From: Escherichia coli
Lineage (GTDB): Bacteria; Pseudomonadota; Gammaproteobacteria; Enterobacterales; Enterobacteriaceae
DNA: 64,000 nucleotides
NCBI RefSeq assembly: GCF_046105845.1
Contig: NZ_CP151004.1
Strand: one strand, 5' to 3'
In this document: one piece after another, positions 1-64,000 of the stretch
Layout of the letters: each line of letters begins with the position of its first letter
How positions within the stretch are numbered: the first letter of the stretch is position 1
Position numbers and translations under genes: made by a program
Notes under the pieces: generated by a model
The model's database searches: none
Seen by the model: the letters and a program-made list of their open reading frames with translations, nothing else
What the model was told of the DNA's origin: nothing

Positions 1-476
1 TTCAGGTCTGGGGTCAGCGCAACAATATTCCGGTGATTGCCCAGCATACCGGGGCGGATTCCGCCTCTGTTATCTTCGACGCCATTCAGGCCGCTAAAGC
101 GCGTAATATCGACGTCCTGATTGCCGATACCGCCGGACGCCTGCAGAACAAATCGCACCTGATGGAAGAGTTGAAGAAAATCGTCCGCGTGATGAAGAAA
201 CTCGACGTTGAAGCGCCGCATGAAGTTATGCTGACTATCGATGCCAGCACCGGGCAGAACGCGGTAAGCCAGGCCAAACTGTTCCATGAAGCCGTTGGCT
301 TAACCGGCATCACGCTAACGAAACTGGACGGCACGGCGAAAGGCGGGGTAATTTTCTCGGTGGCTGACCAGTTTGGTATTCCTATCCGCTACATTGGTGT
401 CGGCGAACGTATTGAGGATTTGCGTCCGTTTAAGGCGGACGACTTTATAGAGGCACTTTTTGCCCGAGAGGATTAA
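1..476 (+). CDS. ftsY: Signal recognition particle receptor FtsY, C-terminal GTPase domain; 5' end lies outside the window
   Basis: ORF in frame from the window edge to the stop at 474-476. SRP-GTPase motifs DTAGR and TKLDG in the translation. Immediately upstream of ftsE-ftsX as in E. coli. Confidence 0.93.
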   Translation, partial: QVWGQRNNIPVIAQHTGADSASVIFDAIQAAKARNIDVLIADTAGRLQNKSHLMEELKKIVRVMKKLDVEAPHEVMLTIDASTGQNAVSQAKLFHEAVGLTGITLTKLDGTAKGGVIFSVADQFGIPIRYIGVGERIEDLRPFKADDFIEALFARED

Positions 477-478
477 CA

Positions 479-1147
479 ATGATTCGCTTTGAACATGTCA
501 GCAAGGCTTATCTCGGTGGGAGACAGGCGCTGCAGGGCGTTACGTTCCATATGCAGCCGGGTGAGATGGCGTTTCTGACCGGTCATTCCGGCGCAGGGAA
601 AAGTACCCTCCTGAAGCTGATCTGTGGGATTGAGCGGCCCAGCGCCGGGAAAATCTGGTTTAGCGGCCATGACATCACGCGTCTGAAAAACCGTGAAGTT
701 CCGTTTCTGCGCCGCCAGATTGGCATGATTTTCCAGGATCACCATCTCCTGATGGACCGTACTGTCTACGATAATGTGGCGATCCCGCTGATTATCGCCG
801 GTGCCAGCGGTGACGATATTCGCCGCCGTGTATCCGCGGCACTGGATAAAGTCGGGCTACTGGACAAAGCGAAGAACTTCCCTATTCAGCTTTCGGGCGG
901 TGAACAACAACGTGTTGGCATTGCCCGCGCGGTGGTGAACAAGCCCGCGGTACTGCTGGCGGACGAACCGACTGGTAACCTGGACGACGCGTTGTCGGAA
1001 GGCATTTTACGTCTGTTTGAAGAGTTTAACCGCGTTGGGGTAACCGTATTGATGGCAACGCACGACATCAACCTGATCTCGCGGCGTTCCTATCGCATGC
1101 TCACCCTGAGCGATGGTCACTTGCATGGAGGCGTGGGCCATGAATAA
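479..1147 (+). CDS. ftsE: Cell division ABC transporter ATP-binding protein FtsE
   Basis: 222 aa. Walker [13 protein letters not shown] signature LSGGEQQR, Walker B LLADEP. Starts 3 nt after the ftsY stop. Confidence 0.96.
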
Positions 1148-2198
1148 GCGCGATGCAATCAATCATATTCGGCAGTTTGGCGGGCGTCTGGATCGCTTCC
1201 GTAAATCGGTCGGCGGCTCAGGCGACGGCGGTCGTAACGCGCCAAAACGCGCGAAATCCTCGCCAAAACCGGTAAATCGCAAAACCAACGTTTTCAACGA
1301 ACAGGTGCGCTATGCCTTCCACGGCGCATTGCAAGATCTGAAAAGTAAACCGTTCGCCACGTTTTTAACGGTGATGGTTATCGCCATCTCTCTGACGCTG
1401 CCCAGCGTCTGTTATATGGTGTACAAAAACGTTAACCAGGCGGCGACGCAATATTATCCGTCACCGCAAATCACTGTTTATCTGCAAAAAACGCTGGACG
1501 ATGACGCTGCTGCGGGCGTGGTGGCACAGTTGCAGGCCGAGCAAGGCGTGGAGAAAGTGAATTATCTTTCTCGTGAAGACGCACTGGGTGAGTTCCGTAA
1601 CTGGTCTGGTTTTGGTGGTGCGCTGGATATGCTGGAAGAAAACCCGCTTCCGGCAGTGGCGGTGGTGATCCCGAAACTCGATTTTCAGGGGACGGAATCA
1701 CTCAATACGCTGCGTGATCGTATCACGCAGATTAACGGCGTTGACGAAGTGCGGATGGATGACAGCTGGTTTGCCCGTCTGGCGGCGTTGACCGGGCTGG
1801 TCGGGCGCGTTTCGGCGATGATCGGCGTGTTGATGGTGGCGGCAGTGTTCCTCGTCATCGGCAACAGTGTGCGTCTGAGCATCTTTGCTCGCCGTGACTC
1901 CATTAACGTGCAGAAACTGATTGGTGCGACGGATGGTTTCATCCTGCGCCCGTTCCTGTACGGAGGCGCATTGCTGGGATTTTCTGGCGCATTGCTGTCA
2001 TTAATTTTGTCAGAAATTCTGGTACTGCGTTTGTCATCGGCGGTTGCGGAAGTGGCACAGGTTTTCGGAACGAAGTTCGATATCAATGGCTTATCGTTCG
2101 ATGAATGCCTGCTATTGCTGCTGGTATGCTCGATGATTGGCTGGGTGGCAGCGTGGCTTGCCACGGTACAACATTTACGCCACTTTACGCCGGAATAA
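1140..2198 (+). CDS. ftsX: Cell division permease-like protein FtsX
   Basis: Start chosen at the internal ATG (MNKRDAINH...) giving 352 aa. Overlaps the ftsE stop by 8 nt, suggesting translational coupling. Four hydrophobic segments toward the C-terminus. Confidence 0.93.
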
Positions 2199-2322
2199 TA
2201 AAATCGTGTTATACTCTTTCCCTGCAATGGGTTCCGTAGCAGGGAAAGAGACCCCGTTGTCTCTTCCCGGTATTTCATCTCTATGTCACATTTTGTGCGT
2301 AATTTATTCACAGCGTTGCATT

Positions 2323-2349
2323 GAACTTGTGGATAAAATCACGGTCTGA
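2323..2349 (+). promoter_or_regulatory. Sigma-E type promoter upstream of rpoH (P3-like): GAACTT-N16-TCTGA
   Basis: GAACTT at 2323-2328 and TCTGA at 2345-2349 with a 16-nt spacer match the sigma-E consensus. rpoH is a known sigma-E regulon member. Confidence 0.6.
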
Positions 2350-2442
2350 TAAAACAGTGAATGATAACCTCGTTGCTCTTAAGCTCTGGCACAGTTGTTG
2401 CTACCACTGAAGCGCCAGAAGATATCGATTGAGAGGATTTGA

Positions 2443-3297
2443 ATGACTGACAAAATGCAAAGTTTAGCTTTAGCCCCAGTTGGCAACCTGGATTCCTACA
2501 TCCGGGCAGCTAACGCGTGGCCGATGTTGTCGGCTGACGAGGAGCGGGCGCTGGCTGAAAAGCTGCATTACCATGGCGATCTGGAAGCAGCTAAAACGCT
2601 GATCCTGTCTCACCTGCGGTTTGTTGTTCATATTGCTCGTAATTATGCGGGCTATGGCCTGCCACAGGCGGATTTGATTCAGGAAGGTAACATCGGCCTG
2701 ATGAAAGCAGTGCGCCGTTTCAACCCGGAAGTGGGTGTGCGCCTGGTCTCCTTCGCCGTCCACTGGATCAAAGCAGAGATCCACGAATACGTTCTGCGTA
2801 ACTGGCGTATCGTCAAAGTTGCGACCACCAAAGCGCAGCGCAAACTGTTCTTCAACCTGCGTAAAACCAAGCAGCGTCTGGGCTGGTTTAATCAGGATGA
2901 AGTTGAAATGGTGGCCCGTGAACTGGGCGTAACCAGCAAAGACGTACGTGAGATGGAGTCGCGTATGGCGGCACAGGACATGACCTTTGACCTGTCTTCC
3001 GACGACGATTCCGACAGCCAGCCGATGGCTCCGGTGCTCTATCTGCAGGATAAATCATCTAACTTTGCTGACGGCATCGAAGATGATAACTGGGAAGAGC
3101 AGGCGGCAAACCGTCTGACCGACGCGATGCAAGGTCTGGACGAGCGTAGCCAGGATATCATCCGCGCGCGCTGGCTGGACGAAGACAACAAGTCCACGTT
3201 GCAGGAACTGGCTGACCGTTACGGTGTTTCCGCTGAGCGTGTGCGCCAGCTGGAAAAGAACGCGATGAAAAAACTTCGCGCTGCCATTGAAGCGTAA
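2443..3297 (+). CDS. rpoH: RNA polymerase heat-shock sigma factor sigma-32
   Basis: 284 aa. Sigma-70 family region 2 ([14 protein letters not shown]) and region 4 HTH. The whole protein reads as sigma-32. Confidence 0.97.
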
Positions 3298-3318
3298 TTT
3301 CCGCTACTCAGCAGAGAA

Positions 3319-3350
3319 CCCTGGATGAGAATCCGGGGTTTTTGTTTTTT
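3319..3350 (+). terminator. Rho-independent terminator of rpoH
   Basis: Stem ccctggat / atccgggg (one G-U pair) with a gaga loop, followed by TTTTTGTTTTTT. Confidence 0.8.
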
Positions 3351-3568
3351 GGACCTCTGCAATAATCAGTTTCCCCCTCCGGCAAAACGCCAATCCCCAC
3401 GCAGATTGTTAATAAACTGTCAAAATAGCTATTCCAATATCATAAAAATGGGGTATGTTTTAGCAGAGTATGCTGCTAAAGCACGGGTAGTCATGCATAA
3501 AACGAAATAAAGTGCTGAATCACAACACCACAACACACGTAATAACCAGAAGAATGGGGATTCTCAGG

Positions 3569-4672
3569 ATGAATATAAAGGGTAAAGCGTTACTGGCAGG
3601 ATGTATCGCGCTGGCATTCAGCAATATGGCTCTGGCAGAAGATATTAAAGTCGCGGTCGTGGGCGCGATGTCTGGTCCGGTGGCCCAGTACGGTGACCAG
3701 GAGTTCACTGGCGCAGAGCAGGCAGTAGCGGATATCAATGCTAAAGGCGGCATTAAAGGCAACAAACTGCAAATCGTAAAATATGACGATGCCTGTGACC
3801 CGAAACAGGCGGTTGCGGTGGCGAACAAAGTCGTTAACGACGGCATTAAATATGTGATTGGTCACCTCTGTTCTTCATCAACGCAGCCAGCGTCAGACAT
3901 CTATGAAGATGAAGGCATTTTAATGATCACCCCAGCGGCAACCGCGCCGGAGCTGACCGCCCGTGGCTATCAGCTGATCCTGCGCACTACCGGCCTGGAC
4001 TCCGACCAGGGGCCGACGGCGGCGAAATATATTCTTGAGAAAGTGAAACCGCAGCGTATTGCTATCGTCCACGACAAACAGCAGTACGGCGAAGGTCTGG
4101 CGCGTGCGGTGCAGGACGGCCTGAAGAAAGGCAATGCTAACGTGGTGTTCTTTGATGGTATCACCGCTGGGGAAAAAGATTTCTCAACGCTGGTGGCGCG
4201 TCTGAAAAAAGAGAATATCGACTTCGTTTACTACGGCGGTTATCACCCGGAAATGGGGCAAATCCTGCGTCAGGCACGCGCGGCAGGGCTGAAAACTCAG
4301 TTTATGGGGCCGGAAGGCGTGGCTAACGTCTCGCTGTCTAACATTGCGGGTGAATCAGCGGAAGGACTGCTGGTGACCAAGCCGAAGAACTACGATCAGG
4401 TTCCGGCGAACAAACCCATTGTTGATGCGATCAAAGCGAAAAAACAGGACCCAAGCGGCGCATTCGTTTGGACCACCTACGCCGCGCTGCAATCTTTGCA
4501 GGCGGGCCTGAATCAGTCTGACGATCCGGCAGAAATCGCCAAATACCTGAAAGCGAACTCCGTGGATACCGTGATGGGACCGCTGACCTGGGATGAGAAA
4601 GGCGATCTGAAAGGCTTTGAGTTCGGCGTATTTGACTGGCACGCCAACGGCACGGCGACCGATGCGAAGTAA
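3569..4672 (+). CDS. livJ: Leu/Ile/Val periplasmic binding protein LivJ
   Basis: 367 aa from the internal ATG ([23 protein letters not shown] signal peptide). About 80% identical to the downstream paralog LivK. Confidence 0.95.
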
Positions 4673-4731
4673 TCATTAATCGGCAACTTTGGGTTGCCGC
4701 CAAATTGCTAATATCGAGTACGTTGCTTCAT

Positions 4732-4831
<100 letters not shown>

Positions 4832-4871
4832 ATTTCTCGTTGGTCATCACTTTTGAAATCAAACTTGACGA

Positions 4872-5255
4872 TTAACGCTTCTCCCAGCCGCCCTTTTGTG
4901 CCGTAAACCCCAATGCCTGCATAAACGTCGCCATCACGCCGCGATCTTCCACGCCAGCATCCGCCATCCACCAGCATGAAACGCCAGGATTGTTACGCAA
5001 AACCTCTTCCAGCAGATATTGCCCCACACCGCGACGGCGGGTGACTTCCCGCACGCGCAGGGAATCCAGTGCGCCCTCCGTGCCGCTTAAGGTTACCCGC
5101 ACGGCCGCGAGCAGGCGCTCGTTAAAACGCGCGGCGTAGATACGGTGGTTATCGTCAACCTGTAACGAGGAAGGGGAATACTCCGGCCAGATCTTTTGCA
5201 GGTCAATCCGGTCCTGGTCGCTAAAGTTTTCTAATCGAATGATGGTCAGCTTCAT
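4872..5255 (-). CDS. panM: PanD maturation factor PanM/PanZ (GNAT fold)
   Basis: 127 aa. Acetyl-CoA binding motif RRRGVGQ. Lies between livJ and livK as in E. coli. Confidence 0.9.
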   Translation of the reverse strand: MKLTIIRLENFSDQDRIDLQKIWPEYSPSSLQVDDNHRIYAARFNERLLAAVRVTLSGTEGALDSLRVREVTRRRGVGQYLLEEVLRNNPGVSCWWMADAGVEDRGVMATFMQALGFTAQKGGWEKR

Positions 5256-5678
5256 GGGGAACCCGTGTAAATCACAAAAGTGGAACCAGTGTAGCGAAAT
5301 AATTTAATCGGAGGCTTTCTCTTTTTTATTTCTTTTGGCAGGTGATTAATTTTTTTTCAGCAATAATTACAAAGTTAAAACATTAGAGAATGAAAAATAC
5401 CCAGCATAATCCCCTGAATGGTAGTGAATTATTCCGCTCTTTTTGCCGTTATTTTATGCTGACAACGGCACTTTTTTCTGTTTATCTATCAATAAATTCA
5501 GAATATTATCTGTTCTTAATCGACTGAAAAATAGGGATTTTAATCGCTATTATCACAAAATACTGCGCTAAACCCTTAATCAGACAGGCAAAAACAGTGC
5601 AGTATAAAAAAAGAACAGTCTGATTTGTTAACACATAAAAACAAAGCAACACAACATCACGAATGGGGATTTTTGACT

Positions 5679-6788
5679 ATGAAACGGAATGCGAAACCTA
5701 TCATCGCAGGGATGATTGCACTGGCAATTTCACACACCGCTATGGCTGACGATATTAAAGTCGCCGTTGTCGGCGCGATGTCCGGCCCGATTGCCCAGTG
5801 GGGCGATATGGAATTTAACGGCGCGCGTCAGGCGATTAAAGACATTAATGCCAAAGGGGGAATTAAAGGCGATAAGCTGGTGGGCGTGGAATATGACGAC
5901 GCCTGCGACCCGAAACAAGCCGTTGCGGTCGCCAACAAAATCGTTAACGACGGCATTAAATACGTTATTGGGCACTTGTGTTCCTCCTCTACCCAACCTG
6001 CATCAGATATCTACGAAGACGAAGGTATTCTGATGATCTCGCCGGGTGCGACCAACCCGGAGCTGACCCAACGCGGTTATCAATACATCATGCGTACTGC
6101 CGGGCTGGACTCCTCCCAGGGGCCAACGGCGGCAAAATACATTCTTGAGACGGTGAAGCCCCAGCGCATCGCCATCATTCACGACAAACAACAGTATGGC
6201 GAAGGGCTGGCACGTTCGGTGCAGGACGGGCTGAAAGCGGCTAACGCCAACGTTGTCTTCTTCGACGGTATTACCGCGGGTGAGAAAGATTTCTCCGCGC
6301 TGATCGCCCGCCTGAAAAAAGAAAATATCGACTTCGTTTACTACGGCGGTTACTACCCGGAAATGGGGCAGATGCTGCGCCAGGCCCGTTCTGTCGGCCT
6401 GAAAACCCAATTTATGGGGCCGGAAGGTGTGGGTAATGCGTCGCTGTCGAACATTGCTGGCGATGCTGCCGAAGGCATGTTGGTCACCATGCCAAAACGC
6501 TATGACCAGGACCCGGCAAACAAAGGCATCGTTGATGCGCTGAAAGCAGACAAGAAAGATCCATCCGGGCCATATGTCTGGATCACCTACGCGGCGGTGC
6601 AATCTCTGGCAACTGCCCTTGAGCGTACCGGCAGCGATGAGCCGCTGGCGCTGGTGAAAGATTTAAAAGCTAACGGTGCAAATACCGTGATTGGGCCGCT
6701 GAACTGGGATGAAAAAGGCGATCTTAAGGGATTTGATTTTGGTGTCTTCCAGTGGCACGCCGACGGTTCATCCACGGCAGCCAAGTGA
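5679..6788 (+). CDS. livK: Leucine-specific periplasmic binding protein LivK
   Basis: 369 aa from the internal ATG ([23 protein letters not shown] signal peptide). First gene of livKHMGF. Confidence 0.95.
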
Positions 6789-6835
6789 TCATCCCACCGC
6801 CCGTGAAAAACGGGCGGGTTTAGAAAGGTTACCTT

Positions 6836-7762
6836 ATGTCTGAGCAGTTTTTGTATTTCTTGCAGCAGATGTTTAACGGCGTCACGCTGGGCAGTACCTA
6901 CGCGCTGATAGCCATCGGCTACACCATGGTTTACGGCATTATCGGCATGATCAACTTCGCCCACGGCGAGGTTTATATGATTGGCAGCTATGTCTCATTT
7001 ATGATCATCGCCGCGCTGATGATGATGGGCATTGATACCGGCTGGCTACTGGTGGCGGCTGGATTCGTCGGCGCAATCGTCATTGCCAGCGCCTACGGCT
7101 GGAGTATCGAACGGGTAGCCTATCGCCCGGTGCGTAACTCTAAGCGCCTGATTGCACTCATCTCTGCAATCGGTATGTCCATCTTCCTGCAAAACTACGT
7201 CAGCCTGACCGAAGGTTCGCGCGACGTGGCGCTGCCGAGCCTGTTTAACGGTCAGTGGGTGGTGGGCCATAGCGAAAACTTCTCTGCCTCTATTACTACC
7301 ATGCAGGCGGTGATCTGGATTGTCACCTTCCTCGCCATGCTGGCGCTGACGATTTTCATTCGCTATTCCCGTATGGGGCGCGCCTGTCGTGCTTGCGCGG
7401 AAGATCTGAAAATGGCGAGTCTGCTTGGCATTAACACCGACCGGGTGATTGCGCTGACCTTTGTGATTGGCGCGGCGATGGCGGCGGTGGCGGGCGTGCT
7501 GCTCGGTCAGTTCTACGGCGTAATTAACCCCTACATCGGCTTTATGGCCGGGATGAAAGCCTTTACTGCTGCGGTGCTCGGTGGGATTGGCAGCATTCCG
7601 GGAGCGATGATTGGCGGCCTGATTCTGGGGATTGCGGAGGCGCTCTCTTCTGCCTATCTGAGTACGGAATATAAAGATGTGGTCTCATTCGCCCTGCTGA
7701 TTCTGGTGTTGCTGGTGATGCCGACCGGTATTCTGGGTCGCCCGGAGGTAGAGAAAGTATGA
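6836..7762 (+). CDS. livH: Branched-chain amino acid ABC transporter permease LivH
   Basis: 308 aa, multi-pass membrane protein. Operon position after livK. Confidence 0.95.
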
Positions 7763-9036
7763 AACCGATGCATATTGCAATGGCGCTGCTCTCTGCCGCT
7801 ATGTTCTTTGTGCTGGCGGGCGTCTTTATGGGCGTGCAACTGGAGCTGGATGGCACCAAACTGGTGGTCGACACGGCTTCAGACATCCGTTGGCAGTGGG
7901 TGTTTATCGGCACGGCGGTGGTCTTTTTCTTCCAGCTTTTGCGACCGGCTTTCCAGAAAGGGCTAAAAAGCGTTTCCGGGCCGAAGTTTATTCTGCCCGC
8001 GATTGATGGCTCCACGGTGAAGCAGAAACTCTTCCTCGTGGCGCTGCTGGTGCTTGCGGTGGCGTGGCCGTTTATGGTCTCACGCGGAACGGTGGATATC
8101 GCCACCCTGACCATGATCTACATTATCCTCGGCCTCGGGCTGAACGTGGTGGTAGGGCTTTCCGGCCTGCTGGTGCTGGGGTACGGTGGCTTTTACGCCA
8201 TCGGCGCTTACACCTTTGCGCTGCTCAATCACTATTACGGTCTGGGGTTCTGGACCTGTCTGCCTATTGCCGGGTTAATGGCAGCGGCGGCGGGCTTCCT
8301 GCTCGGCTTCCCGGTGTTGCGTTTACGTGGCGACTATCTGGCGATCGTTACCCTCGGTTTCGGCGAAATTGTGCGCATATTGCTGCTCAATAACACTGAA
8401 ATCACCGGCGGCCCGAACGGAATCAGTCAGATCCCGAAACCGACGCTCTTCGGACTCGAGTTCAGCCGTACCGCCCGTGAAGGCGGCTGGGATACGTTCA
8501 GTAATTTCTTTGGCCTGAAATACGATCCCTCCGATCGTGTCATCTTCCTCTACCTGGTGGCGTTGCTGCTGGTGGTGCTAAGCCTGTTTGTCATTAACCG
8601 CCTGCTGCGGATGCCGCTGGGGCGTGCGTGGGAAGCGTTGCGTGAAGACGAGATCGCCTGCCGTTCGCTGGGTTTAAGCCCGCGTCGTATCAAGCTGACC
8701 GCTTTTACCATCAGTGCCGCGTTTGCCGGTTTTGCCGGAACGCTGTTTGCTGCGCGCCAGGGCTTTGTCAGCCCGGAATCCTTCACCTTTGCTGAATCGG
8801 CGTTTGTACTGGCGATAGTGGTGCTCGGCGGTATGGGATCGCAGTTTGCGGTGATTCTGGCGGCTGTTCTGCTGGTGGTGTCGCGCGAATTGATGCGTGA
8901 TTTCAACGAATACAGCATGTTAATGCTCGGTGGTTTGATGGTGCTGATGATGATCTGGCGTCCGCAGGGCTTGCTGCCCATGACGCGCCCGCAACTCAAG
9001 CTGAAAAACGGCGCAGCGAAAGGAGAGCAGGCATGA
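7759..9036 (+). CDS. livM: Branched-chain amino acid ABC transporter permease LivM
   Basis: 425 aa membrane protein. ATGA start/stop overlap with livH. Confidence 0.95.
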
Positions 9037-9800
9037 GTCAGCCATTATTATCTGTTAACGGCCTGATGATGCGCTTCGGCGGCCTGCTGGCGGTGAACAA
9101 CGTCAATCTTGAACTGTACCCGCAGGAGATCGTCTCGTTAATCGGCCCTAACGGTGCCGGAAAAACCACGGTCTTCAACTGCCTGACCGGATTCTACAAA
9201 CCTACCGGCGGCACCATTTTACTGCGCGATCAGCATCTGGAAGGTTTGCCGGGGCAGCAAATTGCCCGCATGGGCGTGGTGCGTACCTTCCAGCATGTGC
9301 GTCTGTTCCGTGAAATGACGGTGATTGAAAACCTGCTGGTGGCGCAGCATCAGCAACTGAAAACCGGGCTGTTCTCTGGCCTGTTGAAAACGCCTTCTTT
9401 CCGTCGCGCCCAGAGCGAAGCGCTCGACCGCGCCGCTACCTGGCTTGAGCGCATTGGTTTGCTGGAACATGCCAACCGTCAGGCGAGTAACCTGGCCTAT
9501 GGTGACCAGCGCCGTCTTGAGATTGCCCGCTGCATGGTGACGCAGCCGGAGATTTTAATGCTCGACGAACCGGCAGCAGGTCTTAACCCGAAAGAGACGA
9601 AAGAGCTGGATGAGCTGATTGCCGAACTGCGTAACCATCACAACACCACTATCTTGTTGATTGAACACGATATGAAGCTGGTGATGGGGATTTCAGACAG
9701 AATTTACGTGGTCAATCAGGGGACGCCGCTGGCAAACGGTACGCCGGAGCAGATCCGTAATAACCCGGACGTGATCCGTGCCTATTTAGGTGAGGCATAA
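9033..9800 (+). CDS. livG: Branched-chain amino acid ABC transporter ATPase LivG
   Basis: 255 aa. Walker [10 protein letters not shown], Walker B LMLDEP. Overlaps the livM stop. Confidence 0.95.
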
Positions 9801-9801
9801 G

Positions 9802-10515
9802 ATGGAAAAAGTCATGTTGTCCTTTGACAAAGTCAGCGCCCACTACGGCAAAATCCAGGCGCTGCATGAGGTGAGCCTGCATATCAATCAGGGCGAGATT
9901 GTCACCCTGATTGGCGCGAACGGGGCGGGGAAAACCACCTTGCTCGGCACGTTATGCGGCGACCCACGCGCCACCAGCGGGCGAATTGTGTTTGATGATA
10001 AAGACATTACCGACTGGCAGACGGCGAAAATCATGCGCGAAGCGGTAGCGATTGTCCCGGAAGGGCGTCGCGTCTTCTCGCGCATGACGGTGGAAGAGAA
10101 TCTGGCGATGGGCGGCTTTTTTGCTGAACGCGACCAGTTCCAGGAGCGCATAAAGTGGGTGTATGAACTGTTTCCGCGTCTCCATGAACGCCGTGTTCAG
10201 CGGGCGGGAACCATGTCCGGCGGTGAGCAGCAGATGCTGGCGATTGGGCGCGCGCTGATGAGCAATCCGCGTTTATTGTTGCTTGATGAGCCATCGCTCG
10301 GTCTTGCGCCGATTATCATCCAGCAGATTTTCGACACCATCGAGCAGCTGCGCGAGCAGGGGATGACCATCTTCCTCGTCGAGCAGAACGCCAACCAGGC
10401 GCTGAAGCTCGCTGATCGCGGCTACGTGCTGGAAAACGGTCATGTGGTGCTCTCCGATACCGGCGATGCGCTGCTGGCAAACGAAGCGGTGAGAAGTGCG
10501 TATTTAGGCGGGTAA
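9802..10515 (+). CDS. livF: Branched-chain amino acid ABC transporter ATPase LivF
   Basis: 237 aa from ATG 9802 (MEKVMLSF...). Walker A GANGAGKTT, signature MSGGEQQM. Confidence 0.94.
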   Translation: MEKVMLSFDKVSAHYGKIQALHEVSLHINQGEIVTLIGANGAGKTTLLGTLCGDPRATSGRIVFDDKDITDWQTAKIMREAVAIVPEGRRVFSRMTVEENLAMGGFFAERDQFQERIKWVYELFPRLHERRVQRAGTMSGGEQQMLAIGRALMSNPRLLLLDEPSLGLAPIIIQQIFDTIEQLREQGMTIFLVEQNANQALKLADRGYVLENGHVVLSDTGDALLANEAVRSAYLGG

Positions 10516-10576
10516 TAACACGTTGATTGATAAGGAGTCAAAAGACTCCTTTGAGACAGGTTACAAATGTAAAATT

Positions 10577-10676
10577 GCCTGATGCGCTGCGCTTATCAGG
10601 CCTACTGGATGAGTTGCAATATATTGAATTTGCACGATCTTGTAGGCCGGATAAGGCATTTACGCCGCATCCGGCA
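10577..10676. repeat. REP/BIME element downstream of livF
   Basis: gcctgatgcgctgcgcttatcaggcctac and tgtaggccggataaggcatttacgccgcatccggca, two REP units in inverted orientation. Confidence 0.85.
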
Positions 10677-10776
10677 TGAAACGATGAGCAATCTGTAGAG
10701 TTTGATTCAGACCTTCTATTTTTCCCGCTTATCCGTGCCCCATCTCCCATTTTCCCTCACCCGTACCGTCACCGCC

Positions 10777-10794
10777 TTGTCATCTTTCTGACAC
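10777..10794 (+). promoter_or_regulatory. Candidate Pho box (PhoB site) in the ugpB promoter region
   Basis: TTGTCAT-N4-CTGACAC resembles the CTGTCAT direct-repeat PhoB consensus. The ugp operon is a known Pho regulon member. Confidence 0.5.
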
Positions 10795-10912
10795 CTTACT
10801 ATCTTACAAATGTAACAAAAAGGTTATTTTTCTGTAATTCGAGCATGTCATGTTACCCCGCGAGCATAAAACGCGTGAATTCGCGCATTCGGTACAACAA
10901 GAGAGATAAACG

Positions 10913-12229
10913 ATGAAACCGTTACATTATACAGCTTCAGCACTGGCGCTCGGACTGGCGTTAATGGGGAATGCACAGGCAGTGACGACCATTCCGTTCT
11001 GGCATTCTATGGAAGGGGAACTGGGTAAAGAGGTGGATTCTCTTGCCCAACGTTTTAACGCCGAAAACCCGGATTACAAAATTGTACCGACCTATAAAGG
11101 CAACTACGAACAGAATTTAAGCGCGGGGATTGCCGCATTTCGTACCGGCAACGCTCCGGCTATTTTGCAGGTTTATGAAGTTGGCACCGCCACCATGATG
11201 GCGTCGAAAGCCATTAAACCGGTATATGACGTGTTTAAAGAGGCGGGGATTCAGTTCGATGAGTCGCAGTTTGTGCCGACGGTTTCAGGCTACTACTCCG
11301 ACAGCAAAACCGGCCACTTACTCTCCCAGCCGTTCAATAGCTCGACTCCTGTTCTCTATTACAACAAAGACGCCTTCAAGAAAGCGGGGTTAGACCCGGA
11401 ACAGCCGCCGAAAACTTGGCAGGATCTGGCGGACTATGCCGCAAAACTGAAAGCCTCCGGCATGAAGTGCGGCTACGCCAGCGGCTGGCAGGGCTGGATC
11501 CAACTGGAAAACTTTAGCGCCTGGAACGGTCTGCCGTTTGCCAGCAAAAACAACGGCTTTGACGGCACGGACGCGGTGCTGGAGTTCAACAAGCCGGAGC
11601 AGGTGAAACACATCGCCATGCTCGAAGAGATGAACAAGAAGGGCGACTTCAGCTACGTCGGTCGTAAGGATGAATCCACCGAGAAGTTCTATAACGGTGA
11701 TTGCGCGATGACCACCGCCTCTTCTGGTTCTCTTGCCAATATTCGTGAGTACGCCAAATTTAACTACGGCGTAGGCATGATGCCTTACGACGCTGACGCG
11801 AAAGATGCGCCACAAAACGCCATTATCGGCGGAGCCAGCCTGTGGGTAATGCAGGGTAAAGATAAAGAAACTTATACGGGTGTGGCGAAGTTCCTCGACT
11901 TCCTCGCGAAGCCAGAAAACGCTGCCGAGTGGCATCAGAAAACTGGTTATCTGCCAATCACCAAAGCGGCGTATGACCTGACCCGTGAGCAAGGCTTTTA
12001 TGAGAAAAACCCAGGTGCGGATACCGCGACGCGTCAGATGCTGAATAAGCCGCCGTTACCGTTCACCAAAGGGCTGCGTCTGGGCAACATGCCGCAGATC
12101 CGCGTGATTGTGGATGAAGAGCTGGAGAGCGTGTGGACCGGTAAGAAGACACCACAGCAGGCACTGGATACCGCCGTTGAGCGTGGGAACCAGTTACTGC
12201 GCCGCTTTGAGCAGTCTACGAAGTCTTAA
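10913..12229 (+). CDS. ugpB: sn-Glycerol-3-phosphate periplasmic binding protein UgpB
   Basis: 438 aa with signal peptide. Followed by ugpAEC. Confidence 0.95.
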
Positions 12230-12235
12230 TTCTCT

Positions 12236-12385
12236 TACCCTCACCCTAACCCTCTCCCAAAGGGAGAGGGGACCGATCGGCGTGGTATCCAGGTGCCGTG
12301 TCGGTTTGCAACTTCGCTCGGTGGGAAAGTATGCACCGCCTTTCTCCCTCGCCCCTCTGGGGAGAGGGCCGGGGTGAGGGGATCA
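12236..12385. repeat. Long imperfect palindromic intergenic element between ugpB and ugpA
   Basis: ccctcaccctaaccctctcccaaagggagagggg on the left is mirrored on the right by ccctctggggagagggccggggtgagggg. The arms are inverted repeats of each other, with internal short hairpins. Confidence 0.55.
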
Positions 12386-12404
12386 CAACACGAAGAGTTT
12401 AACT

Positions 12405-13292
12405 ATGTCATCATCCCGTCCGGTGTTCCGCTCGCGCTGGCTGCCCTATTTGCTGGTCGCGCCGCAGCTCATCATCACCGTTATCTTTTTTATCTGGCCT
12501 GCGGGCGAAGCGTTGTGGTACTCGCTGCAAAGCGTCGATCCGTTTGGTTTCTCCAGCCAGTTTGTCGGCCTGGATAACTTCGTCACGCTGTTTCATGACA
12601 GCTACTATCTCGACTCCTTCTGGACGACGATAAAATTCAGCACCTTTGTCACCGTCAGTGGTTTGCTGGTGTCGCTGTTCTTTGCGGCGCTGGTGGAGTA
12701 CATCGTGCGCGGCAGCCGTTTCTATCAAACCTTGATGCTGCTGCCGTATGCCGTGGCTCCCGCCGTTGCCGCCGTATTGTGGATCTTCCTGTTTAACCCT
12801 GGTCGCGGGCTGATCACCCATTTTCTCGCTGAGTTCGGCTACGACTGGAACCACGCGCAAAACAGCGGTCAGGCGATGTTTCTGGTGGTGTTTGCCTCGG
12901 TGTGGAAGCAAATCAGCTACAACTTTCTGTTCTTCTATGCCGCGCTGCAATCCATTCCCCGTTCGTTGATCGAAGCCGCAGCCATCGACGGTGCAGGCCC
13001 GATTCGCCGCTTCTTTAAGATTGCGCTGCCGCTTATCGCTCCGGTGAGTTTCTTCCTGCTGGTGGTGAACCTGGTGTACGCCTTCTTCGACACCTTCCCG
13101 GTGATCGACGCCGCCACGTCCGGCGGGCCGGTTCAGGCCACCACGACGCTGATTTATAAGATTTACCGCGAAGGCTTTACCGGACTGGATCTGGCTTCGT
13201 CTGCCGCGCAGTCGGTGGTGTTGATGTTCCTCGTCATCGTGCTGACGGTGGTGCAGTTCCGCTATGTTGAAAGCAAGGTGCGTTACCAATGA
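12405..13292 (+). CDS. ugpA: sn-Glycerol-3-phosphate ABC transporter permease UgpA
   Basis: 295 aa membrane protein. Operon context. Confidence 0.95.
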
Positions 13293-14134
13293 TTGAGAAC
13301 CGTCCGTGGCTGACAATATTCAGCCATACCATGCTGATCCTCGGGATCGCGGTGATCCTCTTCCCGCTGTACGTGGCGTTTGTCGCGGCGACGCTGGATA
13401 AACAGGCCGTCTATGCCGCGCCGATGACGCTCATCCCCGGCACACATCTGCTGGAAAATATCCACAACATCTGGGTTAACGGGGTAGGTACGAATAGTGC
13501 GCCGTTCTGGCGGATGTTGCTTAACAGCTTTGTGATGGCGTTTAGCATTACGCTCGGCAAAATTACCGTCTCGATGCTCTCGGCATTTGCCATTGTCTGG
13601 TTTCGTTTTCCACTACGTAACCTCTTCTTCTGGATGATTTTTATCACTCTGATGTTGCCGGTTGAAGTGCGTATTTTCCCGACGGTGGAAGTCATCGCCA
13701 ACCTGAAGATGCTCGACAGCTACGCCGGTTTAACGCTGCCGCTGATGGCCTCGGCGACCGCCACGTTTCTTTTCCGCCAGTTCTTTATGACGCTGCCGGA
13801 TGAGCTGGTGGAAGCGGCGCGGATCGACGGTGCGTCACCAATGCGCTTCTTTTGCGACATCGTTTTTCCGCTCTCCAAAACTAATCTGGCGGCGCTGTTT
13901 GTGATCACCTTTATTTACGGCTGGAACCAGTATTTGTGGCCGTTGTTGATTATTACCGACGTGGATCTCGGCACCACCGTGGCGGGGATTAAAGGGATGA
14001 TCGCCACTGGCGAAGGCACCACGGAATGGAACTCGGTGATGGCGGCGATGTTGTTAACGCTGATCCCACCAGTAGTGATTGTTTTAGTGATGCAGCGTGC
14101 CTTCGTGCGCGGCCTGGTCGATAGTGAGAAATAA
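13289..14134 (+). CDS. ugpE: sn-Glycerol-3-phosphate ABC transporter permease UgpE
   Basis: 281 aa membrane protein. ATGA overlap with ugpA. Confidence 0.95.
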
Positions 14135-14135
14135 G

Positions 14136-15206
14136 ATGGCAGGACTGAAATTACAGGCAGTAACCAAAAGCTGGGATGGCAAAACCCAGGTCATTAAACC
14201 GCTGACCCTTGATGTGGCGGATGGCGAATTTATCGTGATGGTCGGGCCGTCTGGCTGCGGGAAATCGACGTTATTGCGAATGGTGGCCGGACTGGAGCGG
14301 GTGACGGAAGGCGATATCTGGATCAACGACCAGCGGGTGACCGAAATGGAGCCGAAAGATCGCGGGATTGCGATGGTGTTCCAGAACTACGCTCTCTACC
14401 CACATATGAGCGTCGAAGAGAACATGGCGTGGGGGCTGAAAATTCGCGGCATGGGCAAGCAGCAAATTGCCGAACGTGTTAAAGAAGCGGCGCGCATTCT
14501 GGAGCTGGACGGCCTGCTTAAGCGCCGCCCGCGTGAGCTATCTGGCGGTCAGCGTCAGCGTGTGGCGATGGGGCGTGCGATTGTGCGTGAGCCGGCAGTG
14601 TTCCTGTTTGATGAGCCGCTCTCTAACCTCGATGCCAAGTTGCGTGTGCAGATGCGTCTTGAACTGCAACAGCTGCACCGTCGCCTGAAAACGACTTCAC
14701 TCTACGTTACCCACGATCAGGTTGAAGCGATGACGCTCGCCCAGCGAGTAATGGTGATGAACGGCGGCGTTGCCGAACAGATTGGCACGCCAGTTGAAGT
14801 GTACGAAAAGCCCGCCAGCCTGTTTGTGGCGAGTTTTATCGGCAGTCCGGCGATGAATCTGCTGGCAGGGCGTGTGAATAACGAAGGCACGCATTTCGAA
14901 CTGGATGGCGGTATCGCGCTGCCGCTAAACGGTGGCTACCGTCAGTATGCTGGACGTAAAATGACTCTCGGCATTCGCCCGGAACATATAGCGCTAAGCT
15001 CGCAGGCAGAAGGTGGTGTGCCGCTGGTGATGGACACGCTGGAGATCCTCGGCGCAGATAATCTGGCGCACGGACGCTGGGGCGAACAGAAGCTGGTGGT
15101 GCGACTGGCGCATCAGGAGCGCCCGACGGCAGGCAGCACGCTGTGGCTGCATCTGCCGGAAAATCAGCTGCATCTTTTTGATGGTGAAACAGGACAACGA
15201 GTATGA
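14136..15206 (+). CDS. ugpC: sn-Glycerol-3-phosphate ABC transporter ATPase UgpC
   Basis: 356 aa from the internal ATG (MAGLKLQAV...). Walker [10 protein letters not shown], signature LSGGQRQR. Confidence 0.94.
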
Positions 15207-15946
15207 GTAACTGGCCTTATCCCCGCATCGTCGCCCATCGTGGCGGCGGTAAACTGGCCCCGGAAAACACCCTGGCGGCAATCGACGTGGGGGCAAAATA
15301 CGGTCATAAGATGATCGAATTTGACGCGAAGTTATCGAAAGATGGCGAGATCTTCCTGCTCCATGACGACAATCTCGAACGTACCAGCAACGGCTGGGGC
15401 GTCGCGGGTGAACTGAACTGGCAGGATTTACTGCGCGTGGATGCGGGCAGTTGGTACAGCAAAGCGTTTAAAGGTGAGCTGCTGCCGTTGCTTTCGCAGG
15501 TGGCGGAACGCTGTCGCGAACACGGGATGATGGCGAATATCGAAATCAAACCCACCACTGGCACCGGGCCATTAACGGGCAAAACGGTGGCGCTGGCGGC
15601 ACGCGAACTGTGGGCCGATATGACGCCGCCGCTGCTGTCATCGTTTGAGATTGATGCTTTAGAAGCTGCACAACAGGCTGCACCGGAACTGCCGCGCGGT
15701 TTGTTGTTGGATGAGTGGCGCGACGACTGGCGAGAATTGACCGCGCGGCTGGGCTGCGTCTCTATTCATCTCAATCATAAGTTGCTCGATAAAGCGCGAG
15801 TGATACAGTTGAAAGACGCCGGATTACGGATTCTGGTTTATACCGTCAATAAACCCCAGCGCGCGGCAGAGTTGCTGCGCTGGGGCGTGGATTGCATCTG
15901 CACCGATGCGATTGACGTGATTGGTCCGAACTTTACGGCCCAATAG
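15203..15946 (+). CDS. ugpQ: Glycerophosphodiester phosphodiesterase UgpQ
   Basis: 247 aa. Start motif HRGG. Last gene of the ugp operon. Confidence 0.94.
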
Positions 15947-16373
15947 TTTTCAACGGAATATCAGGCTGCGGCGTGCTGGGCTGATTCAGCATGTCGCCGT
16001 TTCTCCTCTCCGGCAACATATGCTGCTGATTCAACGAACTATCCGGATTACGGTTGCTGTTTAACATCCCGCCGTTGGTGTTGGGCAGCATTTGCTGCCG
16101 GGCGGGATTTCGCTCCCCCGGCTGTGACTGCAACACCCGCTGAGAATTATTGTTTATCTGGTTTTCTAAATGCTGTTGTTGCAACTGAGTTTGCGTTTTC
16201 AGTTGCTGATTCAGCATCCCTTTTTGCTGGATTTGCTGCGTTTGCATTTGAGTTTGCATCCGCTGCTGGCTGGGGATCTGATATCCCGGTTGGTTGGGGT
16301 TGTTCAGAGTATTAATGGGCTGTGCAAAGCCGACAAACGGCAGGAGTGCCGTAAGAATCAGAAGTCGTTTCAT
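15933..16373 (-). CDS. yhhA: Gln-rich secreted protein YhhA (DUF2756)
   Basis: 146 aa. Signal peptide [17 protein letters not shown] followed by a Q/N-rich low-complexity region. 3' end overlaps ugpQ by 14 bp, convergent. Confidence 0.85.
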
Positions 16374-16492
16374 CGCGTATCCTCCTCTGAAGATATTCTT
16401 TAAGTTTACTCCTTTCCTGCAATCATCAGGATTAATTCAGAGTTATATACCAGGCTTAGCTGGGGTTGCCCCTTAATCTCTGGAGAATAACG

Positions 16493-18238
16493 ATGATAAA
16501 ACCGACGTTTTTACGCCGGGTGGCCATTGCTGCTCTGTTCACAGGAAGTTGTTTTAGTACGGTAGCCGCGCCACCTGCGCCGTCTCCTGTTTCTTACGGC
16601 GTGGAGGAAGATGTCTTTCATCCGGTACGCGCGAAACAGGGGATGGTGGCGTCTGTAGATGCTACTGCCACTCAGGTGGGGGTGGATATCCTCAAGGAGG
16701 GCGGGAATGCCGTTGATGCCGCCGTGGCTGTGGGCTACGCGCTGGCGGTAACGCATCCGCAGGCAGGGAATCTGGGCGGTGGTGGTTTTATGCTGATCCG
16801 CTCGAAAAATGGCAATACCACTGCTATCGATTTCCGCGAAATGGCACCCGCCAAAGCGACCCGCGATATGTTCCTTGATGATCAGGGTAACCCGGACAGC
16901 AAAAAATCACTCACTTCGCATCTGGCTTCTGGTACGCCCGGTACGGTAGCAGGTTTCTCGCTGGCGTTGGATAAATACGGCACCATGCCGTTGAACAAAG
17001 TGGTGCAACCGGCGTTTAAACTGGCACGCGATGGTTTTATCGTTAACGACGCGTTGGCTGACGATCTCAAAACCTACGGTAGCGAAGTGCTGCCGAATCA
17101 CGAAAACAGCAAGGCTATCTTCTGGAAAGAGGGCGCGCCGCTGAAAAAGGGCGACAAGCTGGTGCAGGCGAACCTGGCAAAGAGCCTGGAGATGATTGCC
17201 GAAAACGGCCCGGACGAATTCTACAAAGGCACGATAGCGGAACAGATTGCCCAGGAGATGCAGAAAAACGGTGGCTTGATCACTAAAGAAGATTTAGCGG
17301 CGTATAAAGCGGTCGAGCGCACACCAATAAGCGGCGATTATCGCGGGTATCAGGTTTACTCCATGCCACCGCCATCTTCCGGCGGGATTCATATCGTGCA
17401 GATCCTCAATATCCTGGAAAACTTCGATATGCAGAAATACGGCTTTGGCAGCGCCGATGCGATGCAAGTCATGGCAGAAGCGGAGAAATACGCCTACGCC
17501 GACCGCTCGGAATATCTTGGCGACCCGGATTTTGTCAAAGTCCCGTGGCAGGCGCTGACCAATAAAGCCTATGCCAAATCTATTGCCGATCAAATCGATA
17601 TCAATAAAGCGAAGCCATCCAGCGAAATTCGCCCCGGCAAGCTTGCGCCTTATGAGAGTAATCAAACTACCCATTACTCAGTGGTGGATAAAGACGGCAA
17701 CGCGGTAGCGGTGACCTATACGCTGAACACCACCTTCGGTACGGGCATTGTCGCGGGTGATAGCGGTATTCTGCTTAATAACCAGATGGATGATTTCTCC
17801 GCCAAACCTGGCGTACCGAACGTTTACGGGCTGGTGGGCGGTGACGCCAACGCGGTCGGGCCGAATAAACGCCCGCTGTCGTCGATGTCCCCAACCATTG
17901 TGGTGAAAGACGGTAAAACCTGGCTGGTTACCGGTAGCCCTGGCGGGAGCCGGATTATCACCACCGTGCTGCAAATGGTAGTGAATAGTATCGATTATGG
18001 CATGAACGTCGCCGAAGCGACCAATGCGCCGCGTTTCCACCATCAGTGGTTGCCGGACGAGCTGCGTGTCGAAAAAGGGTTTAGCCCGGATACGATCAAG
18101 CTGCTGGAAGCAAAAGGTCAGAAAGTGGCGCTGAAAGAGGCGATGGGTAGTACACAAAGCATTATGGTTGGGCCTGACGGTGAGCTGTACGGTGCATCTG
18201 ACCCGCGCTCGGTAGATGATTTAACGGCGGGGTATTAA
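16493..18238 (+). CDS. ggt: Gamma-glutamyltranspeptidase
   Basis: 581 aa from ATG 16493 (MIKPTFLRR...). Signal peptide. Autoprocessing site and nucleophile context NQTTHYSVVD, GGG motif. Confidence 0.95.
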   Translation: MIKPTFLRRVAIAALFTGSCFSTVAAPPAPSPVSYGVEEDVFHPVRAKQGMVASVDATATQVGVDILKEGGNAVDAAVAVGYALAVTHPQAGNLGGGGFMLIRSKNGNTTAIDFREMAPAKATRDMFLDDQGNPDSKKSLTSHLASGTPGTVAGFSLALDKYGTMPLNKVVQPAFKLARDGFIVNDALADDLKTYGSEVLPNHENSKAIFWKEGAPLKKGDKLVQANLAKSLEMIAENGPDEFYKGTIAEQIAQEMQKNGGLITKEDLAAYKAVERTPISGDYRGYQVYSMPPPSSGGIHIVQILNILENFDMQKYGFGSADAMQVMAEAEKYAYADRSEYLGDPDFVKVPWQALTNKAYAKSIADQIDINKAKPSSEIRPGKLAPYESNQTTHYSVVDKDGNAVAVTYTLNTTFGTGIVAGDSGILLNNQMDDFSAKPGVPNVYGLVGGDANAVGPNKRPLSSMSPTIVVKDGKTWLVTGSPGGSRIITTVLQMVVNSIDYGMNVAEATNAPRFHHQWLPDELRVEKGFSPDTIKLLEAKGQKVALKEAMGSTQSIMVGPDGELYGASDPRSVDDLTAGY

Positions 18239-18242
18239 TATC

Positions 18243-18273
18243 TTAAGCCCTCTCCCGATAGGCGAGGGCTTAA
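18243..18273. terminator. Hairpin between convergent ggt and yhhY (probable bidirectional terminator)
   Basis: aagccctc ... gagggctt inverted repeat within a 60-bp convergent intergenic gap. Confidence 0.5.
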
Positions 18274-18298
18274 ATGACAAACTTAGATTGCAAATTCT

Positions 18299-18787
18299 CT
18301 ATTTCACCCGCGCCATATAATACGCATCGACATATTCACCATTACGTAATGCGTACTTCTTGCCAGTCCCTTCAATCTCAAAGCCGAATTTTTTATAGAC
18401 CTTAATTGCTGGCGCGTTATCGACGAACACCGTTAGCTCAATACGATCTACCCGCAACCAGTTGTCGCACATTTCAATCATCTCTCGCATCAGGGCGCTG
18501 GCGACGCCGCGATTCTTCCAACGGGAGTCGACACAAATACCAAAATCGGCAACATGACTGCGGCGTGGGCGCTGTTGCACGTCAATGGTGAGGTGACCCA
18601 CGACGGTTCCATCAATACAGGCAACTAACTGTTTGATGCCGGGACGATCGGCGAGTCGCTCCTGCCACATATGATCGGAAGGATGAGGCACCTGTAGTGT
18701 GTTGCAATACACCTCCGGCTGGGCGTGAATCTGCCTGATGGCCTCGTAATCGCGCGTTTCAGCATGGCGTATCACTATCTCACTCAT
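18299..18787 (-). CDS. yhhY: GNAT family N-acetyltransferase YhhY
   Basis: 162 aa from the internal start MSEIVIRH. GNAT motifs RRSHVADFGICV and RGVASALM. Confidence 0.9.
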   Translation of the reverse strand: MSEIVIRHAETRDYEAIRQIHAQPEVYCNTLQVPHPSDHMWQERLADRPGIKQLVACIDGTVVGHLTIDVQQRPRRSHVADFGICVDSRWKNRGVASALMREMIEMCDNWLRVDRIELTVFVDNAPAIKVYKKFGFEIEGTGKKYALRNGEYVDAYYMARVK

Positions 18788-18883
18788 TCCTTTGTCCTCT
18801 TTGGGGTAAATGTCCCTTTCAACATCATTGACTTTCCAATGCGAGTCAAATGCATTTTTTTGCAAAAAGTGTTGGACAAGTGC

Positions 18884-18906
18884 GAATGAGAATGATTATT
18901 ATTGTC
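18884..18906 (+). promoter_or_regulatory. Fur box overlapping the ryhB promoter
   Basis: gaatgagaatgattattattgtc matches the GATAATGATAATCATTATC Fur consensus and lies immediately upstream of the ryhB transcription start. Confidence 0.75.
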
Positions 18907-18908
18907 TC

Positions 18909-18998
18909 GCGATCAGGAAGACCCTCGCGGAGAACCTGAAAGCACGACATTGCTCACATTGCTTCCAGTATTACTTAGCCAGCCGGGTGCTGGCTTTT
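18909..18998 (+). ncRNA. ryhB: Iron-responsive small RNA RyhB
   Basis: The stretch gcgatcaggaagaccctcgcggagaacctgaaagcacgacattgctcacattgcttccagtattacttagccagccgggtgctggcttttttt is the RyhB sequence, ending in its terminator hairpin. It sits between yhhY and yhhX as in E. coli. Confidence 0.9.
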
Positions 18999-19119
18999 TT
19001 TTGATCTTTCGTTTTCAATTTATCCACGGGAAGTGCTTGTGTTCGTTATGCGCACTCCAGTAGGAACCACGTCCGCTTTGCGCTAAGGTGTAAATAATCA
19101 CCTTAAAAAGGACGAAATC

Positions 19120-20157
19120 ATGGTCATCAACTGCGCCTTTATTGGCTTCGGCAAAAGCACCACCCGTTACCATCTGCCGTATGTACTTAACCGCAAGGAT
19201 AGCTGGCATGTCGCGCATATTTTTCGCCGCCATGCGAAGCCGGAAGAACAGGCCCCCATTTACTCTCATATCCATTTCACCAGCGATCTCGACGAAGTAC
19301 TAAACGATCCCGATGTTAAGCTGGTTGTGGTCTGCACCCATGCAGACAGCCACTTCGAGTACGCGAAGCGCGCGCTGGAAGCCGGGAAAAATGTGCTGGT
19401 CGAAAAACCGTTCACCCCGACGCTTGCCCAGGCGAAGGAGCTGTTTGCGCTGGCGAAAAGCAAAGGACTGACCGTCACGCCGTATCAGAATCGTCGTTTT
19501 GACTCCTGCTTCCTGACAGCGAAAAAAGCGATTGAAAGTGGCAAGTTGGGAGAGATTGTCGAAGTGGAAAGCCATTTTGACTATTACCGCCCGGTGGCAG
19601 AAACCAAACCTGGGCTGCCGCAGGATGGCGCGTTTTATGGCCTTGGTGTGCATACGATGGACCAGATTATTTCTCTGTTCGGTCGCCCGGATCACGTCGC
19701 TTATGACATCCGCAGCCTGCGTAATAAAGCCAATCCTGACGACACCTTTGAAGCGCAGCTGTTTTATGGCGACCTGAAAGCCATCGTCAAAACCAGCCAT
19801 CTGGTGAAAATCGATTATCCGAAATTTATCGTTCACGGTAAGAAAGGTTCGTTTATTAAATACGGTATCGACCAGCAGGAAACCAGTCTCAAGGCTAATA
19901 TTATGCCGGGCGAACCGGGATTCGCAGCGGATGATTCGGTCGGTGTGCTGGAGTATGTCAATGACGAGGGTGTGACGGTCAGAGAAGAGATGAAGCCGGA
20001 GATGGGCGATTACGGGCGCGTTTATGATGCGTTGTATCAAACCATCACCAACGGTGCGCCAAATTACGTCAAGGAATCTGAAGTTCTTACCAATCTGGAA
20101 ATCCTTGAACGCGGATTTGAGCAAGCCTCTCCCTCCACAGTGACTCTCGCGAAGTAA
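19120..20157 (+). CDS. yhhX: Gfo/Idh/MocA family NAD(P)-dependent oxidoreductase YhhX
   Basis: 345 aa. N-terminal Rossmann motif AFIGFGKS. Confidence 0.92.
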   Translation: MVINCAFIGFGKSTTRYHLPYVLNRKDSWHVAHIFRRHAKPEEQAPIYSHIHFTSDLDEVLNDPDVKLVVVCTHADSHFEYAKRALEAGKNVLVEKPFTPTLAQAKELFALAKSKGLTVTPYQNRRFDSCFLTAKKAIESGKLGEIVEVESHFDYYRPVAETKPGLPQDGAFYGLGVHTMDQIISLFGRPDHVAYDIRSLRNKANPDDTFEAQLFYGDLKAIVKTSHLVKIDYPKFIVHGKKGSFIKYGIDQQETSLKANIMPGEPGFAADDSVGVLEYVNDEGVTVREEMKPEMGDYGRVYDALYQTITNGAPNYVKESEVLTNLEILERGFEQASPSTVTLAK

Positions 20158-20279
20158 GTTTGATGGCCCCTCGAATAGTTCAATTTTTTTGAACAGAGGG
20201 GTCAATTTTCACCCTCTATCATCCCAGGCAGATCGGGTCCACACTAAGCCCATCGAAAACATTCAGGGGGCGAATACAA

Positions 20280-20975
20280 ATGATCTACTTACGCAAAGCA
20301 AATGAACGTGGTCATGCAAATCATGGCTGGCTGGACTCCTGGCATACTTTCTCTTTTGCCAACTATTACGATCCGAACTTTATGGGCTTCTCCGCGCTGC
20401 GCGTGATTAACGACGACGTGATTGAAGCAGGGCAGGGCTTCGGCACTCACCCGCATAAAGATATGGAAATTTTGACCTACGTGCTGGAAGGTACTGTTGA
20501 GCATCAGGACAGCATGGGCAATAAAGAGCAGGTTCCGGCGGGTGAGTTCCAGATTATGAGTGCGGGTACGGGTATTCGTCACTCAGAGTACAACCCAAGC
20601 AGCACCGAGCGTCTGCATCTGTATCAGATCTGGATCATGCCTGAAGAAAACGGTATTACGCCGCGTTATGAACAGCGTCGCTTCGATGCCGTACAGGGCA
20701 AACAGCTGGTGCTCTCGCCGGATGCGCGAGATGGTTCGCTGAAAGTGCATCAGGATATGGAACTGTATCGTTGGGCATTGCTGAAAGATGAGCAGTCGGT
20801 GCATCAGATTGCCGCTGAACGCCGCGTCTGGATCCAGGTGGTGAAAGGCAATGTCACCATTAACGGCGTGAAAGCCTCGACCAGCGATGGTCTGGCAATC
20901 TGGGATGAGCAGGCAATCTCCATCCATGCGGATAGCGACAGCGAAGTGTTACTGTTCGATCTGCCGCCGGTTTAA
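20280..20975 (+). CDS. yhhW: Pirin-like quercetin 2,3-dioxygenase YhhW (cupin)
   Basis: 231 aa. Cupin metal-binding His motif HPHKDMEILTYVLEG. Confidence 0.92.
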   Translation: MIYLRKANERGHANHGWLDSWHTFSFANYYDPNFMGFSALRVINDDVIEAGQGFGTHPHKDMEILTYVLEGTVEHQDSMGNKEQVPAGEFQIMSAGTGIRHSEYNPSSTERLHLYQIWIMPEENGITPRYEQRRFDAVQGKQLVLSPDARDGSLKVHQDMELYRWALLKDEQSVHQIAAERRVWIQVVKGNVTINGVKASTSDGLAIWDEQAISIHADSDSEVLLFDLPPV

Positions 20976-21198
20976 AACTCAACGGCATCTTTGAAGCCTG
21001 CCTTTTTGCAGGCTTCCTCGCTCGCTCCGGTCGCGTGCTGATGTACGCTTCCGGGGTTTTGCCGCGTCGTTAGCACAATGCGATGCAATTGATTTAGTGT
21101 ATATCTAATAATTGTAAACAAGCACTGTTTTCCCCGGGAAGGTTCTGATGCGTCCGTGTTAAACTAAGAGAATCTATCTCTTTTGTACCTTCAGGACG

Positions 21199-22194
21199 AT
21201 GAAAAAGAAAAGACCCGTACTTCAGGATGTGGCTGACCGTGTAGGCGTGACCAAAATGACGGTCAGCCGCTTTTTGCGTAACCCGGAGCAGGTTTCCGTC
21301 GCTCTACGCGGCAAGATTGCCGCCGCTCTTGATGAACTGGGTTATATTCCCAATCGCGCACCCGATATCCTCTCTAACGCCACCAGCCGGGCGATTGGCG
21401 TCCTGTTACCTTCTCTCACCAACCAGGTTTTTGCGGAAGTATTACGCGGAATCGAAAGCGTCACCGACGCGCACGGTTATCAGACCATGCTGGCCCACTA
21501 CGGTTATAAACCGGAAATGGAGCAAGAACGCCTCGAATCCATGCTCTCCTGGAATATCGACGGCCTGATCCTCACTGAACGTACGCACACGCCGCGCACC
21601 TTAAAGATGATTGAAGTGGCGGGGATTCCGGTGGTGGAGTTGATGGACAGCAAGTCGCCGTGCCTCGATATTGCCGTCGGTTTTGATAACTTTGAAGCGG
21701 CACGCCAGATGACCACCGCCATTATTGCTCGCGGGCATCGCCACATTGCCTATCTCGGCGCACGTCTCGACGAACGTACTATCATCAAACAGAAGGGATA
21801 CGAACAGGCGATGCTGGATGCAGGCTTGGTGCCGTATAGCGTGATGGTTGAGCAATCTTCTTCTTACTCTTCCGGTATTGAACTGATTCGCCAGGCGAGG
21901 CGGGAATATCCGCAGCTGGATGGCGTGTTCTGTACTAATGATGACCTGGCGGTCGGCGCGGCGTTTGAATGTCAGCGTCTGGGGTTAAAAGTTCCTGACG
22001 ATATGGCGATTGCCGGTTTCCACGGTCATGACATTGGTCAGGTGATGGAACCACGGTTGGCGAGCGTACTGACGCCGCGTGAGCGGATGGGCAGTATTGG
22101 CGCTGAACGCCTGCTGGCGCGTATTCGTGGCGAATCTGTGACACCGAAAATGTTAGATTTAGGTTTCACCTTGTCACCGGGCGGATCTATTTAA
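21199..22194 (+). CDS. gntR: Gluconate utilisation repressor GntR (LacI family)
   Basis: 331 aa. N-terminal HTH LQDVADRVGVTKMTVSRFL. Upstream of gntK-gntU. Confidence 0.94.
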   Translation: MKKKRPVLQDVADRVGVTKMTVSRFLRNPEQVSVALRGKIAAALDELGYIPNRAPDILSNATSRAIGVLLPSLTNQVFAEVLRGIESVTDAHGYQTMLAHYGYKPEMEQERLESMLSWNIDGLILTERTHTPRTLKMIEVAGIPVVELMDSKSPCLDIAVGFDNFEAARQMTTAIIARGHRHIAYLGARLDERTIIKQKGYEQAMLDAGLVPYSVMVEQSSSYSSGIELIRQARREYPQLDGVFCTNDDLAVGAAFECQRLGLKVPDDMAIAGFHGHDIGQVMEPRLASVLTPRERMGSIGAERLLARIRGESVTPKMLDLGFTLSPGGSI

Positions 22195-22273
22195 GCCCAC
22201 AAATTTGAAGTAGCTCACACTTATACACTTAAGGCACGGATGGATATTGCTTCTGATATTGTCCGGCCGGAGA

Positions 22274-22302
22274 ATGTTACCGATAACAGTTACCCGTAAC
22301 AT
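22274..22302 (+). promoter_or_regulatory. GntR operator in the gntKU promoter
   Basis: ATGTTACCGATAACAGTTACCCGTAACAT contains two overlapping copies of the GntR palindrome ATGTTAC-N-GTAACAT. Confidence 0.75.
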
Positions 22303-22332
22303 TTTTAATTCTTGTATTGTGGGGGCACCACT

Positions 22333-22860
22333 TTGAGCACGACTAACCATGATCACCACATTTACGTCTTGATGGGCGTATCGGGCAGCGGCAAATCTGC
22401 GGTCGCAAGTGAAGTGGCGCATCAACTTCATGCCGCGTTTCTTGATGGCGATTTCCTCCATCCACGGCGCAATATCGAAAAAATGGCGTCTGGCGAACCG
22501 CTGAATGACGACGATCGCAAACCGTGGTTGCAGGCGCTGAACGACGCCGCGTTTGCTATGCAGCGCACTAATAAAGTGTCGCTGATCGTCTGTTCTGCAT
22601 TGAAAAAACACTATCGCGACTTGCTGCGTGAAGGTAATCCGAATCTCTCTTTCATCTACCTGAAAGGCGATTTTGATGTGATTGAAAGCCGCCTGAAAGC
22701 GCGCAAAGGCCATTTCTTTAAAACCCAAATGTTGGTGACGCAGTTTGAAACGCTGCAGGAGCCGGGTGCGGACGAAACCGATGTACTGGTGGTGGATATC
22801 GATCAACCGCTGGAAGGTGTTGTGGCAAGCACCATTGAGGTTATTAAAAAAGGCAAATAA
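22333..22860 (+). CDS. gntK: Thermoresistant gluconokinase GntK
   Basis: 175 aa if initiated at the TTG at 22333 (MSTTNHDHHIYVLMG...). P-loop GVSGSGKS. The ORF contains no ATG in the N-terminal region. Confidence 0.88.
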   Translation: MSTTNHDHHIYVLMGVSGSGKSAVASEVAHQLHAAFLDGDFLHPRRNIEKMASGEPLNDDDRKPWLQALNDAAFAMQRTNKVSLIVCSALKKHYRDLLREGNPNLSFIYLKGDFDVIESRLKARKGHFFKTQMLVTQFETLQEPGADETDVLVVDIDQPLEGVVASTIEVIKKGK

Positions 22861-22863
22861 GTA

Positions 22864-24204
22864 GTGACTACATTAACGCTTGTTTTAACAGCAGTAGGGT
22901 CTGTTTTACTGCTGCTGTTTTTAGTCATGAAGGCGCGTATGCACGCTTTCCTGGCTTTAATGGTGGTGTCCATGGGGGCTGGCCTTTTTTCCGGTATGCC
23001 GCTCGATAAAATCGCAGCGACGATGGAAAAAGGGATGGGAGGCACCCTCGGCTTCCTGGCGGTGGTTGTCGCCCTGGGAGCTATGTTTGGCAAGATCTTA
23101 CATGAAACCGGCGCAGTCGATCAGATTGCCGTCAAAATGCTTAAATCCTTCGGTCACAGCCGCGCACATTATGCCATCGGCCTTGCGGGGCTGGTTTGTG
23201 CACTACCGCTGTTCTTTGAAGTGGCGATTGTTCTGCTGATTAGCGTTGCTTTCTCAATGGCGCGCCACACCGGTACGAACCTGGTGAAGCTTGTAATCCC
23301 ATTATTCGCAGGCGTGGCGGCAGCGGCGGCATTCCTGGTGCCTGGACCAGCGCCAATGCTGCTGGCATCGCAGATGAACGCCGACTTTGGCTGGATGATC
23401 CTGATTGGCCTGTGTGCGGCAATTCCGGGAATGATTATTGCCGGGCCGCTGTGGGGTAATTTCATCAGCCGCTACGTGGAGTTGCATATTCCTGACGACA
23501 TCAGCGAACCACATCTCGGTGAAGGCAAAATGCCGTCCTTCGGATTCAGCCTGTCGCTGATCCTGTTGCCACTGGTGCTGGTGGGGCTGAAAACCATTGC
23601 CGCGCGCTTTGTGCCGGAAGGCTCTACCGCTTACGAATGGTTCGAGTTTATTGGTCATCCGTTTACCGCGATTCTGGTTGCTTGTCTGGTAGCAATTTAT
23701 GGCCTGGCAATGCGTCAGGGTATGCCAAAAGACAAAGTGATGGAGATTTGTGGTCACGCGCTGCAACCGGCGGGGATCATTCTGCTGGTGATTGGTGCAG
23801 GCGGCGTGTTCAAACAGGTGCTGGTTGACTCTGGCGTAGGTCCGGCACTGGGCGAAGCGTTAACCGGCATGGGCCTGCCGATTGCCATCACCTGCTTCGT
23901 GCTGGCAGCTGCAGTGCGCATCATTCAGGGTTCTGCCACCGTTGCCTGTTTAACGGCGGTGGGACTGGTGATGCCGGTTATTGAACAACTGAACTACTCC
24001 GGTGCGCAAATGGCGGCGCTGTCGATTTGTATCGCCGGTGGTTCGATTGTTGTCAGCCACGTTAACGACGCCGGTTTCTGGTTGTTCGGTAAATTTACCG
24101 GCGCGACTGAAGCCGAAACACTGAAAACCTGGACCATGATGGAAACCATCCTCGGCACTGTCGGTGCCATCGTTGGGATGATTGCTTTCCAGCTGTTGAG
24201 TTAA
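22864..24204 (+). CDS. gntU: Low-affinity gluconate:H+ symporter GntU (GntP family)
   Basis: 446 aa, GTG start 4 nt after the gntK stop. Polytopic membrane protein paralogous to GntT in this window. Confidence 0.92.
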   Translation: MTTLTLVLTAVGSVLLLLFLVMKARMHAFLALMVVSMGAGLFSGMPLDKIAATMEKGMGGTLGFLAVVVALGAMFGKILHETGAVDQIAVKMLKSFGHSRAHYAIGLAGLVCALPLFFEVAIVLLISVAFSMARHTGTNLVKLVIPLFAGVAAAAAFLVPGPAPMLLASQMNADFGWMILIGLCAAIPGMIIAGPLWGNFISRYVELHIPDDISEPHLGEGKMPSFGFSLSLILLPLVLVGLKTIAARFVPEGSTAYEWFEFIGHPFTAILVACLVAIYGLAMRQGMPKDKVMEICGHALQPAGIILLVIGAGGVFKQVLVDSGVGPALGEALTGMGLPIAITCFVLAAAVRIIQGSATVACLTAVGLVMPVIEQLNYSGAQMAALSICIAGGSIVVSHVNDAGFWLFGKFTGATEAETLKTWTMMETILGTVGAIVGMIAFQLLS

Positions 24205-24212
24205 GTTTGTTC

Positions 24213-24244
24213 GCCCGGTAGTTGTGACGCTACCGGGCTCTTTT
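24213..24244. terminator. Bidirectional terminator between convergent gntU and yhgN
   Basis: gcccggtag / ctaccgggc 9-bp stem followed by TCTTTT. Confidence 0.7.
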
Positions 24245-24260
24245 CGAAAAACTCTCCTCG

Positions 24261-24854
24261 TTACCCCTTCATCCACATTCGAATGCCGTCGAGGAACATC
24301 TGGGTTGCCATCATCACCAGAATCAATCCCATCAGGCGTTCAAGTGCATTCACCCCTTTCTCGCCCAGCAGACGTAAAAATAGCGAAGACTGTAGCAGGA
24401 TAACAAAGGTGCCGCCCCAGGCCAGTAGCAGAGCAATTACCAGATGTCCCATCTGATTCGGGTACTGATGAGACAACAACATCAGCGTGGCGAGAATAGT
24501 CGGCCCGGCGACTAACGGAATTGCCAACGGCACGATAAACGGCTCTTCACCTGCCGGAAGCCCGCTGCTATTTCCTGAAGCACTGGGGAAAATCATCTTA
24601 ATGGCGATCAGAAACAGAATGATGCCGCCAGAAATGGAGACGGTTTCTGCCCGCAGGCTAAGAAATGCCAGAATTTTCTCACCCGCAAACAGGAACACCA
24701 GCATCACCAGGAGAGCAATAAGCAACTCTCGCACCATGATTGCCCGCCGTCTTTTCGGTTCAGTATGTTTCAGTACGGACATGAAAATAGGTAGGTTTCC
24801 GAGCGGATCCATAATCAGGATCAATAAAACTGCTGCAGAAATGATTTCATTCAT
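24261..24854 (-). CDS. yhgN: MarC family (UPF0056) inner membrane protein YhgN
   Basis: 197 aa, six hydrophobic segments. Position between gntU and asd. Confidence 0.88.
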   Translation of the reverse strand: MNEIISAAVLLILIMDPLGNLPIFMSVLKHTEPKRRRAIMVRELLIALLVMLVFLFAGEKILAFLSLRAETVSISGGIILFLIAIKMIFPSASGNSSGLPAGEEPFIVPLAIPLVAGPTILATLMLLSHQYPNQMGHLVIALLLAWGGTFVILLQSSLFLRLLGEKGVNALERLMGLILVMMATQMFLDGIRMWMKG

Positions 24855-25045
24855 AACTCAAATTCCCTGATAATTGCCGCGGACTTTCTGCGTGCTAACA
24901 AAGCAGGATAAGTCGCATTACTGATGGCTTCGCTATCATTGATTAATTTCACTTGCGACTTTGGCTGCTTTTTGTATGGTGAAAGATGTGCCAAGAGGAG
25001 ACCGGCACATTTATACAGCACACATCTTTGCAGGAAAAAACGCTT

Positions 25046-26149
25046 ATGAAAAATGTTGGTTTTATCGGCTGGCGCGGTATGGTCGGCTCCGTTCTCATGC
25101 AACGCATGGTTGAAGAGCGCGACTTCGACGCCATTCGCCCTGTCTTCTTTTCTACTTCTCAGCTTGGTCAGGCTGCGCCGTCTTTTGGCGGAACCACTGG
25201 CACACTTCAGGATGCCTTTGATCTGGAGGCGCTAAAGGCCCTCGATATCATTGTGACCTGTCAGGGCGGCGATTATACCAACGAAATCTATCCAAAGCTT
25301 CGTGAAAGCGGATGGCAAGGTTACTGGATTGACGCAGCATCGTCTCTGCGCATGAAAGATGACGCCATCATCATTCTTGACCCCGTCAATCAGGACGTCA
25401 TTACCGACGGATTAAATAATGGCATCAGGACTTTTGTTGGCGGTAACTGTACCGTAAGCCTGATGTTGATGTCGTTGGGTGGTTTATTCGCCAATGATCT
25501 TGTTGATTGGGTGTCCGTTGCAACCTACCAGGCCGCTTCCGGCGGTGGTGCGCGACATATGCGTGAGTTATTAACCCAGATGGGCCATCTGTATGGCCAT
25601 GTGGCAGATGAACTCGCGACCCCGTCCTCTGCTATTCTCGATATCGAACGCAAAGTCACAACCTTAACCCGTAGCGGTGAGCTGCCGGTGGATAACTTTG
25701 GCGTGCCGCTGGCAGGTAGCCTGATTCCGTGGATCGACAAACAGCTCGATAACGGTCAGAGCCGCGAAGAGTGGAAAGGGCAGGCGGAAACCAACAAGAT
25801 CCTCAACACATCTTCCGTAATTCCGGTAGATGGTTTATGTGTGCGTGTCGGGGCATTGCGCTGCCACAGCCAGGCATTCACTATTAAATTGAAAAAAGAT
25901 GTGTCTATTCCGACCGTGGAAGAACTGCTGGCTGCGCACAATCCGTGGGCGAAAGTCGTTCCGAACGATCGGGAAATCACTATGCGTGAGCTAACCCCAG
26001 CTGCCGTTACCGGCACGCTGACCACGCCGGTAGGCCGCCTGCGTAAGCTGAATATGGGACCAGAGTTCCTGTCAGCCTTTACCGTGGGCGACCAGCTGCT
26101 GTGGGGGGCCGCGGAGCCGCTGCGTCGGATGCTTCGTCAACTGGCGTAA
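25046..26149 (+). CDS. asd: Aspartate-semialdehyde dehydrogenase
   Basis: 367 aa from the internal ATG ([18 protein letters not shown] site). Active-site Cys context GGNCTVS. Confidence 0.95.
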
Positions 26150-26421
26150 TCTTTATTCATTAAATCTGGGGCGCGATGCCGCCCCTGTTAGTGCGTAATA
26201 CAGGAGTAAGCGCAGATGTTTCATGATTTACCGGGAGTTAAATAGAGCATTGGCTATTCTTTAAGGGTGGCTGAATACATGAGTATTCACAGCCTTACCT
26301 GAAGTGAGGACGACGCAGAGAGGATGCACAGAGTGCTGCGCCGTTCAGGTCAAAAAAATGTCACAACCAGAAGTCAAAAATCCAGTTGGATGGGGTGACA
26401 CAATAAAACAGGAAGACAAGC

Positions 26422-28608
26422 ATGTCCGATCGTATCGATAGAGACGTGATTAACGCGCTAATTGCAGGCCATTTTGCGGATCCTTTTTCCGTACTGGGAA
26501 TGCATAAAACCACCGCGGGACTGGAAGTCCGTGCCCTTTTACCCGACGCTACCGATGTGTGGGTGATTGAACCGAAAACCGGGCGCAAACTCGCAAAACT
26601 GGAGTGTCTCGACTCTCGTGGATTCTTTAGCGGTGTCATTCCGCGACGTAAGAATTTTTTCCGCTATCAACTGGCTGTTGTCTGGCATGGTCAGCAAAAC
26701 CTGATAGATGATCCTTACCGTTTTGGTCCGCTAATCCAGGAAATGGATGCCTGGCTATTATCTGAAGGTACTCACCTGCGCCCGTATGAAACCTTAGGCG
26801 CGCATGCAGATACTATGGATGGCGTCACAGGTACGCGTTTTTCTGTCTGGGCTCCAAACGCCCGTCGGGTCTCGGTGGTTGGGCAATTCAACTACTGGGA
26901 CGGTCGCCGTCATCCGATGCGCCTGCGTAAAGAGAGCGGCATCTGGGAACTGTTTATCCCTGGGGCGCATAACGGTCAGCTCTATAAATATGAGATGATT
27001 GATGCCAATGGCAACTTGCGTCTGAAGTCCGACCCTTATGCCTTCGAAGCGCAAATGCGCCCGGAAACCGCGTCTCTTATTTGCGGGCTGCCGGAAAAGG
27101 TTGTGCAGACTGAAGAGCGCAAAAAAGCGAATCAGTTTGATGCGCCAATCTCTATTTATGAAGTTCACCTGGGCTCCTGGCGTCGCCACACCGACAACAA
27201 TTTCTGGTTAAGCTACCGCGAGCTGGCCGATCAACTGGTGCCTTATGCTAAATGGATGGGCTTTACCCACCTCGAACTGCTGCCCATTAACGAGCATCCG
27301 TTCGATGGCAGTTGGGGTTATCAGCCAACCGGCCTGTATGCACCGACCCGCCGTTTTGGTACCCGCGACGACTTCCGTTATTTCATTGATGCCGCACACG
27401 CAGCTGGTCTGAACGTGATTCTCGACTGGGTGCCAGGCCACTTCCCGACCGATGACTTTGCGCTTGCCGAATTTGATGGCACGAACTTGTATGAACACAG
27501 CGATCCGCGCGAAGGCTATCATCAGGACTGGAATACGCTGATCTACAACTATGGTCGCCGTGAAGTCAGTAACTTCCTTGTCGGTAACGCGCTTTACTGG
27601 ATCGAACGTTTTGGTATTGATGCGCTGCGCGTCGATGCGGTGGCGTCAATGATTTATCGTGACTACAGCCGTAAAGAGGGGGAGTGGATCCCGAACGAAT
27701 TTGGCGGGCGCGAGAATCTTGAAGCGATTGAATTCTTGCGTAATACCAACCGTATTCTTGGTGAGCAGGTTTCCGGTGCGGTGACAATGGCGGAGGAGTC
27801 TACCGATTTCCCTGGCGTTTCTCGTCCGCAGGACATGGGCGGTCTGGGCTTCTGGTACAAGTGGAACCTAGGCTGGATGCATGACACCCTGGACTACATG
27901 AAGCTCGACCCGGTTTATCGTCAGTATCATCACGATAAACTGACCTTCGGGATGCTCTACAACTACACTGAAAACTTCGTTCTGCCGTTGTCGCATGATG
28001 AAGTGGTCCACGGTAAAAAATCGATTCTCGACCGGATGCCGGGCGACGCATGGCAGAAATTCGCTAACCTGCGCGCCTACTACGGCTGGATGTGGGCATT
28101 CCCGGGCAAGAAATTGCTGTTCATGGGGAATGAATTTGCCCAGGGCCGCGAGTGGAACCATGACGCCAGCCTCGACTGGCATCTGTTGGAAGGCGGCGAT
28201 AACTGGCACCACGGTGTCCAGCGTCTGGTGCGCGATCTGAACCTCACCTACCGCCACCATAAAGCAATGCATGAACTGGATTTTGACCCGTACGGCTTTG
28301 AATGGCTGGTGGTGGATGACAAAGAACGCTCGGTGCTGATCTTTGTGCGTCGCGATAAAGAGGGTAACGAAATCATCGTTGCCAGTAACTTTACTCCGGT
28401 GCCGCGTCATGATTATCGCTTCGGCATTAACCAGCCGGGCAAATGGCGTGAAATCCTCAATACCGATTCCATGCACTATCACGGCAGTAATGCCGGCAAT
28501 GGCGGCACGGTACACAGCGATGAGATTGCCAGCCACGGTCGTCAGCATTCATTAAGCCTGACACTACCACCGCTGGCCACTATCTGGCTGGTTCGGGAGG
28601 CAGAATGA
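26422..28608 (+). CDS. glgB: 1,4-alpha-glucan branching enzyme GlgB
   Basis: 728 aa. GH13 catalytic motifs (DAVASM, GFRVDAV-like regions). Confidence 0.95.
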
Positions 28609-30578
28609 CACAACTCGCCATTGGCAAACCCGCTCCCCTCGGCGCGCATTACGACGGTCAGGGCGTCAACTTCACACTTTTCTCCGCTCATGCCGAGCGG
28701 GTAGAGCTGTCTGTCTTTGACGCCAATGGCCAGGAACATCGCTATGACTTGCCAGGGAACAGTGGCGACATTTGGCACGGTTATCTGCCGGATGCGCGCC
28801 CGGGTTTGCGTTATGGTTATCGCGTTCATGGCCCCTGGCAACCCGCCGAGGGGCATCGCTTTAACCCGGCGAAGTTGTTGATTGATCCTTGCGCGCGGCA
28901 AATTGACGGGGAATTTAAAGATAACCCGCTGCTGCACGCCGGTCATAATGAACCTGACTATCGCGACAACGCCGCCATTGCGCCGAAATGCGTAGTGGTG
29001 GTTGATCACTATGACTGGGAGGATGATGCTCCGCCGCGCACGCCGTGGGGCAGTACCATCATTTATGAAGCCCATGTCAAAGGATTAACGTACCTGCACC
29101 CGGAGATCCCGGTCGAGATCCGTGGCACTTATAAAGCCCTGGGGCATCCGGTGATGATCAACTATTTGAAACAGTTGGGCATTACCGCGCTGGAACTGCT
29201 GCCGGTGGCGCAGTTTGCCAGCGAACCACGCCTGCAACGTATGGGTCTAAGTAACTACTGGGGTTATAACCCGGTGGCGATGTTTGCGCTGCATCCGGCG
29301 TATGCCTGCTCCCCAGAAACGGCGCTGGATGAGTTTCGCGATGCAATCAAAGCACTGCATAAAGCGGGTATCGAAGTCATTCTTGATATCGTGCTCAACC
29401 ATAGTGCGGAACTGGACCTCGACGGTCCGTTATTCTCTCTGCGTGGGATCGACAACCGTAGCTATTATTGGATAAGAGAAGACGGCGATTATCACAACTG
29501 GACCGGTTGTGGCAACACGCTCAATTTGAGTCATCCGGCGGTGGTGGATTATGCCAGCGCCTGCCTGCGTTATTGGGTAGAAACCTGCCACGTCGATGGT
29601 TTCCGCTTTGATCTGGCGGCAGTCATGGGCCGTACGCCAGAGTTTCGTCAGGATGCGCCGTTGTTTACCGCTATCCAGAACTGCCCGGTGCTCTCGCAGG
29701 TGAAGTTAATTGCTGAACCGTGGGATATTGCTCCTGGTGGTTATCAGGTGGGAAATTTCCCGCCGCTGTTTGCCGAGTGGAACGATCATTTCCGCGATGC
29801 TGCCCGTCGTTTCTGGCTTCATTATGATTTGCCTCTGGGGGCGTTTGCCGGGCGTTTTGCTGCCTCCAGCGATGTTTTTAAACGTAATGGTCGTCTGCCG
29901 AGTGCCGCGATTAATCTCGTCACCGCGCATGACGGTTTTACGCTTCGCGACTGCGTTTGCTTCAACCATAAACATAATGAAGCAAACGGAGAAGAAAATC
30001 GCGACGGGACCAACAACAATTACAGTAACAATCATGGTAAAGAAGGGTTAGGCGGTACTCTTGACTTGGTTGAACGGCGTCGCGACAGCATTCACGCCCT
30101 GTTAACAACGTTGTTACTCTCCCAGGGTACGCCGATGTTACTGGCCGGTGACGAACATGGTCACAGCCAGCATGGCAATAACAATGCCTACTGTCAGGAT
30201 AACCAATTAACCTGGTTGGACTGGTCGCAGGCAAGCAGTGGTTTAACCGCATTTACCGCCGCGTTAATCCATCTGCGCAAGCGCATTCCCGCTTTGGTGG
30301 AGAATCGCTGGTGGGAAGAAGGCGACGGCAATGTCCGTTGGCTAAATCGATATGCTCAACCTTTAAGCACGGATGAGTGGCAAAACGGGCCGAAACAGCT
30401 GCAAATTCTGCTCTCGGATCGCTTTTTGATCGCAATTAACGCCACGCTTGAGGTAACAGAGATTGTTTTACCTGCTGGGGAGTGGCACGCCATTCCCCCA
30501 TTCGCTGGAGAGGATAACCCAGTGATTACGGCTGTCTGGCAGGGACCTGCACACGGATTGTGTGTGTTCCAGAGATGA
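28605..30578 (+). CDS. glgX: Glycogen debranching enzyme GlgX
   Basis: 657 aa. ATGA overlap with glgB. GH13 motifs GFRFDLA and EPWD. Confidence 0.95.
30550..30564 (+). promoter_or_regulatory. CsrA-binding hairpin in the glgC leader (GGA in loop)
   Basis: cacacGGAttgtgtg hairpin 30 nt upstream of the glgC Shine-Dalgarno AAGGAG. Matches the characterised CsrA site of the glgCAP leader. Confidence 0.75.
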
Positions 30579-30595
30579 TAAAAAAGGAGTTAGTC

Positions 30596-31891
30596 ATGGT
30601 TAGTTTAGAGAAGAACGATCACTTAATGTTGGCGCGCCAGCTGCCATTGAAATCTGTTGCCCTGATACTGGCGGGAGGACGTGGTACCCGCCTGAAGGAT
30701 TTAACCAATAAGCGAGCAAAACCGGCCGTACACTTCGGCGGTAAGTTCCGCATTATCGACTTTGCGCTGTCTAACTGCATCAACTCCGGTATCCGTCGTA
30801 TGGGCGTGATCACCCAGTACCAGTCCCACACTCTGGTGCAGCACATTCAGCGCGGCTGGTCATTCTTCAATGAAGAAATGAACGAGTTTGTCGATCTGCT
30901 GCCAGCACAGCAGAGAATGAAAGGGGAAAACTGGTATCGCGGCACCGCAGATGCAGTTACCCAAAACCTCGACATTATCCGCCGTTATAAAGCGGAATAC
31001 GTGGTGATCCTGGCGGGCGACCATATCTACAAGCAAGACTACTCGCGTATGCTTATCGACCACGTCGAAAAAGGCGCACGTTGCACCGTTGCTTGTATGC
31101 CAGTACCGATTGAAGAAGCCTCCGCATTTGGCGTTATGGCGGTTGATGAGAACGATAAAATTATCGAATTCGTTGAAAAACCTGCTAACCCACCGTCAAT
31201 GCCGAACGATCCGAGCAAATCTCTGGCGAGTATGGGTATCTACGTCTTTGACGCCGACTATCTGTATGAACTGCTGGAAGAAGACGATCGCGATGAGAAC
31301 TCCAGCCACGACTTTGGCAAAGATTTGATTCCCAAGATCACCGAAGCCGGTCTGGCCTATGCGCACCCGTTCCCGCTCTCTTGCGTACAATCCGACCCGG
31401 ATGCCGAGCCGTACTGGCGCGATGTGGGTACGCTGGAAGCTTACTGGAAAGCGAACCTCGATCTGGCCTCTGTGGTGCCGGAACTGGATATGTACGATCG
31501 CAATTGGCCAATTCGCACCTACAATGAATCATTACCGCCAGCGAAATTCGTGCAGGATCGCTCCGGTAGCCACGGGATGACCCTTAACTCACTGGTATCC
31601 GGCGGTTGTGTGATCTCCGGTTCGGTGGTGGTGCAGTCCGTTCTGTTCTCGCGCGTTCGCGTGAATTCATTCTGCAACATTGATTCCGCCGTATTGTTAC
31701 CGGAAGTATGGGTAGGTCGCTCGTGCCGTCTGCGCCGCTGCGTCATCGATCGTGCTTGTGTTATTCCGGAAGGCATGGTGATTGGTGAAAACGCAGAGGA
31801 AGATGCACGTCGTTTCTATCGTTCAGAAGAAGGCATCGTGCTGGTAACGCGCGAAATGCTACGGAAGTTAGGGCATAAACAGGAGCGATAA
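30596..31891 (+). CDS. glgC: Glucose-1-phosphate adenylyltransferase GlgC
   Basis: 431 aa from ATG 30596 ([17 protein letters not shown]). Nucleotidyl-transferase motif GGRGTRL. Confidence 0.95.
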
Positions 31892-33324
31892 TGCAGGTTT
31901 TACATGTATGTTCAGAGATGTTCCCGCTGCTTAAAACCGGCGGTCTGGCTGATGTTATTGGGGCATTACCCGCAGCACAAATCGCAGATGGCGTTGACGC
32001 TCGCGTACTGTTGCCTGCATTTCCCGATATTCGCCGTGGCGTGACCGATGCGCAGGTAGTATCCCGTCGTGATACCTTCGCCGGACATATCACGCTGTTG
32101 TTCGGTCATTACAACGGGGTTGGCATTTACCTGATTGACGCGCCGCATCTCTATGATCGTCCGGGAAGCCCGTATCACGATACCAACTTATTTGCCTATA
32201 CCGACAACGTATTGCGTTTTGCGCTGCTGGGGTGGGTTGGGGCAGAAATGGCTAGCGGGCTTGACCCATTCTGGCGTCCTGATGTGGTGCATGCGCACGA
32301 CTGGCATGCAGGCCTTGCGCCTGCGTATCTGGCGGCGCGCGGGCGTCCGGCGAAGTCGGTGTTTACTGTGCACAACCTGGCCTATCAAGGCATGTTTTAT
32401 GCACATCACATGAATGACATCCAATTGCCATGGTCATTCTTTAATATTCATGGGCTGGAATTCAACGGACAAATCTCTTTTCTGAAGGCCGGTCTGTACT
32501 ATGCCGATCACATTACGGCAGTCAGTCCAACCTACGCTCGCGAGATCACCGAACCGCAGTTTGCCTACGGTATGGAAGGTCTGTTGCAACAGCGTCACCG
32601 TGAAGGGCGTCTTTCCGGCGTACTGAACGGCGTGGACGAGAAAATCTGGAGTCCAGAGACGGACTTACTGTTGGCCTCGCGTTACACCCGCGATACGTTG
32701 GAAGATAAAGCGGAAAATAAGCGCCAGTTACAAATCGCAATGGGGCTTAAGGTTGACGATAAAGTGCCGCTTTTTGCAGTGGTGAGCCGTCTGACCAGCC
32801 AGAAAGGTCTCGACCTGGTGCTGGAGGCCTTACCGGGTCTTCTGGAGCAGGGCGGGCAACTGGCGCTACTCGGCGCGGGCGATCCGGTGCTGCAGGAAGG
32901 TTTCCTTGCGGCGGCAGCGGAATACCCCGGCCAGGTGGGCGTTCAGATTGGCTATCACGAAGCATTTTCGCATCGCATTATGGGCGGCGCGGACGTCATT
33001 CTGGTGCCCAGCCGTTTTGAACCGTGCGGCTTAACGCAACTTTATGGATTGAAGTACGGTACGCTGCCGTTAGTGCGGCGCACCGGTGGGCTTGCTGATA
33101 CGGTTTCTGACTGTTCTCTTGAGAACCTTGCAGATGGCGTCGCCAGTGGGTTTGTCTTTGAAGATAGTAATGCCTGGTCGCTGTTACGGGCTATTCGACG
33201 TGCTTTTGTACTGTGGTCCCGTCCTTCACTGTGGCGGTTTGTGCAACGTCAGGCTATGGCAATGGATTTTAGCTGGCAGGTCGCGGCGAAGTCGTACCGT
33301 GAGCTTTACTATCGCTTGAAATAG
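31891..33324 (+). CDS. glgA: Glycogen synthase GlgA
   Basis: 477 aa. N-terminal KTGGL motif (LKTGGLADV). TAATG overlap with glgC. Confidence 0.95.
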
Positions 33325-35790
<2,466 letters not shown>

Positions 35791-35807
35791 GTTCGCAAAG
35801 TGGTAAC

Positions 35808-35856
35808 TGCCGTGTGTTCTCTTAAAGCTATCGTTAATGGGCACACGGCATTTTTA
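35808..35856 (+). terminator. Terminator-like hairpin downstream of glgP
   Basis: tgccgtgtg ... cacacggca 9-bp stem followed by TTTTTAT. The loop is long (25 nt). Confidence 0.55.
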
Positions 35857-36272
35857 TATCAGATAAACGATATGTCATGACAATTTACAGACAGCATCGA
35901 TATATAATTCATATTTATTAATTTTTAATAATGATTCTCATCTGAGTATGTATCATACAATAAGCATTATAAATAACCAATAAATTATTTATTATATTTA
36001 TATATTGCCCCACTCTTCAGTTATCCTGTCTAAAATAAATCTCTTTGTTTTCAAATGACTGTATTTTTATATAAAGTCAATCATTGCGAGCATGGATTCT
36101 TTTAGTTATATTACCAAGCAGCTCATATAATATTTTCAAGCCATTCTATCTCTTATTTTTTCTGTGGTTAACTACACCAGCTTTATTCATTTAAATAATT
36201 TGACTTATTAAAGCTGAATGTAAAAATAATCGCCAATATTGCTTGGATTTTTTAACAAAAGGAAAGGTATAA

Positions 36273-36977
36273 ATGAAATTCAATCTATCTAATTTATCAG
36301 CAGTTTTACTCGCATCAGGTATGCTGATGTCAACTGCGGTAACCGCTGCGCCAGGCGATGCATCACAATTTGGTGGTGCGGATACAGACTGGAGCACCGT
36401 TGATTATCCAAAACTCACCGATATGGATAACAACACCGATGCGATGGGCGGAAACATCCGCTTTACTGGTCGTGTGGTTAAAGCGACGTGTAAGGTTGCT
36501 ACAGAATCGAAACAGATTGAAGTGGTACTGCCAGTCGTACCTTCTAACGCTTTCACGGGCATTGATACCGAAGCAACGGGCGCCAGTAACCAGACTGACT
36601 TCAACATTAAACTGACTGATTGTAGCAATACGGACAGTCAAAACATTGAATTTCGTTTTACTGGCGTAGCAGACGGTGCCAACCAGACGCTTGCCAATGA
36701 AGTGGAAGGAGCTACTGATGCTGATGGTACTGGCGAAGCGGGAGCTACAGGTGTAGGGATTCGTATTTATTCTAAAAACACGACAACTGATGGCCTGATT
36801 AAACTGAACACACAAACTCCCCAGGGGAGTAGTTCTTCAGCAGCCTACGTGATTCCTGGCGATGCTGCCACTCATGATTTTACTGCGGCATTTACCGCGG
36901 GCTATGCTCAGAACGGTAGTACCGTTGCACCAGGTCTGGTGAAATCGACGGCAAGTTTCGTCGTGCTGTACGAATAA
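36273..36977 (+). CDS. Fimbrial major subunit candidate (type-1/FimA-like pilin family, atypically long)
   Basis: 234 aa with signal peptide. Conserved pilin Cys pair (ATCKV ... LTDCSN). C-terminal beta-strand ASFVVLYE typical of chaperone-usher subunits. Strong SD AAGGAAAGG. First gene of the fimbrial island. Confidence 0.85.
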   Translation: MKFNLSNLSAVLLASGMLMSTAVTAAPGDASQFGGADTDWSTVDYPKLTDMDNNTDAMGGNIRFTGRVVKATCKVATESKQIEVVLPVVPSNAFTGIDTEATGASNQTDFNIKLTDCSNTDSQNIEFRFTGVADGANQTLANEVEGATDADGTGEAGATGVGIRIYSKNTTTDGLIKLNTQTPQGSSSSAAYVIPGDAATHDFTAAFTAGYAQNGSTVAPGLVKSTASFVVLYE

Positions 36978-36989
36978 TTACAGCAAGAT

Positions 36990-37023
36990 AATTTCAGGTT
37001 ACAGTTACTTGTAACCTGAAATT
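36990..37023 (+). terminator. Perfect 14-bp stem-loop after the major subunit gene (probable intra-operon attenuator)
   Basis: aatttcaggttaca-gttact-tgtaacctgaaatt, 12 nt after the stop codon. No strong U-tract follows, so partial termination or a stability element is more likely than a full terminator. Confidence 0.6.
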
Positions 37024-37097
37024 AATATTACATGTTTATTTGTAATAAATAGACATGCATCAGTAATTACAATTAATTTCATCTACAAGGATGCAGT

Positions 37098-64000: not shown

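Follow-up and report, generated by a model that had tools for sequence, protein, structure and literature searches.

The spacer between ftsX and rpoH in Escherichia coli carries a perfect inverted repeat, and the question that this locus raises is which molecule the repeat serves: the RNA that arrives from ftsYEX, the RNA that starts upstream of rpoH, or the DNA itself as a binding site for a protein. The window, by which we mean the whole stretch of 64,000 nucleotides that was analysed, shows the E. coli gene order ftsY'-ftsE-ftsX-rpoH-livJ, with its 5' edge falling inside ftsY. The hairpin and sigma-E region occurs in single copy in 5423-5425 of 5426 complete E. coli genomes; a 401-nt query over it matches 5425 of them, under ftsX and rpoH annotations. 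Positions 2150-2460 align without gaps to K-12 MG1655 and differ at five bases, none of them in the hairpin or the sigma-E motif; the alignment provides the coordinate conversion used throughout (window position = 3603226 - K-12 coordinate). As a check on this conversion, the published rpoH 3' end at 3599880 falls at position 3346, at the canonical rpoH terminator with its hairpin and T-run (3314-3343). At 2312-2314, directly 5' of TTGCATT, the strain reads GCG and K-12 reads AGC, in a stretch that we take to be the CytR/CRP region; the remaining differences are G/T at 2192 and T/G at 2204.

The locus is the same as, and near-identical to, the classical rpoH promoter region of K-12, which we take to comprise P1 (sigma-70, distal), P3 (sigma-E), P4, P5, P6, DnaA boxes and CRP/CytR sites. 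P3, a start resembling the distal P1 and two DnaA boxes are shared, and for the promoters nothing differs here. The spacer is well studied, its promoters are already known and the hairpin adds little that is new. The features that enter the argument are collected in Table 1.

Table 1. Features of the ftsX-rpoH region, in window positions, with K-12 coordinates in brackets where a transcript end was mapped.
Feature	Position	Strand	Remark
ftsE	479-1147		
ftsX	ORF 1113-2198	+	annotated as ftsX in K-12 and other E. coli genomes
ftsX stop codon TAA	2196-2198	+	
ftsX-rpoH spacer			244 nt
Extended -10 element, TGTTATACT	2207-2215	+	taken as rpoH P1 (sigma-70); overlaps the start of the stem by two bases
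Hairpin 1, 5' arm, CTCTTTCCCTGC	2214-2225	+	
Mapped rpoH transcription start	2223 (3601003)	+	inside the 5' arm, 220 nt before ATG, 8 nt after the -10 hexamer
Hairpin 1, loop	2226-2238	+	13 nt; contains a 4-bp inner helix in E. coli; sequence and length free to vary among genera
Hairpin 1, 3' arm, GCAGGGAAAGAG	2239-2250	+	
Hairpin 2 (predicted), GGAAAGAGAC / GTCTCTTCCC	2243-2252 / 2259-2268	+	90% complementary; re-uses part of the hairpin 1 3' arm
Pyrimidine-rich, G-poor tract, candidate rut region	2249-2290	+	C 33%, U 36%, G 14%; by analogy with PMC6061677
Mapped ftsY-ftsE-ftsX transcript 3' end	2256 (3600970)	+	6-8 nt after the stem; 'novelTTS' (PMC6131387)
DnaA-box-like 9-mer, TTATTCACA	2304-2312	+	1 mismatch
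P3 -35 element, GAACTT	2323-2328	+	
Perfect DnaA box, TTATCCACA	2328-2336	-	inside the P3 spacer
P3 -10 element, TCTGA, within CGGTCTGAT	2345-2349	+	
rpoH	ATG 2443; stop 3295-3297		

A conserved stem-loop downstream of ftsX

The inverted repeat that the first-pass annotation had described as ten base pairs long is present and longer than described, with 12 perfect base pairs closing a loop of 13 nt (hairpin 1). Its placement immediately after the ftsX stop is approximate, as 15 nt separate the stop codon from the stem and hold the extended -10 element. Folding as RNA, which the same annotation had proposed as a check, gives -24.5 kcal/mol against -8.2 +/- 2.3 kcal/mol for dinucleotide shuffles (z = -6.96), with none of 200 shuffles folding as well. 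The stem is followed by AGACCCCGTTG and by no U-tract, as had correctly been stated, and a simple terminator scan does not flag it; a scan of 1900-3500 with the Rfam 15 covariance models returned no match at E <= 1. A repeat element of the REP/BIME type was also considered for hairpin 1 and rejected, since the hairpin is single copy, with a median of one place per genome.

Relatives were reached by two routes. The scan of genome contigs with RpoH returned mostly distant Gammaproteobacteria and two usable loci, from Citrobacter werkmanii (L017) and an Enterobacter sp. (L002), where the arms are the same as in E. coli and the loops wholly different; in farther Enterobacterales (L003-L007) the hairpin is absent or the neighbourhood is a different one. 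The scan of metagenome DNA used the conserved P3/DnaA-box pattern with the E. coli base excluded at one position and yielded 120 stretches with 88 distinct spacers, a set that carries no taxon labels and reaches only relatives keeping that pattern. Among these, all 67 distinct enterobacterial P1-to-P3 segments fold the hairpin, at -14 to -27 kcal/mol and with differing loops, and a U-tract follows the stem neither in E. coli nor in any of the 67 variants. In E. coli itself, 5423 genomes keep the hairpin segment at 95% identity or more; the copies that depart furthest have either one base deleted from the T-run of the 5' arm or a substitution in the loop.

RNAalifold recovers the same helix from 44 distinct sequences, with 10 pairs and a covariation term of only -0.09. 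In a 13-pair structure 88% of cells are paired, compared with 39-62% when the partner is slid, and changes on both sides occur at 6 pairs against 2.0 +/- 0.8 in shuffles, a value reached by none of 500. Compensatory changes include CTCTCCC/GGGAGAG (L176) and CCTTCCC/GGGAAG (L002, L194), and in two variants (L082, L108) the outermost pair passes from C-G to A-U together with a change of the -10 hexamer from TATACT to TATAAT. The distance from arm to arm ranges from about 12 to 19 nt. Because the stems are almost invariant across genera and the covariation term is so small, while the loop varies freely, the conservation lies mainly at the level of sequence. Such invariance is unusual for a terminator, whose stems usually drift, and something beyond RNA structure constrains the arms. 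We attribute it to a double duty in which the 5' arm would serve as the discriminator and start region of P1 and the 3' arm would be kept complementary to it.

Transcripts ending and starting at the hairpin

SMRT-Cappable-seq of K-12, which captures 5'-triphosphate ends and reads whole transcripts, places the start of the ftsYEX transcript at 3604315, with 633 reads there and 146 ending at 3600970, a few nucleotides past the stem; 43 further reads stop no more than 50 bp beyond that point, and 69 run past it, by a median of 70 bp (PMC6131387). As shares of the classified ftsYEX reads, about 57% end at 2256 and 27% read through, and the same source lists ftsE-ftsX-rpoH as an extension of the rpoH operon (PMC6131387). 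The earlier suggestion that the hairpin insulates rpoH from ftsYEX read-through can accordingly be kept in part: the mapped 3' end 6-8 nt past the stem speaks for it, whereas the 27% of reads that pass and the listed ftsE-ftsX-rpoH transcripts speak against a tight barrier. Insulation is real but leaky, and some read-through reaches rpoH.

Term-seq under three growth conditions reports no curated 3' end within K-12 3600900-3601099, its sole ends in the spacer being 3600802 and 3600804 (PMC7815308, Adams 2021). Since Term-seq calls none there, the ftsYEX 3' end derives from one data set. The supplements of Kim 2012 and Ettwiller 2016 contain no usable rows for the ftsX-rpoH locus.

The same segment also starts a transcript. 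Supplementary Data 1 of the SMRT-Cappable-seq study lists an rpoH transcript that runs from 3601003 to the rpoH terminator (PMC6131387). We take this start, at position 2223 and inside the 5' arm, to be that of P1, as fits the distal promoter, and the possibility raised beforehand that mapped rpoH starts would disagree with these positions did not materialise. In each of the 88 distinct enterobacterial variants the extended -10 motif TGnTATA[AC]T directly adjoins the stem, and a consensus scan for a -35 hexamer at 16-18 nt from the P1 -10 found no usable one. Extended -10 promoters usually do without a -35 element, so that its absence is compatible with membership in that class.

Relative to the P1 start, hairpin 1 spans about -9 to +28. 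RNA derived from ftsX contains the whole hairpin, whereas RNA initiated at P1 holds only the last three bases (UGC) of the 5' arm; because the start lies inside that arm, P1 RNA cannot form hairpin 1 and escapes its effect. One 45-bp segment thus both ends the ftsYEX operon and starts rpoH.

Upstream of these elements, the last ftsX codons contain on the minus strand a perfect tandem repeat GTAAA-N5-GTAAA (GTAAAGTGGCGTAAA, 2174-2188), which covers about -49 to -35 relative to the P1 start and is the sole match in the window (0.05 expected). We assume this repeat to be of the CpxR-box type.

The sigma-E promoter and the remainder of the spacer

The sigma-E promoter that the first-pass annotation had recognised is the classical rpoH P3. 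The motif GAACTT-N16-TCTGA occupies 2323-2349, 75 nt after position 2248, and has no second match in the window, where chance would give 0.05. The sigma-E consensus has GGAACTTTT at -35 and (T/C)GGTCAAAA at -10 (PMC1312014); the window has TGAACTTGT ... CGGTCTGAT, including the consensus context CGGTC. From the usual distance of 6-7 nt the start would lie at about 2355-2356. P3 has been described as 'exclusively transcribed by sigma-E' (PMC1851643), P3::lacZ is the standard reporter (PMC1312014), and in SELEX with RpoE holoenzyme the ftsX-rpoH spacer gives a peak of 37.4, the highest intensity among its neighbours in the table (PMC5493296); PMC6941012 gives no P3 sequence. P3 works independently of hairpin 1.

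The P3 motif is also found upstream of rpoH in the Citrobacter and Enterobacter genomes, and in the 120 metagenome stretches, although these were retrieved with the motif itself and form a circular set. A sigma-E-type motif has been reported for Shewanella rpoH (PMC4336711), and in Shewanella xiamenensis (L016) we observe GAACTTTTGTTCACTTGCAATGTCTAT about 260-290 nt before rpoH, matching the listed RpoE-dependent rpoH promoter of Shewanella oneidensis (PMC4336711). Control of rpoH by sigma-E thus reaches far outside the enterics, which the hairpin does not.

The two DnaA-type sites of Table 1 are presumably the two DnaA boxes reported for the rpoH region. The window holds an excess of DnaA-box-like 9-mers that is clustered in a fimbrial region and is probably an effect of base composition. 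This accessory fimbrial cluster (fimbrial protein and chaperone, 36100-37100) is present in 784 of 5426 E. coli genomes, and contains four such 9-mers within 320 bp (36163-36481) as well as a 15-bp perfect palindrome (36989-37024). Short-loop perfect inverted repeats reaching 10 bp or more occur at five further places, 18243-18273, 21231-21268, 29954-29988, 59514-59536 and 60469-60501.

Closer to rpoH, a second published start at K-12 3600847 corresponds to position 2379, 64 nt before the ATG (PMC6131387), and presumably belongs to a proximal sigma-70 promoter, P4 or P5. The rpoH 5' UTR contains a 6-bp inverted repeat, TCTGGC/GCCAGA (2385-2390 / 2414-2419), with no U-tract, after which lie the very strong Term-seq 3' ends at K-12 3600804 and 3600802 (positions 2422 and 2424), 19-21 nt before the ATG (PMC7815308). 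The authors of that study place these ends in the thermometer-regulated leader and say nothing further of them (PMC7815308).

How the ftsYEX 3' end may arise

Our preferred reading, to which we assign a probability of roughly 0.6, is that hairpin 1 belongs to the ftsYEX RNA as a leaky 3' stem-loop lacking a U-tract and sharing its DNA with the core of P1, and that it is probably of the Rho-dependent, exonuclease-trimmed kind. RNA polymerase arriving from ftsX would transcribe both arms and the 12-bp hairpin would form; Rho would load on the pyrimidine-rich, G-poor tract right after the stem and terminate some tens of nucleotides downstream; exonucleases would then trim the RNA in the 3'-to-5' direction until stopped by the hairpin. 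By this route most transcripts would acquire their 3' end at 2256; about a quarter pass the barrier, and some of them reach rpoH. We favour the Rho-dependent route because a U-tract is absent in E. coli and in every relative.

Rho-dependent 3' ends have been described as marked by a stable stem-loop that lacks a U-tract and has a rut site close behind it (PMC6061677, Dar & Sorek 2018). With these hairpin 1 shares a stable stem-loop, the lack of a U-rich tail and a precise 3' end just downstream, the latter taken from PMC6131387 and absent in Term-seq; the C-rich and G-poor tract that follows is a candidate counterpart of their rut sites. It differs from them in its unusually conserved stem and in its overlap with a promoter core, and Rho dependence and trimming are putative here. 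The composition of the tract (C 33%, G 14%) holds over the 42 nt after the stem, but C/G is only 1.54 over 78 nt, and complementarity to the purine-rich arm also explains the tract. We count the median 70-bp extension of the passing reads in support of diffuse termination downstream. A bicyclomycin-sensitive 'Rho termination region' has been called in the spacer at 3600870, with a score of 1.92 (below 2), p = 1e-11 and windows of 800 nt (PMC7815308). That coordinate is position 2356 and coincides with the expected P3 start; because of this coincidence, the signal may partly reflect drug-induced P3 rather than read-through of a Rho site.

Release by the stem-loop alone, at about 2256 and without Rho or trimming, would account for a 3' end 6-8 nt past a very stable stem, which is the usual distance for an intrinsic terminator, and would agree with the modest Rho score in the spacer. 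As in canonical intrinsic terminators such as that of rpoH, an operon closes with a stable, G+C-containing hairpin, and the 3' end lies a few nucleotides past its stem; in contrast to them, hairpin 1 has no U-tract and only partial efficiency. A U-tract is needed for efficient intrinsic release, and its absence from E. coli and all 67 variants, together with passing reads that end a median of 70 bp later and fit a diffuse zone better than a single site, leads us to regard this reading as unlikely. We consider rather improbable a further proposal, that the partner of the 3' arm (GCAGGGAAAG) is the 5' arm in ftsX RNA and a downstream pyrimidine-rich copy in P1 RNA, the second hairpin being an attenuator or a stabiliser of the 5' end. 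The copy reads CTCTTCCC in E. coli and CTTTTCCTGC in Klebsiella-like variants, and in nearly all 67 variants the P1 leader, folded at minimum energy, pairs its 3' arm with the downstream segment even though the intervening sequence differs. Hairpin 2 is the predicted fold of the 3' arm in P1-initiated RNA, and its statistical support is weak: the E. coli P1 leader (2223-2275) folds at z = -2.55, yet when the downstream 40 nt are shuffled with dinucleotides preserved, no more than 8 of 27 lineage representatives show significant pairing (p < 0.05; E. coli has p = 0.24), and the invariance of the 3' arm means that compensatory change cannot be scored. Some lineages (Klebsiella- or Enterobacter-like) carry a run of U5-U7 after the second hairpin, and several (L085, L097, L099, L170) have closing CCG...CGG pairs followed directly by UUUUU; E. 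coli- and Citrobacter-like lineages, however, lack the run, and in L085 and L099 the second hairpin with its U-run is not flagged by the simple terminator scan. In E. coli, moreover, Term-seq shows no 3' end in the P1 leader before 3600804 (PMC7815308), and full-length transcripts from P1 to the rpoH terminator exist (PMC6131387). Such a switch, if true, would be chosen by the promoter, without ligand or ribosome, and its second hairpin would act on P1 transcripts only. It would share with the trp and his attenuators one strand segment with two possible partners and differ from them in that the choice would follow the promoter, and in having no leader peptide and weak statistics. The weak shuffle test (8 of 27) is the reason why we treat it as a rival.

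The remaining readings place the repeat outside RNA function. As the binding site of a dimeric regulator of P1, which the first-pass annotation had offered as an option, the palindrome would explain arms that are nearly invariant across genera, as expected of a protein contact surface, and its position over the P1 start would suit a repressor. The claim nevertheless finds no support: an arm spacing of about 12-19 nt with unrelated loops alters both distance and helical phase and ill suits a dimeric DNA-binding protein, the rare arm changes are compensatory and preserve pairing rather than a fixed motif, and we know of no regulator with the motif of these arms, nor did the literature consulted name one. 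An operator is very unlikely. A chance palindrome without function could be argued from the number of such repeats in the window, where perfect inverted repeats of at least 10 bp with loops of 3-20 nt give 15 sliding hits at 7 places. Shuffles preserving dinucleotides, however, give 1.55 +/- 1.5 hits under the same settings, about ten times fewer, and chance is contradicted by conservation, the helix being kept in every relative examined for pairing, with variable loops and compensatory changes. With an RNA 3' end also mapped just past the stem, we give chance next to no credence.

We thus return to hairpin 1 as the 3' stem-loop of the ftsYEX RNA. It has the stable, G+C-containing stem-loop of a canonical intrinsic terminator and not the U-tract. 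As a 3' structure it is of a kind already known, and it stands out only in sharing bases with a promoter core. The hairpin offers a structural explanation for a 3' end listed only as 'novel TTS' in the 2018 data set. Because the level of the heat-shock sigma factor is set through rpoH, whatever controls the amount of transcription entering it from the ftsYEX cell-division operon bears on the basal supply of sigma-32. The arrangement is economical, in that a terminal hairpin and a promoter core use the same bases and the transcripts of the promoter escape the hairpin by starting inside it, and this sharing of bases offers a reason for the frozen stem in Escherichia, Citrobacter, Enterobacter and related metagenome variants.

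Follow-up and report, generated by a model that had tools for sequence, protein, structure and literature searches.

The palindrome between ugpB and ugpA in an Escherichia coli strain is almost certainly an inverted pair of BoxC elements, at a junction held by a REP pair in other strains

The genes ugpB and ugpA, whose names are taken from the RefSeq annotation of identical sequence in E. coli strain VCSW7, are separated in the window (the whole stretch of 64,000 nucleotides that was analysed) by a spacer of 175 nt, between the ugpB stop codon at 12227-12229 and the ugpA ATG at 12405. A repeat search of this spacer finds two inverted arms of 34 nt, at 12238-12271 and 12347-12380, that are 74% complementary and separated by 75 nt, together with a second nested hairpin at 12347-12374, on the side of what is referred to below as hairpin B. 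The first-pass annotation had described a compound palindrome at this position, built from CCCTCTCCC/GGGAGAGGG arms with nested hairpins, and this description is borne out; its limits of 12236-12385 lie a few bases off those of the element as defined here, 12238-12381, beyond which weak similarity to the family discussed below continues to about position 12396. The 9+3+9 pattern of hairpin A (Table 1) has a chance expectation of 0.00 in the window.

The same annotation set the palindrome apart from the classic REP sequences, and in this it was correct, as a seed search of the window finds REP-like seeds at five other places, including 4732-4821, 10577-10663, and 43810-43897, and none in 12230-12404. 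A cluster of classic REP-like seeds is found in the livF-ugpB spacer, just 5' of the ugp operon. A scan of positions 11900-12700 against Rfam, with E values up to 10, returned only matches below threshold, the best being whalefall-1 (17.7 bits against a threshold of 37, E = 0.09). Two open reading frames cross the spacer, one of 46 amino acids on the minus strand (12246-12386) and one of 94 amino acids on the plus strand (12293-12577). Both lie in the repeat or in coding sequence read out of frame, and neither has any support as a gene.

The sequence of the arms identifies the repeat family, a matter that the first-pass annotation had left for checking. The BoxC element of Bergler et al. (1992), the PIT element of Hoyne et al. 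(2000), and the TMECO of Holder et al. (2015, PMC4666352) are one and the same. PIT stands for potential intrastrand triplex, and a further PIT study is that of Hoyne & Maher (2002). The consensus is CCCTCNCCC-N3-6-GGGNGAGGG-N3-GGGNGAGGG, in which a second loop of TTA defines type A and one of CCG type B, with the suffix "mm" denoting a single stem mismatch (PMC4666352). The genome of strain MG1655 contains 23 TMECOs, with inverted pairs at five sites, each consisting of one A and one B unit (PMC4666352). A regular expression written from the consensus matches the window twice, at 12238-12270 on the minus strand and at 12346-12380 on the plus strand, and the pairing of A with B is respected, the left unit having TTA and the right unit CCG. 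The right unit, which the expression parses as CCCTCGCCC CTCTG GGGAGAGGG CCG GGGTGAGGG, differs from K-12 TMECO no. 18 at a single loop base and nowhere else. The arms therefore fit the family consensus, and they are also multi-copy, as detailed below. We conclude that the palindrome is, with very little doubt, a head-to-head inverted pair of BoxC units, type A on the minus strand and type B-mm on the plus strand, around a non-conserved core of 75 nt.

Table 1. Coordinates of the BoxC pair and of its parts in the ugpB-ugpA spacer (window positions)
Feature	Position	Strand	Description
Left BoxC unit, type A, no stem mismatch	12238-12271	-	CCCTCTCCC-TTT-GGGAGAGGG-TTA-GGGTGAGGG; located by regular expression
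Outer closing helix, 5' half	12238-12247	+	CCCUCACCCU; starts 8 nt after the ugpB stop
Hairpin A	12250-12270	+	CCCTCTCCC-AAA-GGGAGAGGG; perfect 9+3+9, loop of 3 nt; predicted RNA energy -18.4 kcal/mol
Variable core	12271-12345	+	edges GACCGATCGGCG (left) and CACCGCCTTTCTC (right) conserved in the family
Right BoxC unit, type B-mm	12346-12381	+	CCCTCGCCCC-TCT-GGGGAGAGGG-CCG-GGGTGAGGGG; located by regular expression
Outer closing helix, 3' half	12371-12380	+	GGGGUGAGGG; predicted partner of 12238-12247
Right flank to ugpA start	12382-12404	+	ATCACAACACGAAGAGTTTAACT; putative ugpA Shine-Dalgarno GAAGAG

The repeat unit is a little larger than the 36-nt motif. Its inner flanks, GACCGATCGGCG and CACCGCCTTTCTC, are conserved, and there is a weaker outer flank, ATCAGCGCGCACG, to which the ATCA..CACG of the right flank in the window is a weak match. 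Single-stranded oligonucleotides of the A, B, A-mm, and B-mm consensus were shown by CD and NMR to form an intrastrand purine-motif triplex (PMC4666352), and the units of the window differ from these triplex-forming oligonucleotides in their loop bases alone. Elsewhere in the window, at 18238-18272, a hairpin (AAGCCCTCTCCCGATAGGCGAGGGCTT) with BoxC-like C-rich and G-rich arms stands right after a stop codon. The pattern match that it gives at 18248-18268 was rejected as a BoxC element since the third arm is absent, leaving a simple post-stop hairpin.

As RNA, the spacer is predicted to adopt a very stable structure. The predicted free energy of -83.9 kcal/mol compares with a mean of -65.2 kcal/mol for 200 dinucleotide shuffles (z = -4.1), none of the 200 being as stable. 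Two near-isoenergetic folds are predicted, a rod (-83.9 kcal/mol) and a three-hairpin multiloop (-82.9 kcal/mol), the latter made up of hairpin A (-18.4 kcal/mol), a hairpin of the core itself at about 12271-12306, and hairpin B (-16.2 kcal/mol); the core folded by itself gives -25.5 kcal/mol. Both folds are closed by the same predicted 10-bp outer helix, 12238-12247 with 12371-12380, which is kept when the local hairpins are enforced as well as in the minimum-energy fold. In an alignment of 11 head-to-head elements, 97.3% of cells are paired and 20 of the 27 pairs are invariant. A single outer-helix pair changes from A:U to U:A in two of the 11 elements, which are related in sequence; the change is probably one event. 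The covariation score was reached by 11 of 500 shuffles, with arms that are almost invariant across the 11 elements. Because 20 of the 27 pairs never vary and there is one double change only, covariation cannot support the fold.

BoxC is abundant in the species as a whole. A blastn search with the spacer gave matches in 5,400 of 5,426 complete E. coli genomes, at a median of 19 places per genome, and the six other loci that were examined are all intergenic. The closest paralogue is K-12 TMECO 17+18, between lldD and trmL (129 nt, 71% identity), which has the same order as the window, namely A on the minus strand, core, and B on the plus strand. Further head-to-head copies, with cores of 40-75 nt, occur at phnK-phnL and at flgG-flgH, in the latter case with the inner part partly duplicated. 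Tail-to-tail copies with a linker of 16-27 nt are found at hrpB-mrcB, alx-sstT, and gcvP-ygfF, and single BoxC units occur alone too.

BoxC lies in or beside the phosphate-starvation transport operons at phnK-phnL in strain PI6 and at ugpB-ugpA in the window, and Table S2 of Holder et al. (PMC4666352) places K-12 BoxC sites at pstA-pstB and downstream of phnP. The chance of finding two of 18 K-12 BoxC sites next to Pho operons is about 3%, a rough post-hoc estimate that should be regarded as a lead only.

Within E. coli, the window-type spacer is found in 317 of 5,426 complete genomes, at 98-100% identity apart from one outlier at 88%, a share of approximately 6%. The span between the genes was 78-80 nt shorter in 36 further E. 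coli genomes that were sampled, and the three alternative spacers that were read are each 97 nt long and each contain a classic inverted REP pair. From the ugpB stop to the ugpA ATG, the BoxC-pair and REP-pair forms have nothing in common. Comparison of the window with K-12 gives 0-10 differences per 100 nt, a level that is flat from livG to ugpQ and jumps inside the spacer only. The flat divergence across livG-ugpQ rules out a large horizontally transferred tract, and the restriction of the rise to the spacer indicates that the REP/BoxC difference is a spacer-sized replacement.

Strain N3 (locus L091, 76-247) provides a second BoxC-type spacer, 88% identical to that of the window, with a different left flank and with 7 nt deleted from the 5' arm of hairpin B. 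The UgpB and UgpA proteins of this strain match those of a K-12-like strain exactly, and the combination of K-12-identical proteins with a diverged BoxC spacer points to exchange of the spacer only. The GTDB reference E. coli (L010, spacer before position 1201) has a third form, a REP pair of 100 nt that is closer to that of Citrobacter youngae (L015) than to the 97-nt pair of K-12. There are thus at least four spacer forms in E. coli: that of the window, that of N3, the 97-nt REP pair of K-12, and the 100-nt REP pair of L010. No empty ugpB-ugpA spacer was found among the sampled E. coli genomes. The putative ribosome-binding region of ugpA reads GAAGAGTTTAACT with BoxC (12382-12404) and TTCAGGAATTAACCGTA with REP (L002, 478-497); since it differs with the type of repeat, the forms may also differ in initiation of ugpA translation.

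The two forms extend beyond the species. One genome per species was scanned, which gave 80 ugpA loci. Among the Enterobacteriaceae, REP pairs occupy the junction in the E. coli reference, E. albertii, three Citrobacter, Pseudocitrobacter faecalis, Pseudescherichia, Cedecea, and others, and head-to-head BoxC pairs occupy it in a Pseudocitrobacter metagenome-assembled genome (MAG), a Pluralibacter species, Kluyvera, Superficieibacter, isolate RIT691, and Enterobacter cloacae. Both forms therefore exist within Pseudocitrobacter. The BoxC pairs of these genera begin 8-13 nt beyond the ugpB stop, and their arms are 83-97% identical to those of the window. The cores, taken from the same-site copies in other genera and from the paralogues, are 16-60% identical to that of the window and range from 12 to 209 nt. 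Collapsed remnants of BoxC remain in Enterobacter sp. BIGb0383 and Pluralibacter gergoviae, and a Leclercia adecarboxylata MAG (L022, approximately 1046-1200) has a BoxC-like hairpin on its own, CCCTCATCCCAACCCTCTCCCACAGGGAGAGGG, nested between the members of a REP pair. The spacer of Superficieibacter electus (L024, 893-1200) is 308 nt long, with a BoxC pair around a core module of about 120 nt that is present twice, which shows that BoxC cores grow by internal duplication.

The flanking sequence also varies with the form. BoxC-type spacers mostly have the right flank of the window, ..AGAGTTTAACT-ATG, which is common to those of Kluyvera, the Pseudocitrobacter MAG, and Enterobacter, and which is found as well in more distant genera that have neither repeat. 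REP-type spacers have ..TTCAGGAA.. in place of the AGAGTTTAACT flank, and a small number of recombinants are seen. Other structured sequences were encountered at this junction in the course of the survey, among them a GC-rich palindrome of another kind, CCCCTTCGCAGGGGGAGGAGC, present three or four times in Rahnella inusitata (L044), and a degenerate BoxC-like unit in Serratia silvae (L035). Across the Proteobacteria, the spacer is 35 nt or longer at 75 of the 81 ugpB-ugpA junctions examined. For those 75, the median fold z is -3.2, and z is below -2 in 71%, whatever the sequence family.

If the element acts at the level of RNA, its mode of operation could be as follows. It would be transcribed within the ugpBAECQ mRNA, and hairpin A would be the first part to form. 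Once the element was complete, its two outermost segments, the "third strands" when the DNA forms a triplex, would pair together and close a multibranched structure of approximately -84 kcal/mol, 8 nt after the ugpB stop. This step is suggested by the geometry of the pair: the outermost 9-mer of each unit is its third-strand segment, and these 9-mers are mutually complementary when the units stand head to head. According to the literature cited on the point, RNA does not form purine-motif triplexes, which makes mutual pairing of the outer 9-mers likely in the transcript. With no U-run on the 3' side, RNA polymerase would continue into ugpA. The structure would then block 3'-to-5' exonucleases and so protect the upstream ugpB segment, raising the output of binding protein relative to that of the permease genes, as REP pairs have been shown to do in other operons. 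REP sequences were reportedly recognized as 3'-exonuclease barriers by Newbury et al. in 1987.

Among functional roles, this barrier to 3'-exonucleases is the best-supported reading, although as a mechanism in its own right it is put forward tentatively, at less than even odds. It is suggested by three features of the comparative data: the alternative occupant of exactly this site is a REP pair, the BoxC pair has kept its position from genus to genus even as its core decays, and stable folds are predicted at most of the 75 Proteobacteria spacers whatever their sequence family. The junction bears a REP pair elsewhere in E. coli and a predicted stable hairpin in most other Proteobacteria examined, in keeping with a stabilizing role. 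REP hairpins reportedly stabilize mRNA as barriers to exonucleases (PMC12306157). Against this, the BoxC literature consulted describes no regulatory role, in assays that concerned transcription rather than mRNA stability, and K-12 units with no bias in distance or operon position; the element is partly decayed in some genomes (N3, Enterobacter sp. BIGb0383, and Pluralibacter gergoviae); and conservation of the arms could reflect gene conversion among copies rather than selection at ugpB-ugpA. For the identity and the stabilizing mechanism taken together, we would give a blended probability of roughly 0.55.

The main rival to a stabilizing role is that the BoxC pair, as a neutral or selfish repeat, plays no part in ugp expression. 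Its DNA, by forming an intrastrand triplex or a hairpin when single-stranded, would leave the surrounding sequence liable to deletion, replacement, and gene conversion, an instability of the kind argued for by Holder et al., and the REP-versus-BoxC difference would be a by-product of it. This is a serious contender, though we would not back it at even odds. Raised sequence variability around TMECO loci was reported by Holder et al. (2015, PMC4666352), along with triplexes that are stable in vitro in single-stranded oligonucleotides and palindromic sites at which partial deletion has left a hairpin behind. At ugpB-ugpA itself, the existence of at least four spacer forms in E. coli, the 7-nt deletion in N3, and cores that range from 12 to 209 nt between genera are compatible with such instability, and the published tests consulted report no regulatory role. 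The BoxC triplex, however, stable as it is in vitro, was not detected in vivo (PMC4666352), and a neutral repeat accounts less readily for two features of the junction, namely that a structured element of some family is kept there in most sampled genomes, and that the BoxC pair holds its position in at least six genera while its core is scrambled.

Two further possibilities would give the structure a role in expression of a different kind. In one, which had been raised in the first-pass annotation alongside stabilization, partial termination of transcription between ugpB and ugpA would lower expression of the permease genes. The great predicted stability of this GC-rich structure is in keeping with such attenuation, as are the BIME-associated attenuation described for REP by Espeli et al. 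(2001, as cited in PMC12306157) and the occurrence in distant genera, such as Pantoea (L040), of hairpins followed by T-runs in the same spacer. In the window, however, the bases 3' of the last helix are ATCACAACACG, with no T-run after any spacer hairpin; a scan of 10700-13000 for terminators and promoters placed no site within the spacer; and single PIT elements had neither promoter nor terminator activity, nor any effect on RNA polymerase, in the work of Hoyne & Maher (2002) as reported in PMC4666352. Together, these observations disfavor attenuation and make it very unlikely. In the other, the structure would stall the ribosome as it terminates on ugpB, lowering the output of UgpB. REPs less than 16 nt from a stop codon reportedly stall ribosomes (Liang, Rudd & Deutscher 2015, as cited in PMC12306157), and the outer helix begins at 12238, 8 nt past the stop, with a distance of 8-13 nt in the BoxC pairs of other genera. 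The rule of less than 16 nt was shown for REP and not for BoxC, however; the outer helix needs approximately 140 more nt to be transcribed and would be kept open by ribosomes on ugpB; and the nearest local hairpin begins 20 nt after the stop, which weakens this reading and leaves it improbable.

The stabilizer reading can be extended to the junction as a whole. It may be that ugpB-ugpA needs a strong stem-loop, for which the REP pair and the BoxC pair would serve as interchangeable cassettes in a two-form polymorphism that crosses genera and is still segregating both in E. coli, at approximately 6% against 94%, and in Pseudocitrobacter. We regard this extension as doubtful, but if true it would provide the first physiological role for BoxC pairs, as barriers at mRNA 3' ends; the barrier would set the stoichiometry of binding protein to permease, and this might explain the recurrence of BoxC in phosphate-starvation transport operons. 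The wider interest of the locus lies in the fact that BoxC/TMECO has been known since 1992 and is still without an assigned function. Having a REP pair or a BoxC pair at one junction, in backgrounds that are otherwise about 97% identical, amounts to a natural experiment, and it offers a clean way of testing whether a BoxC pair acts on mRNA. For annotation the lesson is a routine one, that of a known repeat left unannotated by RefSeq.

Comparison with known systems helps to place the element. With MITEs, of which ERIC is an enterobacterial example, it shares long terminal inverted repeats, a variable core, dispersed intergenic copies, and differences in presence or absence between strains. It differs from them in that it has no visible target-site duplication, no direct repeat flanking the element (the ends read TTCTCTTA and ATCACAAC), and in that BoxC units also occur solo and tail-to-tail. 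The missing duplication and the absence of an empty site among the sampled E. coli genomes make a MITE the less likely explanation; the absence of an empty site is accounted for by the alternative form being another repeat.

The resemblance to REP pairs and BIMEs, such as that at ugpB-ugpA in K-12, is one of position and form. Both start a few nt past the upstream stop, and both have predicted stable stem-loops with no T-run. The sequences are unrelated, since a core of the GCCGGATG.. / ..CATCCGGC type is absent here and present in the alternative spacer form. We know of no dedicated transposase for BoxC, unlike the REP-associated TnpA.

It is to the BoxC/TMECO family that the likeness is closest. 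The arms fit the consensus and its A and B subtypes, the copies are intergenic and numerous, the A+B inverted pair is of the kind found at five K-12 sites, and the architecture is that of TMECO 17+18. The differences are that K-12 has no BoxC at ugpB-ugpA and that the core is 75 nt in the window versus 16-59 nt in the K-12 pairs. Membership of the family does not explain how the element works, as the family is without demonstrated function, and no RNA-level experiment on BoxC was found in the literature searched. Neither ugp nor the exact arm sequences were found in the available portion of the 56-strain table of Holder et al., including its rows for IAI39, CE10, and SMS-3-5. The family and its inverted-pair configuration are therefore already known, and what is new is the locus, ugpB-ugpA, at which K-12 lacks the pair. 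The polymorphism between REP and BoxC at one junction, running across genera, seems not to have been noted previously.

Follow-up and report, generated by a model that had tools for sequence, protein, structure and literature searches.

The window analysed here, a stretch of 64,000 nucleotides of Escherichia coli DNA, contains a tight junction at which the genes ggt and yhhY meet tail to tail. The spacer between these genes is very probably the ancestral, never-occupied allele of a site that varies within E. coli, and at which foreign cassettes have replaced the spacer in other strains. The locus was known to be variable before, and the presence or absence of a cassette here is a polymorphism of an ordinary kind.

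Anatomy of the junction and its hairpin

On the left of the junction, ggt (gamma-glutamyltransferase, 581 codons plus stop, 16493..18238, plus strand) starts with the ATG at 16493 and encodes a protein that begins MIKPTFLRR; its stop codon ends at 18238. On the right, yhhY (GNAT N-acetyltransferase, 162 codons plus stop) occupies 18299..18787 on the minus strand, with its stop codon at 18299-18301. The start of yhhY was put at 18787 because the match to NCBIfam NF007527 begins at residue 27 of a 188-residue open reading frame. Both genes are identified by NCBIfam equivalog matches that lie far over the cut-off (NF007187, 1310 bits, for ggt; NF007527, 371 bits, for yhhY).

The spacer itself, at 18239..18298, is the 60-bp gap between the two convergent stop codons. 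It is assigned to neither strand, and it matches no Rfam family. The flanks on both sides are collinear with those of K-12 and of strain PCN033. In the next intergenic region, between yhhY and yhhX, the small RNA RyhB is found at 18938-19002 on the plus strand (Rfam RF00057, 83 bits, E 8e-16). Its terminator, at 18977-18995, was also called by the terminator scan.

Within the spacer lies a palindromic hairpin of 31 nt, TTAAGCCCTC-TCCCGATAGGC-GAGGGCTTAA, at 18243..18273, recognized by folding and conservation and, like the spacer, given no strand. It begins 4 nt past the ggt stop codon and 25 nt past the yhhY stop codon, and is built from a 10-bp stem and a 2-bp inner stem. A first-pass annotation of this DNA had described the two genes as convergent, 60 bp apart and separated by a short hairpin. 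The reading-frame ends at 18238 and 18299, and the one hairpin found at 18243-18273, bear this description out.

The folding energy of the hairpin is -19 kcal/mol on the plus strand (z -2.1) and -21.9 kcal/mol on the minus strand (z -2.9), where none of 200 shuffles did as well. Across the eight Escherichia sequences compared, 12 consensus pairs are preserved. One compensatory change, from A-U to C-G, is seen in the stem in E. whittamii.

The hairpin is common to both convergent transcripts and is a probable bidirectional 3'-end or terminator hairpin. It is not a canonical intrinsic terminator. A U-rich tract 3' of the stem is absent on both strands, the tails reading AAATGACA (plus) and GATATTAA (minus), and the lack of a U-tract is the reason why the terminator scan of the window did not call the hairpin. 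Nor is it a REP/BIME-like repeat, since it is single-copy in the 64-kb window in a search allowing up to 3 mismatches. Assignment to a known RNA was likewise rejected, since the spacer has no Rfam match.

The site in K-12 and in other E. coli

The K-12 reference used here is a complete genome derived from MG1655, where the order of genes is ggt - yrhB - yrhD - IS1 - yrhA - yhhZ - yhhY. The first-pass annotation had placed yhhZ, yrhA, an IS1 copy and yrhB between yhhY and ggt. All four are there; yrhD had been left out. A tight junction in MG1655 itself, which the annotation had raised against its own reading, is not what the MG1655-derived genome has, as 3,454 bp separate the two stop codons. 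The IS1 copy of K-12 is IS1E, lies inside yrhA, and is specific to K-12-like strains (PMC12428005). Strain IHE3034 carries the island without IS1, and its yhhZ is a pseudogene; several strains have IS1 within yrhA or yhhZ.

As had been claimed, the window lacks the K-12 segment. On the ggt side, homology between the window and K-12 ends at the stop codon, and on the yhhY side it ends no more than a few bases from the stop codon. The sequences adjoining both stop codons also differ between the two, and the 60-bp spacer has no counterpart in K-12. The yhhZ, yrhA, yrhB, yrhD and DUF4225 proteins gave no tblastn match anywhere in the 64-kb window. No cassette gene stands between ggt and yhhY, and an IS1 cannot fit into 60 bp.

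The further claim that the strain is not K-12 also holds. In collinear blocks the identity to K-12 is 95.7-98.3%, and K-12 is without an 8-kb fimbrial operon that the window has. Nucleotide identity to K-12 is 94.8% in ggt and 94.1% in yhhY; these two genes thus stand at 94-95%, against 97-99% farther out.

The fimbrial operon fills a segment of 40.3% GC between glgP and glpD (35795-43795), where K-12 has only 437 bp with the yzgL pseudogene. Besides a major fimbrial subunit and an 863-aa usher, this chaperone-usher operon encodes two chaperones (the first of them PapD-like), two other fimbrial subunits and a fimbrial/adhesin-like protein of 383 aa. With a 24-kb probe spanning the operon, coverage of at least 80% is reached in 781 of 5,426 complete E. 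coli genomes. Elsewhere in the window, the ugpB-ugpA gap (12231-12404) measures about 175 bp, compared with about 97 bp in K-12, and a 217-bp stretch near bioH/rpnA (63486-63701) compares with about 11 bp there.

The same 5,426 complete genomes served as the sample in which the states of the site were counted. The junction had been called variable, and at least four states are indeed found. The yhhZ island, scored by the presence of yhhZ, occurs in 3,806 genomes (70%). The empty site, scored by a match to the junction probe at 80% coverage or more, occurs in 903 (16.6%). An O157-type DUF4225 cassette is found in 343 (6.3%), and yrhB only, scored by a match to the yrhB-yhhY junction of that state, in 233 (4.3%). 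About 141 genomes (about 2.6%) are unassigned. Genes of inter-bacterial conflict occupy the site in about 83% of sequenced strains, and none is there in the window.

The empty alleles fall into classes with 100, 97.8, 96.5 and 95.7% identity to the window. Since there are several such classes, the empty state is no rarity but an old and widespread one. Empty E. coli alleles differ by about 4% (the window and LD67-1 are 95.7% identical over the junction probe), a divergence that fits long persistence, not a recent event. Over 24-25 kb (window 1-25000 and 35000-59000), the best identities to the window are 98.1% (SCU-102 and PCN033) and 98.5% (AST215). On such comparisons, the window lineage is unrepresented among the 5,426 complete RefSeq genomes, none of which is close.

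The cassettes that occupy the site elsewhere are AT-rich. Their GC content is 32.5% in yrhA-yhhZ of K-12, 36.7% in yrhB-yrhD and 31.8% in the O157 cassette; the figure for ggt is 54.2%, and that for the window 51.4%. Such a composition fits the import of these cassettes.

Their products point to conflict between bacteria. YhhZ has a T6SS_HCP domain and a weak HNH match (17.4 bits, under the Pfam threshold of 21.4). It has been classed as an "evolved" Hcp-family effector with an HNH nuclease at its C-terminus (PMC2907695, PMC5714182), and is of the Hcp-ET type, an Hcp with a C-terminal toxin, that is reviewed in PMC6730261. YrhB falls into Imm35, a Pfam family of immunity proteins against polymorphic toxins. 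In the O157 cassette the encoded protein has DUF4225, which experiments in Vibrio have shown to be a T6SS antibacterial toxin domain (PMC9765294). No intact immunity reading frame was found in the O157 cassette, where only fragmented reading frames follow the DUF4225 gene.

An earlier prediction lists the yhhZ-yrhAB cluster among genomic islands, as Gist34 (PMC3309015). The same paper gives the cluster a role in methionine-to-cysteine conversion, citing work in Bacillus subtilis. This assignment is not supported by the Hcp(+HNH) and Imm35 domains of the E. coli proteins, and may reflect a confusion of gene names.

The O157 locus of NADC 5570 carries two additional insertions nearby. A TPR protein gene lies between livF and ugpB (1797-2543 of that locus), and a RecQ-like (pseudogene) and DprA pair lies between gntU and yhgN (18052-21378). 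Neither is present in the window (at 10-12 kb and 24-25 kb, respectively) or in K-12.

Ancestral state and alternative origins

A YhhY scan of one genome per bacterial species delivered 40 loci, on which Ggt, YhhY, YhhX and YhhA were mapped. In all 38 of the non-E. coli loci that have both genes, ggt and yhhY are adjacent and convergent. The gap between them is 70 bp in E. whittamii, 62 bp in E. albertii, 60 bp in both strain E69 and Escherichia sp. E1V33, and 59 bp in SCPM-O-B-8794. It is 81/86 bp in Citrobacter, 42 bp in Enterobacter and 89 bp in Klebsiella; in Franconibacter pulveris the distance is about 2.9 kb.

Two records in public assemblies are probably contaminated or mislabelled. 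The MAG contig CABHOW010000200.1 ("Flavihumibacter sp.") carries a K-12-like E. coli yhhX-yhhY-yhhZ-yrhA-yrhD arrangement at 96-100% amino acid identity, and on CACSKA010000004.1 ("Chryseobacterium sp. 18061") the yhhX-yhhY-ggt-yhhA locus resembles that of Enterobacter.

Base by base, the window spacer can be aligned with those of E69, E1V33 and E. albertii. Full-length alignments of the 141-bp junction probe give identities of 94.3% to E69, 91.5% to E1V33 and 90.2% to E. albertii, and the spacer has diverged from these lineages to a degree similar to that of the flanking genes (92-93%). The spacers of Citrobacter and Klebsiella are longer and GC-rich, and are unrelated in sequence to that of Escherichia.

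The occupied alleles of E. coli are built differently. K-12, O157 and a yrhB-only strain all have GGTTAGCGGCCCTCTTCGTGGGAAGAGGGCT as the hairpin next to ggt, and the window spacer has no homology with the flanks of any of these three beyond the hairpin core. Since the occupied alleles differ on both sides, the window spacer is not a deletion scar of the islands. The first-pass annotation had left to alignment with K-12 and other genomes the question of which state came first. Judged from those alignments, the tight junction is the ancestral form of the site. Within E. coli, the yhhZ-yrhB segment of K-12 would then be an AT-rich insertion, and not something that the window strain has lost.

The history proposed for the site runs as follows. 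In the common ancestor of Escherichia and related enterobacteria, ggt and yhhY would have stood tail to tail with a single shared hairpin, which would, most likely, end or stabilise the convergent transcripts of both genes. Foreign, AT-rich cassettes that encode T6SS-related toxin and immunity proteins would have taken the place of the spacer in E. coli. The main cassette is yhhZ (Hcp-HNH) - yrhA - yrhD - yrhB (Imm35); the O157 lineage has a toxin cassette with DUF4225, and other strains have yrhB alone. K-12 carries the main type, in which IS1 additionally disrupts yrhA. The window lineage would have kept an empty allele, or regained one from other E. coli through homologous recombination in the flanks. 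With an empty allele, it is without the orphan toxin and immunity genes.

Homologous recombination through the flanking genes is the more likely route by which alleles have been exchanged. Identity among E. coli alleles is 94.4-97.4% for ggt and 91-99.6% for yhhY, compared with 96-99.5% for yhhX and yhhW. The two genes are the most diverse of the neighbourhood, and their lowest identities approach the 90-94% found with other Escherichia species. Alleles of the two genes are not grouped by the state of the junction, an indication that recombination has scrambled the history.

The same route might have operated in the ancestry of the window itself, by replacing an island with an empty allele through recombination in ggt and yhhY, the donor being E. 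coli or another Escherichia species. Such a re-acquisition is a possibility to be taken seriously, if an unlikely one. It would account for the mosaic character of the flanks relative to PCN033, to which the window is 100% identical in the spacer, 99.6% in yhhY (100% in the YhhY protein), 97.2% in ggt and 98.3% in yhhX. It would also account for the fall in identity to K-12 within ggt and yhhY, and for the peak of diversity at both flanking genes. However, the ggt and yhhY of the window are nearer to E. coli alleles (95-99.6%) than to those of the other species sampled (90-94%). An import from another Escherichia species was rejected for this reason, five other Escherichia lineages having been sampled. 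Further, whether it came by exchange within the species or by vertical descent, the allele in the window is of the ancestral type.

A different kind of history would make the spacer hairpin an attB-like site, where cassettes insert with a 27-bp duplication. The O157:H7 strain TR01 (NZ_CP033605.1, 1-7082) seems to show just this. Its DUF4225 cassette sits inside a spacer of the ancestral type, with CGGTAG(G)TGAGGGCTTAAATGGCAAAC on both sides, and the 26/27-bp direct repeat corresponds to window 18256-18282. Yet the structure occurs in one of the 5,426 genomes only. Against typical O157, TR01 has no mismatch in the 1.77-kb cassette; its mismatches are dense only in the 3' end of ggt, in the spacer and in yhhY, sequences that an empty-site strain would also possess and in which TR01 has the alleles of another strain, with scattered patches elsewhere. 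This is the pattern expected of a consensus from a mixed sample, and TR01 is therefore treated as a probable chimeric assembly, its 27-bp repeat being most likely spurious. Flanking direct repeats were found in none of the K-12, O157 and yrhB-only alleles, and none of these three cassettes contains a recombinase gene. With a structure that is unique and mismatches that resemble those of a chimera, TR01 was rejected as a case of site-specific insertion with a 27-bp target duplication, and an attB-like role for the hairpin is very improbable.

Least credible of all is a secondary loss, in which the window lineage deleted a cassette, of the K-12 type or another, and came upon its tight junction by chance: partial states that look like decay do exist (the yrhB-only allele of 233 genomes), as does erosion of the island (the yhhZ pseudogene of IHE3034, the IS1 copies in yrhA or yhhZ), but after a deletion the GGTTAGCGGCCC... 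hairpin should still follow ggt and ...AAAAAGGGCACTATC should still precede yhhY; the window has neither of these island-type flanks, so that a deletion scar was rejected as the origin of the spacer, and the base-for-base alignment of its 60 bp with the spacers of three other Escherichia lineages largely refutes the idea.

Significance and comparison with known systems

On the preferred reading, that of an ancestral allele never occupied, the ggt-yhhY junction is a reliable strain marker whose original form is seen in the window. Its interest lies also in what the site repeatedly hosts, which is T6SS-related toxin and immunity genes. Strains whose site is empty are without YrhA and YrhB. If these are functional immunity proteins, such strains may be sensitive to the matching toxins of their neighbours.

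A more ambitious view holds that the spacer is a preferred site for the landing or exchange of T6SS toxin/immunity cassettes. Here, frequency-dependent selection would hold the empty allele in about 17% of E. coli, and the diversity of ggt and yhhY would be the footprint of hitch-hiking. The view arises because three unrelated cargos (Hcp-HNH/YrhA, the Imm35 protein YrhB, and DUF4225) are found at one site with the same alternative ggt hairpin. It is rather doubtful. Were it true, the window would represent a long-lived "disarmed" allele.

Orphan Hcp-ET effector/immunity modules of the Enterobacteriaceae are the kind of cargo that YhhZ represents at this site in other strains, whereas the window has no such module at ggt-yhhY. 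The yhhZ-yrhA-(IS1E)-yrhD-yrhB island of K-12 shares with the window its chromosomal site, its orientation and its flanks (ugpQ-yhhA-ggt on one side, yhhY-ryhB-yhhX-yhhW-gntRKU on the other). In contrast, the 3,454 bp of K-12 are missing from the window altogether, as are the island proteins.

The hairpin of the window resembles bidirectional intrinsic terminators in being a single GC-rich palindrome, central between convergent stop codons, that folds on both strands and is conserved in the genus. It departs from them in having no T run after the stem on either strand, so that the consensus used by the scan does not describe it. The hairpin of the K-12 island type, next to ggt, differs from that of the window by having a TATTTTG tail.

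The closest likeness is to the other empty junctions. E. albertii, E. whittamii and other Escherichia lineages have a spacer of 59-70 bp with the same hairpin. That of E. whittamii differs by a 10-bp insertion and the compensatory stem change; in SCPM-O-B-8794 the hairpin is shorter and has diverged. Within E. coli, PCN033, LD67-1 and 901 other complete genomes have the 60-bp spacer and the same hairpin. Empty junctions elsewhere differ from that of the window by a few substitutions, and the junction of PCN033 is identical to it across the 141-bp probe.

Follow-up and report, generated by a model that had tools for sequence, protein, structure and literature searches.

The Fur-box-bearing ryhB small RNA locus between yhhY and yhhX in a 64-kb Escherichia coli chromosomal window

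The stretch of DNA analysed here (the window) comprises 64,000 nucleotides of the E. coli assembly GCF_046105845.1 and is an ordinary Escherichia chromosomal segment. Its gene order runs ftsYEX, rpoH, liv, ugp, ggt, yhhY, ryhB, yhhX, yhhW, gntRKU, asd, glg, a fimbrial operon, glpD, glpEG, rtc, and the mal and gntT region. As shown in Table 1, the interval between the N-acetyltransferase gene yhhY and the oxidoreductase gene yhhX holds a promoter, a Fur box, the RyhB small RNA gene and a Rho-independent terminator. The first-pass annotation, made from the letters alone, had placed a RyhB locus with a Fur-box promoter and terminator at 18872-19002, and all three elements were found there. Its start coordinate is one base ahead of the -35 hexamer, and its end coordinate coincides both with the end of the Rfam match and with the annotated 3′ end of the K-12 gene. 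The position between yhhY and yhhX is given alike by the gene calls, by the K-12 record and by the literature (PMC2189734, PMC3423075).

Table 1. Features of the ryhB locus and its neighbours (window coordinates)
Feature	Coordinates	Strand	Remarks
yhhY (N-acetyltransferase)	18299-18787	-	divergent from ryhB
-35 hexamer TGGACA	18873-18878	+	sigma-70 consensus scan; identical to K-12
Fur box GAGAATGATTATTATTGTC	18888-18906	.	19 bp; 16/19 matches to consensus GATAATGATAATCATTATC
-10 hexamer TATTAT	18897-18902	+	6 nt upstream of start at 18909
RyhB small RNA gene	18909-19002	+	94 nt; extent per K-12 b4451 (95 nt in K-12)
Predicted 5′ stem-loop (GCGA...UCGC)	18909-18928	+	in both minimum-free-energy and centroid folds; outside Rfam model
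27-nt core, target-pairing (seed) region GCACGACATTGCTCACATTGCTTCCAG	18942-18968	+	identical to K-12
Seed nonamer GACAUUGCU	18946-18954	+	RyhB nt 38-46; perfect complement of K-12 sodB AGCAAUGUC, spanning AUG
U/A-rich single-stranded linker UAUUACUU	18969-18976	+	unpaired in Rfam consensus and predicted fold; precedes terminator
Rho-independent terminator	18977-19002	+	hairpin 18977-18995; T8 run 18995-19002
yhhX (oxidoreductase)	19120-20157	+	starts 117 nt downstream of ryhB terminator, same strand

We evaluated the identity of the locus with an Rfam 15 scan, in which RF00057 (RyhB) matched the plus strand at 18938-19002 with 83.1 bits against a gathering score of 55 (E = 3.6e-14). The alignment spans model positions 1-67 of 67 and is thus complete, although the model itself leaves out the 5′ third of the RyhB RNA; the 5′ end at 18909 was taken from the alignment with the K-12 annotation. 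A poor covariance-model score had been named beforehand as grounds for abandoning the assignment, and the score obtained lies 28 bits above the gathering score. This is the single RyhB match in the 64-kb window. When 18700-19200 was rescanned on both strands at E ≤ 1, no family besides RyhB was returned. PrrF1 and PrrF2 of Pseudomonas, Fur-repressed small RNAs that repress the mRNAs of iron-using proteins, are functional analogues of RyhB. They belong to a different RNA family, and in the same rescan RyhB alone matched the region.

Comparison with E. coli K-12 MG1655 then allowed the extent of the gene to be defined. In that strain ryhB (b4451; formerly sraI) is annotated as an ncRNA at 3580922-3581016 on the minus strand, which aligns to 18909-19002 of the window. 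Promoter and Fur box are identical between the two, as are the start site, 5′ stem-loop, seed, linker and terminator stem. Within the gene they differ solely in the tail, which is T8 in the window and T9 in K-12; E. coli PCN033 likewise has a T8 tail. Both neighbours, yhhY and yhhX, lie in the same relative orientation as in K-12. The far side of yhhY differs, being occupied by ggt in the window and by yhhZ in K-12. The end of ggt and the 3′ end of yhhY are 60 nt apart (18238-18299), whereas MG1655 has yhhZ directly past yhhY. Since ggt adjoins yhhY here, the yhhZ segment of K-12 is absent; PCN033 and strain 1190 lack it too.

Upstream of the gene, the two sigma-70-like hexamers are separated by an 18-nt spacer and together match 10 of the 12 consensus positions. 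By consensus scan no other sigma-70-like promoter was found in 18700-19200; a weak promoter, or one that departs from the consensus, would be missed by such a scan. The Fur box lies across the -10 hexamer, and its end falls 3 nt short of the start site. At three mismatches to GATAATGATAATCATTATC it is the sole site in the 64-kb window, while shuffled sequences give 0.01 sites per window. A Fur box lying over a -10 hexamer in this way is the usual arrangement for repression by occlusion. Fur binding to the identical site of K-12, a 25.2-bit cluster located at -15 relative to the ryhB start, has been demonstrated by gel shift (PMC2189734).

We further evaluated the conservation of the promoter between genera. 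In a promoter alignment (A3) it is conserved, but because this alignment was pre-filtered on ATGATTATTATT, the invariance of its -10 and Fur-box columns is partly circular. The fairer test is a scan made without such filtering, over the 300 nt that precede each of 123 core copies. Only three copies lacked a Fur-box-like site with five mismatches or fewer, and in most of the 123 the best site lies approximately 50-72 nt ahead of the core.

The same Fur-controlled promoter might also contribute to the neighbouring genes, either through read-through of the terminator into yhhX or through Fur occupancy on the divergent yhhY promoter. This is speculation that we regard as improbable. It was raised because no other consensus promoter was found in 18700-19200 and because an early in vivo Fur-titration fragment from the ryhB region was at first assigned to yhhX (PMC2189734). 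Between the ryhB terminator and yhhX there is a second, weaker terminator-like hairpin at 19025-19041 on the plus strand, with 6 pairs, 3 of them G-C, and the tail TTCGTTATGC. Two terminator-like sites were found in all, against 0.8 ± 1.0 in shuffled sequences, and the hairpin at 19025-19041 may be a chance occurrence.

Within the RNA, the terminator stem has 7 pairs in the terminator scan, 5 of them G-C. We aligned 79 distinct short-form homologs and counted the pairs expected from the Rfam structure. Across these homologs 98.2% of the cells in the terminator helix pair, and three of the seven pairs are changed on both sides (one, for example, is A-U in 66, C-G in 9 and G-C in 4). The Rfam structure scores far above versions in which the partners were shifted by 1-3 columns. 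The pairs of the seed hairpin are invariant in the same 79 homologs and so are uninformative on structure, an invariance that comes partly from the way in which the loci were selected.

The 5′ third of the RNA, to which the predicted stem-loop belongs, differs between genera in both sequence and length, with insertions and deletions. The linker UAUUACUU would, by analogy with the element described in PMC6191717, be the UA-rich sequence bound by the Hfq rim. When the fold of the whole RNA was compared with those of shuffled sequences its stability was no greater (z = -0.59). Thermodynamics alone would thus not single out RyhB, and the fold was not used as evidence.

We also considered whether the interval encodes a small protein, or a dual-function transcript, rather than a purely non-coding RNA. 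Two mechanically called open reading frames overlap it on the plus strand, one at 18810-19004 (64 aa) and the other at 18902-19063 (53 aa, with a TTG start). Both, however, begin upstream of the start at 18909 and run 2 and 61 nt, respectively, beyond the last T of the terminator, and ATG is absent from the transcribed sequence. Conservation peaks in the unpaired seed and has no codon-like pattern, and the insertions and deletions between genera fall in the 5′ part. From the extents of the frames relative to the transcript and the lack of an ATG, coding potential was rejected, and we consider a protein-coding reading of the interval to be extremely improbable.

The seed region was compared both with K-12, to which it is identical, and across species. 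The seed-region conservation that the first-pass annotation had proposed to examine is borne out: the exact 27-nt core occurs in at least 120 gammaproteobacterial loci, distributed over Enterobacterales, Aeromonas, Photobacterium, Aliivibrio, Salinivibrio and Zobellella. These cross-species loci were gathered by exact core match. Core invariance in the resulting alignment (A2) is therefore circular, and weight is given to the breadth of taxa alone.

We also weighed whether the window carries a RyhB paralogue, of the RyhB-2 or IsrE type, in place of the orthologue. Many genera of Enterobacterales have two unlinked exact-core loci, among them Yersinia, Photorhabdus, Serratia, Pantoea, Pectobacterium and Hafnia, and Klebsiella has its ryhB-2 elsewhere in its genome (PMC3415461). 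Such paralogues have the exact 27-nt core and a Fur-box-like promoter in common with the window copy (PMC3415461), but they occupy other chromosomal sites and have a different 5′ part and terminator. The window, in contrast, contains just one Rfam RyhB match, the median in E. coli is one copy per genome, and the copy, identical to K-12 b4451, is the one in the orthologous interval between yhhY and yhhX. Synteny and identity together refute the paralogue reading, to which we assign a negligible probability, and the window copy is read as the orthologue between yhhX and yhhY.

The RyhB loci of Vibrionaceae (Photobacterium, Aliivibrio and Salinivibrio) likewise contain the exact core, with a Fur-box-like site approximately 60-71 nt upstream. 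They are without a terminator directly after the core, which fits a longer RNA in these organisms, whereas the window holds the short enterobacterial form. Tandem pairs of the exact core, approximately 307 nt apart on the same strand, were observed at two loci, L082 (10920-11253, a Salinivibrio costicola contig) and L086 (11695-12027). Each copy in these pairs has its own Fur-box-like site 63 nt upstream.

We evaluated target recognition using sodB. The sodB sequence was that of K-12, the strain's own gene lying outside the window. The core formed a duplex with positions -25 to +15 of sodB at -18.0 kcal/mol, compared with -7.85 ± 2.6 kcal/mol for shuffled targets, and 2 of 1000 shuffles equalled it. 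A duplexfold of full-length RyhB against 90 nt of sodB gave an unrealistic end-to-end duplex and was set aside in favour of the core against the translation-initiation region.

For the window copy we propose a mechanism whose steps are drawn from experimental work on K-12 ryhB, the sequence of which is identical. When iron is present, Fe2+-Fur would occupy the Fur box and block RNA polymerase; Fe2+-Fur is known to repress ryhB (PMC12533949). On iron depletion, Fur would leave the ryhB promoter and an RNA of approximately 90 nt would be produced, which Hfq is expected to contact at the U-tail and at the U/A-rich linker. RyhB belongs to the class I Hfq-binding small RNAs, with its poly(U) tail on the proximal face and a UA-rich element on the rim (PMC6191717), and the window has sequences corresponding to both, the U-tail and the UAUUACUU linker. 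Through its single-stranded core RyhB would then base-pair at the translation-initiation regions of messages encoding non-essential iron proteins, sodB, sdhCDAB and isc/suf among them. Under iron starvation RyhB pairs with and represses such mRNAs in what is termed the Fe-sparing response, its targets including the isc and suf operons (PMC12533949). Translation of the target would be stopped, and RyhB and its target would be degraded together by RNase E, as has been described for RyhB after pairing (PMC6191717).

We next evaluated how widely the locus is distributed in the species. Of 5426 complete E. coli genomes, 5424 contain the 131-base interval 18872-19002, in every case on the chromosome, and 5413 of these have it at 99% identity or more. 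The 1.3 kb around ryhB is mostly 95-99% identical among E. coli genomes, and the small RNA gene is thus more constrained than its flanks. Conservation above the level of the flanks indicates purifying selection on ryhB.

These comparisons also bear on the proposal that the sequence has no function in the GCF_046105845.1 strain, being either a relic that is silent or a resemblance that arose by chance. The unremarkable fold energy is in keeping with this proposal. The E-value of the Rfam match nevertheless excludes chance, and the promoter, Fur box, seed and terminator are intact and identical to those of the functional K-12 gene. Of the 5424 genomes with the interval, moreover, 5413 keep it at 99% identity or above, against 95-99% for the flanks. 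Taken together, these points leave the relic or chance reading with hardly any probability.

No evidence contradicting an orthologous ryhB was met in the course of the analysis. We are almost certain that 18872-19002 constitutes the orthologous ryhB locus of E. coli, encoding a Fur-repressed, Hfq-dependent, trans-acting small RNA of the iron-sparing response. Expression, Fur dependence and Hfq binding are ascribed to the GCF_046105845.1 strain through its sequence identity to K-12.

The first-pass annotation had described the element as known rather than novel, and had held that an annotation built only on open reading frames would miss it. The match to K-12 ryhB agrees with the former: the RyhB copy in the window is already known, and neither its position nor its sequence is unusual. 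RyhB is among the best-characterised bacterial small RNAs, and a textbook sequence of this kind is of small discovery value. The latter held for every non-K-12 record inspected. Seven RefSeq E. coli records, those of PCN033 and strain 1190 together with five sampled ones, all list no feature over the ryhB interval, and among the records inspected only that of curated K-12 has an ncRNA ryhB. There is thus an annotation gap, in which a gene found in 5424 of 5426 genomes has no feature in the seven RefSeq records inspected. The locus is also useful as a positive control, being a non-coding gene that was recognised from raw sequence with accurate boundaries.

Elsewhere in the window, the ES036 (CssrF) small RNA family, RF02751, matched the plus strand at 43843-43885 with 46.8 bits against a gathering score of 37.6 (E = 2.3e-6). 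It is the window's second Rfam match above gathering, with a chaperone-usher fimbrial operon on one side and the 3′ end of glpD on the other, and by eye its immediate flanks resemble REP-type palindromes (gccggatgcg... and ...gtaggcctgataagcgtagcgcatcaggc). The match may represent an expressed RNA or no more than part of a repeat. The fimbrial operon itself comprises seven genes at approximately 36270-43465 on the plus strand, between glgP and glpD. Its gene content, taken from the annotation of the colinear strain VCSW5, consists of fimbrial subunits, two chaperones and an usher. At the same site, between glgP and glpD, K-12 presumably retains only a remnant.

Compared with the 5426 complete E. 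coli genomes, the window reached a best identity of only 98.0-99.1%, over segments 14-25 kb long. Different strains gave the best match in different parts, namely SCU-102 and PCN033 over 1-25 kb, AST215 and VCSW5 over 25-50 kb, and VCSW5 over 50-64 kb. Either the source lineage may be poorly represented among these 5426 genomes, or the segment may be a recombination mosaic.

Follow-up and report, generated by a model that had tools for sequence, protein, structure and literature searches.

Our analysis supports translation of the Escherichia coli gluconokinase gene gntK from a TTG codon at position 22333 of the window, the stretch of 64,000 nucleotides of chromosomal DNA (contig NZ_CP151004.1) that was analysed. 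This reading is supported because the annotation, the protein structure, the orthologues and the conservation pattern, which are independent lines of evidence, all agree on 22333. The codon lies at the downstream end of a region, 22204–22335, that almost certainly acts as the regulatory and translation-initiation region of gntKU, comprising a promoter, a CRP-like site, two GntR sites and the UUG start. The arrangement has been annotated and published before, with its TTG start, its product of 175 aa and its overlapping GntR sites.

The gntK locus and its initiation codon

Both the open reading frame list and the RefSeq annotation give the gene order yhhW-gntR-gntK-gntU on this chromosome. A 501-nt query around the gntR–gntK junction had matches of 95–100% identity in 5424 of the 5426 complete genomes of E. 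coli, and gntR and gntK were the features under every match. The genes and the elements around the gntK start are as follows:

21199–22194, + strand: gntR, LacI-family gluconate repressor of 331 aa (NCBIfam equivalog NF011563 and RefSeq)
22306–22308, + strand: in-frame stop codon TAA closing the frame upstream of gntK (read from the sequence)
22321–22325, + strand: Shine-Dalgarno-like GGGGG, 7 nt before the TTG start (purine conservation in 80 species)
22333–22335, + strand: TTG, supported initiation codon of gntK (RefSeq start; TTG/ATG equivalence in orthologues)
22333–22860, + strand: gntK coding sequence, 175 aa plus stop, gluconokinase of the GntK/IdnK type (identical to PDB 1KNQ; NF008583)
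22864–24204, + strand: gntU, gluconate transporter (equivalog NF007781), with a GTG start 3 nt past the gntK stop

The gene assignments rest on high profile scores: 776 bits for GntR against NF011563 (cutoff 433, aligned over residues 1–331) and 915.8 bits for GntU against NF007781. GntK reached 373.6 bits against the NCBIfam equivalog NF008583 (cutoff 265), with residues 1–174 placed on positions 1–174 of the 177 in the profile, and 241.7 bits against the subfamily profile TIGR01313 (cutoff 113.75). Its Walker A motif (P-loop, GxxGxGKS) reads GVSGSGKS at residues 15–22. All 175 residues are identical to those of the crystallised gluconate kinase in PDB 1KNQ, and this identity to a characterised enzyme implies that GntK phosphorylates gluconate in an ATP-dependent manner. 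The same 175-aa protein is encoded by gntK of K-12 (b3437; WP_000108330.1; 1KNQ), the thermoresistant gluconokinase of the GntI system, which also shares the gene order yhhW-gntR-gntK-gntU and the annotated TTG start. We take UniProt P46859 to be the product of this K-12 gene (b3437). A search of 22000–23100 against Rfam returned no RNA family, and an antisense open reading frame of 210 aa at 22174–22806 had no Pfam match.

In three E. coli genomes covering the 95–100% identity span, RefSeq/PGAP places the start of gntK at the TTG at 22333. The original prediction had chosen the same codon and given the N-terminus as MSTTNHD; the codons that follow the TTG are AGC ACG ACT AAC CAT GAT CAC CAC, which read STTNHDHH and confirm it. 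The prediction was also right that the six-frame list extends gntK too far upstream, as the mechanically called frame starts at 22312 and has 182 aa. Its statement that no in-frame ATG lies near the N-terminus has to be qualified, as the nearest such ATG stands at codon 14 (22372–22374).

To compare start codons we used the orthologous locus from 80 Enterobacteriaceae species, and sequences of Cronobacter, Pantoea and Erwinia were fetched separately. The codon aligned with 22333 is TTG in 77 of the 80 species and ATG in the other three (Yokenella, Trabulsiella and Buttiauxella); it is likewise ATG in all three of the separately fetched outgroup genera. The alignment with GntK orthologues that had been suggested as a check therefore came out in favour of 22333, in line with the RefSeq start, the identity to 1KNQ and the full-length match to NF008583. 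Codon-periodic conservation starts directly after the TTG: across codons 2–13 the entropy at codon positions 1, 2 and 3 was 0.16, 0.08 and 0.65 bits, respectively, among the 80 species. Upstream of the TTG the indels are not multiples of three and no frame is conserved, and the operator lies 16 to 85 nt from the start, depending on the species, at distances that are frequently not divisible by three. In 36 of the 80 species the stretch from the nearest upstream stop to the gntK start codon contains no further ATG, GTG or TTG in frame.

Upstream of the start, conservation was confined to a run of purines from −12 to −8 and to the base at −2, a C. In this run every species has G at −10, and the bases at −8, −9 and −11 are purines in 80/80 species (as GGGGG, GGGAG, GGAGG or GAGGG). 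The C at −2 (22331) is shared by the whole set of 80 Enterobacteriaceae species, the ATG-start ones included; Pantoea and Erwinia do not conserve it. The predicted fold of the leader and initiation region is less stable than 199 of 200 shuffled sequences (z = +1.7), which fits an accessible ribosome-binding site. Two structures that could hide the Shine-Dalgarno sequence were considered and rejected. The first, a GUGG/CCAC hairpin at 22319–22330 in the centroid fold, is at odds with a leader that folds worse than its shuffles, and its pairing is lost in Klebsiella and Salmonella sequences. The second, an inverted repeat between CCCACAA (22196–202) and TTGTGGG (22317–23) that would mask the Shine-Dalgarno sequence in gntR read-through transcripts, is a 7-nt match within 151 nt, i.e. 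near chance, and most genera have TCTGACAA in place of its left arm.

Annotated UUG starts account for a few per cent of E. coli genes. Sub-optimal starts tend toward stronger Shine-Dalgarno signals, according to Belinky et al. (2017; PMC5622118), who discuss selection on start codons, and gntK, like other UUG-start genes, fits this observation with its UUG and good Shine-Dalgarno sequence. It differs from them in that its TTG persists across many genera, at a level no higher than the neutral expectation once transversions are matched. In the naive comparison the T of the TTG, kept in 77/80 species, appeared exceptional, with only one of 48 four-fold sites as conserved. We then counted transversions only, because only a change from T to A or from T to G keeps a start codon, and 12 of the 48 four-fold sites were as conserved as this T. 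Retention of the TTG is thus no stronger than at synonymous sites, and we make no claim of selection for a weak start. The TTG might be kept to throttle GntK synthesis, an idea to which the transversion control lends no support. In the searched supplementary files of initiation-profiling papers (TetRP, INRI-seq) gntK had no entry, and literature searches for gntK with a TTG or UUG start gave no relevant match.

Overlapping GntR sites and the predicted gntK promoter

The region between gntR and the gntK start was aligned across 16 genera from the gntR stop onwards, which revealed four conserved blocks: a CRP-like site, ATTGCTT, the −10 and a 29-mer. The elements in these blocks, together with a second GntR-controlled gene used for comparison, are:

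22204–22219, + strand: CRP-like site TTTGAagtagcTCACA (TTTGA-N6-TCACA), centred near −71.5 relative to the predicted start of transcription, with a putative function
22247–22252, + strand: predicted −35 TTGCTT (near-invariant ATTGCTT block in 16 genera)
22270–22275, + strand: predicted −10 GAGAAT (spacing, with a 17-bp spacer of variable sequence, and conservation)
22274–22289, no strand: GntR operator site 1, ATGTTACCGATAACAG, 1 mismatch to ATGTTA-N4-TAACAT
22287–22302, no strand: GntR operator site 2, CAGTTACCCGTAACAT, 2 mismatches to ATGTTA-N4-TAACAT
59547–61039, − strand: gntT, high-affinity gluconate transporter of 438 aa, in the same window; the span includes the operator matches

The 29-mer ATGTTACCGATAACAGTTACCCGTAACAT occupies 22274–22302, between gntR and gntK, where it abuts the predicted −10, and is separated from the TTG by 30 nt (22303–22332). 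This is as the original prediction had it, with a 29-bp operator about 30 nt upstream of the start. Its description as a tandem GntR operator was correct in that there are two GntR sites, but not strictly so in their arrangement: the starts of the two 16-bp sites are 13 bp apart, which leaves 3 bp common to both. The 29-mer can be read as a direct repeat spaced at 13 bp, or as 15-nt inverted arms (87% complementary) around one central base. The composite pattern ATGTTA-N4-TAAC-N-GTTA-N4-TAACAT has a single match in the 64 kb of the window, with 0 mismatches; in 100 dinucleotide shuffles it had no match, even when up to 3 mismatches were tolerated. Two further operator-like matches, at 41199 (within an open reading frame) and at 45574, have 2 mismatches each, lie at chance expectation and were discarded. 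Across the 80 species the 29-mer is nearly invariant while its flanks vary. The CCGA spacer of site 1 differs in only two of them (GCAT in L055, CCGT in L078), and the most variable position is the central base (position 15), which is A or T. In the two loci from outside Enterobacteriaceae (L084, L085) the double operator is degraded: only ATGTTACCGATAACAA is left of it in Erwinia, and in Pantoea the first site is degenerate and TTGTTATCGGTAACAT comes after it, in a block of the same 29-bp length.

The adjacent cognate LacI-family gene, the near-invariance in 80 species and the literature support the 29-mer as a GntR operator. Ravcheev et al. (2014; PMC4052901) cite the GntR sites of gntKU as the case in which an overlap of LacI-family sites at a spacing of about 13 bp has been demonstrated, and the geometry at gntK is exactly as described there, with no difference. 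In the window the motif ATGTTA-N4-TAACAT also occurs twice upstream of gntT, at 60883–98 and 61024–39. On the gntT strand the latter site is ATGTTACCCGTATCAT, which is the published gntT operator (Peekhaus and Conway 1998), and the gntT operators and the gntK sites share the same 16-bp motif. The gntT sites lie 141 bp apart from start to start, whereas those of gntK overlap at a 13-bp offset on the promoter core.

For the binding geometry of LacI-family sites at a 13-bp offset, gntKU is the model example. According to PMC4052901 this geometry is hard to reconcile with known structures. Dimers at about 13 bp are described there as unable to interact, the overlap falls inside the specific contact zone, and a binding mode of unknown kind is proposed. 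These remarks, and the 3-bp overlap at the 13-bp offset itself, lend some weight to a reading in which the 29-mer is one composite element, in a single or an alternative register, rather than two independently occupied GntR sites. Such an element would hold one dimer at a time or form an unusual complex on distorted DNA, and the term tandem operator would then be only formally right. The inner half-sites are off consensus in the same way in 80/80 species, and this shared deviation, along with the A/T variation of the central base, points in the same direction. Against it, PMC4052901 states that Tsunedomi et al. (2003) had demonstrated function for GntR sites placed in this way, about 13 bp from each other, upstream of gntKU. 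In addition, a 2026 study (PMC13386637) found the gntK promoter to be tightly repressed by GntR, the tightest among the gntK, gntT and idnK promoters, which is compatible with double occupancy. We therefore consider a single composite element possible but unlikely, and prefer two GntR sites. A little less likely still is that GntR recognises the invariant 29-bp unit in a binding mode that is structurally undescribed for LacI-family repressors. If true, this would mean two dimers on overlapping contact zones or alternating registers, and it might explain why repression is tighter at gntK than at the gntT and idnK promoters.

The predicted promoter overlaps the preferred pair of GntR sites, and the last two bases of the −10 are the first two of site 1. 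Its hexamers agree with the consensus at 7 of 12 positions and fall below the threshold of the promoter scan, consistent with a weak, activator-dependent promoter. The candidate activator site is the only match in the window with at most one mismatch to TGTGA-N6-TCACA; 1.62 such matches are expected, which puts the match by itself at chance level, and its half-sites are invariant in 16 genera. Transcription probably starts at about 22282–84, inside site 1, giving a leader of about 50 nt. An alternative promoter with −35 TTGTCC (22259–64) and −10 GATAAC (22282–87) is less likely, as its −35 is not conserved while ATTGCTT is invariant. A K-12-like O16:H48 genome departs from the window at 2 of 90 bases in this upstream region, one in the −10 (GACAAT vs GAGAAT) and one in the spacer between −35 and −10 (CCGGCTGG vs CCGGCCGG, a polymorphism at 22266). 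The −10 GAGAAT is that of this strain; K-12-like strains have GACAAT, as do almost all other species. A palindrome in the spacer, ATTGTCCGGCCGGAGAAT, is strain-specific and not conserved, and was set aside.

From these elements we propose the following course of gntK expression. The weak sigma-70 promoter (−35 TTGCTT, 17 bp, −10 GAGAAT) would drive transcription, probably helped by CRP at 22204–22219. The two overlapping 16-bp GntR sites abut this promoter and span from the end of the −10 to about +20, so that GntR bound to the operator would block RNA polymerase, and gluconate would release GntR. The transcript would then begin within site 1 with a poorly structured leader, and a ribosome positioned on GGGGG would initiate with fMet at the UUG, yielding the 175-aa gluconokinase MSTTNHDHH.... 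Our analysis itself establishes the sequence features, how they are conserved, the annotation and the equivalence of TTG and ATG in orthologues; the exact transcription start, the role of CRP, the occupancy of both sites by GntR and the use of the UUG in vivo are drawn in this scheme from the sequence or from the literature.

Alternative starts and disagreeing gene calls

Two other in-frame codons come into question as starts of gntK:

22312–22314, + strand: upstream TTG, start of the mechanical 182-aa frame, rejected
22372–22374, + strand: ATG at codon 14, start in some database entries (162 aa), rejected

The original prediction had regarded the codon at 22312 as an upstream ATG; it is in fact a TTG. 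It is the first start-type codon past the in-frame stop at 22306–08, and translation from it would give a 182-aa protein beginning MYCGGTTLSTTNHD.... An in-frame TTG at this position (−21) is limited to about 14 of the 80 species, among them other Escherichia, some Citrobacter and Kosakonia. The sequence before it, GTAACATTTTTAATTC, is A/T-rich and has no Shine-Dalgarno sequence; the conserved purine run makes up codons 4–5 of the longer frame and sits as a Shine-Dalgarno sequence for 22333. The seven extra codons fall within the frame-breaking indels among genera, and the 36 species that lack any upstream start speak against 22312 as well. The Enterobacter group has an in-frame stop 24 nt upstream of the start and only a different TTG, at −18. 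Finally, none of the annotations of the three RefSeq E. coli genomes uses 22312. We regard initiation at this codon as very improbable.

No better founded is a start at codon 14. ATG is the preferred start codon, Met14 is invariant in the 80 species, and the databases contain a 162-aa 'gluconokinase [Escherichia coli]' (P0017, a cluster of 28 sequences) that starts MGVSGSGKS, since Met14 directly precedes the Walker A motif. However, codons 2–13 are kept as protein, with synonymous variation at their third positions, and orthologues have an ATG at the codon aligned with 22333, both of which argue against Met14. The family profiles also begin before it: position 1 of TIGR01313 falls on residue 11 and position 3 of AAA_33 on residue 12. 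A protein starting at Met14 would therefore lose positions 1–3 of TIGR01313 and, in the AAA_33/SKI domain, the first strand, which leads into the P-loop. The sequence preceding the ATG, CACATTTACGTCTTG, is again devoid of a Shine-Dalgarno sequence. A 162-aa gntK product thus has very little to recommend it. Initiation at 22312 or 22372 might still take place at a low level beside that at 22333.

The preferred start, TTG at 22333, corresponds to one of at least three lengths among public gntK gene calls: 162, 175 and 196 aa. Comparison of the P0017 and P0003 proteins showed that the 196-aa Salmonella-like call (MLPITVTRN..., MLPITVTRNNLQLVEWGPALSTTNHD...) starts at the ATG of GntR operator site 1. 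This ATG is in frame with gntK in S. arizonae (L012) and out of frame in E. coli. As public gene calls conflict, gntK makes a clean test case for start-codon prediction, and the equivalence of TTG and ATG across species is the type of evidence that resolves disputed starts such as this one. The practical relevance lies in annotation quality, and the case adds little to biology.

The junction of gntK and gntU

The start codon of gntU (22864) was compared in 78 species (loci L004–L083), where it is GTG in 59, TTG in 19 and ATG in none. In many species it overlaps the gntK stop, as GTGA or TAGTG (the gntK–gntU junction lies at 22858–22866 in the window), and this overlap suggests translational coupling of gntK and gntU.

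Within codons 9–20 of gntU, at 22887–22925, lies a hairpin of 11 bp followed by a U-run (−16.4 kcal/mol, z = −4.15). It resembles an attenuator placed inside the operon, between gntK and gntU. Izu et al. are said to have described attenuation of this kind in the operon in 1997. Of 58 distinct orthologous sequences, 50 retain at least 10 of the 11 pairs of the hairpin, which is weaker in Salmonella arizonae/diarizonae and in Kosakonia cowanii.

Follow-up and report, generated by a model that had tools for sequence, protein, structure and literature searches.

The synonymous sites at the 3' end of glgX evolve at an unusually low rate. Across the Enterobacteriaceae compared, the last 24 glgX codons have a synonymous observed/expected ratio of 0.37, which is the lowest of all windows (rank 1/2,128; Mann-Whitney p = 6e-10); outside this zone, no non-overlapping block falls below 0.52. 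The constrained zone extends over about 72 nt and includes, in addition to the published CsrA hairpin (HP2), a second conserved hairpin (HP1) and the linker between the two, being thus larger than described in the first-pass annotation of this DNA, which had proposed the synonymous comparison as a check and had expected the excess conservation that was found. Here it is proposed, as the likely explanation, that the glgX tail doubles as the code for the GlgX C terminus and as a glgC leader with CsrA hairpins, and that selection on the GGA motifs and on the stems fixes the synonymous positions. As a regulatory element, the CsrA site was well known before, and the overlap of its hairpin with glgX follows from annotation.

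Comparison set and synonymous rates

A genome scan gave the closest 80 loci, and the comparison set comprised 69 Enterobacteriaceae species. Synonymous rates were obtained as per-codon Fitch counts and averaged as observed/expected ratios in 24-codon windows, 2,128 of them across glgB, glgX, glgC and glgA, using only columns with a conserved amino acid and normalising per amino acid.

Gene layout of the glgX-glgC junction

The window, meaning the whole 64,000-nt stretch of DNA that was analysed, corresponds to the E. coli glgBXCAP operon (Table 1). The 451 nt around the hairpin site are found with at least 99% identity in 5,425 of the 5,426 complete E. coli genomes, and the RefSeq annotation at this match gives glgX followed by glgC. 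As much as 117 of the 134 nt of the glgC(AP) leader consist of glgX codons 620-657 and the stop codon. The protein encoded there is part of a folded domain, with the Pfam domain GlgX_C spanning residues 571-655 and the coverage of PDB 2WSK extending to residue 657.

Table 1. Features of the glgX-glgC junction, in window positions.
Feature	Positions	Strand	Description	Basis
glgX CDS	28605..30578	+	657 codons and stop TGA (30576-30578)	ORF list, translation, RefSeq
glgC(AP) mRNA leader	30462..30595	+	+1 to +134	+1 as published
HP0	30477..30498	+	GGGGAGUGG-CACG-CCAUUCCCC; loop without GGA	Leader MFE and centroid folds
HP1	30502..30525	+	UCGCUGG-AGAGGAUAAC-CCAGUGA; candidate upstream CsrA site	Folding, RNAalifold, covariation
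Zone of excess synonymous-site conservation	30504..30575	+	~72 nt, glgX codons 634-657	
HP2	30549..30565	+	GCACAC-GGAUU-GUGUGU; published high-affinity CsrA hairpin	Folding, conservation, literature
HP2 loop GGA	30555..30557	+	In-frame Gly651 codon	GGA in 64/69 species
(TG)4 run	30559..30566	+	3' arm of HP2; slipping by 2 nt gives an in-frame glgX-glgC fusion	
glgX-glgC spacer	30579..30595	+	17 nt	
glgC Shine-Dalgarno (SD)	30584..30589	+	AAGGAG; second CsrA site	Sequence; literature
glgC CDS	30596..31891	+	ATG 30596-30598; translation starts MVSLEKND	RefSeq annotation

Both the hairpin and the SD had initially been assigned to the final 30 codons of glgX. This is correct for the hairpin, since cacacGGAttgtgtg (30550-30564) lies inside codons 649-654 (A649 to V654) of 657, within the last 10 codons; the SD, however, begins 6 nt past the glgX stop and is intergenic. 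Its GGA (30586-30588) follows that of HP2 at a distance of 31 nt, and an SD with GGA is present in 69/69 species. The sole case among the 69 species with the SD within glgX is Kosakonia cowanii (L076), through loss of the stop codon. The glgA-glgP spacer has a similar length (18 nt) to that between glgX and glgC, and the stop codons of glgB and glgC overlap the start of the next gene. No intrinsic terminators or sigma-70 promoters were found in a scan of 30250-30650, and an Rfam scan of 30000-31000 with permissive E-values returned chance-level matches only.

Distribution of the constraint along the operon

If the constraint were generic to operon junctions, it would reflect what any downstream translation start needs (an SD, an unstructured or A-rich standby site, termination-reinitiation coupling) and nothing specific to CsrA. 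The 3' end of glgA is in fact depressed as well (0.55, rank 15/2,128), as are the 5' ends of glgB, glgC and glgA (0.60-0.72), and the spacer and final glgX codons are invariant and A/G-rich. However, the 3' ends of glgB and glgC, with their stop-start overlaps, are undepressed (1.02 and 0.92), and the 72-nt glgX valley, the most extreme of all, exceeds a ribosome footprint by far. It also favours structure, with two conserved hairpins carrying compensatory changes, and a rare GGA codon is fixed exactly in a loop. The junction reading is considered improbable.

Within the valley, Glu636 is GAG in 90% (rank 2/89), and few residues of their kind vary as little as Ala634, Pro639, Ala649 and Cys653. 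The linker between HP1 and HP2 (GCT GTC TGG) is as frozen as the CsrA motifs, and so are the last codons (AGA/AGG); the linker codons GCT and GTC are the most biased of their kind.

A selection at the level of protein or translation, in which the C-terminal strand of GlgX would need rare codons (GGA, AGA/AGG) that pace the ribosome for folding or coupling and the hairpins would be incidental, agrees with the position of residues 571-655 in a conserved domain, with the well conserved amino acids of the tail and with the retention of those rare codons. Nevertheless, the tail is still extreme after restriction to conserved-amino-acid columns and normalisation per amino acid; codon pacing predicts neither compensatory base-pair changes nor the retention of a stem under amino-acid change, and leaves unexplained that the fixed bases spell GGA in loops. 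This reading is considered very improbable.

Two further candidates were discarded. Pairing of the SdsR sRNA, considered as the cause of a synonymous valley in mid-glgX, has a duplex energy there equal to the background mean. A search of the glgA tail ahead of glgP for a conserved hairpin with GGA gave a candidate stem that is broken by variable third positions.

HP2, the published CsrA hairpin

The in-frame Gly651 codon in the HP2 loop shows 3 synonymous steps versus a median of 19, and among the 165 conserved Gly columns it ranks first on two counts, the smallest number of changes and the highest usage of GGA, a codon that makes up 9.7% at conserved Gly sites. HP2 folds with -7.9 kcal/mol (z = -2.1) and is 94% paired over 53 distinct sequences, with an A-U/G-U/G-C exchange at pair 51-63. 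An outer extension of this hairpin (GGGAC/GUUCC), present in the E. coli MFE structure, was rejected, as pairs 10-30 and 6-34 are broken in most species. The motif is not unusual by sequence alone, with 25 5-bp hairpins having a GGA loop on the + strand of the window versus 21.2 +/- 4.1 in shuffles; HP2 instead owes its significance to its location ahead of the glgC SD and ATG, to its conservation and to the published experiments.

The 42 nt that span HP2 and the SD have matches of at least 99% (effectively identical) in 5,410 of the 5,426 complete E. coli genomes. In Silvania both loop GGAs are gone and the HP2 stem is degraded too.

Putative GlgX-GlgC fusion products of 1094 aa turned up in a protein search, and one locus (L083) shows the slip of the TG run by DNA alignment. 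The TG deletion is reported for strains such as that of GCA_047262425.1, whereas the complete RefSeq E. coli genomes gave no match to this fusion allele, although the positive control was matched there.

HP1 and HP0 in the leader

HP1 reads gCCGGA-GAGGAUAA-UCCGGu in most species and, in the window, contains GGAs at 30507-30509 (Gly635) and 30512-30514 (Glu636/Asp637). It folds with -8.5 kcal/mol (z = -2.5), is 93.7% paired with double changes in 3/6 pairs, and has a loop GGA in 60/69 species. RNAalifold recovers both HP1 and HP2, which jointly have 93.9% of cells paired (17-55% in slid controls) and 5 pairs with double changes; their covariation score exceeds 500/500 shuffles, although it derives from few independent events, and the A-U to G-C exchanges are both third-position AT-to-GC changes that could partly be lineage GC3 shifts. 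In 58/69 species, both loops (HP1 and HP2) and the SD all carry a GGA. A role of HP1 as a promoter was rejected, its loop containing GATAAT without a usable -35.

Other RNA functions may share or dominate the constraint, with HP0, HP1, HP2 and the linker forming a processing or stability module of which CsrA would use only a part. Possible roles include protection of the glgCAP 5' end, a site at which RNase E or RNase III splits glgBX from glgCAP, or a fold masking the glgC start. Several observations point in this direction. HP0 lacks a loop GGA, yet it has 93.4% of cells paired over 47 distinct sequences (52-65% when slid), with changes that are one-sided and wobble-compatible only. Two Kluyvera species (L066 and L074) keep perfect 6-7 bp HP1 stems, through compensatory and even nonsynonymous changes, despite altered amino acids and loss of the GGA. 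The biased GCT and GTC codons of the linker fit the same idea, and so does the lack of relaxation in a 13-species clade with an insert of 55-81 nt before the SD. There, the distance from HP2 to the SD is roughly 70-95 nt, the insert folds into a single stem-loop and the constraint on the glgX tail is even stronger (observed/expected 0.10). RNAalifold also has the SD pairing with UUCC, and codons 2-3 at the start of glgC pairing with CUGGC (30536-30540); however, these long-range pairs have zero covariation and were rejected. Also against such a module, an Rfam match is absent, the leader folded as a whole does not exceed shuffles in stability (z = -0.6) and the most extreme single sites are already explained by CsrA. 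We know of no experiment that gives the glgX-tail hairpins a processing or stability role, and this too was counted against it. The module is considered possible, though unlikely.

Proposed dual function of the glgX tail

In the preferred explanation, that of a coding tail doubling as a CsrA leader, the last ~72 nt of glgX code for the final part of the folded C-terminal domain of GlgX and are also the promoter-distal part of the glgC(AP) mRNA leader. The RNA is predicted to form two short hairpins, HP1 and HP2, with loops presenting GGA. By the mechanism shown in the literature, a CsrA dimer tethered at HP2, the experimentally defined high-affinity site, reaches the SD GGA, which blocks 30S binding and destabilises the mRNA. 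Because the bases of the hairpins double as glgX codons, and the GGAs and stems are under selection, synonymous positions that are otherwise free would become fixed, as in Gly651 (the rare codon GGA), Glu636 (GAG) and the covarying third positions of the Ala/Cys and Ala/Pro codons. On these grounds we infer that the constraint on the glgX tail is attributable to CsrA, and HP1 may correspond to one of the two additional CsrA sites that the leader is reported to have.

Ribosomes ending glgX on the full-length glgBXCAP mRNA would have to unfold HP1 and HP2 and would stop 17 nt before the glgC ATG, so CsrA repression should act mainly on transcripts starting inside glgX.

The first-pass annotation held that post-transcriptional control of glgCAP constrains the 3' end of glgX. 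The constraint is real; CsrA control, however, probably does not account for all of it and is probably not its sole cause, because some of the constraint tracks neither the GGA motifs nor the distance to the SD. The HP1 stem of Kluyvera outlives its GGA, and the clade carrying an 80-nt insert before the SD retains the constraint. Some of the effect may also be generic to operon junctions, given the depressed 3' end of glgA next to its 18-nt spacer.

A broader and tentative proposal, which we hold to be doubtful in its entirety, is a module of three hairpins (HP0, HP1 and HP2) beyond the model of one hairpin plus the SD. HP1 and HP0 could be independent of CsrA, serving transcript-end protection or the processing of glgBXCAP to glgCAP. 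CsrA control could be isoform-specific, that is, strong on transcripts from inside glgX and bypassed by translational coupling on the full-length mRNA, and the insert of Klebsiella, Raoultella and Kluyvera could keep HP2 and the SD close in space.

Significance

The glgX tail offers a quantified case of a single DNA stretch being both protein code and the binding platform of a global RNA regulator, whose motif imposes the rare codon GGA and has kept silent sites from changing for tens of millions of years. In practical terms, 'silent' recoding of glgX, its C-terminal tagging or its deletion will disturb glgC regulation. The label 'untranslated' for the glgC leader is true only of transcripts starting inside glgX. 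As the accepted mechanism is unchanged, the significance is modest.

Comparison with known systems

The CsrA sites of the glgC leader are reportedly textbook knowledge through the work of Baker in 2002. The element in the window is the same as that of the E. coli glgCAP leader (Baker et al. 2002; Mercante et al. 2009; reviewed in PMC7652899), with which it shares a hairpin with GGA in its loop some 30 nt ahead of an SD that also contains GGA; its sequence matches E. coli genomes at 100% identity. In agreement with the earlier description of the hairpin and SD as known CsrA targets, CsrA binds both, with four sites in the leader (PMC7652899, PMC2896534, PMC6028588), and in vivo CLIP-seq in Salmonella locates CsrA crosslinks on the GGA hairpin (PMC5207318). 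Direct CsrA binding and the CsrA-dependent repression of glgC are taken here from the literature (PMC7652899, PMC6028588, PMC2896534, PMC5207318). The wild-type ACGGA site was mutated in one of these studies (PMC6028588), and the leader RNA used in vitro in another runs from +46 to +179 (PMC2896534), so that HP1 is cut in half. One CsrA dimer bridges sites 10-63 nt apart (PMC7652899); the 31 nt between GGA centres in the window fall within this range, which the linear distance from HP2 to the SD mostly exceeds in the long-spacer clade. The dual-site arrangement of glgC-type leaders is also present, with one GGA exposed by the loop of a short hairpin that precedes the SD and a second overlapping the SD. 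In the open-access literature searched, this leader is called an 'untranslated leader' or '5'UTR' and glgX is never named, whereas in the genome most of it is glgX codons.

The ColE7 cea-cei-cel operon is alike in that a GGA stem-loop upstream and the SD of a downstream gene, the lysis gene cel, lie on a polycistronic mRNA on which CsrA blocks translation (PMC2896534). Unlike glgX, coding overlap or synonymous constraint is not described for cel in that study (PMC2896534).

A wider class of comparison is formed by the synonymous constraint elements. The glgX tail resembles them in that a local drop of the synonymous rate below the gene background coincides with a conserved RNA structure, with compensatory changes, and with a protein-binding motif. 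Synonymous constraint elements are regulatory RNA embedded in coding sequence. The glgX tail differs in that its function was known from experiments first, the constraint being a consequence and not the route of discovery.

Position of the CsrA sites at the glgX-glgC junction

The published high-affinity hairpin of CsrA, the RNA regulator that represses glgC, is located in the coding 3' end of glgX (HP2, 30549-30565), and the glgC Shine-Dalgarno sequence (SD) is in the spacer that follows. In the glgX frame the hairpin reads Ala649 to Val654 and is therefore within the last ten codons, its loop GGA being the in-frame Gly651 codon. The first-pass annotation had the hairpin inside glgX, which is borne out, and had placed the SD within the last 30 glgX codons, which is wrong, as it lies past the stop codon and is intergenic. 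A stretch of 451 nt around the site was found with at least 99% identity in 5,425 of the 5,426 complete E. coli genomes, annotated as glgX and then glgC, with a gap of 17 nt in the RefSeq annotation. The Pfam domain GlgX_C spans GlgX residues 571-655, and the structure PDB 2WSK extends to residue 657; glgX codons of this folded domain provide the bases for HP2, for a second GGA-loop hairpin (HP1) and for the GGA motifs of both.

Features of the glg junction, silent-site constraint of the four gene ends (observed/expected synonymous changes, last 24 codons) and loci with an insert
Feature	Position	Description
glgX	28605-30578	657 codons; stop TGA 30576-30578
HP0	30477-30498	9-bp hairpin GGGGAGUGG-CACG-CCAUUCCCC; starts 15 nt past the inferred glgC TSS
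HP1	30502-30525	5' of the known hairpin; GGA in loop; -8.5 kcal/mol, z = -2.5
glgX synonymous valley	30504-30575	codons 634-657
Hairpin cacacGGAttgtgtg	30550-30564	glgX frame GCA CAC GGA TTG TGT GTG
(TG)4 run	30559-30566	3' arm of the CsrA hairpin
glgX-glgC spacer	30579-30595	17 nt
SD AAGGAG	30584-30589	in spacer, 3' of glgX stop
glgC	ATG at 30596	protein begins MVSLEKND
glgX last 24 codons		0.37; rank 1 of 2,128 windows
glgB last 24 codons		1.02; rank 1,026 of 2,128
glgC last 24 codons		0.92; rank 404 of 2,128
glgA last 24 codons		0.55; rank 15 of 2,128
Insert-bearing loci		L017, L021, L028, L035, L037, L039, L041, L044, L045, L057, L062, L066, L074

Four CsrA sites in total, including the high-affinity hairpin loop and the SD, have been reported for the glgC leader (PMC7652899; PMC2896534), in agreement with the first-pass annotation, which had named these two as known targets. 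One CsrA dimer bridges the hairpin loop and the SD, and such bridging works over distances of 10-63 nt (PMC7652899; PMC2896534). The wild-type hairpin site ACGGA has been mutated in reporter assays (PMC6028588), and in vivo CLIP-seq of Salmonella gave reads that "almost perfectly overlapped" the GGA hairpin (PMC5207318). Two transcription units have been described: the glgB promoter drives glgBXCAP, and a promoter 5' of glgC drives glgCAP (PMC10819704). The primer coordinates of one paper set +46 at 30507 and +179 at 30640 (PMC2896534), from which a transcription start site (TSS) at 30462 and a glgC ATG at +135 are derived; thus, 117 of the 134 leader nucleotides would be glgX codons 620-657 plus the stop. 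The searchable open-access papers (PMC5207318 among them) call this region an untranslated leader or 5'UTR, and in none of them was its glgX-coding nature found to be mentioned; the overlap follows from the genome annotation.

Two variations of reading frame were observed at the junction. The glgX stop shares bases with an ATG in the glgC frame (ATGA, 30575-30578), which lies 7 codons 5' of the annotated glgC start, and this frame is open upstream back to a GTG at 30560; the ATG is not kept in species with glgX ending in TAA. Also, a few E. coli assemblies (locus L083, 2216-2304) have a 2-nt TG deletion in the (TG)4 run, which leaves the hairpin intact and shifts glgX into the glgC frame, giving 1094-aa GlgX-GlgC fusion products, while a 1092-aa variant putatively comes from another small junction deletion. 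The TG-deletion allele is present in none of the 5,426 complete RefSeq E. coli genomes, and a sequencing error is therefore possible.

Synonymous constraint at the glgX 3' end

A scan of species-representative genomes gave, among the matches listed, 80 Enterobacteriaceae loci whose GlgX shares 73-98% identity with the query, and the 69 species with complete glgB, glgX, glgC and glgA were used for codon alignments and a neighbour-joining tree. For each codon column, the number of synonymous changes was taken as codon Fitch steps minus amino-acid Fitch steps and divided by the average for that amino acid; these numbers are parsimony minima on a simple neighbour-joining tree, for species sampling confined to Enterobacteriaceae. 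The background amounts to about 13 synonymous changes per codon. The glgX tail has the lowest ratio of all windows, and among blocks that do not overlap it the lowest reaches 0.52. An excess of silent-site conservation is thus present, as shown per column (Mann-Whitney p = 6e-10), and fourfold sites go in the same direction (pairwise diversity 0.38 vs 0.55, p = 0.009).

The bases of HP1, HP2 and their GGA motifs are under strong nucleotide-level selection. Over the 165 conserved Gly columns of the four genes, GGA accounts for 9.7% of codon usage. At Gly651, 64 of 69 species use GGA, and only 3 changes are counted on the tree against a median of 19; this column ranks first on both counts. The codon of Glu636, from which the upstream GGA takes its first G, is GAG in 90% of species (rank 2 of 89), and the stem-pairing third positions Ala634/Pro639 and Ala649/Cys653 show some of the lowest variability for their kinds.

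A second strong valley is found in mid-glgX (29439-29471, codons ~279-289, CTG CGT GGG ATC GAC AAC CGT AGC TAT TAT TGG), having the lowest 10-codon observed/expected ratio of the four genes (0.15); its Gly is encoded by GGA in 55 of 69 species and by GGG in E. coli. The small RNA SdsR represses GlgX in Salmonella at an unmapped site (PMC5137417), and pairing here was rejected as an explanation, the SdsR-glgX duplex energy at this valley being only average. The first 10 codons of glgB (26422-26451) are also constrained (0.27, rank 3 of 2,090), more strongly than the glgC or glgA starts.

Conserved hairpins in the glgC leader

By sequence alone, the GGA-loop hairpin motif is statistically unremarkable: 25 perfect 5-bp hairpins with a GGA-containing loop of 4-8 nt occur on the plus strand of the window, compared with 21.2 +/- 4.1 in shuffles, and HP2 folds at -7.9 kcal/mol (z = -2.1). 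The only other such hairpin in the window with an SD-like sequence and a start codon at most 50 nt on is at 63040-63055 (cgcgcCAGGATgcgcg, then GGAGG, then GTG).

Across 53 distinct sequences, 93.9% of the HP1 and HP2 cells are paired, five pairs have both sides changed, and the covariation score was reached by 0 of 500 shuffles, with slid controls pairing at just 17-55%. The E. coli sequence of HP1 is UCGCUGG-AGAGGAUAAC-CCAGUGA, and most species have gCCGGA-GAGGAUAA-UCCGGu. The paired changes include U-A to C-G in HP1 (GCT to GCC with CCA to CCG) and A-U to G-C in HP2 (GCA to GCG with TGT to TGC); these double changes represent few independent events, several being AT-to-GC at third positions that may follow lineage GC3 shifts. 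Two Kluyvera species have replaced the HP1 amino acids FAGEDNPV by FTDAGTSV and FTGDEAPV and retain perfect 6-7 bp stems. GGA is jointly present at the HP1 loop, HP2 loop and SD in 58 of 69 species, and Silvania has lost both loop GGAs and has a degraded HP2 stem. HP1, whose GGA is 43 nt from that of HP2, is a candidate for one of the additional CsrA sites. A third hairpin without loop GGA, HP0, is 93% paired across 47 distinct sequences, where all changes are one-sided and wobble-compatible, and may be a 5' stabilising stem.

Constraint beyond the CsrA motifs

No Ala or Val codons in the data set are more biased than those of the linker between HP1 and HP2 (GCT in 93% and GTC in 80% of species, each rank 1 for its amino acid), and about 90% of the species that have the last Arg of glgX encode it with the rare AGA or AGG. 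HP1 is kept without GGA in Kluyvera. Furthermore, 13 nearly monophyletic species (Klebsiella, Raoultella, Kluyvera, Pseudocitrobacter, Trabulsiella) have an insert of 55-81 nt that separates the glgX stop from the SD, setting HP2 and SD roughly 70-95 nt apart, and their glgX tail is even more constrained (0.10, rank 2 of 2,194). Each insert folds into a single long, imperfect stem-loop (-9 to -35 kcal/mol) without a U-tract, beginning 3-4 nt past the glgX stop and ending about 10 nt 5' of the SD, often with extra GGA motifs such as GGCUGGGAUGU in Raoultella; so folded, the insert would hold HP2 and SD close together. The proposal that post-transcriptional control of glgCAP constrains the glgX 3' end survives its own test; however, there is evidence that part of this constraint depends neither on GGA motifs nor on SD distance. 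Some generic junction effect is likely, because the glgA tail, the second most constrained gene end, is also depressed. In that tail, the block ATG GAT TTT AGC TGG (33261-33275) has nearly invariant silent sites and contains GGA, about 70 nt 5' of the glgP ATG (glgP SD CAGGAA, 33328-33334); a conserved hairpin was sought in the glgA tail and none was found.

Proposed mechanism and relation to the known glgC element

As shown in the literature, a CsrA dimer bound to the loop of HP2 forms a bridge to the GGA of the SD and excludes the 30S subunit, and mRNA decay is faster. On the full-length glgBXCAP mRNA, ribosomes translating glgX would have to melt HP1 and HP2 and displace CsrA, and their termination 17 nt 5' of the glgC ATG would favour coupled initiation; CsrA would therefore act mainly on transcripts starting at 30462 inside glgX. 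As a practical lesson, edits at the glgX 3' end are not neutral for glgC. The element is the already known, classical glgC CsrA element itself and not a relative of it; to this, the present analysis adds the corrected position of the SD, a measure of the synonymous constraint, a second hairpin that is conserved, and evidence for a part of the constraint that depends on neither GGA motifs nor SD distance.

What the first reader, a model, noticed from the sequence alone, without database searches (positions are those of the whole stretch)
35860..36272. About 410-bp AT-rich leader with no GATC sites and no invertible-switch signature: likely H-NS-silenced cryptic promoter
The region upstream of the first fimbrial gene is extremely AT-rich with long A/T tracts, typical of H-NS-bound horizontally acquired promoters. 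Reading it by eye I find no GATC (Dam) sites, unlike pap-type phase-variable operons. No FimB/FimE-type recombinase gene is nearby, unlike the fim switch. The control logic of this operon is therefore not evident from sequence.
Basis: partly seen in the sequence, partly recalled or inferred. Interest (0 to 1): 0.4.

Follow-up and report, generated by a model that had tools for sequence, protein, structure and literature searches.

The report
AT-rich leader of Auf fimbrial operon
The flagged stretch is the AT-rich control region in front of a divergent copy of the known E. coli Auf fimbrial operon; it most likely works as an ordinary H-NS-coated, weakly expressed promoter region with no methylation or DNA-inversion switch.

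Summary
Window 35860-36272 is 25% G+C, the most AT-rich 413 bp in the 64 kb. It has no GATC, and the window holds no recombinase gene.

Two caveats apply. Only about one GATC is expected by chance. A perfect 10-bp inverted repeat does exist (35982-35991 / 36192-36201), but it is chance-level, AT-only and not conserved, and none of 5,426 complete E. coli genomes carries the inverted form.

The operon is aufABCDEFG, the known Auf fimbriae at the glgP/glpD site. This is a divergent allele, 64-85% protein identity to the CFT073-lineage strain clone D i14. It is found in 228 genomes; about 558 carry the B2-type allele.

The 482-bp intergenic region contains:
- the glgP terminator;
- a 54-bp block conserved between alleles, with an invariant TATAAT;
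- a conserved Shine-Dalgarno region.

Published CFT073 ChIP-seq lists every B2-type auf gene I could read (seven of eight tags) as H-NS- and StpA-bound; glgP and glpD are not listed. TosR overexpression induces auf there.

H-NS silencing of this allele is therefore a well-founded inference, but it has not been shown directly. The finding is ordinary and of low interest.

The parts
35808..35858 (+). Intrinsic terminator of glgP (end of the glg operon): hairpin GCCGUGUGUUCU...GGGCACACGGC followed by AUUUUUAU. It already lies inside the island.
   Evidence: RNA fold -20.5 kcal/mol, z = -4.06. The B2 allele has a different sequence but the same hairpin (-26.1 kcal/mol, z = -5.35). Homology with auf-less genomes ends at window 35794.
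35860..36272 (+). The flagged AT-rich leader, which is the regulatory region of aufA. It has no GATC and no coding capacity beyond ORFs of 36 aa or fewer, apart from a 68-aa reverse-strand ORF (36191..36397) that overlaps the aufA start and that I take to be spurious.
   Evidence: 25.4% G+C; lowest in the window; ORF list; no Rfam family.
35897..35906 (+). TCGATATATA, a 9/10 match to the proV high-affinity H-NS nucleation site TCGATATATT.
   Evidence: Motif table in PMC2094087. PWM score ranks 11th in the 64 kb, and 14 hits above the 99.5th percentile fall in the 482-bp intergenic region. Invariant in 10 window-type leaders; not conserved in the B2 allele.
35982..35991 (.). Left arm of the only perfect inverted repeat of 9 bp or more (AAATTATTTA). 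Judged to be chance.
36192..36201 (.). Right arm of the same inverted repeat (TAAATAATTT). Interrupted by T-to-G at 36200 in 6 of 10 window-type leaders.
36082..36135 (+). Best-conserved upstream block between the two auf alleles, ATTGCG....TGGATT.TTTTAG.TA.ATTAC.AAGCAGC..ATATAATATT. It holds candidate promoter P1 (-35 TTGCGA 36084-36089, 17-bp spacer, -10 TATATT 36107-36112). It also holds P2 (perfect -10 TATAAT 36126-36131, weak -35 TAGTTA 36103-36108).
   Evidence: Alignments. TATAAT is invariant in all leaders aligned. P1 was reported by the promoter scan. No transcription start data, so the promoter assignment is inferred.
36156..36161 (+). Poly-T tract. It is T6 here and T7 or T8 in other window-type genomes, and it is the only indel polymorphism in the leader.
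   Evidence: T6 in 3, T7 in 5 and T8 in 2 of 10 leaders. T8 occurs on two different haplotypes.
36200..36227 (+). Candidate promoter P3: -35 TTGACT, 16-bp spacer, extended -10 TGtAAAAAT. It overlaps the conserved block ACTTATTAA.GC.GAATGTAAAAA.
   Evidence: Promoter scan. The -35 is GTGACT in 6 of 10 window-type leaders and ATAACT in B2, where the -10 ends in C. P3 is therefore strong only in this haplotype.
36241..36272 (+). Translation-initiation region GCTTGGATTTTTTAACAAAAGGAAAGGTATAA, with Shine-Dalgarno AGGAAAGG at 36260-36267, 5 nt before the ATG. It is the only part conserved in all alleles, including Citrobacter freundii.
   Evidence: Five-way alignment. Identical to the CFT073 sequence in the published knockout primer.
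36273..43464 (+). aufABCDEFG, divergent allele: major subunit (234 aa), chaperone, usher (863 aa), two minor subunits, second chaperone, adhesin (383 aa).
   Evidence: Pfam. Synteny at glgP/glpD with UTI89 and clone D i14. Protein identities to clone D i14: AufA 85%, B 78%, C 80%, D 73%, E 68%, F 64%, G 80%. NCBI names a 97% identical protein AufA.

Best explanation
Window 35791-36272 is the 5' regulatory region of a divergent allele of the Auf chaperone-usher fimbrial operon (aufABCDEFG). This is a roughly 7.9-kb, 40% G+C island inserted exactly between glgP and glpD.

The region begins with the glgP terminator. It then runs through about 220 bp of poorly conserved, extremely AT-rich DNA. After that comes a conserved core-promoter block (36082-36135, with an invariant TATAAT at 36126-36131). 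A 5' untranslated region of roughly 40-140 nt follows, ending in a strongly conserved Shine-Dalgarno region.

The most likely mechanism is this. H-NS, together with StpA, nucleates on the AT-rich leader and spreads over the AT-rich operon, keeping basal transcription low. Expression then needs counter-silencing or activation by regulators encoded elsewhere, because the island carries no regulator gene. The only regulator so far linked to auf is the PapB-family protein TosR.

What is shown: the identity of the operon, the anatomy, the conservation pattern, and the absence of Dam and inversion switches. What is inferred: the position of the promoter, H-NS occupancy of this allele, and counter-silencing.
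For: Identity:
- The locus has the same insertion site, gene order and gene sizes as auf in UTI89 and clone D i14.
- The glpD..glgP region is named the auf operon in PMC12928451.
- A 97% identical protein carries the name AufA.

Island status:
- Homology with auf-less genomes stops 4 nt after the glgP stop codon.
- The island is 40.2% G+C against 52.8% for the glg genes.
- auf is present in 786 of 5,426 genomes, as two alleles.

H-NS:
- CFT073 ChIP-seq lists the readable auf-island rows (c4204-c4209, c4212-c4214) as H-NS-bound and StpA-bound. WT H-NS occupancy is aufA 0.24, aufB 0.62, aufC 0.46, aufF 0.69 and aufG 0.68.
- aufA, B, F and G are still flagged bound in the hns stpA double mutant. 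glgP and glpD are absent from the list.
- The window leader has the same length, collinearity and G+C as the B2 leader.
- It is the most AT-rich stretch of the window.
- It has the densest H-NS-motif hits, including TCGATATATA.
- The closest paralogue, Elf/Ycb of K-12 (usher 50% identical, leader 27% G+C), belongs to the fimbriae described as cryptic and H-NS-repressed (PMC3559732).

Low basal but inducible expression in the B2 allele:
- aufA rises by log2 5.2 on TosR overexpression and is poorly expressed otherwise.

No switch.
Against: There are no ChIP, reporter or hns-mutant data for this allele. I also found no published hns-mutant expression data for auf in any strain, so what is documented for the B2 allele is binding, not silencing.

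The leader is only about 65% identical to the B2 leader, and blastn aligns only the proximal 200 bp. The TCGATATATA site is not conserved in B2.

The high density of H-NS-motif hits is largely a restatement of AT-richness.

Promoter-like matches in the region are no more frequent than in shuffles (5 found against 5.7 +/- 2.6). No transcription start is known, so P1, P2 and P3 cannot be ranked.

The putative TosR motif has no match within 3 mismatches in the window. Whether this strain has tosR is unknown.
Confidence: 0.65

Rival explanations
1. The leader is a conventional, activator-dependent promoter region in which H-NS binding is incidental. The blocks conserved between alleles (36082-36135 and 36203-36227) would be operators for a specific trans-acting regulator, for example a PapB-family protein such as TosR or another fimbrial cross-talk regulator. 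That regulator, rather than relief of silencing, would set expression.
For: Two discrete blocks are conserved between alleles that are otherwise only about 65% identical across the leader. TosR overexpression induces auf by log2 2.6-6.6 in CFT073. The island encodes no regulator.
Against: It is unknown whether TosR acts directly. The published TosR site lies at -360 in CFT073, in the non-conserved part, and has no counterpart in the window. Scans for IHF, Lrp, CRP, SlyA, RcsB, Fis and OmpR consensus sites gave no specific site conserved in both alleles. PapB-family proteins are themselves thought to work by antagonising H-NS and Lrp, so this overlaps with the main explanation.
Confidence: 0.2
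2. Expression is switched by slipped-strand changes in the poly-T tract at 36156-36161. These would alter the spacing between upstream elements and the ATG-proximal promoter, or alter pairing of the U-tract with the Shine-Dalgarno region.
For: The tract is the only indel polymorphism among 10 window-type leaders (T6, T7, T8), and T8 occurs on two haplotypes. In the minimum-free-energy fold the U-tract pairs with the purine-rich SD region.
Against: T6-T8 is short for a contingency locus. Closely related haplotypes share the same length. The tract does not lie in the spacer of any credible promoter. It is absent from the B2 allele. The fold is not better than shuffles (z = -1.29) and is not conserved. 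Some of the differences could be assembly errors.
Confidence: 0.05
3. A fim-like invertible element bounded by the 10-bp inverted repeat 35982-35991 / 36192-36201 flips the roughly 200-bp segment that carries the conserved TATAAT. The recombinase would be encoded elsewhere in the genome.
For: The repeat is perfect, 10 bp long and brackets the conserved -10 block. Fim-type recombinases are known to act in trans on distant switches (established knowledge, not tested here).
Against: 32% of shuffles give an equal or longer repeat. The arms are AT-only. They are not conserved in B2 and are interrupted in 6 of 10 window-type leaders. None of 5,426 genomes shows the inverted orientation, and 227 of 228 window-type genomes align in one piece in the native orientation. 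No recombinase lies in the 64 kb.
Confidence: 0.02
4. A pap-like Dam/Lrp epigenetic phase switch.
For: None beyond the general habit of fimbrial operons.
Against: There is no GATC in 35777-37463, none in any E. coli auf leader examined, and none in the L008 allele. No papI- or papB-like ORF lies in the leader.
Confidence: 0.01

Closest known systems
Auf fimbriae of uropathogenic E. coli CFT073/UTI89 (aufABCDEFG, c4207-c4214; Buckles et al. 2004)
   Same: Same insertion site (glgP/glpD). Same seven-gene order and sizes. The leader is collinear and of the same length and composition (482 vs 493 bp, 27-28% G+C, no GATC). The Shine-Dalgarno region is near-identical, and a core block with an invariant TATAAT is conserved.
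   Different: Proteins are only 64-85% identical, and the leader is about 65% identical, with the distal 280 bp not alignable by blastn. The three hypothetical genes downstream of aufG in B2 strains are reduced to a remnant here. The putative TosR site of CFT073 is absent. Wurpel et al. 2013 described Auf as common to phylogroup B2. This allele is a separate lineage, found in 228 of 5,426 genomes.
Elf/Ycb fimbriae of E. coli K-12 (elfADCG-ycbUVF), one of the cryptic H-NS-repressed chaperone-usher operons
   Same: Closest paralogue: usher 50% identical over 833 aa. Wurpel et al. call Auf and Ycb closely related and mutually exclusive. Its leader is equally AT-rich (355 bp, 27% G+C).
   Different: Different locus (ssuE/pyrD) and different gene order. 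The major subunit is only 31% identical over part of its length. There is no meaningful leader sequence similarity. The elf leader has one GATC, next to its start codon.
proU/bgl-type H-NS silencing by nucleation at high-affinity sites and spreading over AT-rich DNA (Lang et al. 2007)
   Same: A near-consensus nucleation motif is embedded among many weaker AT-rich matches, which is the arrangement that paper proposes for silenced genes.
   Different: No binding or expression data for this DNA. The motif is not conserved in the B2 allele.
fim switch (fimS with FimB/FimE) and the pap Dam/Lrp switch
   Same: These are also control regions of chaperone-usher fimbrial operons.
   Different: The defining elements were tested and are absent: functional inverted repeats plus a recombinase, or paired GATC sites plus PapI/PapB.

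Membership tests
Auf fimbrial operon | Located between glgP and glpD | tested here: met
   glgP ends at 35790 and glpD lies on the reverse strand from about 43970. Same as UTI89 and clone D i14 and as region GR24 in PMC12928451.
Auf fimbrial operon | Seven genes in the order major subunit, chaperone, usher, two minor subunits, second chaperone, adhesin | tested here: met
   Pfam domains of the seven ORFs. The order is identical to the B2 operon.
Auf fimbrial operon | Orthology of the proteins to CFT073-lineage Auf proteins | tested here: met
   64-85% identity over full length. A 97% identical protein is named AufA by NCBI. This is a divergent allele, not the B2 sequence.
H-NS/StpA xenogeneic silencing target | AT-rich, horizontally acquired DNA | tested here: met
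   Leader 25-28% G+C and island 40%, against 51% for the window. The island edge lies 4 nt after the glgP stop codon, and auf is present in 14.5% of genomes.
H-NS/StpA xenogeneic silencing target | High-affinity H-NS motif(s) among weaker AT-rich sites | tested here: met
   TCGATATATA at 35897 (9/10 match to the proV site) and 14 high-scoring PWM hits in 482 bp. This is weak evidence, because it follows from composition.
H-NS/StpA xenogeneic silencing target | H-NS occupancy in vivo | not testable with these tools
   Shown only for the B2 allele in CFT073 (PMC9765446 Data set S1E). It is inferred for this allele.
H-NS/StpA xenogeneic silencing target | Derepression in hns or hns stpA mutants | not testable with these tools
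   No such data for auf were found in the papers searched.
pap-type Dam/Lrp phase-variation switch | Two GATC sites, about 100 bp apart, within Lrp sites upstream of the promoter | tested here: not met
   No GATC in 35777-37463 and none in any E. coli auf leader examined.
pap-type Dam/Lrp phase-variation switch | papI- and papB-like regulator genes next to the promoter | tested here: not met
   The intergenic region holds only ORFs of 36 aa or fewer, apart from a 68-aa reverse-strand ORF overlapping the aufA start. The upstream neighbour is glgP, transcribed in the same direction.
fim-type invertible promoter element | Conserved inverted repeats flanking the promoter | tested here: not met
   There is one 10-bp AT-only repeat. 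It is at chance level (32% of shuffles) and is not conserved.
fim-type invertible promoter element | Both orientations observable among genomes | tested here: not met
   The inverted-form query is matched at full length in 0 of 5,426 genomes.
fim-type invertible promoter element | Adjacent tyrosine recombinase gene(s) | tested here: not met
   None in the syntenic annotation covering the whole window. Recombinases acting in trans from elsewhere cannot be excluded from 64 kb.
Slipped-strand (homopolymer) phase variation | A long tract in a promoter spacer or coding region whose length varies within clones | tested here: inconclusive
   The T6-T8 tract varies between lineages, but it is short, lies outside any credible spacer, and is stable among near-identical haplotypes.

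The most novel reading that the evidence does not exclude
auf is a fimbrial operon without a regulator of its own. Its two blocks conserved between alleles (36082-36135 and 36203-36227) would be docking sites for regulators encoded on other islands, such as PapB-family proteins like TosR. Whether the fimbriae are made would then depend on which other adhesin islands the strain carries. The polymorphic T6-T8 tract between the two blocks might tune their helical phasing.
Probability: 0.15. Interest if true: 0.4.

Novelty: new member of a known kind. Interest (0 to 1): 0.15.

Why it matters
It matters only modestly. Auf is a UPEC-associated fimbria whose regulation is almost unstudied; TosR was called its first known regulator in 2018.

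Recognising a second, divergent auf allele gives a free phylogenetic footprint. It narrows the functional part of a 480-bp leader to about 54 bp plus about 25 bp plus the ribosome-binding region, and it rules out the two classical fimbrial switches. That could guide reporter and footprinting experiments.

It does not change what is known about H-NS silencing or fimbrial control.

Tried and rejected
- A scan of one genome per species for AufA relatives found nothing: 107 pattern matches, none confirmed. Alleles from other taxa were reached instead through a protein search and contig look-ups. Beyond the Shine-Dalgarno region their leaders were too divergent to align reliably.
- Rfam at a permissive threshold gave only noise, so there is no known riboswitch, leader or sRNA.
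- The published putative TosR motif has no match within 3 mismatches anywhere in the window.
- Consensus scans for IHF, Lrp, CRP, SlyA, RcsB, Fis and OmpR gave no specific site conserved in both alleles. The only shared hits were degenerate Fis-like matches over the TATAAT and an OmpR-like match with 4 mismatches over the SD region.
- Folding of the putative 5' UTR was not better than shuffles and not conserved.
- The sigma-70 scan found no more promoter-like sites than in shuffles, so promoter candidates rest on conservation, not on score.
- The original Auf paper (Buckles 2004, PMC427398) is not held, so any promoter mapping in it could not be checked.
- Two literature searches using 'auf' were swamped by German text.
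- No leader similarity to the paralogous elfA leader.
- I did not identify the one high-identity genome whose leader match covers less than 80% of the query.

Full report
**1. What is in the sequence**

glgP (815 aa) ends at 35790 and the first fimbrial gene starts at 36273. The flagged 413 bp (35860-36272) are 25.4% G+C, and the whole 482-bp intergenic region is 27.8%. The lowest-G+C 413-bp stretch of the 64 kb (24.2%) starts at 35896. The next-lowest region is 31.7%, against a mean of 51%. A/T-only runs reach 28 nt.

There is no GATC between 35776 and 37464, the longest GATC-free gap in the window. But the composition of the 413 bp predicts only 0.9-1.0 site, so the absence carries little weight on its own.

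The first 68 bp after glgP form a stable hairpin followed by a U-run (-20.5 kcal/mol, z = -4.1). The other allele preserves this hairpin with a different sequence.

**2. What the operon is**

Seven ORFs (36273-43464) encode, in order: a 234-aa major subunit, a chaperone, an 863-aa usher, two minor subunits, a second chaperone and a 383-aa adhesin.

The same arrangement sits at the same glgP/glpD site in UTI89 and in the CFT073-lineage strain clone D i14. A 2026 comparative paper names the glpD..glgP region the auf operon. NCBI names a 97% identical protein AufA. This is therefore aufABCDEFG, the Auf fimbriae first described in CFT073.

It is a divergent allele. Protein identities to clone D i14 are:

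| Protein | Identity |
|---|---|
| AufA | 85% |
| AufB | 78% |
| AufC | 80% |
| AufD | 73% |
| AufE | 68% |
| AufF | 64% |
| AufG | 80% |

By contrast, glgP is 99.4% identical at protein level to UTI89.

Among 5,426 complete E. coli genomes, 228 carry this allele and about 558 carry the B2-type allele. Genomes without auf stop aligning 4 nt after the glgP stop codon. The entire leader, terminator included, therefore belongs to the island, which is 40.2% G+C against 52.8% for the glg genes.

Further alleles exist:
- in Citrobacter freundii (AufA 77% identical, in a different genomic context);
- on a short metagenomic contig, again after glgP (AufA 71% identical).

**3. The two classical switches are absent**

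*Dam/Lrp.* There is no GATC in any of the ten E. coli leaders examined, of both alleles, nor in the third glgP-linked allele. No papI- or papB-like ORF is present.

*Inversion.* The only perfect inverted repeat of 9 bp or more with arms 50-600 bp apart is AAATTATTTA / TAAATAATTT (35982-35991 / 36192-36201). The evidence against it being functional is:
- 32% of dinucleotide shuffles do as well;
- it is not conserved in the B2 allele;
- it is interrupted by T-to-G at 36200 in 6 of 10 window-type leaders;
- a query with that segment inverted is matched at full length in none of 5,426 genomes, while 227 of 228 window-type genomes align in a single piece in the native orientation.

The window is collinear with an annotated genome that has no recombinase across the region. 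The first 3.6 kb are ftsYEX-rpoH-livJ.

**4. Anatomy from comparing alleles**

The two E. coli leaders are collinear (482 vs 493 bp) but only about 65% identical. blastn aligns only the proximal 200 bp, at 74%. The conserved parts are:
- the terminator hairpin;
- a 54-bp block at 36082-36135, ATTGCG....TGGATT.TTTTAG.TA.ATTAC.AAGCAGC..ATATAATATT;
- ACTTATTAA.GC.GAATGTAAAAA (36203-36227);
- GCTTGGATTTTTTAACAAAAGGAAAGGTATAA, directly before the ATG.

Only the last of these is kept in the C. freundii and metagenomic alleles.

Three promoter candidates result:

| Candidate | -35 | Spacer | -10 | Conservation |
|---|---|---|---|---|
| P1 | TTGCGA 36084-36089 | 17 bp | TATATT 36107-36112 | Kept as TTGCGG / TACATT in B2 |
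| P2 | TAGTTA 36103-36108 (weak) | 17 bp | TATAAT 36126-36131 (perfect) | -10 invariant in all leaders aligned |
| P3 | TTGACT from 36200 | 16 bp | TGtAAAAAT to 36227 | Good in this haplotype, degraded in most others and in B2 |

Promoter-like matches are no commoner here than in shuffled sequence, and no transcription start is available. The promoter position is therefore inferred, not shown.

No Rfam family matches. No significant or conserved 5' UTR fold was found. No conserved specific transcription-factor consensus was found.

**5. Evidence on H-NS**

Published ChIP-seq in CFT073 (PMC9765446, Data set S1, sheet 1E) lists c4204-c4209 and c4212-c4214 among 798 H-NS-bound genes. These are the rows I could read; they cover the auf operon and three downstream genes. 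H-NS occupancy in wild type is:

| Gene | Tag | Occupancy |
|---|---|---|
| aufA | c4214 | 0.24 |
| aufB | c4213 | 0.62 |
| aufC | c4212 | 0.46 |
| aufF | c4208 | 0.69 |
| aufG | c4207 | 0.68 |

All are also flagged StpA-bound. The flanking glgP and glpD do not appear in the file. aufA, B, F and G are among the minority still flagged bound in the hns stpA double mutant. The authors attribute that behaviour to the highest-affinity DNA binding the minor paralogue Hfp.

For the window allele the evidence is indirect:
- It has the same composition and layout as the B2 leader.
- It has the highest density of H-NS-motif matches in the window: 14 hits above the 99.5th percentile in 482 bp.
- It has one near-consensus site, TCGATATATA at 35897. 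This matches 9 of 10 positions of the proV high-affinity site TCGATATATT in Lang et al. 2007. The site is invariant in ten window-type leaders but absent from the B2 allele.

The closest paralogue is Elf/Ycb of K-12: usher 50% identical, leader 27% G+C. It belongs to the chaperone-usher operons described as cryptic and H-NS-repressed.

**6. Evidence on expression (B2 allele only)**

- TosR overexpression raises auf transcripts by log2 2.6-6.6, and aufA by 5.2 in qPCR. The authors call TosR the first regulator linked to auf and cannot say whether it acts directly.
- Their putative TosR site lies 360 bp upstream of the CFT073 aufA ATG. That is in the non-conserved part of the leader, and it has no counterpart in the window.
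- auf transcripts were reported in infected mice.
- auf was the only fimbrial system down-regulated by human serum.

'Cryptic' is therefore too strong. 'Poorly expressed and H-NS-bound' is what the data show.

**7. Verdict**

The exclusions are right. H-NS/StpA coating is experimentally shown for the orthologous B2 allele and is a sound inference here. Silencing of this allele, and the position of its promoter, remain untested.

This is an ordinary example of a well-known kind, an AT-rich, H-NS-targeted leader of a horizontally acquired fimbrial operon. It belongs to a known operon, in a less-studied allele. Its small practical value is the footprint obtained by comparing alleles.

Noticed in passing
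window 36156-36161: A poly-T tract is the only indel polymorphism among ten window-type auf leaders (T6 in 3, T7 in 5, T8 in 2). T8 occurs on two different haplotypes. In the B2 allele other T-tracts vary instead (T8/T9 further downstream, and T6/T8 next to the SD in SCU-485).
   Followed up: partly
window 36989-37024 (aufA-aufB intergenic region, 36978-37097): A perfect 16-bp-stem hairpin lies immediately after the aufA stop codon (whole region -40.5 kcal/mol, z = -7.0). The hairpin is conserved in UTI89; a second hairpin at 37031-37057 is found in the window only. It resembles the stem-loops that follow major-subunit genes in other fimbrial operons and set the subunit-to-assembly-gene mRNA ratio.
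   Followed up: partly
window 43465-43970: B2 strains carry three hypothetical genes (c4204-c4206, 606-768 bp) between aufG and glpD. Here only a 174-bp remnant with 77% identity remains (43630-43803), inside a 94-aa ORF that a near-identical genome annotates as a frameshifted pseudogene.
   Followed up: partly
L002 17238-18358; L012 806-1405; L014 504-523: auf genes are often damaged in other genomes: aufG is frameshifted in UTI89, aufA is frameshifted in SCU-485, and aufA is truncated in O139:H1 W13-16. This fits an operon under weak selection in many lineages.
   Followed up: no
window 36273-36455 (AufA residues 1-61): The Pfam fimbrial domain covers only residues 62-233 of AufA. After the signal peptide there is an acidic extension of about 35 residues (PGDASQFGGADTDWSTVDYPKLTDMDNNTDAMGGN), almost invariant between the two alleles. 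That is unusual for a major pilin.
   Followed up: no
window 18239-18295 and around 4744: Compared with strain Ecol_316, the window lacks the tssD(yhhZ)-yrhA-yrhB segment and an IS1397 copy near livJ. The best core-gene identity to any complete genome is about 99.1%, so the source strain is not in that collection.
   Followed up: no
window 5268-5680: This is the second most AT-rich stretch of the window (31.7% G+C), with a high density of H-NS-motif hits. It lies in the liv/panM region.
   Followed up: no
E. coli genome search: One of the 228 genomes with a high-identity window-type leader matches over less than 80% of it. That could be an insertion or deletion in the leader. It was not identified.
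   Followed up: no

Follow-up and report, generated by a model that had tools for sequence, protein, structure and literature searches.

A conserved acidic segment precedes the predicted donor strand of AufA, the major subunit of the Auf fimbriae of Escherichia coli

Introduction

The auf operon of Escherichia coli is located in the glpD..glgP region (PMC12928451), and in strain CFT073 the aufA gene is C_RS19945/c4214 (PMC5956150). Expression of the CFT073 allele interferes with RDAR morphology and with attachment to T24 cells; steric inhibition is put forward by the authors as a possible cause (PMC5956150). Uropathogenic E. coli show an enrichment of Auf fimbriae, which are without a known receptor, structure or clear phenotype. 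Buckles et al. reportedly saw amorphous surface material in 2004 and not classical rods; our literature searches returned nothing relevant on AufG or on amorphous Auf fimbriae. Known since 2004, the gene and the operon are a routine part of genome annotations, and the locus analysed here is no new system.

AufA can be compared with two described pilins. FimA of E. coli and Salmonella (PDB 5OH0, 8PSV, 6ERJ) has an incomplete Ig fold like that of AufA (Foldseek E = 7e-10, TM ~0.78 on the target), and both proteins possess the donor-strand motif GGxxxFxGxVV, the disulfide pair and a C-terminal Tyr. The two proteins differ in that they are only ~26% identical, that AufA has three longer loops, and that ahead of the GG of the motif FimA has no more than a handful of residues, compared with 33 in AufA. 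The second pilin is PapA of the P pilus rod. Its 'staple', residues 1-5, lies N-terminal to the donor strand, exits the groove on the exterior and contacts another subunit (PMC4715182, PMC5719983), reaching as far as subunit n+5 (PMC5719983). The staple is the nearest mechanistic precedent for a segment placed before the donor strand. It has 5 residues against the 33 of the AufA segment and there is no sequence similarity between them; a staple role for the latter is proposed by analogy.

We analysed a 64,000-nucleotide stretch of E. coli DNA (contig NZ_CP151004.1), referred to as the window. A first-pass annotation had drawn attention to an unusually long pilin gene in it, which is examined below together with its operon and its relatives.

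Results

Identification of the gene

The open reading frame (Table 1) begins with an ATG, with the Shine-Dalgarno sequence AAGGAAAGG 6 nt upstream, and the same 705-nt coding sequence is annotated by RefSeq in other strains. The 234-residue product matches the Pfam Fimbrial family (PF00419) over residues 62-233 with 77.3 bits, against a cut-off of 25.6. It aligns with WP_000671315.1, the 234-residue AufA of CFT073 and EcN, over all 234 residues and without gaps. In CFT073 this protein is the product of C_RS19945, a 705-nt gene adjoining glgP, and the identical protein is present in EcN. A database entry named 'Auf fimbriae major fimbrial subunit AufA' is 97% identical to the window protein. 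Because of the orthology to the CFT073 gene, the location between glgP and glpD and the 97%-identical named entry, the gene at 36273-36977 is aufA, which encodes the major subunit of the Auf chaperone-usher fimbriae. The first-pass annotation had called it a putative major pilin; the PF00419 match, the FimA-like fold described below and the orthology to AufA bear this out.

AufA does not reach the cut-off of any named NCBIfam equivalog. The best scores are 61.9 bits against 221 for LpfA and 53.3 against 140 for FimA, and FimI, BcfA and others are missed likewise. This fits the view of Auf as an isolated lineage of subunits.

The features typical of the family were located in a 99-sequence alignment. 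C73, C117 and G221 are invariant, the penultimate Y233 is at least 90% conserved, and the donor-strand glycines G60 and G66 fall on near-invariant family columns; C73 and C117 occupy the position of the conserved disulfide pair. A Sec signal peptide at residues 1-25 could be read directly from the sequence, with cleavage after either A25 or A22.

Table 1. Features of aufA and of the surrounding auf operon; positions refer to the window
Feature	Position	Strand	Basis
glgP-aufA intergenic region, AT-rich, presumed auf promoter/regulatory region	35791..36272	+	GC 0.37-0.40 vs ~0.52 in the flanks
aufA, Auf fimbrial major subunit precursor (234 aa)	36273..36977	+	ORF; Pfam; 85% identity to CFT073/EcN AufA
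Predicted Sec signal peptide, residues 1-25 (MKFNLSNLSAVLLASGMLMSTAVTA), cut after A25, possibly A22	36273..36347	+	K2, hydrophobic core, V-T-A before A26, read by eye; dN/dS 0-0.34
Auf-specific extension before the donor strand, residues 26-58, net charge ~-6	36348..36446	+	Conservation, dN/dS, profile search; pLDDT 30-53
Predicted donor strand (Nte), residues 59-70, GGNIRFTGRVVK	36447..36482	+	PSSM, PDB-sequence alignment, tandem AF2 model
Acidic Gly/Thr/Asp loop, residues 143-157 (EVEGATDADGTGEAG), ~8 longer than the family median	36699..36743	+	Spacing, orthologue conservation; pLDDT 83-88
Third lengthened region, residues 168-200, ~12 longer than the family median	36774..36872	+	I165-F203 spacing 37 vs median 25
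Perfect 16-bp stem-loop, 12 nt past the aufA stop codon	36989..37024	+	-19.3 kcal/mol, z = -5.4
aufB, PapD-like periplasmic chaperone	37098..37850	+	Pfam PapD_N, PapD_C
aufC, outer-membrane usher	37892..40483	+	Pfam PapC_N, Usher (661.7 bits), PapC_C
aufD, minor pilin; RefSeq start equivalent to 40513	40474..41046	+	Pfam Fimbrial; closest NCBIfam model FimF-like
aufE, minor pilin	41054..41578	+	Pfam Fimbrial
aufF, second PapD-like chaperone	41520..42320	+	Pfam PapD_N, PapD_C
aufG, two-domain tip adhesin candidate, 383-aa ORF	42313..43464	+	Pfam Fimbrial only over 225-383; partial NCBIfam FimH and LpfD matches

The operon and its surroundings

The gene order between glgP and glpD is aufABCDEFG, which corresponds to a pilin, a chaperone, an usher, two pilins, a second chaperone and an adhesin candidate. 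The GC content of the block is ~40%, compared with ~52% in the glgP and glpD flanks. A promoter consensus scan of the intergenic region in front of aufA yielded matches that were not above chance. The presence of two PapD-like chaperones, AufB and AufF, may matter for the handling of a major subunit with an unusual N-terminus.

The stem-loop that follows aufA is kept, with compensatory changes, in the EcN and Citrobacter freundii loci. It probably sets subunit stoichiometry through transcript stability or attenuation, as is the case after the major-subunit genes of fimbrial operons.

The CFT073 locus has the same glgP-glpD site, the same seven-gene operon and an AufA of 234 residues with the same extension and loops. 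The window differs from it in carrying the other, strongly diverged allele, with 76-78% nucleotide identity, and in being without three extra genes between aufG and glpD. In the CFT073/EcN allele these genes are intact and encode a YbbD-family protein and two hypothetical proteins; in the window the spacer (43465-43969) holds only a short remnant, which in close relatives is annotated as a frameshifted partial hypothetical gene. The aufG gene of CFT073 (C_RS19915; 2460-3590 of the retrieved CFT073 locus) has an internal stop and is annotated as a pseudogene, and the gene is intact in EcN and in the window. The loss of aufG could help to explain why an Auf adhesion phenotype was not found in CFT073.

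Alleles and distribution

We found aufA in 787 of 5,426 complete E. coli genomes, with all copies on the chromosome. The window-type allele (>95% nucleotide identity) is present in 228 of the 5,426 genomes and the CFT073/B2-type allele (~78%) in 558. The two alleles of the auf island occupy the same site and have ~76% nucleotide identity over 8.5 kb (window positions 35000-43493 compared), with dS ~3 in the aufA core. Over the first 120 nt of aufA the alleles reach 90-92% identity, suggesting either recombination that fades with distance from the conserved glgP flank or a constraint acting on the 5' end of the mRNA. The stretch of aufA that differs most from the B2 allele is nt 541-600, with 53% nucleotide identity.

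Outside E. coli, proteins from E. fergusonii and cryptic Escherichia are 94-97% identical to the window-type AufA. Citrobacter freundii has a 233-residue AufA with 77% identity, and a metagenomic orthologue has 71%. The C. freundii gene belongs to a complete seven-gene auf operon (10001-17105 of the retrieved locus) at another chromosomal site, beside cob/cbi genes and an ABC transporter; this difference in location indicates horizontal movement of the island. The distribution given here was drawn from cluster members and from the E. coli genomes. A taxonomic survey of GTDB species representatives for auf loci gave 36 pattern matches, none of which was confirmed. When 1.84 billion cluster representatives were searched with HMMER, Auf appeared as one cluster at 50% identity plus fragments, and the next full-length relative had an E-value of 4e-11.

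Where AufA is longer than other pilins

The 95 nearest non-Auf representatives of the family have a median length of 182 residues, which AufA exceeds by ~52, so that the excess of about 50 residues over FimA-type pilins noted in the first-pass annotation stands. In these relatives the first conserved Cys is found at a median precursor position of 42, against 73 in AufA. The excess is split over four places: ~31 residues precede the donor strand, 4 lie between the two cysteines, ~8 are in the F129-A158 loop and ~12 are in the I165-F203 region.

The peptide APGDASQFGGADTDWSTVDYPKLTDMDNNTDAM corresponds exactly to residues 26-58 and EVEGATDADGTGEAGATGVG to residues 143-162. About 40 mostly acidic residues had been reported in front of the conserved motif. 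An acidic extension is indeed present there; it comprises 33 residues, or at most 36 if the signal peptide is cut after A22, and only 7 of the 33 are Asp. Besides these, it contains 1 Lys and the conserved aromatics F33, W40 and Y45.

The same annotation had described a low-complexity stretch inserted in the body of the protein and had suggested that it might be a variable loop on the surface. The F129-A158 spacing is 28 compared with a family median of 20, which confirms an insertion of ~8 residues. The terminal ATGVG of the Gly/Thr/Asp stretch belongs to the family-wide motif AxGVGI. The loop is kept among orthologues as NEVEGxxDADxxGxxGATGVG, and both it and the N-terminal segment are under purifying selection and largely invariant in orthologues. 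The idea of a variable region was thus not borne out, and a hypervariable antigenic loop is not what the Gly/Thr/Asp stretch represents. Among orthologues AufA varies most at residues 180-200, inside the third lengthened region, where the AF2 pLDDT dips to 67 at residues 181-190.

Conservation of the N-terminal extension

We aligned nine AufA orthologues from E. coli, E. fergusonii, cryptic Escherichia, Citrobacter freundii and one metagenomic source. In this set 15 of the 33 extension positions are invariant (A26, D29, F33, G34, G35, D37, W40, T42, Y45, P46, T49, D50, D52, N54 and M58), and the segment can be summarised by the motif FGxGxDxxWxTx[DE]YPx[LI]TD[MI]Dx N xx x M. The Nei-Gojobori estimates for codons 26-58 in four orthologues give dN/dS = 0.06-0.39 with dS of 0.6-3.4, where synonymous sites are near saturation. 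These sequence comparisons indicate that the extension is translated and constrained by purifying selection.

No non-Auf protein aligns to profile positions 26-53 in the HMMER search of 1.84 billion cluster representatives, where only Auf fragments cover this region; the extension is on this ground Auf-specific. In the non-Auf matches of the same search the donor strand starts directly after the signal peptide. The isolated 35-mer of the extension has no Pfam or PDB match even at E = 10. It also seems to be undescribed, since no description was found in the accessible literature, a body of work that does not include Buckles et al. 2004. The possibility had been raised that the extension is a common feature of a described pilin subfamily. 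It is constant in all AufA orthologues and is to that extent a family trait, that of a pilin with an established name; a publication describing the extension was not found in the accessible literature.

Other pilins with additional residues in this place do occur. In the major pilins P0035 (220 aa), P0093 and P0044, an additional stretch of ~20-27 residues that is rich in Gly, Thr, Asp and Ser separates the signal peptide from GxxxFxGxV. These extensions differ from that of AufA in being shorter and unrelated and in having no W/Y-P/TDxD motif; none of these proteins has been characterised, and their sources are metagenomic or unnamed. Within the sample, no genuine pre-donor-strand extension is longer than that of AufA. 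One 220-residue pilin of the P0147/P0035 family (8001-8663 of its locus), with a Gly/Thr/Ser-rich extension of ~27 residues, is encoded by the first gene of a five-gene chaperone-usher operon, near genes for a TbpB/HphA-like protein and a TonB receptor. Because that extension is unrelated to the one in AufA, pre-donor-strand extensions have arisen more than once.

Position of the donor strand

We built a 12-column donor-strand PSSM from the 95 non-Auf relatives and scanned AufA with it. Residues 59-70 score +26.8 bits. The best window that lies wholly within the extension scores -15.9 bits, a value that shuffled extensions also reach (mean -20.1, 99th percentile -5.1). In phmmer alignments with PDB sequences, AufA residues 54-57 are matched to residues 5-9 of mature FimI and of Salmonella FimA, and G59 falls close to residue 10 of these FimA and FimI chains. 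The GxxxFxGxV motif is thus itself the donor strand, offset by 33 residues from the mature N-terminus and otherwise normal. This qualifies the first-pass view that the donor strand is not where it normally lies: the strand is displaced from the mature N-terminus, and in every other respect it is an ordinary strand at residues 59-70.

The AF2 model of the native precursor has a FimA-like core, with pLDDT >90 over most of residues 71-234, and leaves residues 1-60 unstructured at pLDDT ~50. Its best PDB matches in Foldseek are FimA subunits in type 1 pilus rods. A second model was made of a tandem construct consisting of the core (71-234), a linker, the mature protein (26-234), a second linker and residues 26-72; its alignment was made of matching constructs of 43 homologues. 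Residues 59-69 are coil in the monomer model and become an 11-residue β strand in both copies of the tandem model, with a block-mean pLDDT of 83-89. From this gain of strand and confidence we infer that residues 59-69 would insert into the groove of the neighbouring subunit. The two copies of the extension stay at pLDDT 30-43, so that the model gives no indication of the extension acting as the donor strand, a role that had been proposed for it. The 'disordered' extension in these models may merely reflect a lack of information, as only four sequences cover it in the AF2 alignment.

Discussion

Our analysis suggests that AufA is a canonical pilin with a conserved appendage in front of its donor strand. 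We consider it probable, at roughly 0.6, that AufA assembles by canonical donor-strand exchange through residues 59-70 and displays the acidic tail on the exterior of the fibre, as a coat or docking element. On this reading, AufA would be exported and bound by AufB (or AufF) before the usher AufC polymerises it through ordinary donor-strand exchange, which is by far the likeliest mode of assembly because all canonical pilin determinants are present. The extension would take no part as a strand. By analogy with the PapA staple, which likewise precedes the donor strand, it would emerge outside the Auf fibre at every subunit junction, where it could build up a dense coat, negatively charged and for the most part flexible. 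The conserved aromatic and acidic motif would probably dock on a neighbouring subunit, as an enlarged PapA-like 'staple', or else set the surface properties of the fibre. A bulky, charged coat fits the reported interference with RDAR morphology and T24-cell attachment. An argument against this reading is that the conservation of F33, W40, Y45-P46 and TDxD exceeds the needs of a purely flexible charged brush.

Two alternatives concern the reality of the extension and its place in assembly. In-frame Met codons at positions 51 and 58 would allow translation to start downstream and give a pilin of normal length, as the first-pass annotation had considered. Pilins need export, and such a pilin could not be exported, since the sole signal peptide of the protein, residues 1-25 with a strong Shine-Dalgarno sequence in front, precedes the extension. 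Codons 26-58 show purifying selection against a near-saturated synonymous background, with dN/dS well below 1, and length and frame are kept in all orthologues, Citrobacter included. A start at M51 or M58 is excluded on these grounds, and the chance that the extension is an annotation artefact is negligible. Only marginally less improbable is that the extension is, or contains, the functional donor strand and that assembly is unusual. It does sit at the mature N-terminus, the usual place of a donor strand. Yet all windows in residues 26-58 score -15.9 bits or lower, no better than shuffled sequences, against +26.8 for residues 59-70; the segment contains Pro46 and has no alternating hydrophobic-Gly pattern; and AF2 uses residues 59-69. 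We reject this role from the PSSM scan and the tandem model. The suggestion of an unusual assembly mechanism, which had been attached to the first description of the gene, finds no support either, as G60, G66, C73-C117, G221 and Y233 are all in place and both the PSSM and AF2 favour residues 59-70.

The other two alternatives accept the extension and assign it a more specific task; both are unlikely, though well above the preceding pair. One is a version of the preferred reading, in which T49-D50-x-D52-x-N54 of the extension and D149-A-D151-x-[ST]-G154 of the body loop would bind Ca2+ across the subunit junction and lock neighbouring subunits together. Loops of the DxDxxG type are common Ca2+ sites. 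The extension and the body loop are acidic additions specific to Auf, each conserved at exactly these Asp, Asn and Gly positions, and two acidic surfaces would otherwise repel each other if brought side by side. Against a metal-bridged staple, neither motif is a canonical EF-hand and both are without a Glu at position 12, the extension matches nothing in Pfam or the PDB even at the permissive E-value used, and AF2 does not order it. With about the same low probability, the extension would do its work in the periplasm and have no role on the finished fibre: it could delay premature self-polymerisation, direct AufA to AufB/AufF or the usher, or serve as a propeptide for later trimming. The operon encodes two chaperones, and the extension is conserved yet predicted to be unstructured alone, which is typical of short binding motifs. 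Neither propeptides nor chaperone-targeting tails are known to us from chaperone-usher pilins, however; related two-chaperone operons have major subunits without an extension, in which the donor strand comes right after the signal peptide, and the island holds no protease gene.

Display of the tail on the fibre exterior, the reading that we prefer, leaves our knowledge of chaperone-usher assembly unchanged. The conserved 33-residue tail is nevertheless a lead for structure-function studies, and it might explain the steric or anti-adhesive effects of Auf expression. More tentatively, and with odds that we put clearly below even, the acidic tail, possibly together with the DADxxG loop, could be a functional module carried by every subunit, either a metal-dependent staple that changes the mechanics of the fibre or a polyanionic brush with an anti-adhesive or shielding role. 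The brush, if real, would explain the lowered cell attachment, the altered RDAR morphology and the failure so far to find an adhesion phenotype. Either module, if real, would place this appendage in a new functional class among the major pilins of chaperone-usher systems.

Follow-up and report, generated by a model that had tools for sequence, protein, structure and literature searches.

The spacer between aufA and aufB, the first two genes of the aufABCDEFG chaperone-usher fimbrial operon of Escherichia coli, contains a hairpin whose existence exceeds chance expectation and which is single-copy and specific to auf. Comparison among auf lineages shows, within the limits of such comparison, purifying selection on this element as a sense-strand RNA helix. 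We propose, with a probability of roughly 0.55, that the hairpin is a stem-loop in the polycistronic auf mRNA that acts as a barrier to 3′ decay and thereby enriches the aufA message; we infer this role and its effect on subunit stoichiometry by analogy with malE, papA and fimA. The DNA analysed, called the window throughout, is a stretch of 64,000 nucleotides (contig NZ_CP151004.1).

The auf operon of the window

The host locus is flanked by glgBXCAP (glgP) upstream and glpD downstream, and its gene order (major subunit, chaperone, usher, two minor subunits, second chaperone, adhesin; Table 1) is that of the auf locus of strains 536 and CFT073, which likewise lies between glgP and glpD, so that order and position both identify it as Auf. 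In CFT073, c4214 (aufA) adjoins glgP (PMC5320621) and aufABCDEFG corresponds to c4207-c4214 (PMC5956150). A sequence-only reading of the window had placed the hairpin after a major pilin gene, and the upstream open reading frame is indeed aufA: its product carries the fimbrial domain listed in Table 1 and is 97% identical to P0007, a protein listed by NCBI as 'Auf fimbriae major fimbrial subunit AufA'. Which start codons the distal genes use is uncertain, because the longest open reading frames overlap (aufC and aufD by 10 nt, 40474-40483; aufE and aufF by 59 nt, 41520-41578) and RefSeq begins aufD and aufF later in strain ETEC1738 (at 12415 and 13446 of its locus, L002).

Table 1. Positions of the auf genes and of the elements in the aufA-aufB spacer, numbered from the first nucleotide of the window.
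Feature	Position	Strand	Remarks
aufA, major fimbrial subunit, 234 aa	36273..36977	+	PF00419 Fimbrial E 2e-21; RefSeq CDS in ETEC1738
Hairpin	36989..37024	+	arm 1 36989-37003, loop region 37004-37009, arm 2 37010-37024; kept in seven variants
AU-rich spacer 3′ of hairpin	37025..37079	+	holds second hairpin 37031-37057; candidate endonucleolytic entry zone
aufB ribosome-binding region	37080..37097	+	Shine-Dalgarno AAGGA 37087-37091 inside small hairpin CAUCU/GGAUG 37080-37093
aufB, periplasmic chaperone, 250 aa	37098..37850	+	PapD_N, PapD_C domains; RefSeq annotation
aufC, outer-membrane usher, 863 aa	37892..40483	+	PapC_N, Usher, PapC_C domains
aufD, minor subunit	40474-41046	+	Pfam domains
aufE, minor subunit	41054-41578	+	Pfam domains
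aufF, second chaperone	41520-42320	+	Pfam domains
aufG, putative adhesin, large terminal subunit	42313-43464	+	Pfam domains

The genes of the operon respond together. In CFT073, aufA-G are jointly affected by TosR (RNA-seq log2FC 2.6-6.6), with similar fold changes for aufA (5.3), aufB (5.4) and aufC (5.6); these values give no sign of a discontinuity after aufA and are silent on absolute ratios (PMC5956150). A consensus promoter scan called no promoter-like site in the aufA-aufB spacer. At the upstream end of the operon, around 36264-36286, where the aufA ribosome-binding site and start codon lie, the reverse complement of AAGGTATAAATGAAATTCAATCT matches at all but one base the NsrR motif AAATTGAATTTCATTTATACCTT, which has been described for a ChIP-seq peak located on c4214 (aufA) of CFT073 (PMC5320621), and the NsrR site seems to be retained in the diverged window allele. 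At the downstream end, the B2-type islet of strain 536 includes, between aufG and glpD, three further hypothetical genes (L001 16396-18493), which are absent from the window (43465-43795); in the near-identical ETEC1738, RefSeq annotates only a frameshifted fragment there.

A stable hairpin after the aufA stop codon

The sequence-only reading had described a perfect 14-bp inverted repeat, 12 nt past the stop codon and lacking a strong U-tract, and each of these particulars holds. Arm 1, aatttcaggttaca (36990-37003), is separated by gttact (37004-37009) from arm 2, tgtaacctgaaatt (37010-37023), and 12 nt (36978-36989) lie between the aufA TAA (36975-36977) and the first arm. The repeat is in fact one T-A pair longer (36989/37024), with two 15-nt arms that are 100% complementary, and in the window allele it is a perfect DNA palindrome. 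As RNA, the stem ends in a G.U pair (37004/37009) next to a 4-nt UUAC loop, giving 15 Watson-Crick pairs and one G.U pair, 16 in all. Folding energy, one of the properties by which the earlier reading proposed to check the element, is strong: the 36-nt hairpin has a predicted ΔG of -18.5 kcal/mol, the mean for shuffled sequences being -3.9 (z -7.25; 0 of 200 shuffles as good), and it dominates the predicted fold of an 81-nt context (-24.3 kcal/mol, z -7.06). No other perfect inverted repeat of at least 14 bp with a loop of 3-40 nt occurs in the 64-kb window; the number expected by chance is 0.02 per window (mean of 100 dinucleotide shuffles of 64 kb). A U-tract is missing from the 3′ flank, AAUAUUACAUGUUUAUUUG, and a consensus terminator scan made no call at the site. 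The element thus has the stem-loop of an intrinsic terminator and lacks its U-tract (some 5 U at least within 8 nt directly 3′ of the stem).

Other structures are predicted in the spacer. The second hairpin of Table 1 is AU-rich and not conserved in sequence, but a second hairpin is predicted in other lineages as well. In the minimum free energy folds of three lineages, the stop-codon region (UAAUUAC or UAAAUA) pairs with sequence 3′ of the first hairpin to form an enclosing outer helix (36975-36981 with 37063-37069 in the window; 9769-9774 with approximately 9821-9826 in L001), which may be only a coincidence of AU-rich sequence. The aufB Shine-Dalgarno region TTCATCNACAAGGATGC is kept in both E. 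coli alleles (window and 536) and in Citrobacter freundii, and the small stem predicted over it might damp the initiation of aufB translation.

Distribution and copy number

Auf is present in 768 of 5426 complete E. coli genomes (~14%), including CFT073, 536 and an ST69-labelled strain, and occurs as two alleles. The spacer of the window allele is found in 210 of the 5426 genomes, an ST69-labelled strain among them, and the B2-type allele (CFT073, 536, ATCC 25922, 83972), whose spacer is 99% identical in CFT073, in 558. Between the alleles, aufA has about 77-78% nucleotide identity and aufB 78% amino acid identity. Orthologues available for comparison are few, since Auf is missing from the species representatives: a scan based on AufA, with one genome per species, gave 36 pattern matches, none of which was confirmed as a relative. 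The hairpin is nevertheless present in every auf lineage recovered, in seven sequence variants: the window allele; a one-base variant (OX030728); a variant with a shortened stem base (L216); the B2 allele (536 and CFT073); a one-base variant of the B2 allele (L092); C. freundii (L003); and a separate lineage (L006 and L218). A decayed auf locus was also encountered, in E. coli HH97 (L223; NZ_CP116409.1 612468-612681), where unrelated sequence replaces aufA and the chaperone gene is annotated as a frameshifted pseudogene. There, a 2-nt deletion lies within arm 1 of the hairpin, which is consistent with a loss of constraint, as a single anecdotal case.

The spacer of each allele occupies one locus per genome. 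The '2 places' counted for the window allele most simply reflect a palindrome matching its own opposite strand, as judged from the counts. The arm sequence was not found elsewhere in the window and the hairpin sequence is absent from 80 paralogous fimbrial operons, and on these grounds (one copy per genome, none at the 80 paralogous loci) identity with a REP/BIME element was rejected. A search of 35700-44000 against Rfam (E<=1) gave no match at the hairpin; the sole match was ES036 (CssrF) at 43843-43885 (+ strand, 46.8 bits), between aufG and glpD. This match sits inside a dispersed REP/BIME-like repeat (43796-43969), which E. coli genomes carry at a median of 20 places each, and the sRNA call therefore probably reflects the repeat.

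A metagenome scan with the degenerate palindrome TTTCRGGTTRC...GYAACCYGAAA, a query biased by design, returned at least 120 loci. Among the matches listed, four were auf, all of them the window allele, and the others were unrelated palindromes or repeat arrays. Many of the metagenome loci (L100, L101, L129, L140, L172 and others) carry arrays of short repeats, for example (C/T)CTG(A/T)AAC, beside the palindrome; these arrays are an unrelated repeat family.

Conservation of the stem as a sense-strand RNA helix

Identity at fourfold-degenerate sites is 37-41% between the window and 536/CFT073 and 27-37% between the window and C. freundii, so that synonymous sites between auf lineages are essentially saturated, and apart from the hairpin and the Shine-Dalgarno region the spacer is rich in indels and unalignable between lineages. 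Against this background, 23 of the 24 bases of the core stem (12 pairs) are identical between the window and 536, and 19 of 24 between the window and C. freundii. The binomial probability of 23 of 24 at p=0.41 is about 2e-8 by our arithmetic. Wider counts for the window and 536 are 26 of 30 over the 15-bp arms and 27 of 32 over all 16 pairs.

Pairing is kept along with sequence. The 12 core pairs are paired in all 84 cells of the seven-variant comparison (84/84), and pairing in register is found in 93.8% of cells, a figure that falls to 24-48% if each base is instead matched with a partner displaced by 1-3 columns. Both members of a pair have changed at four pairs, three of which lie within the core: U-A to A-U (L006), A-U to G-C twice (C. 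freundii), and U-A/C-G at the base. One stem position reads A-U in E. coli, G.U in L006 and G-C in C. freundii. In shuffle controls, the covariation score was reached by 13 of 500 and the number of both-sided pair changes by 24 of 500, which, given seven related sequences, is suggestive and short of decisive. One-sided changes give G.U or U.G at eight stem positions in some lineage, as against A.C at one (P about 0.02 if the two were equal), and in every variant that is not a palindrome (five of the six variants folded) the fold of the + strand RNA is favoured over that of the - strand by 3-6 kcal/mol. The loop is free to vary, being 4, 4, 14 and 4-8 nt long across lineages, with the 14-nt insert forming a small stem of its own, and the z of the hairpin is -6 to -9. 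The retained pairing, both-sided changes, wobble asymmetry and variable loop together point to a structure in the mRNA and not to a site in DNA.

These observations bear on the idea that the element functions in DNA, whether as an operator whose palindrome binds a dimeric regulator, as a cruciform or as a boundary of recombination. The perfect palindrome of the window allele, and a megablast alignment of the two E. coli alleles that stops just past the hairpin, could be read in that way. The spacing of the arms, however, varies from 4 to 14 nt, and the one-sided changes that give G.U pairs in the + strand RNA would be G-T or A-C mismatches in a cruciform and would break the symmetry expected by a dimer. 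The half-site, to our knowledge, is unlike the consensus of CRP, TyrR, Cra, Fur or LexA. We rejected an operator on account of the variable arm spacing and the wobble asymmetry, and a recombination or cassette boundary on account of the divergence of the whole operon between the alleles, in which aufB (at the amino acid level) differs as much as aufA. A DNA-level function of any of these kinds is very unlikely, and the least probable of the explanations considered.

Cleavage of the duplex by RNase III, which would uncouple aufA from aufB-G or destabilise aufA in the manner of sib-like retroregulation, is scarcely more probable. In its favour, a perfect duplex of 15-16 bp is unusual for a simple protective hairpin. 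Efficient substrates of RNase III are about 20 bp or longer, however, and the bottom three pairs of the auf stem are not conserved, leaving a core of 12-13 bp; in C. freundii, moreover, the helix is broken by an internal loop. The lack of conservation of the bottom three pairs also counts against a decay barrier, as does the AU-rich composition of the stem, in which 4 of the 16 pairs are G-C.

Hairpins after the subunit genes of other fimbrial operons

In fimbrial operons, an excess of subunit is ascribed to stem-loops that lie at the 3′ ends of the subunit genes (PMC3373541, review-type). The papA mRNA has an RNase-resistant 3′ structure and malE a protective 3′ structure (PMC5927463). Like the REP hairpin between malE and malF and the 3′ structure of papA, the auf element is a stable hairpin immediately after a cistron whose product is needed in excess, within an operon that forms a single transcription unit, and is conserved in relatives. 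It differs from the malE-malF REP in being single-copy, auf-specific, AU-rich and perfectly paired rather than dispersed. The papA element, for its part, is described as a terminator structure.

At fim, the sRNA FimR2 is released from the fimA 3′ UTR in an RNase E-dependent manner (PMC9723502). FimR2 of E. coli and Salmonella resembles the auf hairpin in position, lying about 10 nt past the major-subunit stop codon (the annotated sRNA starts 10 nt downstream of fimA in K-12), in being a stem-loop, and in preceding the next fimbrial gene (fimI). The auf hairpin might then be the core of a comparable 3′-UTR sRNA, cut from the auf mRNA as a fragment of approximately 45-50 nt that would reach from the stop codon to 37024-37030 and act in trans. 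In keeping with this idea, the primary sequence of the stem is unusually conserved despite the saturation of synonymous sites, and the stem is followed at once by AUAUU (37026-37030), which resembles an RNase E site but is a weak and degenerate motif. The two elements differ, however, in that the auf hairpin has no sequence similarity to FimR2 and matches no Rfam family, and the fimA spacer folds weakly (z +0.25). In addition, the auf loop lacks a CsrA-type GGA, neither the loop nor the unpaired 5′ stretch (36978-36988), the places expected to hold seeds or CsrA sites, is conserved, and expression of auf in vitro is low. Release of a trans-acting sRNA is in our judgement improbable.

The Ycb/Elf fimbrial type is described as a close relative of Auf and as mutually exclusive with it (PMC3559732). 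In K-12, the subunit-chaperone spacer elfA-elfD (ycbQ-ycbR) also carries a strong hairpin (ΔG -19.6, z -5); that hairpin is unrelated in sequence to the one in auf, is GC-rich (CCCCUCCAG...CUGGAGGGG) and is followed by a delayed U run, which makes it more terminator-like. More distant operons give a mixed picture. A scan based on AufB recovered 80 loci, all of them paralogues (43-52% identity) and none with a homologous hairpin. In about 63 of 79 paralogous operons no more than some 25 nt separate the chaperone gene from the subunit gene, leaving no room for such a hairpin, and such an element is therefore not obligatory for this fimbrial class. Where the spacer is long, a hairpin often follows soon after the stop codon, in some cases with a U-tract (Buttiauxella L059/L066, z -3 to -5.2; Lonsdalea). 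Because z among these long-spacer paralogues ranges from -5.2 to +0.8, and some of the hairpins are unremarkable, a post-subunit hairpin is better termed frequent than universal.

These relatives bear on the main rival to a decay barrier, namely a transcriptional attenuator. Partial termination at the hairpin, either intrinsic but non-canonical or assisted by NusA/NusG or Rho, would let fewer polymerases into aufB-G. A stable hairpin directly behind the aufA stop codon is suited to such a role, terminator-like hairpins with U-tracts occupy the same position in Buttiauxella (L059/L066) and Lonsdalea (L017/L023/L027), the elfA-elfD hairpin has its delayed U run, and PMC3373541 calls elements of this kind rho-independent stem-loops. 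The intrinsic terminators of the Buttiauxella and Lonsdalea paralogues, however, share position and hairpin with auf and differ in the U-tract, which follows the stem in no auf variant (tails AAUAUUAC, AAAUUAUU, AGCGUAUU and UUCAGCGG). Its absence argues against a classical attenuator or terminator, as does the silence of the terminator scan; the spacer downstream of the hairpin is not C-rich, and aufB-G rely on read-through. We regard attenuation as unlikely to be the principal function, while giving it more weight than any other alternative. The sequence-only reading had assigned the hairpin to the place where fim and pap operons carry an attenuator or an mRNA-stability element. The analogy of position is upheld by the review cited above (PMC3373541), papA, FimR2 and elfA-elfD, and selection on the RNA agrees with it; the classical attenuator, for want of the U-tract, is the unlikely part.

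Proposed role of the auf hairpin

The auf element has the features of a protective stem-loop: a stable hairpin just 3′ of a high-demand cistron in a co-transcribed operon, with a conserved sense-strand structure. As a decay barrier, it would be passed by most RNA polymerases, which would continue into aufB-G; polymerase must largely read through, because no lineage has a U-tract and the spacer has no promoter-like site. An endonucleolytic cut downstream, in the AU-rich spacer or within aufB or aufC, would then provide an entry for PNPase and RNase II, which would degrade the message in the 3′-to-5′ direction back to the 16-bp stem and stall there. A longer-lived monocistronic aufA message would remain, and AufA would be made in excess over the chaperone, the usher and the minor subunits. 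The hairpin may contribute further by causing some pausing or weak termination, as a decay barrier and attenuation are compatible and not mutually exclusive.

Conservation of the primary sequence of the stem, as judged between these lineages, exceeds what structure alone would strictly need. A speculative and rather improbable explanation is that the stem sequence is itself functional, either released as a FimR2-like RNA or bound by a sequence-specific RNA-binding protein, in a way that would link Auf to other surface structures. A function of this kind would explain why 23 of 24 core bases are unchanged between alleles whose synonymous sites are saturated.

We found no prior description of the auf hairpin in the accessible literature, which excludes the original Auf paper (Buckles et al. 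2004). Two reviews of fimbrial regulation (PMC11316696, PMC9820224) do not mention stem-loops or terminators, and a study of sRNAs in UTI89 has nothing on auf. The element is a well-supported, covarying addition to the hairpins that follow pilin genes and leaves the current understanding of fimbrial regulation unchanged. What goes beyond the routine, on the evidence of the alleles compared, is a stem sequence that is near-invariant across saturated synonymous divergence. For annotation, the hairpin represents a conserved non-coding RNA structure outside any Rfam family; for the biology of Auf, it offers a concrete candidate for the element by which the major subunit could come to be made in excess over the assembly proteins.
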